Shown one piece after another: positions 1 through 32,000 of a DNA stretch of 32,000 nucleotides; position 1 is the first letter of the stretch, and every line of letters begins with the position of its first letter. The position numbers were made by a program, and so were the translations under genes. The notes beneath the pieces were generated by a model, which saw only the letters and a program-made list of their open reading frames with translations, was not told the origin of the DNA and did not search any database. The stretch is from Candidatus Iainarchaeum sp. (GTDB taxonomy: Archaea; Iainarchaeota; Iainarchaeia; Iainarchaeales; CSSED10-239). The DNA lies in NCBI GenBank assembly GCA_028700115.1, contig JAQVTI010000001.1, forward strand, positions 1 to 32,000, in the 5' to 3' direction.

Positions 1-2
1 AT

Positions 3-221
3 TTAAAAACTGGTAAAAAGCTAGTTTTTACAGATATTAAGTTTAAAATTAAAAGACAAGACACAGAAGATATAAGAAATAAGATATTAAATATTTCTTA
101 TTATAAATGGATGAAAGCAGGATTATCTAAAGGGACTTTACATTATATAAAACAAAACATAAAAGAAAATAAACCCTTTACATTAAATAAACATATTGAA
201 AATAAAATTATAAATTGGTGA
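3..221 (+). CDS. 3' end of an ORF entering from the left window edge (72 codons, start outside window); helix-turn-helix-like C-terminal segment; function unrecognised
   Basis: Frame 3 is open from position 3 to TGA at 219-221 (...LNISYYKWMKAGLSKGTLHYIKQNIKENKPFTLNKHIENKIINW*). It is absent from the ORF track because it has no start in the window. Its stop overlaps the GGTGA SD-like motif (217-221) of the downstream methyltransferase, suggesting co-transcription. Confidence 0.35.
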   Translation, partial: LKTGKKLVFTDIKFKIKRQDTEDIRNKILNISYYKWMKAGLSKGTLHYIKQNIKENKPFTLNKHIENKIINW

Positions 222-1105
222 AAAAAATGGAATTAAATAAAATATATAATGAAGACTGTATAAATGGATTAAAAAAATTGTCTGATAATTCCGCACAAAT
301 TATTATTATAGATCCCCCTTATAATATAGGCAAAAATTTTGGTAATAATAAAGATAAAAAAGAATTAAACGAATATTTAGATTGGTGTGATAAATGGATT
401 AATGAATGTATAAGAATATTAAAACCAAATGGCACTATGTTTATTTATGGATTTAGTGAAATATTAGCATATATTTTTACAAAAATAAATATAAATAAAA
501 GGTGGTTAATTTGGCATTATACAAATAAGAATATGCCGTCTCAAAAATTTTGGCAAAGGAGCCATGAATCTATTATATGTTGTTGGAAAAAAGAAAATAT
601 ATTTAATGAAAACGACATTAGAGAACCATATACTGCAGGGTTTCTTAACGGATCTGCAGGAAAAACTAGACCCGCAACAATTGGGCGATTATCTGGTAAA
701 AACCCAAAAATAACTACTTATGTAGCACACAACGATGGGGCATTACCAAGAGATGTTATTAAAATTCCTACTTTGGCAGGAGGTTCTGGAATGTCTGAAA
801 GGTGGTTTATTTGTCATACATGTAATTCAATTTGTAAGCCTAAAGAATTAAAAAAACATAAAGGACACAATATAGAAAAACATCCTACTCAAAAACCCTT
901 AAATTTGTGTGATAAATTAATATTATCTGCTAAACAAAAAGATGGATTTGTATTAATTCCATTTGTAGGTTCTGGATCTGAATGTGTGTCTGCTAAAAAG
1001 AATGGATTAAATTTTATTGGATTTGAACTAAATCCAGAATATATTAAATTAGCAAATGAAAGAATAAAAGAAATTAAGACCGAGAATCAATCTCGGCTTT
1101 TTTAA
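215..1105 (+). CDS. Type II DNA methyltransferase, N6_N4_Mtase family (beta-class order: motif IV before motif I); the DPPY motif favours N6-adenine specificity
   Basis: Motif IV is IIIDPPYN near the N-terminus. HPTQKPLNL, then the SAM-binding motif I FVGSGSE and a FIGFE segment, lie near the C-terminus. The track start is TTG at 215. The more likely start is ATG at 227, preceded by GGTGA (217-221) with a 5-nt spacer. Confidence 0.9.
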   Translation: MVKKMELNKIYNEDCINGLKKLSDNSAQIIIIDPPYNIGKNFGNNKDKKELNEYLDWCDKWINECIRILKPNGTMFIYGFSEILAYIFTKININKRWLIWHYTNKNMPSQKFWQRSHESIICCWKKENIFNENDIREPYTAGFLNGSAGKTRPATIGRLSGKNPKITTYVAHNDGALPRDVIKIPTLAGGSGMSERWFICHTCNSICKPKELKKHKGHNIEKHPTQKPLNLCDKLILSAKQKDGFVLIPFVGSGSECVSAKKNGLNFIGFELNPEYIKLANERIKEIKTENQSRLF

Positions 1106-1775
1106 TTAAAAAAGCTTCTTCTGTAAAAACAATAAAACCATTATCAAATCTATTTAATGTTTTATCTTCTTTAAATCTAAGATAAGGCAATTTGTAACTT
1201 CCATCTTTTCTATATGGATTTTCAAAATAATCTCCACTAGGCACATTATAAAAAATATTTACAAACTCTCCAGAAATGGATTTTTTTGGTTTTTTTTCTT
1301 TTCTAATTTCACGACTTTGAGACTCTTTTTTTACTTGATAATTAATTAAATGCCCCTTATAATTTATTTGAAAATCTGCACCATTATGATCTAATTCTTC
1401 AGACATTTTAACACTGTCTTTTCCAAATACAGATTCTGCAACATATCCACCATGTATTTGTGTAATTAAACTAGCCCAAGTTCTATAAATTCTTGCCGGT
1501 AATCCTAAATAAAAACATTTTTCACACATTTGAATTTTAATTCTAAATTCTTCTAATAAGTCTTTTTTTTCAGTAAGATATTCATTATAAAAATTTTCAA
1601 AAGACAAAAATTCTTTTCTGATCCAATATATTTTATATAGTAATTCAATTGCTTGAATATTTTTAGGTAAATCCATTTCTACAATCTTTATCGGACGATA
1701 TTGATTCCTATATAATTCTAAATTTACCGTTTTAAGAAATTCGGTAAATTCGTTTAATTTATTAATTTCACTCAT
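1074..1775 (-). CDS. Putative type II restriction endonuclease, partner of the adjacent methyltransferase
   Basis: It is convergent with the methyltransferase and overlaps its 3' end by 32 bp. It contains a PD-(D/E)XK-like arrangement (HNGADFQINYKGHLINYQVKK: D ... QVK). A TGATC SD-like motif lies 4 nt upstream of the ATG at 1775. No family recognised; the role is inferred mainly from context. Confidence 0.5.
   Translation of the reverse strand: MSEINKLNEFTEFLKTVNLELYRNQYRPIKIVEMDLPKNIQAIELLYKIYWIRKEFLSFENFYNEYLTEKKDLLEEFRIKIQMCEKCFYLGLPARIYRTWASLITQIHGGYVAESVFGKDSVKMSEELDHNGADFQINYKGHLINYQVKKESQSREIRKEKKPKKSISGEFVNIFYNVPSGDYFENPYRKDGSYKLPYLRFKEDKTLNRFDNGFIVFTEEAFLIKKAEIDSRS
1080..1115. terminator. 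GC-rich hairpin plus a perfect 20-bp palindrome at the convergent gene junction; possible bidirectional terminator
   Basis: CCGAGA (1080-1085), loop ATCAA, TCTCGG (1091-1096), immediately followed by GCTTTTTTAATTAAAAAAGC (1096-1115). This gives a T6 run on both strands. It lies inside the overlapping 3' ends of both genes. Confidence 0.4.
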
Positions 1776-1785
1776 ATTTGATCAT

Positions 1786-1947
1786 TTATCTGAAAAATAT
1801 CCATAATGCAACAGATATTATTAAAATTACAACTCCAACCCAAGCACTAATTTCTTTAGATAATAAACCAATTCCTAAAAAAATTAATCCACCAACAGTT
1901 AATATTGCGGGAACAGTTCTAACATCAAAATTTATATTTGCACTCAC
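1786..1947 (-). CDS. Small (53 aa) two-helix membrane protein, GTG start, directly upstream of the putative restriction endonuclease
   Basis: My translation of the minus strand gives VSANINFDVRTVPAILTVGGLIFLGIGLLSKEISAWVGVVILIISVALWIFFR*, with two clear hydrophobic helices. GGTGAT (1956-1951) lies 3 nt upstream of GTG (1947-1945). Its stop at 1786-1788 is 10 nt before the endonuclease ATG. It is not in the ORF track; the track's +strand ORF 1778-1972 looks like its shadow. Confidence 0.45.
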   Translation of the reverse strand: MSANINFDVRTVPAILTVGGLIFLGIGLLSKEISAWVGVVILIISVALWIFFR

Positions 1948-2240
1948 ATTATCACCAAAGTTAATTCTATAATTATTTTATTGAAACAAAACATTTAAAA
2001 AACCGTACAAAAAAAGTGACTTAGCTATATCCCGGCTTTTATTTTTTGGGGTAATATTTTTTTTATATCATATACTTTAAATATATTTATAGATTTAATA
2101 CATATATAAATATTTATTAAATAATTTAATTAATTTCAAAAATATTAAAATCAAATAAAAATTAGTTTTATCTTATTCTCAAAAATTATTTTTATATAAT
2201 ACAAATTTATATTTATAAAAACCAAAATAAAAAAAGAAAA

Positions 2241-4856
2241 TTATTTCTTTTTCTTAGAAACATTTTTCTTTTTTATATTTTCTGGGTTTGCTTTAATTTT
2301 ATTTTTAATAACTGGCTTATTAGATGATTTAGGCTTATTATTTAAAACATAAATACCCCCAACTACTAAAATTATAGCAATAAGACCTAATAAAATATAT
2401 AATCCAAGATTATTAGTAGGACTTTTGGCAATACACACACATCTTTCTTGATCTAAAAGAGTATCTTCTGGACATTTAATATCACAAACATTATTTTGAC
2501 CTCTAATAGAATTATTTAAATCATTTGAATCATTAGCTAAATCATTAGCTAAAATATTTGAATCATTAGCTAAAATATTTGAATCATTAGCTAAAATATT
2601 TGAATCATCTAAATAATTAAAATCAGAAAAAGGATTTAAAATATTAACATCATTATTTCCATCATTAGAACCAGGATTTGATATTAAAATATCTTTTTCA
2701 CAAATACAATTAACTTTATCTAAAATATATCCAGAAAGACAACTTAAATTACATTCACAAACAAAATTATTATTACAAATATAATTATTATTACAATCAG
2801 AATCAACCATACAACCAGCAGGGTTTGCAATTAATGCAAATTCTGAAAAAGAATCAACTTCTATTGAATAAAACCTATAATTTTGATTTTCTCCTTCATA
2901 TTTTACTAAAATTTCTTCCCACACATCTTCATTTTTATGCAAAACTTCAATTCCATCTATTGGAATTTGTAAATTATCTAAATCTGAAATTAATAATTTA
3001 AATTTAATTTTCGCATTTTTAAAATTATATTCTTGATCATAAAAAGGTTTTTTAATATCCATACAAAATAATGCATTATCTAAAGAAGAATCACAAGTTA
3101 AAAAAGAAATAGGATAACTTAAAAAGTTTATTAAATCTTCTTCTTGTGTTGTTACAACAAAAGAATCAATATAACTAGGAGTATTTTGTAAGGTTTGTAT
3201 AAATATTTGACTTAATTCAGGGAAAGGCAAATCTGAATAATACACACTACTATATCCATCTGAAAAAATTCCAAGATCTATTATAGAATAATCTTTTAAA
3301 ACAATAATTCCATCTTTTAATTCTTTTATAAATCTAGGAAAACTAACTTTCCCATCTTTATCTATAGATGTTACTAAAATAATTTCATCAGTTTCTGGAT
3401 CTATAAAAATAAATTTATGGTTAGAAATAAAATTATTATTACTATCTATTAAATTAAATTTAATATTATCATATTCTGCAACAACAGAATAAGAGGAAGA
3501 AGAATCTAAAAAAATTGTATTTTCTAAAGGATTAATTTCTGAATCTGTAATCATTACAAGCCCATTATTAATAAAAAATGAATAATCACAATTATCCAAA
3601 ATTTGATTAGACAAAGAAACAAAAGCACCATCAGAAATATCATAACATCTGTCTGCCCCAAAAGATAGATTAAAATAATTATTTACAAAAAAGGAAGTTC
3701 CTTTAATAGAAACAATTGTGTGATCTGGAAAATATTCTACACCATCAAAAATATCAAAAAATTCACCTACTGAAGAATCTAAATATATTGAATAAATGTT
3801 TTTTTCATTAAGTGAATTTAATGAAAAAATTTCAAATGTATCTTTTATTTTAATATTACAATTATCCCCAAAAACACCATATACTTTTTCAGAAGAAGAA
3901 ATATCATCAATTATAACTGAATTATTAAATAAAACATCATTATTTCCAGAAATAAAAATCCCATATGCATCTAAAATATTAGCTTCTAAATTTTCTATAT
4001 TTGTAATATTATTAAAGACAATATTATTCTTTAAATTATTTATATTATCAATTTTTACTCCATATAAACCTCCTTCAGAATTTATATTTGATATTAAAAC
4101 AGAATCATTTAAAGATACATTAGAATCTATAATCCCTAAACCAATAGACATAGAATTAGAATTAATATTAGAAATTAATAATTCTGAATTAATTATAATA
4201 GAATTTTTAATATTTTCAAAATTAATACCAATAGATAAAGAATATTCTTGAGATGAAGTAATTGAAGAAATATCTAAATTAGTAATTTCAGATAAATCTA
4301 AATTTTCAACATTATAAAATCTAATTCCAACAGAATTATTTATCCCAGAAATATTTGAAACAGAAATATTTCCTTTAACAGAGACATCTGAAGAATTTGA
4401 AATACTTAATCCTGAATTATATAAACTACCAGACATATCACTTATAGAAATATTTTCTAGATCAATATCTTTAGAAGAATATATATTTAACCCATATGAA
4501 CCATTTTTAAATTTTAAATCTTTTAAATAAATATCATTTGAATCAATTATATTTAATAAAGAAGAATTATTAATAATTACATCTCCATAAGTAGTAATTC
4601 CTTTTATAAAAATACCTTTTGTATTATCTATAGAAATATTTTCATTATAAGTTCCATCACATACATTTATATATACACAAGAAGGATGAGCATTCAATGC
4701 TTCATTAATAGTAGTATAATCATATCCAGGACAATTTGTAGAATCCCCAGAATCATTAACATAAACTACTGGATCAACTCTAGTACATGCCCCTAAAACA
4801 GATGGTAAAAATATTAAAAATAAAAAACTAATAATTATAAATTTAGATAATTTCAT
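2241..4856 (-). CDS. Large cell-surface protein: signal peptide, right-handed beta-helix-type repeats, Cys-rich modules, C-terminal transmembrane anchor and Lys-rich tail
   Basis: N-terminal signal MKLSKFIIISFLFLIFLPSVLGAC. There are many short repeats of the ISNSSDVSVKGNISVSNISGINNSVGIRF type (beta-helix/NosD-like periodicity). Cys-rich segments include CMVDSDCNNNYICNNNFVCECNLSC and CDIKCPEDTLLDQERCVC. The anchor is LGLYILLGLIAIILVVGGIYVL followed by a K-rich tail. Confidence 0.8.
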   Translation of the reverse strand: MKLSKFIIISFLFLIFLPSVLGACTRVDPVVYVNDSGDSTNCPGYDYTTINEALNAHPSCVYINVCDGTYNENISIDNTKGIFIKGITTYGDVIINNSSLLNIIDSNDIYLKDLKFKNGSYGLNIYSSKDIDLENISISDMSGSLYNSGLSISNSSDVSVKGNISVSNISGINNSVGIRFYNVENLDLSEITNLDISSITSSQEYSLSIGINFENIKNSIIINSELLISNINSNSMSIGLGIIDSNVSLNDSVLISNINSEGGLYGVKIDNINNLKNNIVFNNITNIENLEANILDAYGIFISGNNDVLFNNSVIIDDISSSEKVYGVFGDNCNIKIKDTFEIFSLNSLNEKNIYSIYLDSSVGEFFDIFDGVEYFPDHTIVSIKGTSFFVNNYFNLSFGADRCYDISDGAFVSLSNQILDNCDYSFFINNGLVMITDSEINPLENTIFLDSSSSYSVVAEYDNIKFNLIDSNNNFISNHKFIFIDPETDEIILVTSIDKDGKVSFPRFIKELKDGIIVLKDYSIIDLGIFSDGYSSVYYSDLPFPELSQIFIQTLQNTPSYIDSFVVTTQEEDLINFLSYPISFLTCDSSLDNALFCMDIKKPFYDQEYNFKNAKIKFKLLISDLDNLQIPIDGIEVLHKNEDVWEEILVKYEGENQNYRFYSIEVDSFSEFALIANPAGCMVDSDCNNNYICNNNFVCECNLSCLSGYILDKVNCICEKDILISNPGSNDGNNDVNILNPFSDFNYLDDSNILANDSNILANDSNILANDLANDSNDLNNSIRGQNNVCDIKCPEDTLLDQERCVCIAKSPTNNLGLYILLGLIAIILVVGGIYVLNNKPKSSNKPVIKNKIKANPENIKKKNVSKKKK
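2523..2610 (-). repeat. 21-bp in-frame tandem repeat inside the surface-protein gene (encodes SNILAND units)
   Basis: The + strand reads atttgaatcattagctaa / atcattagctaaaat / atttgaatcattagctaaaat / atttgaatcattagctaaaat / atttgaatcatct. The protein reads DSNILANDSNILANDSNILANDLANDSNDL. Confidence 0.9.
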
Positions 4857-4986
4857 AAATTATTTCTCCTGAATAAATTATATATTTAATACATTTATAA
4901 AAGAAGAATAAGTTTATAAATACTTTAGTATATAAAAAAAATATAATAAAAAATAAATTTAAAATAAATTTAAAAAATATAAATAT

Positions 4987-6132
4987 TTATAAAGAAACAG
5001 AAAAAAGATCTTGATTTAATCTATCTAATTCTGATTTTAAAAATTTTGCAAAAGAAGAATCAATTCCTTCAATTAAACACATTTTTCCAATATTAGCAGA
5101 TTTAATATATTCAAGATTTTTAAATTTAGAAATAATTTTTAAAATATTTATAGAATCTATATTCTGAACTTTTTGTAAAACAGAATATCCTTTTGGAATC
5201 ATTTTTTTAATACCAATAATTTCTACTAAATGTTCTTGATCATAAATAGTTCTAAAATCTAATTTTTTTAAAAAATCAATTTTTTCAAAAAGAAAATCAT
5301 CATAATTAATATTTATGTCTTCTAAATCTTCAGAAAAATCTTTAATTATATTAAATAAAATATTATCTAAATCAAAAACTAATTCATTTAAAGTTTGTAA
5401 AATATCATATCCTTCTTTTCCAAGTTCTATAATTATTTTATCAAGCTCTACTTTATGTTTATAAAAAAATAATATTTTTTGAATTAAAGAAATTGCTTTT
5501 TTAAAAGAACCATCTAATAAATTATATTCTTCTTTTATTAAAAGAACTTGATCTTTATCAATTACAGCCCTATATTCTCTTAAATTATTTAATAAATAAT
5601 TACCTTTTATAAAAAGTTGACCAATATCTTGTAAAACATATTTTTGATCTCTAAAATATAAAGTAATAATTGATCTTCTATGAGATATTGCAATAACAGG
5701 AAGACCTGTTGCAATTGCAGTTTGTTCTGCAGATCTATGTCTCATACCTGTTTCTGTAGAGGAAATATTTCTATCTGGCATAAGATGTTTATTTGCACCT
5801 GTTATTTTTTTAAGATCAGAAGAAAGAATTATTGCTCCATCCATTTTAGATAATTCAAAAAGCTTTTGTGAAGAAAAATCTAAATCTAAATCAATTCCAC
5901 CTTTTTTTATATCTTCTAAATTATCATTATCTCCTAAAACAAATAAACCCCCTAAATTACCAAACAAAACCTCATCTAAACCAGATCTAATCTTTGTACC
6001 AGGGGTAATTAATGGTAATATTTCTGTTATGTCTAAAATAGTGTTTGACTTTATATCCTCTATAATTCTATAATTAGAATCTTCTTGAAAAAAAGTTTTT
6101 GAAATAATTTTTTGTGGAGACATAAATATCAT
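4987..6132 (-). CDS. disA: DisA-type diadenylate cyclase (DNA integrity scanning protein; c-di-AMP synthase)
   Basis: The full DisA architecture is recognisable. The N-terminal DAC domain has LSKMDGAIIL (DGA motif) and TGMRHRSAEQ (RHR motif). It resembles the Thermotoga DisA sequence as I recall it (ISPGTELR..., RRRNIISLYY versus HRRSIITLYF here). There is a helical linker and a C-terminal HhH-like segment (LIEGIDSSFAKFLKSEL). The start could be M1 or M4 (MIFMSPQ). Confidence 0.9.
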   Translation of the reverse strand: MIFMSPQKIISKTFFQEDSNYRIIEDIKSNTILDITEILPLITPGTKIRSGLDEVLFGNLGGLFVLGDNDNLEDIKKGGIDLDLDFSSQKLFELSKMDGAIILSSDLKKITGANKHLMPDRNISSTETGMRHRSAEQTAIATGLPVIAISHRRSIITLYFRDQKYVLQDIGQLFIKGNYLLNNLREYRAVIDKDQVLLIKEEYNLLDGSFKKAISLIQKILFFYKHKVELDKIIIELGKEGYDILQTLNELVFDLDNILFNIIKDFSEDLEDININYDDFLFEKIDFLKKLDFRTIYDQEHLVEIIGIKKMIPKGYSVLQKVQNIDSINILKIISKFKNLEYIKSANIGKMCLIEGIDSSFAKFLKSELDRLNQDLFSVSL

Positions 6133-6292
6133 TTTTTAATTTTTACAAATTAATACAATATATAAGTTTTAATATAAAATAAAATATTTATATTAATAGT
6201 TAAAAAAATTTAAAAACAGAAGGTATTAAAAAAATAATTAAAAATAACTAAAAAATATATAAAACTAAACTTATTTTAAACAAAAAATTTAA

Positions 6293-8875
6293 TTAACAAG
6301 AATTTTTTTTAAAAATACCATTTATAAAATTTGTAATTGGAATAACTAAAATAGAAGAAATCCCAAAAATAAACAAATAAATCCAATGTATAAAAGATAA
6401 TGGAACTAATCTAAAAATATTTTGGAAAAAAGGAACATATATTACAATTATATGTAAAGCAATAACTAATAAAACACTATAAATTAATAACTTGTTTGAA
6501 AGAAGATGTTCTCTATCAAACTTACCTTCAATATTACAAACAAACGCAAAAAACAATTCAAAAATTACAATCCCTGATAAAATAAAAGTCCTTGCATAAG
6601 AAGAAACATCTAAATCAAAAGAATTAATACCAAAAGAAAAATCTAAACCTAATCCATATGAAAAAAGAATTAATTCCCCTATAATTTTTACAAATAAAGC
6701 AACAATAATAAAAACAGTAAAATTATGTAAAATGCCTTTATTTGGATCTCTAGGTTTTCTAAACATAATATCTTTAGAAGCCTTTCTTCTTCCAAGAGCA
6801 ATTGCAGGAAGAGAATCTGTAACCATATTTATCCATAAAATTTGTAAAGCTAAAAGAGGTATTGGAAAATTAAATAAAATCAATAAAACAACAGTTAAAA
6901 GAATATCAAAATTTACAGCAAGCATATATTTTACAAAAAGTAGAATATTATCATAAACTCTTCTACCTTCTTTAATTGCAGAAACAATACTTGAAAAATT
7001 ATCATCTTTTAAGACAATATCAGCAACTTCTTTTGTAGCTTCAGTACCTTTAATACCCATAGCTATACCAACATCTGCAGCTTTAATAGCAGGTGCATCA
7101 TTTACCCCATCTCCTGTAACAGATACAATTTCTCCAGATTTTTTTAAAAGAGTTACAATTCTAAATTTATGCTCTGGTTTTGCTCTTGAAAAAATATCTG
7201 TTTTTTTAATTAACTCTAATGCTTTTTTATCATCTAAAGAATCTAAAATATCAGCATTAACTGCTTTTGGATTTAAAAAACCAATTTCTCTTGCAATAGC
7301 TTGTGTTGTTAAAGAATTATCCCCAGTTATAATTTTAGTTATAATTCCTGCTTTTCTTGAAAGAAGTAAAGCATCTTTAACATCTTTCCTTGGTGGATCT
7401 ATCGAAGCAACTAATCCTAAAAAAATTAAATTATTTTCAAATAAATCATTTTTATTATCTATCTGCCTATATGCAAATCCTAAAACTCTTAATGCATCTT
7501 TAGAATATTTTTCTTCAAAAGAAAAAAAATAATCAATATCTTTTTGAGTAATTTTTCTAATTTTACCATTATCTAATATTTTAGTAGATTTTTTAATTAT
7601 TTCTTGAAAAGCTCCTTTTGAAAACATTTCTAAATTATTATCAACTTTATGAATAGTTGACATCATTTTTCTATCAGAAGAAAAAGGAATTTCATTTATA
7701 AGCTCATAATCTTTTACTCTACCAGATTTTCTAGTTAATACCTTTAAAGCAATTTCTGTAGGATCTCCTATAAATTTATTAATTTCAACTATAGAATCAT
7801 TACAATTTTCACAAATATCTAAAATTTTAAAAAATTCAATATTATTTAAGTCTTGTTTTTTTTCAAAAGAATAACCTGTTCCATAAATTTCTTTTTCAAA
7901 ATTTAAAGAAACAATTTTCCTTGCAGTCATTTCGTTTAAAGTTAAAGTCCCTGTTTTATCAGATGCAATAATTGTTGTTGCACCTAAAGATTCAATAGCA
8001 GACATTTTTCTAACAATAGCATTTTGTTTAGACATTACCTGAACTCCTAAAGCTAAAGTTAAAGTTATAACAATTGGTAATCCTTCAGGAATTGCTGCAA
8101 TTGCAAGAGAAACAGTTATTAAAAAATTATCTATAATTCCAATACCTCTAAAAAGACCAATTACAAAAAGAATAATAATTAAAAAAATCAAAATATAAAC
8201 TATTTTTCTTGAAAGAGAATCTAATTGTTTTTCAAATAAAGATTTTTCAATATTAGTTTCTGAAACTAAATTAATAATTTTACCAAATTCTGTATTTATT
8301 CCAGTAGAAATAACAACTCCTTTTGCTTTTCCAGAAACAATTGTAGTTCCAGAAAAACAAATTACTTCTTTATTTGATTTTAGATTTTTAGAAACTGAAA
8401 CAGACTCACCAGTTAAAATAGATTCATCTACTTTTAAAGAAAAACTTTCAAAAAGTTTAATATCTGCAGGAACTTTATCCCCTTCAGAAAGAATAACAAC
8501 ATCACCAGGAACTAGTTTTTCTACATTTATTTCTTTTTCCTTACCATCTCTTATAACAATTGCAATTTTTGTAAGCATTTTTTTTAAAGAAGAAACTGCT
8601 TTTTCAGCTTTATATTCTTGAATAAAACCAATTATAGAATTAATTAAAACAATTGCAAAAATAACAAAAGCATCTAATTTTTCTCCAATTATAAAAAAAA
8701 TAATTGAAGATATTAATAAAATAACTATTAATAAAGAAGTAAATTGACGTAAAAACATTTTTAAAATAATAAATTTTTTTTTTATTTCAATTTTATTTTC
8801 ACCATATTTATTTAAAAGAATAAGAGCTTGACTTTCTTTTAAACCATAAAATTTAGATTGTTTATTATAAGACAT
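6293..8875 (-). CDS. P-type cation-transporting ATPase, P2 (SERCA/Ca2+-ATPase-like) subfamily
   Basis: It has TGES, the phosphorylation motif DKTGTLT, and GDGVNDAPAIK. It also has the TM4 PEGLP motif and a TM6 LWINMVTDSLPAIALG, which resembles the SERCA LWVNLVTDGLPATALG segment that carries Ca2+-ligand N/T/D residues. Confidence 0.92.
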   Translation of the reverse strand: MSYNKQSKFYGLKESQALILLNKYGENKIEIKKKFIILKMFLRQFTSLLIVILLISSIIFFIIGEKLDAFVIFAIVLINSIIGFIQEYKAEKAVSSLKKMLTKIAIVIRDGKEKEINVEKLVPGDVVILSEGDKVPADIKLFESFSLKVDESILTGESVSVSKNLKSNKEVICFSGTTIVSGKAKGVVISTGINTEFGKIINLVSETNIEKSLFEKQLDSLSRKIVYILIFLIIILFVIGLFRGIGIIDNFLITVSLAIAAIPEGLPIVITLTLALGVQVMSKQNAIVRKMSAIESLGATTIIASDKTGTLTLNEMTARKIVSLNFEKEIYGTGYSFEKKQDLNNIEFFKILDICENCNDSIVEINKFIGDPTEIALKVLTRKSGRVKDYELINEIPFSSDRKMMSTIHKVDNNLEMFSKGAFQEIIKKSTKILDNGKIRKITQKDIDYFFSFEEKYSKDALRVLGFAYRQIDNKNDLFENNLIFLGLVASIDPPRKDVKDALLLSRKAGIITKIITGDNSLTTQAIAREIGFLNPKAVNADILDSLDDKKALELIKKTDIFSRAKPEHKFRIVTLLKKSGEIVSVTGDGVNDAPAIKAADVGIAMGIKGTEATKEVADIVLKDDNFSSIVSAIKEGRRVYDNILLFVKYMLAVNFDILLTVVLLILFNFPIPLLALQILWINMVTDSLPAIALGRRKASKDIMFRKPRDPNKGILHNFTVFIIVALFVKIIGELILFSYGLGLDFSFGINSFDLDVSSYARTFILSGIVIFELFFAFVCNIEGKFDREHLLSNKLLIYSVLLVIALHIIVIYVPFFQNIFRLVPLSFIHWIYLFIFGISSILVIPITNFINGIFKKNSC

Positions 8876-9024
8876 ATTTATTTCCTTAAATTTATTAAAT
8901 TAATATAATTTATTAAAAATTAAAAATATTCTATTAAAATACAAAAAAAATTAAAAAAATATAATAAATTATAATATAATAATAGTAAATACATTTAAAA
9001 TATTTATGATTAATAAAGATAAAT

Positions 9025-9399
9025 ATGAATATATTTTTAATCTCTGATGAAAAATTTAAAAACAAATTACCATTAATAAGATTTAATATAAATAAACATA
9101 CAACCTTTCTACCAACCTTTCAATTAGGAAAAATAGAAAAAGGAAGAAATATTAAAAAGATGTTTTTAGATAAAGATATAAATATTTTAGAAAAATGTGA
9201 TGCAATTTTAATATGTAATTTTGATAAAGGTAAATCTAAAAATAATATAGATTATTATTCACTAATGATTTGTTCAATTGCATATTATTTAAATAAAAAA
9301 ATATATTTATTATATAACCTACCAATTTCTAAAAATAAAAAAGAAATACAAGCATTTGATCCAATTTGTTTAGATGGTAACTTAAAGGGGATAATTTGA
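9025..9399 (+). CDS. Hypothetical protein; weak resemblance to nucleoside 2-deoxyribosyltransferase-like Rossmann proteins
   Basis: The segment EKCDAILICNFDKG...MICSIAYYLNKKIYLLYNLP loosely follows the pattern of that fold, but no catalytic motif was identified. It is translationally coupled to the downstream HAD gene by a 4-nt overlap. Confidence 0.45.
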   Translation: MNIFLISDEKFKNKLPLIRFNINKHTTFLPTFQLGKIEKGRNIKKMFLDKDINILEKCDAILICNFDKGKSKNNIDYYSLMICSIAYYLNKKIYLLYNLPISKNKKEIQAFDPICLDGNLKGII

Positions 9400-10028
9400 T
9401 TAAACTAATTGTTTTTGATTTATGGTCAACTCTTGCAACCAGAACAAATCCACATTATCATTTTTCTATAGAAATTAAAAATGAATTTAAACTAAAATTA
9501 GATGAAAATAAAATAATTAGTATATTTGAAGAAAGTGTTCAAACAAAATTTTGGGAAAATGAATATGATGCTTATAAAGAATTTACTAAAAATATTAAAA
9601 TCCCCCTAACTAAAAAAAATATTTTTAAAATAATAGAATTTAGAGAAAGAGCTGAAAAAAATATTAGACTTTATGACTTTACAATTAAACTACTTAAAAA
9701 ATTAAAAAAAAAAGGATATAAAATAGGTCTTTTAACAAACAGTTCTAGATTTATTTATGATTCTATAAAACAAAAAACAAATTTATTAGAATATATTGAT
9801 TATCCACTGTTTTCATATCAAGTAGGTCTAGTTAAACCCCAAGAATTATTTTATATTACAATACAAGAAAAAGCAAATATAAAAAACCCTAAAGAAATTT
9901 TAATGATAGGAGATAATTACGAAAAAGATTATAAAACTCCAAAAAGTTTAGGTTGGAATGCAATACATTTTAAAAACTCATATAATAATTTAAAAAAAGA
10001 ATTAGAAAAAAATAATATTAAAATTTAA
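9396..10028 (+). CDS. HAD-superfamily hydrolase (subfamily IA-like; haloacid dehalogenase/phosphatase type)
   Basis: Motif I is LIVFDLWSTL, where the second Asp is replaced as in the DxYGTL dehalogenase-type variants. Motif II is GLLTNSS and motif IV is MIGDNYEKD. Motif I starts at residue 8 and there is no in-frame ATG upstream, so a TTG start at 9396 is required. GGGGAT lies 3 nt upstream. Confidence 0.8.
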   Translation: MIKLIVFDLWSTLATRTNPHYHFSIEIKNEFKLKLDENKIISIFEESVQTKFWENEYDAYKEFTKNIKIPLTKKNIFKIIEFRERAEKNIRLYDFTIKLLKKLKKKGYKIGLLTNSSRFIYDSIKQKTNLLEYIDYPLFSYQVGLVKPQELFYITIQEKANIKNPKEILMIGDNYEKDYKTPKSLGWNAIHFKNSYNNLKKELEKNNIKI

Positions 10029-10102
10029 AAAAAATAAAAAAATATTTTTTATTAAAAAAAATATTTAAAAAAAGGTAAATGTTAAATAAATTAAATAAAT
10101 AT

Positions 10103-10294
10103 TTAAACTAAATTTACATTTACTGCTTTAGGACCTTTTTCACCGTCTTCAACTTCGAAAGTTACTGCAACGCCGTCTTTGATTCCTCTTTTGTCAATTA
10201 CTCCAGTTTCATGAACAAAATAGTCTTTACCATCTTCTCCACTTATAAAACCGAATCTTTTTTTGAAGTTATAAAACTTTATTGTACCGTTCAT
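10103..10294 (-). CDS. csp: Cold-shock domain protein (CspA family)
   Basis: The 63-aa protein covers a complete CSD: GTIKFYNFKKRFGFI (RNP1-like), DYFVHETGV (RNP2-like), and DGVAVTFEVEDGEKGPKAVNV. Confidence 0.9.
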   Translation of the reverse strand: MNGTIKFYNFKKRFGFISGEDGKDYFVHETGVIDKRGIKDGVAVTFEVEDGEKGPKAVNVNLV

Positions 10295-10615
10295 TTTTTA
10301 TTCACACTTTTTGTTATTATTATACTTTGGATAATATCTTATATAAAAATATTATTAGTATACAAAATATTTAAAGATAGGAAAGTTTATAAATAGATTT
10401 AAATTAAAAATAATTAATTTAATCTATTAATTAAGTTAATAAATACATTATATAATTTAGAAAATGCAAACCATTTTTTACCTAAATCTTTTAAAAATAC
10501 TTTTTAAAAAATCATATTTTATTCAAATTTTATTTTAAAGACACAAATTGGGACCTTTAATAATCATGCCCTGCACATAAAATATCTATTTCTAAATCTT
10601 TTAATTTATCTAAAG

Positions 10616-11335
10616 ATTCTTGTTAATGAAATTAATGAAAAAGGAGGAATTAATGGTAATAAATTAAATATAGTTTTTGAAGATGGTAAATGTAATAATA
10701 CATATTCAGTAAATTCAATTAATAAATTAATAAATATAGACAATACAAAAGTAGTAATTGGTGGAATTTGTTCATCTGAAACAATTGCAGCAGCACCAAT
10801 TGCAGAAAATAATAAAGTCATTTTATTTTCTCCTGCTTCAGGAAGTCCAAACATAACATATTCAGGAGAGTATATTTTTAGAAATATGGCAAGTGATGCA
10901 TATTCAGGTAAAAAAATTGCAGAAACTGCAGTACAAAATAAACATTTAAAAATAGCAATAATTACAGAAAACACAGAATATGCAATTTCACTTTCTAAAG
11001 TTTTTAGAGAACATTATAATAGATTAGGCGGAGAAATTGTAATTGAAGAAAAATTTGAAACAAATACAAATGATTTTAAAACAATTATTGCAAAAATAAA
11101 TTCAAAAGAAATAGATGCAATATATATAAACCCACAAACTCCACAAACATTTACAATTCTTTTAAAACAATTAAAAGAAAATGGAATTAACAAACAACTA
11201 TATGGAAATGAATATACAAGAAGTAAAGAAGTTTTAGAAAATTTTTCTAAAGAAATTGAAGGAATTATTTTTGCAGAAGCAAACTTTAATGAAAATGATG
11301 CTTTAACAAAATCTAGAACCTTTTATGGGATCTAA
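10616..11335 (+). pseudogene. livK: Truncated LivK-type periplasmic branched-chain amino-acid binding protein (lacks N-terminal signal/start and C-terminal third)
   Basis: This reading frame is open from 10508 with no ATG until 10886. From about 10616 it reads LVNEINEKGGINGNKLNIVFEDGKCNNTYSVNSINKLINIDNTKVVIGGICSSETIAAAPIAENNKVILFSPASGSPNITYSGEYIFRNMASDAYSG..., the typical Peripla_BP_6 core. The signal peptide and first strand are missing, and it ends prematurely at 11335, about 240 aa of similarity versus the 370+ I would expect from memory. Confidence 0.75.
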
Positions 11336-11555
11336 TTTAATGATTAAAGGATTTACTGGAGCTGTAATTGGTGGAATCACTTCAGTTCCCGGAGCAATTA
11401 TTGGATCTTTTCTTTTAGGAATTGTTGAAAATCTAGGAATTTGGTTTTTACCTTCTGGTTACAAGGATGCAATTGCATTTACATTATTATTTATATTTTT
11501 ATTATTTAAACCAAATGGAATTTTAGGAATAAATAAAGGACATAAGAAAGATTAA
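11307..11555 (+). pseudogene. livH: C-terminal fragment (about 75-80 aa) of a LivH-type ABC permease
   Basis: EPFMGSNLMIKGFTGAVIGGITSVPGAIIGSFLLGIVENLG...LLFKPNGILG matches only the last two helices of BPD_transp_2 permeases. The frame opens directly after a stop at 11304-11306 and overlaps the end of the livK fragment in another frame. Confidence 0.7.
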
Positions 11556-11557
11556 GA

Positions 11558-12430
11558 ATGATTTCAGCATATTTAATACATTTATTAATAATTATTTTAA
11601 TTCAATTAATCTTAAGTATGTCTTTACAAATTTCTATTGGATACAGTGGACTTTTAAACTTTGGACATATTGCATTTTATGCAATTGGAGCATATACTTC
11701 TGCTCTTTTAACAATTAATGGTTGTCCTTTTATATTAGCAATAATACTTGCAGGAATAATTCCTTGCATATTTGCATATATTCTATCTATTCCTACAAAT
11801 AAACTAAAAGGAGATTATTTAGGTCTTGCAACAATTGGTTTTTCTTTTTTAATATATGCAGTTTTAATTAATTGGATTGATTTAACAAGAGGACCTTTAG
11901 GAATTCCTGGAATTCCAAAACCTGAAATTTTAGGAATTGTATTTAATAGTAATATTTTATTTTTAATACTTACAATTGTTTTTACAATTTTAAGTTTGTT
12001 TATAATAAATAAAATTATAAAATCTAAATTTGGTTTATTACTTCAAGCAACAAGAGATGATGAAATTGCAGTTAAGTCTTTAGGAAAAAATACTTTTAAA
12101 ATAAAAACAATAGGACTTATGCTTTCTGCTTTTTTTGCAGGAATTGCAGGATCTTTATTTACTCATTTTATAACTTTTATAGATCCTTCTTCTTTTACAT
12201 TTATGGCATTAATCCCAGTTATTTCAATTATAATAGTTGGAGGGTTAGCATCTATTAAAGGAACTATTATTGCAACAGTTGTTTTGACATTAATTCCAGA
12301 AATATTAAGATTTGTAGGACTACCTTCTTCTTTAGTTGGTCCTGGTAGACAAATAATATATGCTTTGATTTTAATTATTATTTTAATATATTTCCCAAAA
12401 GGATTTTATGGAAAAGTAGAATTAGAATAA
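11558..12430 (+). CDS. livM: LivM-type branched-chain amino-acid ABC transporter permease (apparently full length)
   Basis: The N-terminus LSMSLQISIGYSGLLNFGHIAFYAIGAYTSALL and the C-terminus ILIYFPKGFYG fit the full BPD_transp_2/LivM pattern. There are multiple TM segments throughout and the size is about the core length I would expect. Confidence 0.8.
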   Translation: MISAYLIHLLIIILIQLILSMSLQISIGYSGLLNFGHIAFYAIGAYTSALLTINGCPFILAIILAGIIPCIFAYILSIPTNKLKGDYLGLATIGFSFLIYAVLINWIDLTRGPLGIPGIPKPEILGIVFNSNILFLILTIVFTILSLFIINKIIKSKFGLLLQATRDDEIAVKSLGKNTFKIKTIGLMLSAFFAGIAGSLFTHFITFIDPSSFTFMALIPVISIIIVGGLASIKGTIIATVVLTLIPEILRFVGLPSSLVGPGRQIIYALILIIILIYFPKGFYGKVELE

Positions 12431-12435
12431 ATAAA

Positions 12436-12490
12436 AACTTAACGCCGAAAAACAGCAAAAAACTATTTTTATAAAGATTTCGGCGTTAAA
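12436..12490 (+). repeat. 55-bp hairpin repeat, copy 1 (attC-like), between livM and fic
   Basis: AACTTAACGCCGAAAAACAGCAAAAAACTATTTTTATAAAGATTTCGGCGTTAAA. There is a perfect 12-bp inverted repeat: TTAACGCCGAAA (12439-12450) and TTTCGGCGTTAA (12478-12489), with a 27-nt loop. It is GC-rich relative to its surroundings. Confidence 0.9.
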
Positions 12491-12497
12491 TATATTT

Positions 12498-13460
12498 ATG
12501 TATTTAACTAAAAAAGTAATTAATGAAAAAACATATTTTTATCTTGAAGAAAAAATTAATAATAAAACAATAAATACATTCATAGGTGTAAATAAAATTA
12601 AAGATCCTAAAAAATTTAAAGAAATATTAAAAAAGCATAGATTAAACATTATTCTTAAAAAAATAAAAAATTCAAAAAAACAAAAATATATATCTACAAT
12701 TGAATTAATAGAACTTGAAAAAATAAAATATAATTTAAAATTATTAAAAAAATATTTTAAAGAAACATATAAACAATATAATGAAAATGAATATATACGT
12801 TATGCACAAGGAAGTGCAACTATAGAAGGAAACTCAATAAATTTACAAGAAGCCACATTAATTATTAATGAAAATTTAACAATTAGTGGTAAAACAATAA
12901 ATGAGGTTAAAGAAATACAAAACCTAAAAAATACTAGAAAAATAATAGATAAACTTCCAGAAATTACAGAAAAATTAATAAAAAAAATACATAAACAAAT
13001 AATGGATTCTTTTAAAGATAAAAACCCAGGAGAATATAGAAAAATACCAATATATGTTACAGGATCAAATATTAAAAGAACAAATTATAAAAATATATCT
13101 AAAGAAATAAATAAATTATTAGAATGGTATAATAAAAATAAAAAAATATTACATCCTATAGAATTAACAGCAATATTTCATATTTGGTTTGAAAATATAC
13201 ATCCATTTATAGATGGAAATGGAAGAGTTGGTAGAGAATTATTAAATTTAATTTTGTTAAAAAACGACTATCCAAGAATAATAATTAATTTAAAAAATAG
13301 ACAAGAATATATATCAATTTTAGAAAATTTACAAATAAAAGGTAAAAAAGAATATATTCAATTTTCTAAATTCATTTATAATTTATTATTAGATAAATCA
13401 AAGGAAATAGAAGAAGAAATTAATAATAATATAGAATTAATTTTAAACAAAATAACTTAA
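12498..13460 (+). CDS. fic: Fic-domain protein (AMPylase family), class II type with an intramolecular inhibitory motif
   Basis: The canonical Fic active-site motif HPFIDGNGRVGR (13200-13235) fits HxFx(D/E)GNGRxxR. Upstream, SATIEG (12813-12830) fits the inhibitory (S/T)xxxE(G/N) motif. No SD-like motif precedes the ATG. Confidence 0.9.
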   Translation: MYLTKKVINEKTYFYLEEKINNKTINTFIGVNKIKDPKKFKEILKKHRLNIILKKIKNSKKQKYISTIELIELEKIKYNLKLLKKYFKETYKQYNENEYIRYAQGSATIEGNSINLQEATLIINENLTISGKTINEVKEIQNLKNTRKIIDKLPEITEKLIKKIHKQIMDSFKDKNPGEYRKIPIYVTGSNIKRTNYKNISKEINKLLEWYNKNKKILHPIELTAIFHIWFENIHPFIDGNGRVGRELLNLILLKNDYPRIIINLKNRQEYISILENLQIKGKKEYIQFSKFIYNLLLDKSKEIEEEINNNIELILNKIT

Positions 13461-13508
13461 CGCCGAAAAACAGCAAAAAACTATTTTTGTAAAGATTTCG
13501 GCGTTAAA
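13454..13508 (+). repeat. 55-bp hairpin repeat, copy 2 (attC-like), between fic and the 3' end of gltX
   Basis: It is 54/55 identical to copy 1; the only difference is G at 13489 versus A at 12471. The fic stop codon (13458-13460) lies inside the repeat. Confidence 0.9.
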
Positions 13509-13539
13509 CAAATTTTTAAAAATAAAAAGAATTTACACA

Positions 13540-15243
13540 TTAATGTGTAAACCAGAAATTATAAACTTTATTTCCATCAACTTCTTCAATTGAATCAAGT
13601 CTACAAAAACCAAATCTCTCAAACTGAATAACTTCTCCAACTTCTAATTGAGAAATATGCTTTTCTGCTTTTGTTTTAATTAATTCATGCTCTGGAGTAA
13701 AAACAGTTACATCAACTAATTGAGAATTATCTTTTGGAAGAAAATGTATTATTTTCTTATTTGAATTTTCTTCTTTTTTAAAATCCATATAATCAATTGA
13801 TTCAAATTCTAGATTATCTAAATCTTTAAATCTAAAATTTAGATTATCCATAAGTCTAATTAATTGTCCTTCTTTAAAAGAATCAAAATCTTCCTTTTCA
13901 ATCAAATAAGTTCCATTTGAAACAAAATCTCTTTTTCCTAAATCTAAATTAGGATGAACTGAAAGAGAATATTTTTGTTTAGGATCATTTTTAATAATAA
14001 TTTCAATTGGATCTTTAACTAAGAAAAATCTTTTTGAAGTATCATTTAAAACTCTTTTATTGCATTTGATTAAAGAATCCCAAGTTAAAGTTGAACCAGA
14101 AGACTTAGTTATTCCTGTCTCAACTAACATATCCTCCATTGCCTTTGGAGAAAAACCTCTTCTTTTTAGAGATGTAAGTGTTGGTAGAGATGGGTCATCC
14201 CAACCAATAAGTTCACCAGATTCAACTTTTTCTCTAATAACTCTACCAGAAGAAAGCATTCCTTCTAGATTAAGTCTAGAAAATTCATATGTAGTTGTAT
14301 CATATAAACCTAATAATTTTCTAATATAATGATGAAGTTCAGAAGCCATTTCAAACTCAACTGTTCTTAATCTATGAGTTACTCCAAAATAACCATCTAA
14401 AACTGAGTTTTGGAAATCATATGTAGGAAATAATCTAAATTTATAACCATGCCTTGGATGTTCTGCATCAATTATTCTAAATATTGTTGGATCTCTCATT
14501 CTTGCGTTTTTGTGAGACATATCAATTTTAAGTCTTAGAGAAGCTTTTCCTTCTTCCATGTCCTTTTTCATTTTCTCCCAATCAATTAGATTTTCCTGAG
14601 GAGATTTATTTCTACAAGCACAGCTTTGTTTTTTGTTTCTGTTTTCAGACATTTCTTCAGGGGAACAAAAACAAACATATGCTTGGTTTTTTATAATTAA
14701 TTTTTCTGCAAAATCTATTAATGTTTGAATATGGTCTGATGCATAAATTAATTTATCCCATTTAACACCAAGCCAAGAAATATCATCTTGCATAACTTGA
14801 TAAAACTCTGGTTTTACATTTTTTGGATTTGTATCTTCAAATCTTAAATGAAATTTCCCATTATATTGTTTTGCAAGTAAATAGTTAAGTAAAATACCTT
14901 TAGCATGACCTATATGATAGTGCTTTTCAGGAGAAGGCGGAAAAGCAGAAACAACTTTTTCTCCTTCTTTAATATTTAAAAATGCAAAAATATTTCTTTC
15001 TTCTTTTTCTTTATTAAAAAAACCAGGATTAATTTTTTTAAGTTCTTCTTTTTGCTCATCTAATGATAATTTATTTATTTCATCTACAATTGGAGACAAA
15101 ACTTCTTTAAGTTCATTTATCTTAGATCTCCATTCTGGAAAATCTTTTAAGATAGCACCAAATATGAATTTCACATTAGCATCTCCTTTATGCTTGATTG
15201 CATTTTCTAATATTTTTTCTTTAAATTTTAAATTATCATCCAT
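13540..15243 (-). CDS. gltX: Glutamyl-tRNA synthetase, archaeal/eukaryotic type
   Basis: HIGH-type motif YHIGHAKG followed by LRFEDTNP. The archaeal-type N-terminal helical extension is present (ENAIKHKGDANVKFIFGAIL..., compare the archaeal GluRS LLNAVKHRGRANPGAVMG segment as recalled). The Cys cluster CFCSPEE...CACRN is present. Confidence 0.93.
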   Translation of the reverse strand: MDDNLKFKEKILENAIKHKGDANVKFIFGAILKDFPEWRSKINELKEVLSPIVDEINKLSLDEQKEELKKINPGFFNKEKEERNIFAFLNIKEGEKVVSAFPPSPEKHYHIGHAKGILLNYLLAKQYNGKFHLRFEDTNPKNVKPEFYQVMQDDISWLGVKWDKLIYASDHIQTLIDFAEKLIIKNQAYVCFCSPEEMSENRNKKQSCACRNKSPQENLIDWEKMKKDMEEGKASLRLKIDMSHKNARMRDPTIFRIIDAEHPRHGYKFRLFPTYDFQNSVLDGYFGVTHRLRTVEFEMASELHHYIRKLLGLYDTTTYEFSRLNLEGMLSSGRVIREKVESGELIGWDDPSLPTLTSLKRRGFSPKAMEDMLVETGITKSSGSTLTWDSLIKCNKRVLNDTSKRFFLVKDPIEIIIKNDPKQKYSLSVHPNLDLGKRDFVSNGTYLIEKEDFDSFKEGQLIRLMDNLNFRFKDLDNLEFESIDYMDFKKEENSNKKIIHFLPKDNSQLVDVTVFTPEHELIKTKAEKHISQLEVGEVIQFERFGFCRLDSIEEVDGNKVYNFWFTH

Positions 15244-15249
15244 ATTTAA

Positions 15250-15516
15250 TCATTTTAAAATATATTTATCTAAATCCTCTACAGTTTTAAATTTAACCCC
15301 TGAGCCAGGTTTATAAATTTTATCCCCTTCTTTTATTTTTTTAATAAAGTCAGGTTTTAATTCTGGTTTAAGCTCATTTTCATCATAATATCTAACTAAA
15401 AATGAAATAGTTTCAGATATATTTTTTAAATTATTTTTAGCTTTTATAATATTTAAAGTTTGATTTATATCTTCAGACAAATTCACCAATATTTTCATAA
15501 AAACCACAAATATCAT
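15250..15516 (-). CDS. Small protein with a ribbon-helix-helix (CopG-like) N-terminal pattern; function unknown
   Basis: MKILVNLSEDINQTLNIIKAKNNLKNISETISFLVRYY fits a strand-helix-helix layout. The likely true start is ATG at 15498 (M7 of the track ORF), preceded by GTGGT (15507-15503) with a 4-nt spacer. It ends 7 nt before the gltX start. Confidence 0.45.
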   Translation of the reverse strand: MIFVVFMKILVNLSEDINQTLNIIKAKNNLKNISETISFLVRYYDENELKPELKPDFIKKIKEGDKIYKPGSGVKFKTVEDLDKYILK

Positions 15517-15588
15517 AAAATAATAAAATATTCACAAATTTAGTACATTTTTACTAAAAATGTAAACAATAATAATTTTTCAAAGAAT

Positions 15589-16623
15589 CTATTCTTCAGG
15601 ATATGCTTCTTTGATAATTTCTTCTTTTCCTACAAACTTTTGTCTAATTGGTTCTAAAAGTTTATCAACTTCAACAGAGACTCCTTGCTTTAAATCCATT
15701 GGATGTAGATCTTTTGAAATAAAAGCCTTCTCTAAGTCCTCTTGTGTCTTAAATCTTAAAGACCCACCCCATTTTTCAGGTCTATCAATTACAAACTCTT
15801 CATTTTTGTCTTGCTTTTGAGTCATAATTAACAGTTTAGCAAAGTCTAAAACTCCATTCTCTGGATTTCCTTCTTCACAGTATGCTTTTTTCATTTTTTG
15901 CTTAATTGTATCTAAATTATCAATTAAGTCAATTTTTGAAGCTTTGTTTGAAGAAGACATCTTACCATCTGGAGTAAGTCCTCTAATAAAAGGAATCATT
16001 ACTTCAACTCTTGGTTTATATCCTAATTTAGGTAAAAACTCTCTTGCTAGAACAAATATTTTTCTTTGATCAATTGCTCCTAATTGAACATCTGCATCTA
16101 AATACACTTCATCAAGTGCTTGAAGTAATGGATATAATATCCCAGAAAGCTTAGGACTATCTTTTTGTTTTACAACATCACTTGATGCTTTTTCTGCATT
16201 TCTAATTGTTACTTCTGATGATAATTTATATAAATCTAGAACATATTCTTTAGATAATTGAAAATCAGATCCTTTAACTATTTCAAAGTTATCTAGGTTT
16301 CCACCTAAAGCTTCAATCATTCCAGTTATAACTATACTATAATATTTATATCTCTTTTCTAATAAATCCCAAGGAGTATTATCTAATGCACCATGTAAGT
16401 CTGCAAGTAAAACTTTAACTTTAAAACCAGCGTTTAAAAAGTCATTTAATTTTTGAGCCCATGTAAAATAACCAATATGTGGTCTACCTGTAACTGATGT
16501 TCCAAGATACACAACAGGTTGTTTTTTTTCTTCTAAAAGCTTTCTTAGTTCTTCTTCTGAAATAATTTCTTGTGTATTTCTTTTTATTAAATTTATTTTT
16601 TCATCTATATTCATTTCAATCAC
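15589..16623 (-). CDS. tyrS: Tyrosyl-tRNA synthetase, archaeal type
   Basis: It closely parallels the M. jannaschii TyrRS sequence as I recall it: LIKRNTQEIISEEELRKLL, the HIGH variant GRPHIGY, KMSSS, RPEKWGGSL, LHPMDLK and LLEPIRQKF. The track start is GTG at 16623. The likely start is ATG at 16614, preceded by GTGAT (16623-16619). Confidence 0.95.
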   Translation of the reverse strand: MIEMNIDEKINLIKRNTQEIISEEELRKLLEEKKQPVVYLGTSVTGRPHIGYFTWAQKLNDFLNAGFKVKVLLADLHGALDNTPWDLLEKRYKYYSIVITGMIEALGGNLDNFEIVKGSDFQLSKEYVLDLYKLSSEVTIRNAEKASSDVVKQKDSPKLSGILYPLLQALDEVYLDADVQLGAIDQRKIFVLAREFLPKLGYKPRVEVMIPFIRGLTPDGKMSSSNKASKIDLIDNLDTIKQKMKKAYCEEGNPENGVLDFAKLLIMTQKQDKNEEFVIDRPEKWGGSLRFKTQEDLEKAFISKDLHPMDLKQGVSVEVDKLLEPIRQKFVGKEEIIKEAYPEE

Positions 16624-16710
16624 AGATTTTATATTTTATATATAATATATAATTAAAAACATATAAATAGCTATATTTTTAAAAAAATAAATAGATTTTT
16701 TAAAAATTTA

Positions 16711-16729
16711 TAAAAATAAAAAAAAATAG
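16711..16729 (-). terminator. Oligo-T tract immediately after tRNA-Asn (archaeal-type terminator)
   Basis: On the minus strand the tRNA 3' end is followed by CTA TTTTTTTTT ATTTTT (the T9 run is + strand A9 at 16718-16726). Confidence 0.45.
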
Positions 16730-16801
16730 CGCCTCGAGTAGGATTTGAACCTACGACCTATCGGTTAACAGCCGATTGCTCCGCCACTAAGCTACCGAGG
16801 C
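16730..16801 (-). tRNA. tRNA-Asn (anticodon GUU), no encoded CCA
   Basis: The minus-strand sequence is GCCTCGGTAGCTTAGTGGCGGAGCAATCGGCTGTTAACCGATAGGTCGTAGGTTCAAATCCTACTCGAGGCG. It folds by hand into a cloverleaf: acceptor GCCTCGG/TCGAGGC, D stem GCTT/GAGC, anticodon stem ATCGG/CCGAT with loop CTGTTAA, T arm GTAGG-TTCAAAT-CCTAC, and discriminator G. It is a GC-rich island in AT-rich DNA. Confidence 0.9.
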
Positions 16802-16909
16802 ATATTAGATTATCAATATTTAAATATTTTAAAAATAGTTTTTAATCTATAAATAAATATATAAACTAAAAGTATTTAAATATAACTCTATAGCTTAAAA
16901 ATCTAAAAA

Positions 16910-17767
16910 CTAAAAAACAAATAACCCTATTGTTAAAATATTTCTAAAACCTGTAGAAAAACCTAAAATTATAATAAATAATTTAAAAAATTTATTTTCA
17001 TCTTCACCTTTAATAAATTTATTAATTATTAATAAAAGAAAAAAAGAAAAAAAAATTTTAAAAAAAACAAATAAAAAAAAACTATTTGATAAAATTAAAC
17101 TAGATAAAATATGAGACTCTTTAAAAATATTAGGAAATAAAACTAAACCAGAAACACTAGTAATAGAATCTAAAATTTGAGAAAAAACTACAAGTTTATT
17201 TTCAAATGGTTTTAAAAGACTGAAATTAAATATTTTAAATATTAAAAAAATAAACAAAAAAAGCAAAATACAAAAAAATAAAATTATAAAAAAATAAAAA
17301 CTAAAAGAAAGATTAATAAAAACATAAAATAATAATATAAAAAAAGAAAAATATACAATTAATTCAATAAAAAATAACTTAGAAATATTAAACAATTTAG
17401 AAAAATATAATGATAATTCATAAAGAATTAAAAAAATAAGCCCTAAAAGAATAAAAATATTAGGATATATAGAATAAAAACCTAAACTGAGAGGATTTTT
17501 AGAAAAATCAATAATTTTTCCAATAGAGGAATAATTTTGAGAAAACATTCTTAAAATAGAACCTATTAATGAAAAACAAAAAACTAAACAAATAAATCTT
17601 AAATTAATTTTTTGATGCTTAAATCTCAAATATGGATAAATTATAAAAAAATATATAATAATACCAATAATTGAAAAAAGAAAAGTATTATAGATAGTAT
17701 AACCTTTATCAAATAAATTTAATCTTACAAAAAAATTTATAAGATTATTAATATATATACTATTCAT
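16910..17767 (-). CDS. Polytopic integral membrane protein, function unknown (possibly the archaeal DUF63-type family)
   Basis: 285 aa, hydrophobic almost throughout, with 7 or more predicted helices. The N-terminal GYTIYNTFLFSIIG...LRF segment loosely recalls DUF63, from memory only. Confidence 0.55.
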   Translation of the reverse strand: MNSIYINNLINFFVRLNLFDKGYTIYNTFLFSIIGIIIYFFIIYPYLRFKHQKINLRFICLVFCFSLIGSILRMFSQNYSSIGKIIDFSKNPLSLGFYSIYPNIFILLGLIFLILYELSLYFSKLFNISKLFFIELIVYFSFFILLFYVFINLSFSFYFFIILFFCILLFLFIFLIFKIFNFSLLKPFENKLVVFSQILDSITSVSGLVLFPNIFKESHILSSLILSNSFFLFVFFKIFFSFFLLLIINKFIKGEDENKFFKLFIIILGFSTGFRNILTIGLFVF

Positions 17768-17863
17768 TAAATAAAATATTATTAGAAAATATAATAAATT
17801 TAACTATTTATTAAAAACAAAAAAAGATTTATCTTTTTATAACTATTTACACATATATATATT

Positions 17864-18916
17864 ATGACAGAAAAAATAATTACAATAAAAACATCTAAAA
17901 AAGATGCAAATAAAATTATTAAAGAAATAAAAGATTTAAAAAATTTTGATAATAGGTATAAAATAAAAACCAAAGATGAAAATATATTTATACCAATTAA
18001 AAAAATTCCAAAAGATATAAATTTAAAAAAAATAATTTATTTTAAAAATCTAGAAAAACAAAAGCAAATTGGGAAAAATTATAAAGACTTTTTAAAAATA
18101 GAAAATAAGATACCTTTAGAAATAATTAAAACATTACCATCATCTTATGATATTGTAGGAGATATATTAATAATTAATATAGAAAATAAAGAAACAATTA
18201 GAAACCACTCTACAAAAATTTGTGAAGCATTAAAAAAAGTAAATCCACATATAAAAGTAGTTTTAAATAAAAAAAAAGAACATCATGGTATTTATAGAAC
18301 ACAAGACTTAGAATGGATTTGGGGGGATTTTAGAAAAGAAACAACAATTATAGAAAATGGATGTAATATAAAAACAAATGTGGAACAAGTATTTTATTCA
18401 ACAAGACTTGCAACAGAAAGAAAAAGAATAGCAAAACTTGTAAAAAATGATGAAATTATTGGGGTTTTTTTTGCAGGAGTAGGACCTTTTGCATTAACTA
18501 TTGCAAAACTTGCAAAACCTAAAGAAATAATTGCAATAGAATTAAACCCAATTGGAGAAAAATATCTTAAAGAAAATATAAAAAACAATCATTTTGAAAA
18601 AATAATTAAACCAATTTTAGGAGATGTAAAAGAAATCTCAAAAAAATATAAAAATTATTTTGATAGAATACCTATGCCTTTACCAAAATCTGCAGAAACT
18701 TTTTTAGAAAATGCAATTTATTCTATAAAAAATAATGGAATAATACATATTTATAATTTTGTTTCAAAAAACAATCCATATGAAGAATTAGAAAAAATTA
18801 TAAATAAAAAAGCACAAGAAAATAATGTAAAATTAAATATCATATTTAAAAAAATAATAAGAAGCTTTTCTGCAACAACAGTTCAAATAGCAATGGATAT
18901 TAAAATAGAAAAATAA
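17864..18916 (+). CDS. trm5: tRNA methyltransferase of the Trm5/Taw2 (Met-10+ like) family (tRNA m1G37 / wyosine pathway)
   Basis: YDIVGDILIINI (D2-domain signature), FYSTRLATERKRIA, the SAM-binding FFAGVGPFALTIAK, and AIELNP. About 350 aa, the size I would expect for archaeal Trm5a/b. Confidence 0.85.
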   Translation: MTEKIITIKTSKKDANKIIKEIKDLKNFDNRYKIKTKDENIFIPIKKIPKDINLKKIIYFKNLEKQKQIGKNYKDFLKIENKIPLEIIKTLPSSYDIVGDILIINIENKETIRNHSTKICEALKKVNPHIKVVLNKKKEHHGIYRTQDLEWIWGDFRKETTIIENGCNIKTNVEQVFYSTRLATERKRIAKLVKNDEIIGVFFAGVGPFALTIAKLAKPKEIIAIELNPIGEKYLKENIKNNHFEKIIKPILGDVKEISKKYKNYFDRIPMPLPKSAETFLENAIYSIKNNGIIHIYNFVSKNNPYEELEKIINKKAQENNVKLNIIFKKIIRSFSATTVQIAMDIKIEK

Positions 18917-18917
18917 A

Positions 18918-21239
18918 TTATTTTTCTAAATCTTTTTTCAAAGATAATTTTTTTTGATTTTTTTTAACTTGTTTTTTAGAAAGATCTTTAGAAAGATCTT
19001 TTTTTCTTTTTAAAAGATTTTCTATTTGACAATTAATTATTTTTAACTCAGATTCTTTTTCAATTGAATGAAAATGATGTTCTTTTTTAACTTCACATTT
19101 AATATTATTTTTTAAACAATCTTTTTCTTTAATAAAATTTAATTCTAAAAGATATTTATTTCTTAATTCTTTATAAGTAAAAGGAGAAATTTTACCATCT
19201 AAAAGATCCTCATCTAATTGAGATATTTTTTGTTTAATATGTTCTTTTTTTGTATGATTATATTTATATATTTCAAAAAATATAAAAAAAGTTATTATTA
19301 CTAAAAAAAATAAAACAAAATAAATTAAATAATTATTTTTATCATTTTTATAAATTACAAAATTTTGAGAAACATTATCAGATTCTAAAATATTAGAAGT
19401 ATCTAAATTATTAGAAGTATATAAATTATTTAAATTATCATCGATAGAATCTTGAATAATTATTTGAATATCTGCACTATTATAAAAATCTAAAATAACT
19501 TCTTCAACTTCAAATAATCTATTTGAAATATTTAAAATAGAATTTGAAGTTTTTAAATTAGAAAGTGAAGACTCTGGATTTTTATTTTCATAATACAAAT
19601 AATTTTCATAAAAATAAATTGCATGATCTAAAAAAAGTTTAGACCAAACATTGTCTTTAGAATTTAAAGAATTTATTGACCTTAAAGAATTATTTAAATA
19701 TTCATAATTTTTATAAAATAAAGAATTATCGAAAAGCTCAACATTATTTTGTTCAATAGTTTCTAAAACAGCAAATGCAGATGCAGAATCAAAAAGAGAA
19801 GTAACATACCAACCTCTTTTAAAATTATATTTTGCAGAATCAAATCTTCTTACAAAATCAGAATCGGTTGCAATTTCAGGATTAGAAATCATTAACTTAT
19901 TTTCTATATCTATAATTTTATTTTGAGCAATTTCTTTAAAATAATTAGATTCTACAAACTTATTTTTAGAATCTGTAATACCTACATCTAAAAAATCATT
20001 TGCAATATCAGCCCATGAATTTGCATAAGAATAATCTGTTATTTTTTCTATTGGTCCTTTTAAAGAATAATTACTTATTTTAATATTATCTAATTTATTT
20101 CTAGCCCAAGTTATTCTTTGTTTTGCACCTATACACCATTCTAAATTTTCTAAAGAACAAAAATTAGTTCTATTTTCTACTAATTTAATTTTTTTTTCTA
20201 AATCATCAAGTCTTATATCAAAAATAGTAGAAGAATCAGAAATAATAGAAGGATTTGTAATAATCTCATCAACAACTGTTAAATTTATAAAAGTCACAAA
20301 AGAATTATTTGCTGCAGAATATAAAAAATTTCCTTCAGAATATAATTTAGATTTATTTAAACCATCTTCTGCATAAGAAATAACTTCAAGCATACTTTGC
20401 ATAATAGAAGAATCATCTAAATCTGTTTTAGACAGATTTTCGGTGGTAACTTTTAATTTTTTTTCAGCTTCAATTATATATTTATCTACTAAAATTTTCA
20501 TTGGTTCTACAGCTTTAGAATATTTTATATTTTCTGGAAAATAAGAATCTGTTTCTAAAAAATTATCTTGATTAATATCAATTGAAGAAATATCTTTTTT
20601 TGCAAAAGACATTACTTGATCAATTGTTTCTGCTTCAATTATTTTCATACCATATTTATCATAAATATAATCTATTAAATCAACTTTATAAATTTCTCCA
20701 TTTTCATTAATCATTTGAGATCTATTACCAACAGGTATAAAAAATAACTTAATACCAACTTCTGCAGCTTTAATAGTTTTTTCTAAAATTCCCCCAACAT
20801 CTCCTATATGCCCATCATTAGAAATAGAACCTGTAAGACTAATAGAATCTATATTTAAATCTTCAAACATAGAAATTATTAAAAAAGCCATAGCAGAACC
20901 TGCTGAAGGACCATCTACACTATATGCATTTGATTCTATATCTATTGTAAAATTATATTTATTTTTAATATCTTGATCAAGATAAAGATCTGCAGTAGAA
21001 ATAGCATGTTTTACAGATTCTTGAGTAGAACTACCTACAATAGATTCATCTATCGAAGAATAAATTTTTCCAATACCATCTATTATTGAAATATTTAATT
21101 TTGCTTCCATTGCATTTTCAGAAGACCCAACTGCAAAAATACTCATAGTTTGATTTGGAATTAATGCTGAAACAGAAGGCAACAAAATAATTATTATTAA
21201 AAAAATACTTATTAAATTTCTTAAATTCATTAAAATCAC
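18918..21239 (-). CDS. Membrane-anchored extracytoplasmic Lon-protease-domain (S16) serine peptidase without an ATPase domain, with a SHOCT-like cytoplasmic tail
   Basis: Signal peptide MNLRNLISIFLIIIILLPSVSA. Lon_C catalytic motifs are VDGPSAGSAMAFLI (Ser) and GDVGGILEKTIKAAEVGIKLFFIP (Lys). A single TM (YLIYFVLFFLVIITFFIFFEIY) lies near the C-terminus, followed by LLDGKISPFTYKELRNKYLLEL and a K-rich coiled tail. The likely start is ATG at 21230, preceded by GTGAT (21239-21235). Confidence 0.8.
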   Translation of the reverse strand: MILMNLRNLISIFLIIIILLPSVSALIPNQTMSIFAVGSSENAMEAKLNISIIDGIGKIYSSIDESIVGSSTQESVKHAISTADLYLDQDIKNKYNFTIDIESNAYSVDGPSAGSAMAFLIISMFEDLNIDSISLTGSISNDGHIGDVGGILEKTIKAAEVGIKLFFIPVGNRSQMINENGEIYKVDLIDYIYDKYGMKIIEAETIDQVMSFAKKDISSIDINQDNFLETDSYFPENIKYSKAVEPMKILVDKYIIEAEKKLKVTTENLSKTDLDDSSIMQSMLEVISYAEDGLNKSKLYSEGNFLYSAANNSFVTFINLTVVDEIITNPSIISDSSTIFDIRLDDLEKKIKLVENRTNFCSLENLEWCIGAKQRITWARNKLDNIKISNYSLKGPIEKITDYSYANSWADIANDFLDVGITDSKNKFVESNYFKEIAQNKIIDIENKLMISNPEIATDSDFVRRFDSAKYNFKRGWYVTSLFDSASAFAVLETIEQNNVELFDNSLFYKNYEYLNNSLRSINSLNSKDNVWSKLFLDHAIYFYENYLYYENKNPESSLSNLKTSNSILNISNRLFEVEEVILDFYNSADIQIIIQDSIDDNLNNLYTSNNLDTSNILESDNVSQNFVIYKNDKNNYLIYFVLFFLVIITFFIFFEIYKYNHTKKEHIKQKISQLDEDLLDGKISPFTYKELRNKYLLELNFIKEKDCLKNNIKCEVKKEHHFHSIEKESELKIINCQIENLLKRKKDLSKDLSKKQVKKNQKKLSLKKDLEK

Positions 21240-21315
21240 ATATATATTATATTAAAAACACATATAATATACATATAAATATTTATATACTTATTTATAA
21301 AAAGAAAAAAAGAAA

Positions 21316-21777
21316 TTACTTTTTATTTTTAAAAAGTAAATTGAATTTTTTTGTAATTCTTAAAACATTTTTTCTACCGTTTTTTTCAACAGTAATTAAA
21401 TCTAAATCTTTTAAGATCTTTAAATCCTCATGAGGTCTTTTTCTAATTATTTTTGATTGATCAATTGGTGAATTTAAAGATATATATGCAAGAGTTTTAA
21501 GTTCAGATTTAGAAAGAATAGTTCCAGTTGCAAAAATATTAAATGAATGAAAATCAGGTTTAACAACCATTTCAATTTTTTTATTATCTCTTAAAATTGA
21601 AATAGAGGTTTTTCTTTTATTATATTCTTCAACTAATTCTTCAACTGAAATATCTATTAAATCAGAAGAAATATTTGGAAGAGCCTTATATATTGTCTTT
21701 ATATTAACTCCTTTTGGAGACATAAATAAGATTGCTTCAATTGCTTGTTTTAAATAATCTGCACTCTCTTTATCCAT
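21316..21777 (-). CDS. scpB: Segregation and condensation protein B (SMC-ScpAB complex subunit)
   Basis: AIEAILFMSPKGVNIKTIYKAL is the typical ScpB N-terminus. A second winged-helix pattern follows: LSKSELKTLAYISLNSPIDQSKIIRKR...LKDLDLITVEKNGRK...ITKKFNLLF. Confidence 0.85.
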   Translation of the reverse strand: MDKESADYLKQAIEAILFMSPKGVNIKTIYKALPNISSDLIDISVEELVEEYNKRKTSISILRDNKKIEMVVKPDFHSFNIFATGTILSKSELKTLAYISLNSPIDQSKIIRKRPHEDLKILKDLDLITVEKNGRKNVLRITKKFNLLFKNKK

Positions 21778-21786
21778 ATAAAACCA

Positions 21787-24486
21787 CTATTTGCCATCAG
21801 AATTATAATTTGTAATTACTCTATTTTCAAAATCTGTAATTGCATAACCATCTAAAGTTTCAACTCTTAGACAATAATTACAACTATAGGTACTTGATTG
21901 CTCATTACAAGTTTGAACAAAAGGAATTAATTCTGTAGAAGTAAATGACTTAGAATAAGTGCCATTTGAATATATTCCATTTCCAAAAATTAAAGTAGAT
22001 CTATCTTCACAAATTCCATTTCCTTCTGGATTTACAAAATATGTAAACTTTACAGAGTTAGGAGGATAACTAGAAATGTCTGGAAAATTTAAAGGAGTTA
22101 CATGTGTATATAAAGTCCCTCCACCATTTGCAAAATTATAAGGATTAACTGGATTTTGAAGAGTAAATGAAGGCTTTGTTATTGTCCATACATAATATGG
22201 AGTTTGATAAGTTTGATTTGCTCCTCCTGCAATTGGAGTAGCTATAACTTTTAGAGAAATATAATAAGATTTACTTATTCCATCATCTACAATAAAACCT
22301 AAATCTTTCATATTAGCATTATTTTCAAAACCAGAAAAATTACAAGAATCTAAAAATTCAACAGGAGTTCCAGAAATAGATTCTTTTCTATACCAAATGC
22401 ATTGTGGATTTTGATAATTTTCAGAATCATACATACTTTCAAAATCTTGATATTCATATTCACTAATTGAACCAATAACTGCATTTGTAGTATGATTAGG
22501 CAAAACAATTTCTGCAGTTAAATCTGGGATATTTGGATCAAGAATAGTAACAGATGAAACATCTGTAACTTCACAAGCAGAAGGATTTGCAAGACATGCA
22601 GAAGTATCTGTTGCAGTTAAATTAAAAGTATATTCTCCAGGAGAACTTAAAGTAGTTGTTCCTGAACAAGTATTATATGTATGAACTATTTGATTACTTG
22701 AATTTTTAATTTCATAAACACAAGAAACTTGTCCAATATTTCCAGAATAATTTGTAGAAAAATTAATTGTTTGATCAAGATTATATGTAGAATTATCTAC
22801 AGGTTCATTTACACTTGCTGCAAAATTATATGAAGAATTATTAGTTATATTTAAATATTTAGCACTAGGAATATACATTCTACAATTATCTTGTAATATT
22901 AATTTTAACTCTTTATTTTGCCCAACATCTGATAAATCAAAAGTATAAGTTGTATCACAAACATTTGCAATTACTTGACCATCTAACTTCCAAGTACAAG
23001 AAACATTCCCATTTTCTTGAGAATAAAATGCTTTTAAATTTACAGATTCCTCAACTTCAAAATCAGTTTGAGAAGAAGGAGAAAAAAAACCTCCTATAAG
23101 TCCTTTTACTGAAAAAGTTTTACTAGAATATGAAGAACTAGAATCATCAGTTGCAACAACATTTAAATCATATGCAAATGTATTAATATCATTACAAGTA
23201 ACATCATAAACTGTATTACAACCATTTGCAATAGATTCATTATCTAAAAACCACTCACAATTAACAGTTCCATAATTATTCTCATAGCTTGCATCTAAAT
23301 TAATTGTTTCTCCAGCATTTGCAGAACCCGGAGTAATAGAATCTATTAAAACTGTTAAAGCGCCTCGAGAAAAAACTGAAATATTAATATTTTTATTAAG
23401 AGTTGTACAAGTATCAGTTATAACTAAATTTAAATCTTGATTATTTCCAACATCTCTTTCTTGTAAAATATAAGTATCATCATCACATACAGAAGAAATT
23501 AAATTATCTCCTAAATACCAATTACAATCTAAATTATTAATACCCCCAAAAATATTTAAATTTGAAGAACTTAAAATAATTTCATCCCCAACATAATAAT
23601 TTAAACTATTGCTTGGGGAATTTATAGCTGAAGATAAAGATAAAATGTTTGCATTAATCCAATCATTTACATTTTCAGAATTATTAATTACATCTACAAT
23701 TAAATTATGATCACTACCAACATCTGAACATTCTGGAGTATAAATCACTTGACATATATTTGATAATGAAAATAAATTTTTATTAGTATTATCATTTTTA
23801 ATTAGATTCCAATCACAAGAATAATCCCCAGAATTATTATTTACTGATGCATTTAAAGTATAATTTAAACCAGGAGTAAAAGAATAACTATTACTTGTTG
23901 TAGGAGATGTAATTTCTACACTTAATAGTTCTGGAGTTGATTCATTATCAACAACAGAAATTGTAATATCATCATTTGCAGTATTTCCATTAAAATCTTT
24001 TACAGAAACATTAATAACATAATTACCAGCATTTGGAAAATTATTATCTGGTAATGAAATATTAGCTCCATAACAAGTATCCTGTAATTCATATAATAAA
24101 TTACTTCCAACATACCAATTACAATCATAACTTCCAGAATTATTATCTACAGTTGCAGAAAAATAAATTAAATCATTTTCAGCAATATTATAATCTTCAG
24201 ATGAAGATGGAGAATTAATTAAAACATCTAAATTATTATTTGTAACATTATTAACATTAGAAGAAGAGTTTAAATTAGAAACTTCATTTAAAAAATTATT
24301 AACAACATCTTCTGAAGAAGATGCTGTTTTTGAAGCAGAATCAATATTTTTATTTGAAGAATTAATAATTACAATCCCTACAAAAATTGCACCAACTATT
24401 AAAACAGCTAAAATAACTATTAATTCTATTGAAACTTGTGCTTTTTTTTTTTTTGAATTTTTTAAAAAATTAGAATATGTATTCAT
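21787..24486 (-). CDS. Large pilin-like surface protein: archaeal class III (type IV prepilin-type) signal peptide followed by about 7 Cys-containing Ig/PKD-like repeats
   Basis: The N-terminus KKKKAQVSIELIVILAVLIVGAIFVGIVII fits the [KR][GA]|Q...E+5 prepilin signal. A recurring module of about 90-100 aa has conserved Cys and Trp residues (YDCNWYVGSNL.., YSCDWNLIKND.., LDCNWYLGDNL.., VNCEWFLDNES.., VSCTWKLDGQV.., VSCVYEIKNSS.., PQCIWYRKES..). Each ends in a V/I-x-V/A-x-D strand (NVSVKD, LIVDVIN, LVITD, VVATDD, LILQD, LTATD). Confidence 0.8.
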   Translation of the reverse strand: MNTYSNFLKNSKKKKAQVSIELIVILAVLIVGAIFVGIVIINSSNKNIDSASKTASSSEDVVNNFLNEVSNLNSSSNVNNVTNNNLDVLINSPSSSEDYNIAENDLIYFSATVDNNSGSYDCNWYVGSNLLYELQDTCYGANISLPDNNFPNAGNYVINVSVKDFNGNTANDDITISVVDNESTPELLSVEITSPTTSNSYSFTPGLNYTLNASVNNNSGDYSCDWNLIKNDNTNKNLFSLSNICQVIYTPECSDVGSDHNLIVDVINNSENVNDWINANILSLSSAINSPSNSLNYYVGDEIILSSSNLNIFGGINNLDCNWYLGDNLISSVCDDDTYILQERDVGNNQDLNLVITDTCTTLNKNINISVFSRGALTVLIDSITPGSANAGETINLDASYENNYGTVNCEWFLDNESIANGCNTVYDVTCNDINTFAYDLNVVATDDSSSSYSSKTFSVKGLIGGFFSPSSQTDFEVEESVNLKAFYSQENGNVSCTWKLDGQVIANVCDTTYTFDLSDVGQNKELKLILQDNCRMYIPSAKYLNITNNSSYNFAASVNEPVDNSTYNLDQTINFSTNYSGNIGQVSCVYEIKNSSNQIVHTYNTCSGTTTLSSPGEYTFNLTATDTSACLANPSACEVTDVSSVTILDPNIPDLTAEIVLPNHTTNAVIGSISEYEYQDFESMYDSENYQNPQCIWYRKESISGTPVEFLDSCNFSGFENNANMKDLGFIVDDGISKSYYISLKVIATPIAGGANQTYQTPYYVWTITKPSFTLQNPVNPYNFANGGGTLYTHVTPLNFPDISSYPPNSVKFTYFVNPEGNGICEDRSTLIFGNGIYSNGTYSKSFTSTELIPFVQTCNEQSSTYSCNYCLRVETLDGYAITDFENRVITNYNSDGK

Positions 24487-24571
24487 AAATTATCAACTTA
24501 TTAAAATATATATTTATTTTATAGTTAATATATTTTATAAACTTATGGTTTTAAAAAAATCTAATAAAAAA

Positions 24572-25237
24572 CTAGTTTAAAATTTTAATAAATATCTCTG
24601 AGAAAAAATCTTCTTGCCATATATTAACTTTTTTATCTTGATTTAAAAAAAGTAAAGGTATAAAAAAATTATCAACTAAATCCAAATTAGAAATATCTTT
24701 TGCTAAAAAAGAAAAAGTAATACAACCTACTTCATCTACATTCTTTTTTAAAATAGAATATAAATTTTTAATTCTTATATTTATTTCTTCAGTCTTTTTA
24801 GGCATTACAAAGACTTCTTCTTTTTTTTCTTTAATCTTTCTATCAATATTTTGTTTTGTAGGTCTATTCATAATAAAATCTACAACATCAATAAGTTCAT
24901 CTAAAGAAACTTGACCTTCTTTAAATCTCACTGGATTATCTAAATTTATATTATTTAATAAATCATCTTCTGTAGGAATTTTTAATTCATCTTCATCATC
25001 AACTATACTTGTAAGTTTTAGAGAATAAGCTTTAAGTTTTAATAAAATTGCAGCAGCAAGTAATGCATTTGCAGGAATTAATAAATTATCTTCTTTCATT
25101 TCTTTTATTTTTAATAAATATAAATCTGTTAATTTAATTAAATCTACATTCCATAAATCAAAATCATTAGATTTAACAAGCTCAGTTAGAAGTATCTTCC
25201 AATTTGGTTGTTTTATTATATTTACTAATTGGTCCAT
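24572..25237 (-). CDS. scpA: Segregation and condensation protein A (kleisin of the SMC-ScpAB complex)
   Basis: DLIKLTDLYLLKIKEMKEDNLLIPANALLAAAILLKLKAYSLKL matches the conserved ScpA N-terminal helix pattern. It has a C-terminal winged-helix-like end and is about 220 aa. Confidence 0.85.
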   Translation of the reverse strand: MDQLVNIIKQPNWKILLTELVKSNDFDLWNVDLIKLTDLYLLKIKEMKEDNLLIPANALLAAAILLKLKAYSLKLTSIVDDEDELKIPTEDDLLNNINLDNPVRFKEGQVSLDELIDVVDFIMNRPTKQNIDRKIKEKKEEVFVMPKKTEEINIRIKNLYSILKKNVDEVGCITFSFLAKDISNLDLVDNFFIPLLFLNQDKKVNIWQEDFFSEIFIKILN

Positions 25238-25333
25238 AAAAATCTTTTAAAAATATAAAATAATACAAAATATATAATAAAATAATATATAAAAATATTT
25301 ATAAAAGGCTTATAATTTAAAAATTATATAAAA

Positions 25334-26017
25334 CTAATTATCAATAATTTTTGCATTAAAAGATTGGGCATCTATATCACAAAGCTTAATTTTTTTAGAT
25401 AATCCTTCTATATATAAAATAGTATCTTTTTCAAAATAAATAACAATATTTTCAGAAATTAATCTAAATTTTGTTGCTTTTGATTTTAAAATTTCTTCAA
25501 AAACTAAATCAATATTTTTAGAAGGCATAACTATATCAATACCCATTTTTCTACCTTTTATTTTTTCAGAAATTTCTAAAAGATCTACAGTCCCAACAAC
25601 ATTAAATTTCAAAATAAATTCTTCTATATTAAAAGAATCAATTATTTTTTTAATAAAATCTTTAGTTTTTAAAGTATCTGCAAAGACATAAGTTCTATAA
25701 GATCTATATTCTTCTAAAAATTTATTTCCATCACACATATCTTTATAAAAAACATCAATATCTTCTTTTATTTCACAAACAGTAGTATGCATTTTTTTAA
25801 ATAAAGAAATTAATTCTCTTTTTTTAATTTCTTTTTCAATATCTTTTTCTAAATGAGAATTTTTATTTTTAATTTCAGAAATATCTTTTAAATCTTTTGA
25901 AATATTGTTAATGATTTCATAAAGAGGTGTATAAAGTTCAACAACTTTATTTGTTCTATATAAATTTTTATTTAAAGATTCAAAAGATTTTTTTAATTTA
26001 GTATCAATATCAGCCAT
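25334..26017 (-). CDS. Hypothetical protein: N-terminal coiled-coil half, C-terminal alpha/beta half
   Basis: A clean 227-aa ORF, co-oriented with and 96 bp upstream of scpA. No motif recognised. Confidence 0.55.
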   Translation of the reverse strand: MADIDTKLKKSFESLNKNLYRTNKVVELYTPLYEIINNISKDLKDISEIKNKNSHLEKDIEKEIKKRELISLFKKMHTTVCEIKEDIDVFYKDMCDGNKFLEEYRSYRTYVFADTLKTKDFIKKIIDSFNIEEFILKFNVVGTVDLLEISEKIKGRKMGIDIVMPSKNIDLVFEEILKSKATKFRLISENIVIYFEKDTILYIEGLSKKIKLCDIDAQSFNAKIIDN

Positions 26018-26180
26018 AAAATCAACCCCTTTAATTATTTATAATTACATTAATAAATATAATTTTAATTTTTAAAATATTAAATTAGAATAAAATATAT
26101 ATCTAATTTAAAAAACCCCTAATAATATATAAAATGTTTAATTAATAAAGGTTTGTTTTTAAGAAAATTAAGTTAAATTA

Positions 26181-27101
26181 CTATTTATTTGACTTAATAT
26201 CTTTATATACAAAATAAGCAGCAATTGCTCCTTGTGAAATTGCAGTAACAATTTGTTTTAATTCAGTTATATTTGTTGCATCTCCAGAAGCAAAAATCCC
26301 AAAAATATTTGTTCTTTGTTCTTTATCTACAATTATTTCCCCAGAATCATTCATATTTAATGAAAGTTTATCAATTAATTCTGTATTTGGAATAGATCCT
26401 ATTTCTATAAATAAACCATCTAAATCTAATAAATCTCCATTATTTAATTTAACTTGCTTCAATTTATCTTCACCAATTAAATTTACAATCTCTGTATTAT
26501 ATATTACAGCTATATTTTTATGAGAATTCAAAGATTCAATCCACATAGGTTCTGCTTTTAATTTATCTTTTCTATAAATTAAATAGACTTTTCTTGCAAT
26601 ATCAGATAAAAGTAAAGCAGATGTAACTGCAGCATCAGAACCTCCAATAACCCCTACAACTTTATCTTTATAAAAACTACCATCACAAGTAGCACAATAA
26701 TGTATTCCATTACCTAAAAATTTATCTTCATTTTCTATACCTAAATGCCTTTTTTTTTTGCCAATTGCAAGCAATACTTTTTTTGACTTTACAGTTTTTA
26801 CATCTGTATTTATTATAAAAAAATCATCTTTTTTAAAAATATCTATAATTTTTTCAAAATTAATATCAACATCTAAAGATTTTACCTGATTAGTTAAATT
26901 TAACATTAAATCCATACCAGAAATTTCCTTAAAACCAGGATAATTACAAATCTTATGAGCAGAACCAGTTGTTCCTCCAAAAGAATCTGTAAAAACAATT
27001 GTTTTTAATTTATATCTTGCAGAATAAATTGCAGCAGTAAGTCCTGAAACTCCTCCTCCAACAATAACTAAATCATAAATATTTTCAGTCATAAAAATCA
27101 C
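26181..27101 (-). CDS. trxB: Thioredoxin reductase (low-molecular-weight TrxR family)
   Basis: FAD motif DLVIVGGGVSGLTAA, redox-active CATC within HYCATCDGSFY, second dinucleotide motif VIGGSDAA, and C-terminal GDAT. The likely start is ATG at 27092 (MTENIYDL...), preceded by GTGAT (27101-27097). Confidence 0.92.
   Translation of the reverse strand: MIFMTENIYDLVIVGGGVSGLTAAIYSARYKLKTIVFTDSFGGTTGSAHKICNYPGFKEISGMDLMLNLTNQVKSLDVDINFEKIIDIFKKDDFFIINTDVKTVKSKKVLLAIGKKKRHLGIENEDKFLGNGIHYCATCDGSFYKDKVVGVIGGSDAAVTSALLLSDIARKVYLIYRKDKLKAEPMWIESLNSHKNIAVIYNTEIVNLIGEDKLKQVKLNNGDLLDLDGLFIEIGSIPNTELIDKLSLNMNDSGEIIVDKEQRTNIFGIFASGDATNITELKQIVTAISQGAIAAYFVYKDIKSNK

Positions 27102-32000: not shown

Follow-up and report, generated by a model that had tools for sequence, protein, structure and literature searches.

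The analysed stretch of DNA (the window) comprises 32,000 nt of Candidatus Iainarchaeum sp., i.e., positions 1-32,000 of the forward strand of contig JAQVTI010000001.1 (assembly GCA_028700115.1). It encodes TFB as well as glutamyl- and tyrosyl-tRNA synthetases (GluRS, TyrRS) of archaeal type, and a Fic protein identical to that of the window carries the NCBI name Candidatus Iainarchaeum. This supports the archaeal origin that had been proposed from the letters alone; Iainarchaeum belongs to DPANN. The genome is A+T-rich (78%). At the locus of interest, a fic gene is enclosed by two copies of a palindromic element and lies between a truncated liv cluster, from which livG/F are absent, and gltX, which is the syntenic anchor common to the window and the related loci L001 and L003. 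The features are as follows.

10886-11335: livK fragment of the truncated liv cluster
11325-11555: livH fragment of the truncated liv cluster
11558-12430, plus strand: livM-type permease gene, the last gene of the truncated liv cluster, with its stop codon 8 nt before the upstream element
12433-12497, plus strand: left member of a 65-nt direct repeat (element and a few flanking bases)
12439-12489, plus strand: upstream element with left arm 12439-12450 (TTAACGCCGAAA), spacer 12451-12477 and right arm 12478-12489 (TTTCGGCGTTAA)
12466-12476, plus strand: TATA-box-like motif TTTTTATAAAG in the spacer, with TTTATAAA at -30 to -23 relative to the A of the ATG
12498-13460, plus strand: fic, 320 aa (Pfam PF02661, E 7.9e-22), the single ORF between the element copies
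13451-13515, plus strand: right member of the 65-nt direct repeat (element and a few flanking bases)
13457-13507, plus strand: downstream element with arms 13457-13468 (TTAACGCCGAAA) and 13496-13507 (TTTCGGCGTTAA), between the convergent fic and gltX
13540-15243, minus strand: gltX, archaeal-type glutamyl-tRNA synthetase gene, convergent with fic

The element is 51 nt long, with perfect 12-bp arms and a 27-nt A/T loop. Its two copies sit in direct repeats that a repeat-finding tool reports as 94% identical at a spacing of 1018, and their cores agree at 50/51 positions, the sole difference being an A/G exchange in the loop. The 32 kb contain exactly four occurrences of the 12-mer arm; allowing up to two mismatches, there are 7 matches compared to 1.14 expected (0/100 shuffles reach 7). 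Folded as single-stranded DNA, each copy yields -13 to -16 kcal/mol (z = -4.1 to -5.6 vs. shuffles). The left arm of the downstream copy contains the fic stop codon TAA, the fic ATG is located 8 nt past the right arm of the upstream copy, and no Shine-Dalgarno sequence precedes the gene. The original prediction had thus read the locus correctly with regard to the near-identical repeat pair around exactly one ORF, the perfect 12-bp stem with a 27-nt A/T loop in each copy, the outer 7-mers (ACTTAAC...GTTAAAT and ACTTAAC...GTTAAAC), the placement of fic stop and start codons relative to the copies, and the missing Shine-Dalgarno sequence. Its claim that the arms are the most G+C-rich non-RNA sequences of the window does not hold, given coding 12-mers with nine G/C at about 27342 and 15297.

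The encoded protein is a class II, FICD-like AMP transferase. It shows the active-site motif HPFIDGNGRVGR and the inhibitory motif SATIEG, and H235, P236, D239-R243 and R246 are invariant across 44 homologues. A PDB profile search matches it to FICD with an E value of 1.1e-45, and Foldseek relates its AF2 model (pLDDT 93.3) to FICD (2.7e-13) and also to BT_2513. That is, the protein shares with FICD/HYPE-type class II Fic enzymes the motif HPFxDGNGRxxR, the inhibitory S/T-x-x-x-E-G/N helix and the fold. In contrast to these, it comes without TPR domain or membrane anchor, has a distinct N-terminal domain and resides in an archaeal host. This extra domain (residues 1-57, pLDDT 85-93) forms a three-strand sheet plus a helix, for which Foldseek found no significant structural match (best E 0.57); the P4-integrase arm-binding domain is a weak match (E 3.1, TM 0.47).

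We also compared the fic loci of 13 lineages, with protein identities of 43-100% and a locus G+C content of 22-47%. The element is found 5' of fic in 13/13 lineages, always in the same orientation and ending 3-9 nt before the start codon. The fic orthologues occupy about 10 unrelated genomic contexts, which bears out the view of fic as a discrete, relocating accessory gene. A clear downstream copy is present in four related genomes only, i.e., the clade with the HAD-gltX island (window, L003 with the copy flipped, L037 and L044). L051 holds a borderline remnant, and no downstream copy is recognisable in the other eight lineages (L032, L061, L045, L046, L040, L057, L058, L060).

To count pairs, the arms were joined by a constant linker, since MAFFT and RNAalifold mis-registered two lineages when applied to the raw hairpins. 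Within the arms, 83.9% of the cells are paired compared to 69.4 +/- 2.1 for shuffled data (0/500 reach the observed value), and sliding the partners by 1-3 columns leaves 31-46% paired. Both sides have changed in 7/14 arm pairs, and the covariation score is 0.406 vs. 0.138 shuffled (0/500). The anchor-to-anchor distance of the arms is 41-42 nt in every lineage, with L061 placed on the 42-nt register. The outer part of the arms, TTAAC...GTTAA, is broadly kept; arm sets of other lineages include CCCTCAAA and CACCAAA. G-T pairs are more frequent on the sense strand (six vs. two on the other). As judged by eye, additional C-G pairs lengthen the inner stem of A-run and T-run (A5/T5) in L032, L051 and L061, as do AGCG/CGCT in L058. 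L061 has a decayed left arm and retains the 3' part of the spacer, the right arm and the start region, which is expected if the promoter half is under stronger constraint.

The element is closely tied to fic. Within 219 kb scanned for perfect inverted repeats (10-bp arms, at least 3 G/C, 20-40 nt spacer), all hits but one are fic elements. A covariance model built from the element finds no extra copy elsewhere in the window and, in 214 kb of related DNA, one further copy only, which lies inside a 1.2-kb segmental duplication in L044. Pattern scans of two whole MAGs return 2 and 1 copies and none elsewhere. In archaeal DNA, the exact-arm pattern is confined to L001, L003/L022 and L025/L038; its other matches are unrelated G+C-rich bacterial hairpins, and it is absent from viral contigs. 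The best full-length Fic homologue in IMG/VR (L068) has no such element, and neither does a Methanoculleus Fic homologue (32% identity), which speaks against deeper conservation. The latter gene adjoins dnaJ-dnaK.

Several generic explanations were dismissed. A genome-wide REP, MITE or terminator element does not agree with the few archaeal exact-arm matches and the lack of extra covariance-model hits in the window. The outer bases are not a TTAA target-site duplication of a tiny MITE, as they vary in L032 and L051 as an inverted rather than a direct repeat. No known RNA family applies: an Rfam 15 search over the whole window (E <= 1) reports the tRNA-Asn alone and nothing at either element copy. 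Literature searches did not turn up the element, either. An H/ACA or other guide RNA is not supported, since neither a K-turn nor a consistent ACA box could be seen by eye. A virus-borne module was rejected because all IMG/VR Fic homologues are distant (no more than 37% identical in the best aligned segment). Finally, the element does not reflect the general promoter architecture of these genomes, as perfect inverted repeats of such geometry are essentially confined to fic.

To relate the element to promoter signals, positions are counted with the A of the ATG taken as start site. In an ungapped, start-anchored alignment of 12 lineages, which needs no indel, an invariant T run and a subsequent AA occupy -30 to -24 (TTTTTAA), followed by the last TATA adenine (TTTAAA) at -23, T/A at -1/+1 and an A/T-rich stretch from -11 to -2. 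The dRNA-seq consensus of P. furiosus promoters consists of a TATA box -30(WTTTAAAW)-23, an initiator YR at -1/+1 and a melted region from -11 to -2 (PMC6640164). Element and P. furiosus-type BRE/TATA/INR promoters thus share a TATA-like box at -30 to -23, pyrimidine/purine at -1/+1 and an A/T-rich region from -11 to -2; like leaderless archaeal promoters, fic furthermore comes without Shine-Dalgarno sequence. The element thus appears to follow the geometry published for archaeal promoters of leaderless transcripts, with the start site deduced from the geometry alone, and the fic transcript is probably leaderless. A conserved A-rich, BRE-like motif (AAAAC) is located at about -41 to -36, in contrast to the canonical promoter some 5 nt upstream of the published BRE position (RRAAA, -36 to -32; PMC6640164). 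A further difference is that the putative fic promoter is enclosed by long inverted repeats with co-varying arms, a feature not shared by ordinary promoters of these genomes. TATA-like strings are cheap at 78% A+T. In the G+C-richer lineages L057, L058 and L060, the TATA-like stretch of the element has no counterpart in the approximately 60 nt that were read on its upstream side. The original prediction had called fic promoterless; given the TATA-like box in the loop at canonical distance from the ATG, this is contradicted by the comparative data.

We consider it somewhat better than an even bet that the element is the 5' control region of fic, i.e., a core archaeal promoter within a split palindromic operator, whose copies have been duplicated and which moves with its gene as a module. 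According to this model, the TATA-like box in the 27-bp spacer would direct initiation at or beside the ATG, giving a leaderless mRNA, while the 12-bp inverted half-sites at about -59 to -48 and -20 to -9 would bracket the core promoter. The element would act on double-stranded DNA: a dimeric repressor, most likely Fic itself, may grip both half-sites, cover the stretch from TATA box to start site and so shut off its own potentially toxic gene. Promoter and fic would travel together as a small accessory module. For an operator, the arms would co-change between lineages because both have to fit the same protein, and the spacing would stay constant because dimer geometry and promoter geometry are fixed. 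Conservation, position and covariation of the element, its constant spacing, the scar of a duplication, the concerted evolution of the copies and an empty site are direct results of the comparison; promoter activity, start site and the identity of the binding protein are inferred. The arrangement of 12-bp arms, 27 bp apart and enclosing a TATA-like box, with an anchor distance of 41-42 nt in all lineages, resembles the spacing of the operator of CccR from Yersinia pseudotuberculosis, which we regard as the closest precedent.

CccR, a toxin and autorepressor, belongs to the class II Fic proteins and carries SARIEG as its alpha-inh motif. Two 10-bp inverted repeats that are 26 bp apart (AGATAATCAT-N26-ATGATAATCT) mediate the repression of its own promoter, and in its back-to-back dimer the DNA-binding domains are separated by 70 A (PMC9755527). 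The half-sites of the fic element are spaced by about 39 bp from centre to centre, which amounts to roughly 130 A on straight B-DNA and to less where TBP bends it. Both proteins are thus class II with an N-terminal inhibitory helix S-x-x-x-E-G, and in both cases the own promoter is bracketed by perfect, long-spaced inverted repeats, namely 10-N26-10 for CccR and 12-N27-12 for the window fic. The Fic family of the window matches PDB entry 7xux, a 380-residue FIC-domain protein, with an E value of 8.2e-23. Judging from its length and its release within days of the CccR paper, this entry is probably CccR, in which case the Fic cores of both proteins are homologous. On the other hand, CccR binds via a C-terminal HTH that is missing from the 320-aa window Fic, where no HTH was found at all and the extra domain is the N-terminal sheet plus helix; DNA binding by the window Fic is putative. 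The promoters differ as well, i.e., CccR is expressed from a bacterial -35/-10 promoter, while that of fic would be an archaeal TATA promoter with leaderless start.

Some observations weigh against this model, i.e., the offset of the BRE-like motif by about 5 nt and a Fic protein without recognised DNA-binding domain. It also does not account for a role, if any, of the downstream copy. Furthermore, the perfect 12-15-bp complementarity in spite of a complete turnover of the inner sequence, the C-G pairs gained by the inner A5/T5 stem and the 6:2 excess of sense-strand G-T pairs fit a folded nucleic acid at least equally well. We therefore also considered that the element works as a DNA hairpin or cruciform, or as a hairpin in read-through RNA, i.e., as a bidirectional terminator or insulator combined with the fic promoter. 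The upstream copy would then insulate and drive fic, and the downstream copy would terminate both fic and the convergent gene; the loop carries T5-7 runs on both strands. Besides the preserved Watson-Crick or G-T pairing, the stable folds (z of -4 to -5.6) and the inner stem, which is also predicted by folding, are in accordance with this idea. So is the position of the copies: each one that does not precede fic (13457-13507 in the window, the L001 solo copy and HP1 of L044) is found where a gene ends or two genes converge, and in many cases the upstream copy begins 4-50 nt past the stop codon of a co-oriented gene. However, termination at the loop's T run would free the RNA before the right arm is made, and the hairpin is outside the fic mRNA if transcription starts at the ATG. 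A simple hairpin also does not need a loop length that varies by at most 1 nt over 13 lineages, and the upstream neighbour is divergent in L003, L044, L057 and L058, which leaves nothing to terminate. Oligo-T suffices for archaeal termination, for which a hairpin is not known to be necessary. Overall, we rate a folded element as unlikely.

The original prediction had interpreted the copies as attC sites of an integron and fic as a cassette in an integrase-less array (CALIN). At first sight, the window agrees: its outer 7-mers fit RYYYAAC and GTTRRRY, and AAC...GTT is kept in 10/12 arm sets. Like attC, the element is an imperfectly conserved palindrome of about 55 nt with outer AAC...GTT, and like a CALIN, the window holds two copies around one toxin-type ORF (PMC9668308, PMC9024848). 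Two sites less than 4 kb apart formally define a CALIN, toxin-type cargo is frequent in cassettes, and archaeal integrons are known from nine phyla, with DPANN lineages among them; Iainarchaeota have 0 occurrences in the main text of the same survey (PMC9668308).

Several findings speak against this reading. Among 12 distinct arm sets, the full 7-mer consensus is fit by the window/L003 type alone, while, e.g., L032 (TATTATC/GATAAGT), L051 (AGTTATA/TATAACT) and L058 (AGTTATC/GTTAACT) fail. The stem is continuous, i.e., there are no L''/L' boxes and no unpaired central spacer, and folding the DNA of both strands of both copies results in a continuous, perfect stem of 12 bp, while the 27-nt loop forms an A/T inner stem of no more than 5-7 bp; the extrahelical bases of attC are absent. 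A stem of 12-14 bp is too short for two integrase monomers. Instead of following its ORF in canonical attC orientation, as had been claimed, the copy that is passed on with fic precedes it in 13/13 lineages and carries a promoter-like motif at fixed distance to the ATG; a 3' copy is a property of one clade. In contrast to an integron, the element is tied to the 5' end of one gene family, with neither an array of varied cargo nor copies elsewhere in two whole MAGs (fic-linked ones only) or 214 kb of related DNA. There is no recombinase in the window or the neighbourhoods: none of the tested window ORFs has a Pfam match of the Phage_integrase type, and the gene tables list no tyrosine recombinase within 10 kb of fic in any lineage. 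The continuous stem, the mere two copies and the lack of a visible IntI gene in the window, which had been raised as caveats from the start, agree with these results. We thus regard an attC identity as scarcely credible. This removes an 'archaeal integron' false positive from Iainarchaeota, a lineage without report in the survey's main text (PMC9668308), and it illustrates that two attC 7-mer matches are insufficient in an A+T-rich genome.

With regard to the second copy, in L003 a 99-nt fragment that is 92% identical to the 3' end of fic and carries stop codons precedes the upstream copy. Copies within a genome match at 47-50/51 positions compared to 38-47 between genomes. The related MAG L001 has a solo element without fic at the syntenic HAD...gltX position, i.e., the empty site with one repeat copy that had been predicted does exist. 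These patterns indicate that the downstream copy derives from a partial tandem duplication, which in the ancestor of the window/L003/L037/L044/L001 group would have generated the order dead fic 3' end, element, fic, element. The two copies have probably since exchanged sequence by gene conversion, and recombination between them would delete fic and leave a solo element, which is how we explain the copy in L001. In the window itself, no dead fic fragment could be identified upstream, as there is just an 8-nt TAGAATTA match that is indistinguishable from chance.

The locus also provides an example of inversion. Minute inversions flanked by inverted repeats are known above all from chloroplast spacers. 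The solo copy in L001, the concerted evolution of the copies and the downstream copy of L003, which is flipped in place between unchanged flanks, resemble such inversions and ordinary repeat-mediated gene loss. Unlike there, the fic repeat itself is proposed to be a functional promoter region, such that only the non-essential downstream copy would be free to flip. Among 28 independent contigs from seven lineages, no orientation polymorphism of the upstream copy is observed. A phase-variable invertible promoter was hence discarded, since the upstream copy is never inverted in these contigs and only one non-essential downstream copy has flipped. In a small natural locus, one thus finds together a duplicated promoter, copies that evolve in concert, the loss of a gene through repeats and a palindrome-flanked segment that flipped in place.

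The same observations could be read as traces of a cassette-like system unrelated to integrons, with the element as attachment site: a host recombinase would excise and reinsert a circular element-fic unit, which expresses itself from the loop promoter. The solo element at the syntenic L001 site, fic between two elements in four genomes, the concerted evolution within genomes and the many different sites that hold fic are compatible with this scenario. L044 has three element copies, with other genes between elements and HP1 after a Glug gene, and rearrangement breakpoints cluster at the left edge of the element (the livM stop codon of the window is 8 nt away). In L058, element and fic are located between exact 19-bp repeats of a tRNA 3' end, and the conserved outer arm part TTAAC...GTTAA could likewise point to a recombination site. 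Yet ordinary homologous recombination between direct repeats of 55-80 bp after one duplication yields all of this. The 99-nt dead fragment of L003 is a duplicated unit of fic 3' end and element rather than a clean site-specific junction, the upstream copy stands alone in eight lineages, and the repeats in L058 are outside the element, which makes it cargo there and not the crossover site. No recombinase is nearby in any lineage, and only fic is bracketed by elements, save for the L044 segment, where the third copy coincides with the 1.2-kb homologous duplication. Arms that are 27 bp apart are unlike the core site of a tyrosine recombinase. We thus deem such an attachment site quite improbable. 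Equally, there is little to expect from a combined role, i.e., an element that is both promoter and recombination site, with element plus fic as a minimal self-expressing cassette moved by an unlinked host recombinase; we hold this to be very doubtful. If true, DPANN archaea would possess a cassette system that works like an integron yet is unrelated to integrons, and the solo copy of L001, the three-copy arrangement of L044 and the many fic positions would be its footprints.

Returning to the element as the proposed control region of fic, our comparison describes a cis-element, a TATA box enclosed in a 12-N27-12 inverted repeat, that is conserved in an entire family of FICD-like fic genes of DPANN archaea. 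If the parallel with CccR holds, self-repression via widely spaced inverted half-sites would be common to bacterial and archaeal class II Fic proteins, and the defined operator would provide a handle on how cells with tiny genomes restrain an AMPylating enzyme.

A repeat search of the window gives a direct-repeat pair (12433-12497 and 13451-13515, 65 nt, 94% identity, spacing 1018 bp) that frames a single ORF, 12498-13460, coding for a Fic protein (PF02661, E 7.9e-22). Both copies show the same layout: the 12-bp arms TTAACGCCGAAA and TTTCGGCGTTAA are perfectly complementary and lie 27 nt apart, separated by an A/T spacer. The 51-nt cores differ by one mismatch. By exact match, the arm 12-mer has four sites in the window, all within the two element copies; if up to 2 mismatches are allowed, the number rises to 7 vs. 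1.14 expected (0/100 shuffles reach 7). DNA folding of both strands of both copies yields -13 to -16 kcal/mol (z -4.1 to -5.6). Repeat search, folding and Pfam confirm the near-identical hairpin pair around one fic ORF of the original prediction. This also holds for its outer 7-mers, the fic stop codon inside the left arm of the downstream copy, the 8-nt distance from the upstream copy's right arm to the ATG and the missing Shine-Dalgarno sequence. Its side remark that no other non-RNA sequence of the window is as G+C-rich as the arms is wrong. Next to the downstream copy, a perfect 20-bp palindrome TTTACACATTAATGTGTAAA spans the gltX stop codon (13532-13551); its half outside the gltX coding region is missing from the comparison loci L001 and L003.

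We compared 13 fic lineages, using the contigs of 11 Fic homologues as well as further loci from pattern scans. The fic orthologues, 43-71% identical to the window protein, have unrelated neighbourhoods, as listed below.

Gene neighbourhoods of fic in the compared loci
TrmB / livF
124-aa ORF / MBL hydrolase
HisRS or methyltransferase / AlaRS
metallophosphatase
FtsZ / deoxyhypusine synthase
tRNA-Arg + M24 peptidase / PIN
AAA ATPase / tRNA-Ser
NAD synthase + a tRNA
DUF6498
AMP phosphorylase / KsgA

On the 5' side of the gene, all 13 lineages carry an inverted repeat whose arms are separated by 22-36 nt and which ends 3-9 nt ahead of the fic start codon. A downstream second copy is not recognisable in 8 of the 13. 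The element is absent from the Methanoculleus fic homologue (32% identity) and from the best viral-contig Fic homologue, and perfect inverted repeats of its geometry are nearly absent elsewhere in 219 kb of related genomes. The element is genuine; it is conserved, specific and linked to the gene. With regard to flanking sequence, a G+C-rich motif GGTTAATTTAACCTTCGCTCGGCCTCAGC lies directly upstream of the element in locus L060 (9911-9939), with a related motif in L057 (about 9905-9935). An imperfect copy follows about 150 nt 3' of fic (L060 about 11112-11140, about 22/29 positions by eye); the similarity of the L060 motif to this downstream copy is no higher than shuffle level. The liv-type ABC transporter cluster before fic in the window (10886-12430) is truncated to a 149-aa binding-protein fragment, a 76-aa permease fragment and an intact second permease, with no ATPase gene; in L032, the fic orthologue adjoins two liv ATPase genes and several binding-protein genes.

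The original prediction took the copies for integron attC sites, which we now consider highly improbable from their 7-mers, fold, position and cargo and from the search for an integrase. Its 7-mer consensus fits the window/L003 type only, among 12 distinct arm sets. The stem of the window copies is short and continuous, without L box or unpaired spacer, and folding both strands, as had been proposed, reveals no extrahelical bases. The copy inherited with fic lies 5' of the ORF and not 3', an array with varied cargo is missing, and MAG-wide scans for further copies give 2 and 1 only. No recombinase is encoded in the window, and no integrase was found there or in the fic neighbourhoods of related loci. 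The archaeal integron survey, whose main text has no mention of Iainarchaeota, counts as a cluster two or more attC sites that the attC model recognises and that are separated by less than 4 kb (PMC9668308). A recombination site with fic as cassette is in general unlikely; we think it probable that the element is instead the 5' control region of fic and was duplicated later.

A downstream copy is present in the window as well as in L003, L037 and L044. These loci have in common a variable island flanked by a HAD hydrolase gene and gltX; the last three also have the right-hand junction in common. In L003, a 99-nt fic 3'-end fragment (92% identical, now with stop codons) precedes the upstream copy. 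The repeated unit is thus fic 3' end plus element, which gives L003 the order (dead fic 3' end)-element-fic-element. L044 has about 20 nt of this extension and a third element copy beside a 1.2-kb, 92.7% identical metallophosphatase-gene duplication (1166-2372 and 6558-7763, an element copy after each, a Glug-domain gene and a 498-aa ORF between). Copies agree at 47-50 of 51 positions within genomes vs. 38-47 between genomes, and all three L044 copies carry the mismatched G in the arm. Judging from such derived changes common to the copies of one genome, these copies exchange sequence.

The Diapherotrites MAG locus L001 is syntenic (124-aa ORF, HAD, small membrane ORF, MBL, gltX) and has one solo element copy and no fic, i.e., it is a related genome of the kind the original prediction suggested to look for. 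The solo copy is the expected product of direct-repeat recombination. The downstream copy of L003 (2207-2257) is reverse-complemented in place with both flanks still direct, a small inversion of a palindrome-flanked segment that aims the TATA-like box into the fic 3' end. The upstream copy is never flipped, neither in the 13 lineages nor in 28 contigs checked for seven of them, which agrees with selection for orientation acting on the upstream copy alone. Elsewhere, the module bears integration scars of other kinds: in L058, element and fic are enclosed by two exact 19-bp copies of the 3' end of a tRNA gene that contains an intron (9711-9907, intron of about 130 nt, missed by ARAGORN). Its last 19 nt GCAAATCCGGGAGGCGGGA (9886-9904) recur 1147 bp downstream (11033-11051) such that only element and fic are enclosed; this looks like a 1.1-kb integrase-less insert at the tRNA 3' end.

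We aligned 12 lineages ungapped, anchored on the fic start codon. Positions -30 to -24 are an invariant T run plus AA, the final A of TTTAAA is at -23, positions -1/+1 are T/A, and -11 to -2 are A/T-rich. The Pyrococcus furiosus dRNA-seq consensus has the TATA box at -30(WTTTAAAW)-23 with the last conserved A 23 bp before the start site, an INR YR at -1/+1, and DNA melting over -11 to -2 (PMC6640164). No other TATA-like stretch is present in the about 60 nt read upstream of the element (relatives with 32-47% G+C); an A-rich motif upstream of the TATA-like box is about 5 nt away from the BRE position. From its sequence, the element looks like the fic promoter, and the start-anchored geometry together with the missing Shine-Dalgarno sequence points to a leaderless fic mRNA beginning at the ATG.

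The inner arm differs by lineage (CGCCGAAA, CCCTCAAA, CACCAAA, CCCAC or ATAACCAA), the outer TTAAC...GTTAA being mostly retained. Counting pairs with the arms joined through a constant linker (a separate count of our own was also made), 83.9% of arm cells are paired vs. 69.4 +/- 2.1 when shuffled (0/500), and the covariation score is 0.406 vs. 0.138 (0/500). Changes on both sides are seen for 7/14 arm pairs, and slid arm partners are only 31-46% paired. The arm anchors of all lineages are 41 or 42 nt apart (42-nt register for L061). L061 has a decayed left arm but keeps the 3' half of the spacer, the right arm and the start region intact. An element that works as a folded strand (hairpin, cruciform or combined terminator-promoter) is a serious rival to a protein-bound operator: it fits the perfect complementarity over 12-15 bp, the C-G pairs acquired by the inner A/T stem and the G-T pairs, which are commoner on the sense strand.

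The window encodes archaeal markers (TFB, archaeal-type GluRS and TyrRS) as well as ScpA/B, and NCBI lists a protein identical to the window Fic under Candidatus Iainarchaeum sp. A gene for an N6/N4 DNA methyltransferase (215-1105, +) converges with one for a TaqI-family restriction endonuclease (1074-1775, -); their 3' ends overlap, and the two look like a type II restriction-modification pair. An 871-aa ORF without Pfam match (2241-4856, -) contains tandem-like short repeats of the AATCATTAGCTAAA type at 2510-2605 (periods 9, 12 and 21 nt). The motifs of the window Fic are HPFIDGNGRVGR (active site) and SATIEG (inhibitory); a profile of 44 Fic homologues matches human FICD at E 1.1e-45, and both FICD and BT_2513 superpose on the AF2 model (pLDDT 93.3). 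FICD AMPylates the Hsp70 BiP, and the Methanoculleus homologue adjoins convergent dnaJ and dnaK (L064 3001-7029, likewise L065-L067), which by analogy hints at archaeal Hsp70 as target of this FICD-like family. In the model, residues 1-57 fold into an additional sheet of three strands plus a helix, for which a structure search of the predicted domain finds no significant neighbours; this N-terminal domain is only a candidate for DNA binding.

The dyad axis of the element is at about -34, with arms at about -59 to -48 and -20 to -9, so an arm-binding factor would bracket the BRE/TATA region and cover the region of RNA polymerase recruitment. A precedent is CccR of Yersinia pseudotuberculosis, a class II Fic with inhibitory helix S-A-R-I-E-G that represses its own promoter via AGATAATCAT-N26-ATGATAATCT binding, where the long operator spacer fits the 70 A gap between the DNA-binding domains of a back-to-back dimer (PMC9755527). 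Both CccR and the window Fic are class II, with SARIEG in the former and SATIEG in the latter. A profile search with the window Fic family matches PDB entry 7xux at E 8.2e-23, which from its 380 residues and release date is probably CccR. Given this precedent we favour a split operator through which Fic would repress its own gene; the model as a whole, promoter plus split palindromic operator, is somewhat better than an even bet. Arm covariation would then mirror operator-protein co-evolution, and the fixed arm spacing would mirror dimer and promoter geometry. On this model, the locus would combine known kinds, i.e., a promoter with split palindromic operator and repeat-mediated gene loss.

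Follow-up and report, generated by a model that had tools for sequence, protein, structure and literature searches.

Why should a gene that opens like an archaeal pilin, and that encodes a protein of 899 residues, lie between the two genes scpA and scpB? In the window (the whole 32,000-nucleotide stretch of Candidatus Iainarchaeum sp. DNA that was analysed), all features discussed here lie on the minus strand. scpA (24572..25237, 221 aa) encodes the kleisin subunit of the SMC complex, and is followed by a co-oriented, large pilin-signal gene (21787..24486, 899 aa) and then by scpB (21316..21777, 153 aa). The sequence places gaps of 85 bp (24487..24571) and 9 bp (TGGTTTTAT, 21778..21786) on the two sides of the large gene, in agreement with the coordinates, strand and sizes given by the first-pass annotation. 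Profile search bears out the identity of both flanks, as ScpA matches PF02616 (E 2.1e-12, 48 bits vs. a cut-off of 24.6) and ScpB matches PF04079 (E 2.1e-18, 66.9 bits vs. 27.4), both above the gathering thresholds. A search of genome contigs with ScpA gave matches for an alignment query and 0 for a single-sequence query. SMC itself is present in the 0.96 Mb genome, with SMC_N matches at both ends of a 1100-aa ORF on contig C1.

The N-terminus of the 899-aa protein carries a class III signal, that is, an archaeal type IV prepilin signal, as had been proposed. A leader peptide of residues 1-16 (MNTYSNFLKNSKKKKA; 24439..24486), with a predicted prepilin-peptidase cut after Ala16, precedes QVSIELIV (Gln +1, Glu +5) and about 27 hydrophobic residues. 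The cleavage context KKKKA/QVSIELIVILAVLIVGAIFVGIVIINS combines all the features of a prepilin site, as a short basic leader ending in [KR]-[GA] is followed by Q(+1)-x-S-x-E(+5) and the hydrophobic stretch is at least 20 residues long. Glu+5 is typical of assembling pilins. The pilin module proper (aa 17-73; 24268..24438) consists of Q+1, E+5, the hydrophobic helix and an amphipathic extension that ends in ..V(D/N)NF..L; AlphaFold2 models a pilin-like N-terminal helix at residues 20-73, in line with a pilin-type helix of about 57 residues read from the sequence. An Asn/Ser-rich linker follows (aa 74-86; 24229..24267), with pLDDT below 50 at residues 72-83. The PF04021 (Class_IIIsignal) match to aa 1-80 scores 18.8 bits (E 0.0016), below the gathering threshold of 23.7. 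The same profile matches all 5 N-termini tested (16-22.5 bits), reaches 24.6 bits in the homologous gene of the related genome G006, above the cut-off, and gives 33 bits for the pilins of a pilus locus elsewhere in the genome (C40, see below). Those pilins share the leader motif [KR]-[AG]/Q-x-S-x-E with the 899-aa protein. An A13 homopolymer (24442-24454) codes for residues K12-K15 of the leader, in a genome that has only three runs of at least 13 nt. Phase variation through this run was considered and dropped, the other long A/T runs being ordinary Lys-runs of unrelated proteins.

Beyond the linker, six tandem Ig-like (Big_7/PKD-like) beta-sandwich modules occupy aa 87-649 (22540..24228), according to alignment, profiles, AlphaFold2 and Foldseek. 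Each shows a G-x-x-x-C-x-W...C...D(V/L)G pattern in the module alignment. Self-BLAST of the protein detects no repeats, as the modules are too divergent and require profile methods; leave-one-out profiles score the six at 20-44 bits, against at most 12.8 bits for the best of 500 shuffles, and AlphaFold2 gives them pLDDT values of mostly 80-95. Pfam matches to Big_7 and PKD are sub-threshold. The best structural matches of the rod are to other Ig arrays (Foldseek: titin I65-I70, 4e-17; Aureispira GhpA, 1.5e-16; contactin). The initial count of about seven Cys/Trp-marked modules is thus correct for six. The seventh (aa 660-754) has the C-x-W motif, but it scores only 3.9 bits and is not modelled.

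This doubtful module and an orphan domain make up the C-terminal region (aa 650-899; 21790..22539), which is the best conserved part of the protein between orthologues (70-84% identity). Its pLDDT is about 30 at residues 653-803 and about 60-80 at 804-892, and a second AlphaFold2 model of aa 590-899, built with three sequences, reached a pLDDT of 48.5. Searches of this region gave 0 Pfam matches at E<=1 and 0 Foldseek matches at E<=1e-3, and among 1.84e9 representatives only two proteins, P0002 and P0004, have it in common with this one. No C-terminal membrane anchor is seen in the sequence of the 899-aa protein. The last 250 or so residues are a candidate for the binding end, or head, of the protein, and as a conserved domain they offer a defined target for binding studies.

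Among the same 1.84e9 representatives, a single full-length orthologue was found, and it lies at the same genomic position. The two proteins are 65.6% identical, vs. 92-95% for ScpA, ScpB and TFB (93% for ScpA against its L083 orthologue, 92% for ScpB), which indicates that the 899-aa gene is evolving fast. Asn and Ser make up 26% of the protein. N-glycosylation sequons were rejected as evidence of surface exposure, since the 26 found compare with about 25 expected from the Asn and Ser/Thr content. Hypervariation by a diversity-generating retroelement (DGR) was likewise discarded, as a blastn search with the gene as query found no template repeat anywhere in the genome; it matched only short pieces of the 5' end that encodes the signal, and a few AT-rich stretches of 27-62 bp.

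The organism is a relative of Ca. Forterrea, which is predicted to live as a symbiont (PMC5905446), and comparison across this family (Iainarchaeota, DPANN) changes how the position of the gene is to be read. The first-pass annotation described the gene as wedged between scpA and scpB. Across three genera of the family, the slot between these two always holds 1-3 pilin-module genes; in a fourth genus, the pilin gene lies just upstream of scpA. The "between" arrangement forms a single clade on the housekeeping tree (100/100); the slot is a resident, lineage-wide one, and the gene is not a one-off insertion. The expectation that scpA and scpB are usually adjacent also holds only in part in this order: in several relatives, other genes intervene, or the 7 kb around scpA contain no scpB. 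The slot genes range from 71 to 932 aa. All 22 aligned slot genes share a conserved pilin module of about 65 aa, with Gln+1 and Glu+5 invariant, while the passengers differ between species: none, 1-7 Ig modules, or, in sister species, InlB B-repeats and DUF285. Homologous genes form a size series, with a helix alone at 71 aa, one Ig head at about 150 aa, three at about 440 aa, and six or seven Ig modules and a head at about 900 aa. Headless, pilin-only genes of 71-85 aa occupy the same slot in relatives, and the closest relative carries an extra minimal pilin gene of 85 aa 3' of scpA, where the 85-bp gap lies here. The tree of the 67-column pilin module does not resolve the branching and does not separate in-situ expansion from replacement. 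Because the same module type occurs in pilins of 141-443 aa in sister genera, growth of a resident pilin gene in situ is at least as likely as insertion. A kept pilin module with differing passengers fits a fast-evolving attachment or recognition function.

The gaps suggest how the unit may be transcribed. No oligo-T run of 5 or more occurs in the 9-bp gap before scpB, and a T-rich run (TTTCTTTTTTTCTTTTT, 21299..21315) lies directly 3' of the scpB stop, where it is likely to act as an archaeal oligo-T terminator that ends the transcription unit. scpB is therefore probably co-transcribed with the 899-aa gene, as first proposed; among seven relatives with a pilin gene adjoining scpB, five have a gap of -4 to +21 bp. 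The 85-bp gap has no hairpin terminator (all hairpin-terminator matches of the scan were intragenic), but T6 and T7 runs lie immediately after the scpA stop and are succeeded by TATA-like AT boxes, and a Shine-Dalgarno-like GTTGAT motif lies 5 nt before the ATG of the 899-aa gene. This gap may thus hold a partial terminator and the gene's own promoter. A sigma-70 promoter scan was uninformative (61 sites vs. 68.9 expected), and the sigma-70 model is not applicable to archaea.

A pilin requires a machine, and the genome encodes several candidate parts: 3 A24 peptidase matches, 4 T2SSE ATPases and 8 T2SSF matches. The C40 locus is a complete Epd-like pilus locus, with an ATPase, two platform genes, pilins and an A24+Arc_PepC peptidase. 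Across the family, a prepilin peptidase match was found in 22 of the 22 genomes searched (21 above the cut-off), and pilus ATPase and platform genes in all 22. Relatives that share the slot thus also carry pilus machinery, whereas a shared slot in genomes lacking it had been named as grounds for abandoning the pilus reading. Two further grounds named there, a structure prediction lacking a pilin-like N-terminal helix and flanks other than ScpA/ScpB on profile search, do not apply either, in view of the AlphaFold2 helix and the Pfam matches given above.

Taken together, sequence and structural models make it probable that the 899-aa protein is an archaeal modular type IV pilin, i.e., an adhesin that is presented on a pilus or anchored in the membrane; the word adhesin is used on the strength of architecture and evolutionary pattern. 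The precursor would enter the membrane, where the leader would be cut by one of the A24 prepilin peptidases of the genome, most likely that of the C40 locus. The mature helix, with Gln1 and Glu5, could then be taken up by the type IV filament machine (ATPase and split platform), and the bulky passenger would end up either at the tip of a thin Epd/Tad-like pilus or along its outer surface. From there, the Ig rod (roughly 20-30 nm) would present the C-terminal domain outward as a binding head. We infer cleavage, incorporation into a pilus and a ligand from this architecture, and a location at the pilus tip and a role in host attachment would follow the same reasoning. For a filament subunit, a passenger of 880 residues would be unusually bulky, and it might block assembly.

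That size is also one of the points from which an unlikely alternative draws, namely that the class III signal does no more than export and anchor the protein, the helix staying, once the leader is removed, in the membrane, in a short pseudopilus or in a bindosome-like structure, and the Ig rod projecting from the cell as part of a surface coat and not on an extended pilus. Class III signals are widespread on archaeal non-pilin surface proteins (PMC13705601), including non-filament proteins such as the substrate-binding proteins of bindosomes (PMC13705601). Moreover, the 899-aa gene lies outside any pilus locus, the nearest pilus ATPase on the contig being about 60 kb away, and the genome encodes at least 3 large class III proteins, which are scattered. 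However, the N-terminal module is homologous to the 71-85-aa headless Epd/Tad-like pilins of the same slot, Glu+5 is invariant among the slot genes, and there is neither a substrate-binding domain nor an adjacent ABC transporter: Pfam and NCBIfam scans found 0 substrate-binding protein families, and the genes around it encode ScpA, ScpB and a protein with a Lon domain.

The modular-pilin reading leaves the question of why these genes adjoin scpA and scpB. A functional link with ScpAB in place of neutral linkage, e.g., envelope or DNA uptake coupled to chromosome segregation, is very improbable. Linkage is tight, the pilin gene lying within -4 to +31 bp of scpA or scpB in 16 of the family loci examined, in two arrangements; yet no pilin gene adjoins scpA or scpB in five family genomes or in any of the order-level relatives examined, the passengers are typical extracellular binding modules, and the sequence gives no hint of DNA or SMC binding. 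Still less credible is a gene that is decaying or has lost its function, or an ORF wrongly called in AT-rich DNA. The 26% N+S composition and the narrow distribution would suit such an origin, but the frame is uninterrupted over 2.7 kb in 22% GC DNA, and the same-position orthologue (66% identical over its full length), the identity profile with its conserved C-terminal region, and the six domains of high AlphaFold2 confidence effectively refute it. It is also conceivable, if rather doubtful, that the slot is a dedicated adhesin-exchange locus, in which the conserved pilin 5' end and the highly conserved housekeeping flanks would serve as homology arms, recombination among strains and species would replace or enlarge the passengers, and the scpAB unit would guarantee constitutive, cell-cycle-linked expression of the host-recognition adhesin in place at the time. 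If so, archaea would possess a counterpart to the pilin or adhesin variation systems of bacteria.

Iainarchaeota are uncultured DPANN archaea, and we know of no account of whether they attach to partner cells or by what means. The locus supplies a concrete candidate for attachment in this phylum, a pilin-anchored, species-specific surface protein, and one whose passengers appear to be exchanged between close relatives with flanking genes 92-95% identical. It would extend the modular-pilin idea from bacteria to archaea, with a headless Epd-type pilin as the carrier module. The practical impact will be modest until expression and localization are shown.

The 899-aa protein is likely an attachment device, and its general type has precedents. 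Like the substrate-binding proteins of bindosomes, it bears a class III signal on a large ectodomain of non-filament type and is encoded away from assembly machinery (PMC13705601); unlike them, it lacks a substrate-binding domain and its gene has no neighbouring ABC transporter. The long tandem Ig-like rod recalls the grappling hooks of Aureispira, and GhpA fragments are among its best Foldseek matches (1.5e-16 to 6e-13), a fold likeness that is generic to tandem Ig arrays (TM-scores 0.14-0.26). A headless Epd pilin and Ig-fold adhesin-like proteins are on record in archaeal T4F loci (PMC13705601); the Ig-fold adhesin- or hook-like proteins beside those genes are accessory by description and not pilin fusions (PMC13705601), whereas the present rod is joined directly to a pilin module. 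The carrier module itself resembles the Epd (EppA-dependent) pilins of Methanococcus maripaludis (DUF361 = PF04021) in its short basic leader and Q(+1)-x-S-x-E(+5). Further likenesses to Epd and the archaeal T4F "system 1" (PMC13705601) are the headless pilins of about 70-85 aa in the slot of relatives and a system-1-type locus in the genome that combines two platform genes with an A24 peptidase of its own. It differs from Epd pilins in its passenger of some 825 residues, its score below the PF04021 threshold, and its place in the scpAB unit and not in a pilus locus. There is a parallel in architecture with bacterial modular pilins, which are presented at pilus tips (PMC8179133), the largest listed being a multi-repeat protein of 860 residues from a CPR bacterium (PMC8179133). 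As in PilB/PilC of Streptococcus sanguinis and CofB/TcpB (PMC8179133), a small pilin module is joined by a linker to a grafted module, a position at the pilus tip is expected, and architectures vary; helix 20-73, the low-confidence linker 72-83 and the six Ig-like domains 87-649 correspond to the published definition, in which the extra modules are not peculiar to T4F biology (PMC8179133). On the other hand, the signal here is the archaeal class III type and not the IPR012902 motif, the pilin module is helix-only, and the passenger, known from sequence and model, is a six-domain Ig rod with an orphan domain at its end.

The window (C38:1-32000) belongs to a 0.96-Mb archaeal genome of 47 contigs and ~22% GC, from a DPANN archaeon akin to Forterrea; for the latter genus, a paper that leaves pili unmentioned predicted a symbiotic lifestyle (PMC5905446). 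On the minus strand, a 227-aa gene without assigned function is followed by scpA (24572-25237; PF02616, 48 bits), the 899-aa prepilin-signal gene (21787-24486), scpB (21316-21777; PF04079, 66.9 bits), and the gene of a 773-aa membrane protein that carries a Lon_C protease domain (18918-21239). The profile matches bear out the first-pass annotation of the flanks as ScpA and ScpB, and its gaps of 85 bp (scpA to the large gene) and 9 bp (large gene to scpB) stand. A genome search also found SMC. In the 773-aa protein, Lon_C (aa 73-178) is the sole domain and is preceded by an N-terminal hydrophobic segment. Its gene is kept downstream of scpB throughout the family, and the protein (68% identity to its orthologue) evolves as fast as the pilin gene, compared with 92-93% for ScpA and ScpB.

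The large gene had been read as a single insertion wedged into a usually adjacent gene pair, which scpB neighbourhoods taken from 37 related genomes among those searched, together with 30 named loci, do not bear out. In three genera (g1, g2, and g5), the scpA-scpB interval contains 1-3 co-oriented genes in every genome with the region assembled, and each gene opens with a common ~65-aa module ([KR]-[AG]/Q-x-S-x-E, the slash marking cleavage, then a helix and ...V(D/N)NF..L). These slot genes encode 71 + 73 aa in G007, 81 aa in G010 and G013, 266 aa in G006, 127 + 730 + 258 aa in G004 (Ca. Forterrea multitransposorum), 594 + 932 + 157 aa in G002, 177 + 581 aa in G001, 85 + 887 aa in L083 (the locus of the closest relative), and 899 aa in the window. 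In a subclade of genus g4, scpA and scpB are adjacent, and a 141-443-aa gene with the slot pilin module lies 3-31 bp upstream of scpA. A pilin gene at scpA/scpB is absent from five family genomes and from all order-level relatives examined. In a tree of ScpA, ScpB, and the Lon-domain protein, the 11 rows with the "between" state form a single clade (100/100) and the 5 rows with the "upstream" state another (100/99), giving two changes in all. As judged from sequence comparison, the pilin gene within scpA-scpB is a resident, inherited arrangement and no recent insertion. Adjacency of scpA and scpB holds in this g4 subclade, but is not general across the more remote lineages examined: no scpB was found downstream of scpA in loci L103-L107 and L110-L113, from more distant Iainarchaeota, Micrarchaeota, and one Methanomicrobiales genome, within the ≤7 kb fetched, several contigs ending sooner. 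A literature search found no paper on pilin genes within scpAB.

Non-pilin genes also occur between scpA and scpB, with three ORFs (115, 175, and 199 aa) in G013 (L053:3090-4611) and two (454 and 248 aa) in G018 (L062:3017-5046). The interval takes other cargo as well. In the G001 slot, a 259-aa ORF adjoining scpA (L046:6072-6851) has no class III signal.

The scpA stop is followed by T6 and T7 runs; next come AT-rich boxes resembling TATA elements, with GTTGAT 5 nt upstream of the large gene's ATG. This layout suggests likely partial termination after scpA and then re-initiation. The 9-bp gap before scpB contains no T-run, and a 17-nt T-rich run lies downstream of scpB; the large gene is thus likely co-transcribed with scpB, with termination after the latter. 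The spacing of -4 to +21 bp between pilin gene and scpB in five of seven relatives is consistent with such a unit.

The large protein begins with MNTYSNFLKNSKKKKA, followed after the predicted cleavage site by QVSIELIVILAVLIVGAIFVGIVIINS. The archaeal class III prepilin motif noted earlier is present: the leader is basic and ends in Ala (-1), and Gln, Ser, and Glu occupy +1, +3, and +5 ahead of a long hydrophobic stretch. The N-terminus alone scores 18.8 bits (E 0.0016) against PF04021 (Class_IIIsignal/DUF361), below the threshold of 23.7 bits. AlphaFold2 models residues 20-73 as a single continuous helix, the pilin-like N-terminal helix expected of such a protein. An A13 homopolymer (24442-24454) codes for K12-K15 of the leader, shortly ahead of the predicted cut. 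No other run in the window reaches 11 nt, and the 965-kb genome has three of at least 13 nt, this one included. Phase variation through this run is not indicated, as the other long runs fall in ordinary Lys-runs. A hairpin with a 12-bp stem and T-rich tail (24301-24328), flagged on both strands by a terminator scan, lies early within the large gene, spanning codons ~53-62 (the ...SSSEDVVNNF... segment).

According to the same model (26-sequence alignment input; mean pLDDT 70.9), a low-confidence Asn/Ser linker follows the helix, residues 87-649 form six beta-sandwich domains (pLDDT mostly 80-95), residues 653-803 are unmodelled (pLDDT about 30), and residues 804-892 form a beta-rich end of moderate confidence. 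With Foldseek, the rod resembles tandem Ig arrays, including titin I65-I70 (4e-17), the Aureispira grappling-hook protein GhpA (1.5e-16), and contactins. Seven modules align on a common I-x-S-P...G-x-x-x-C-x-W...C...D(V/L)G pattern. Of the roughly seven Cys/Trp-marked Ig-like modules proposed earlier, six are upheld by leave-one-out profile scores of 20-44 bits (500 shuffles reach ≤12.8) and by the beta-sandwiches, but the score of the seventh is 3.9 bits. No Pfam family matches the final ~250 residues, which reach a pLDDT of 48.5 when refolded alone and have no Foldseek neighbour at E≤1e-3. The protein has no C-terminal hydrophobic anchor.

The C-x-W Ig module occurs once in 141-162-aa g4 genes and in the G002 157-aa gene, three times in 432-443-aa g4 genes, and at least twice in the G003 gene. 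With these copy numbers, the homologous genes can be ordered by size, from the bare helix through forms with a single Ig head and with three Ig modules to the form with six or seven and a head. In the slot genes of G001, G002, and G004, there are up to six InlB B-repeat (Flg_new_2) domains as well as DUF285 domains (E 1e-42 to 1e-62). The 899-aa gene separates from these InlB/DUF285 genes (89/86) in a pilin-module tree too short to decide whether it grew in place. About 21-25 kb past the window end (L114; C38:52709-56878), a 565-aa protein has the slot pilin N-module (70 bits); its 793-aa neighbour combines a Peptidase_M6 domain with two C-x-W Ig-like modules.

When 1.84 billion representatives were searched exhaustively with phmmer, only 54 proteins matched at E≤1e-3, among them one full-length orthologue (P0002, 887 aa, 66% identity) and one C-terminal fragment (P0004). 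The others have in common with the large protein either its first ~70 residues (in proteins of 83-859 aa) or its Ig modules, in some cases within giants of 3,000-5,000 aa. P0002 occupies the equivalent position on L083, an ENA metagenome contig with an additional 85-aa gene, the bare pilin module P0003, between scpA and the large gene. Between the window and L083, identity is 95% for TFB, 93% for ScpA, and 92% for ScpB, and 65.6% for the whole large protein. Its Ig rod ranges from 40 to 78% per 50-residue block and residues 551-899 from 70 to 84%; therefore, divergence is rapid in the rod and constraint is strongest in the C-terminal part, as would be expected if this were the functional end.

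The large protein is probably an archaeal modular type IV pilin, in which an Epd-type carrier module would be processed by an A24 peptidase and the protein presented by a type IV filament, either at the tip or laterally via the flexible linker. It could, with rather low probability, instead be held in the membrane by its own helix. Whether on a filament or in the membrane, the Ig rod and conserved putative head would be displayed for binding. The first-pass observation thus stands, and its interpretation has partial support: the pilin module, Ig rod, and machinery are borne out, a singular insertion is not, and pilus-tip placement and host attachment are putative.

Returning to the modular pilin, the genome contains three A24 peptidase, four T2SSE ATPase, and eight T2SSF matches, confirming that pilus machinery is present. 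Peptidase and platform genes occur in 22 of 22 family genomes searched, and therefore the slot is not a common insertion among relatives without such machinery. The locus on contig C40 is complete and comprises an ATPase, two platform genes, and four pilins, two of which score 33 bits against PF04021, along with an A24 peptidase that bears the archaeal C-terminal domain and a further two pilins. Its pilins and the large protein have a common K-[AG]/Q-x-S-x-E site. The locus matches the "system 1"/Epd layout, in which the main pilin has no globular head (PMC13705601), and Ig-fold adhesin-like proteins have been described near archaeal T4F genes (PMC13705601). In bacteria, modular pilins are already an established concept: PilB is located at the tip, over 1,200 such pilins are described, and an extreme case has 860 residues (PMC8179133).
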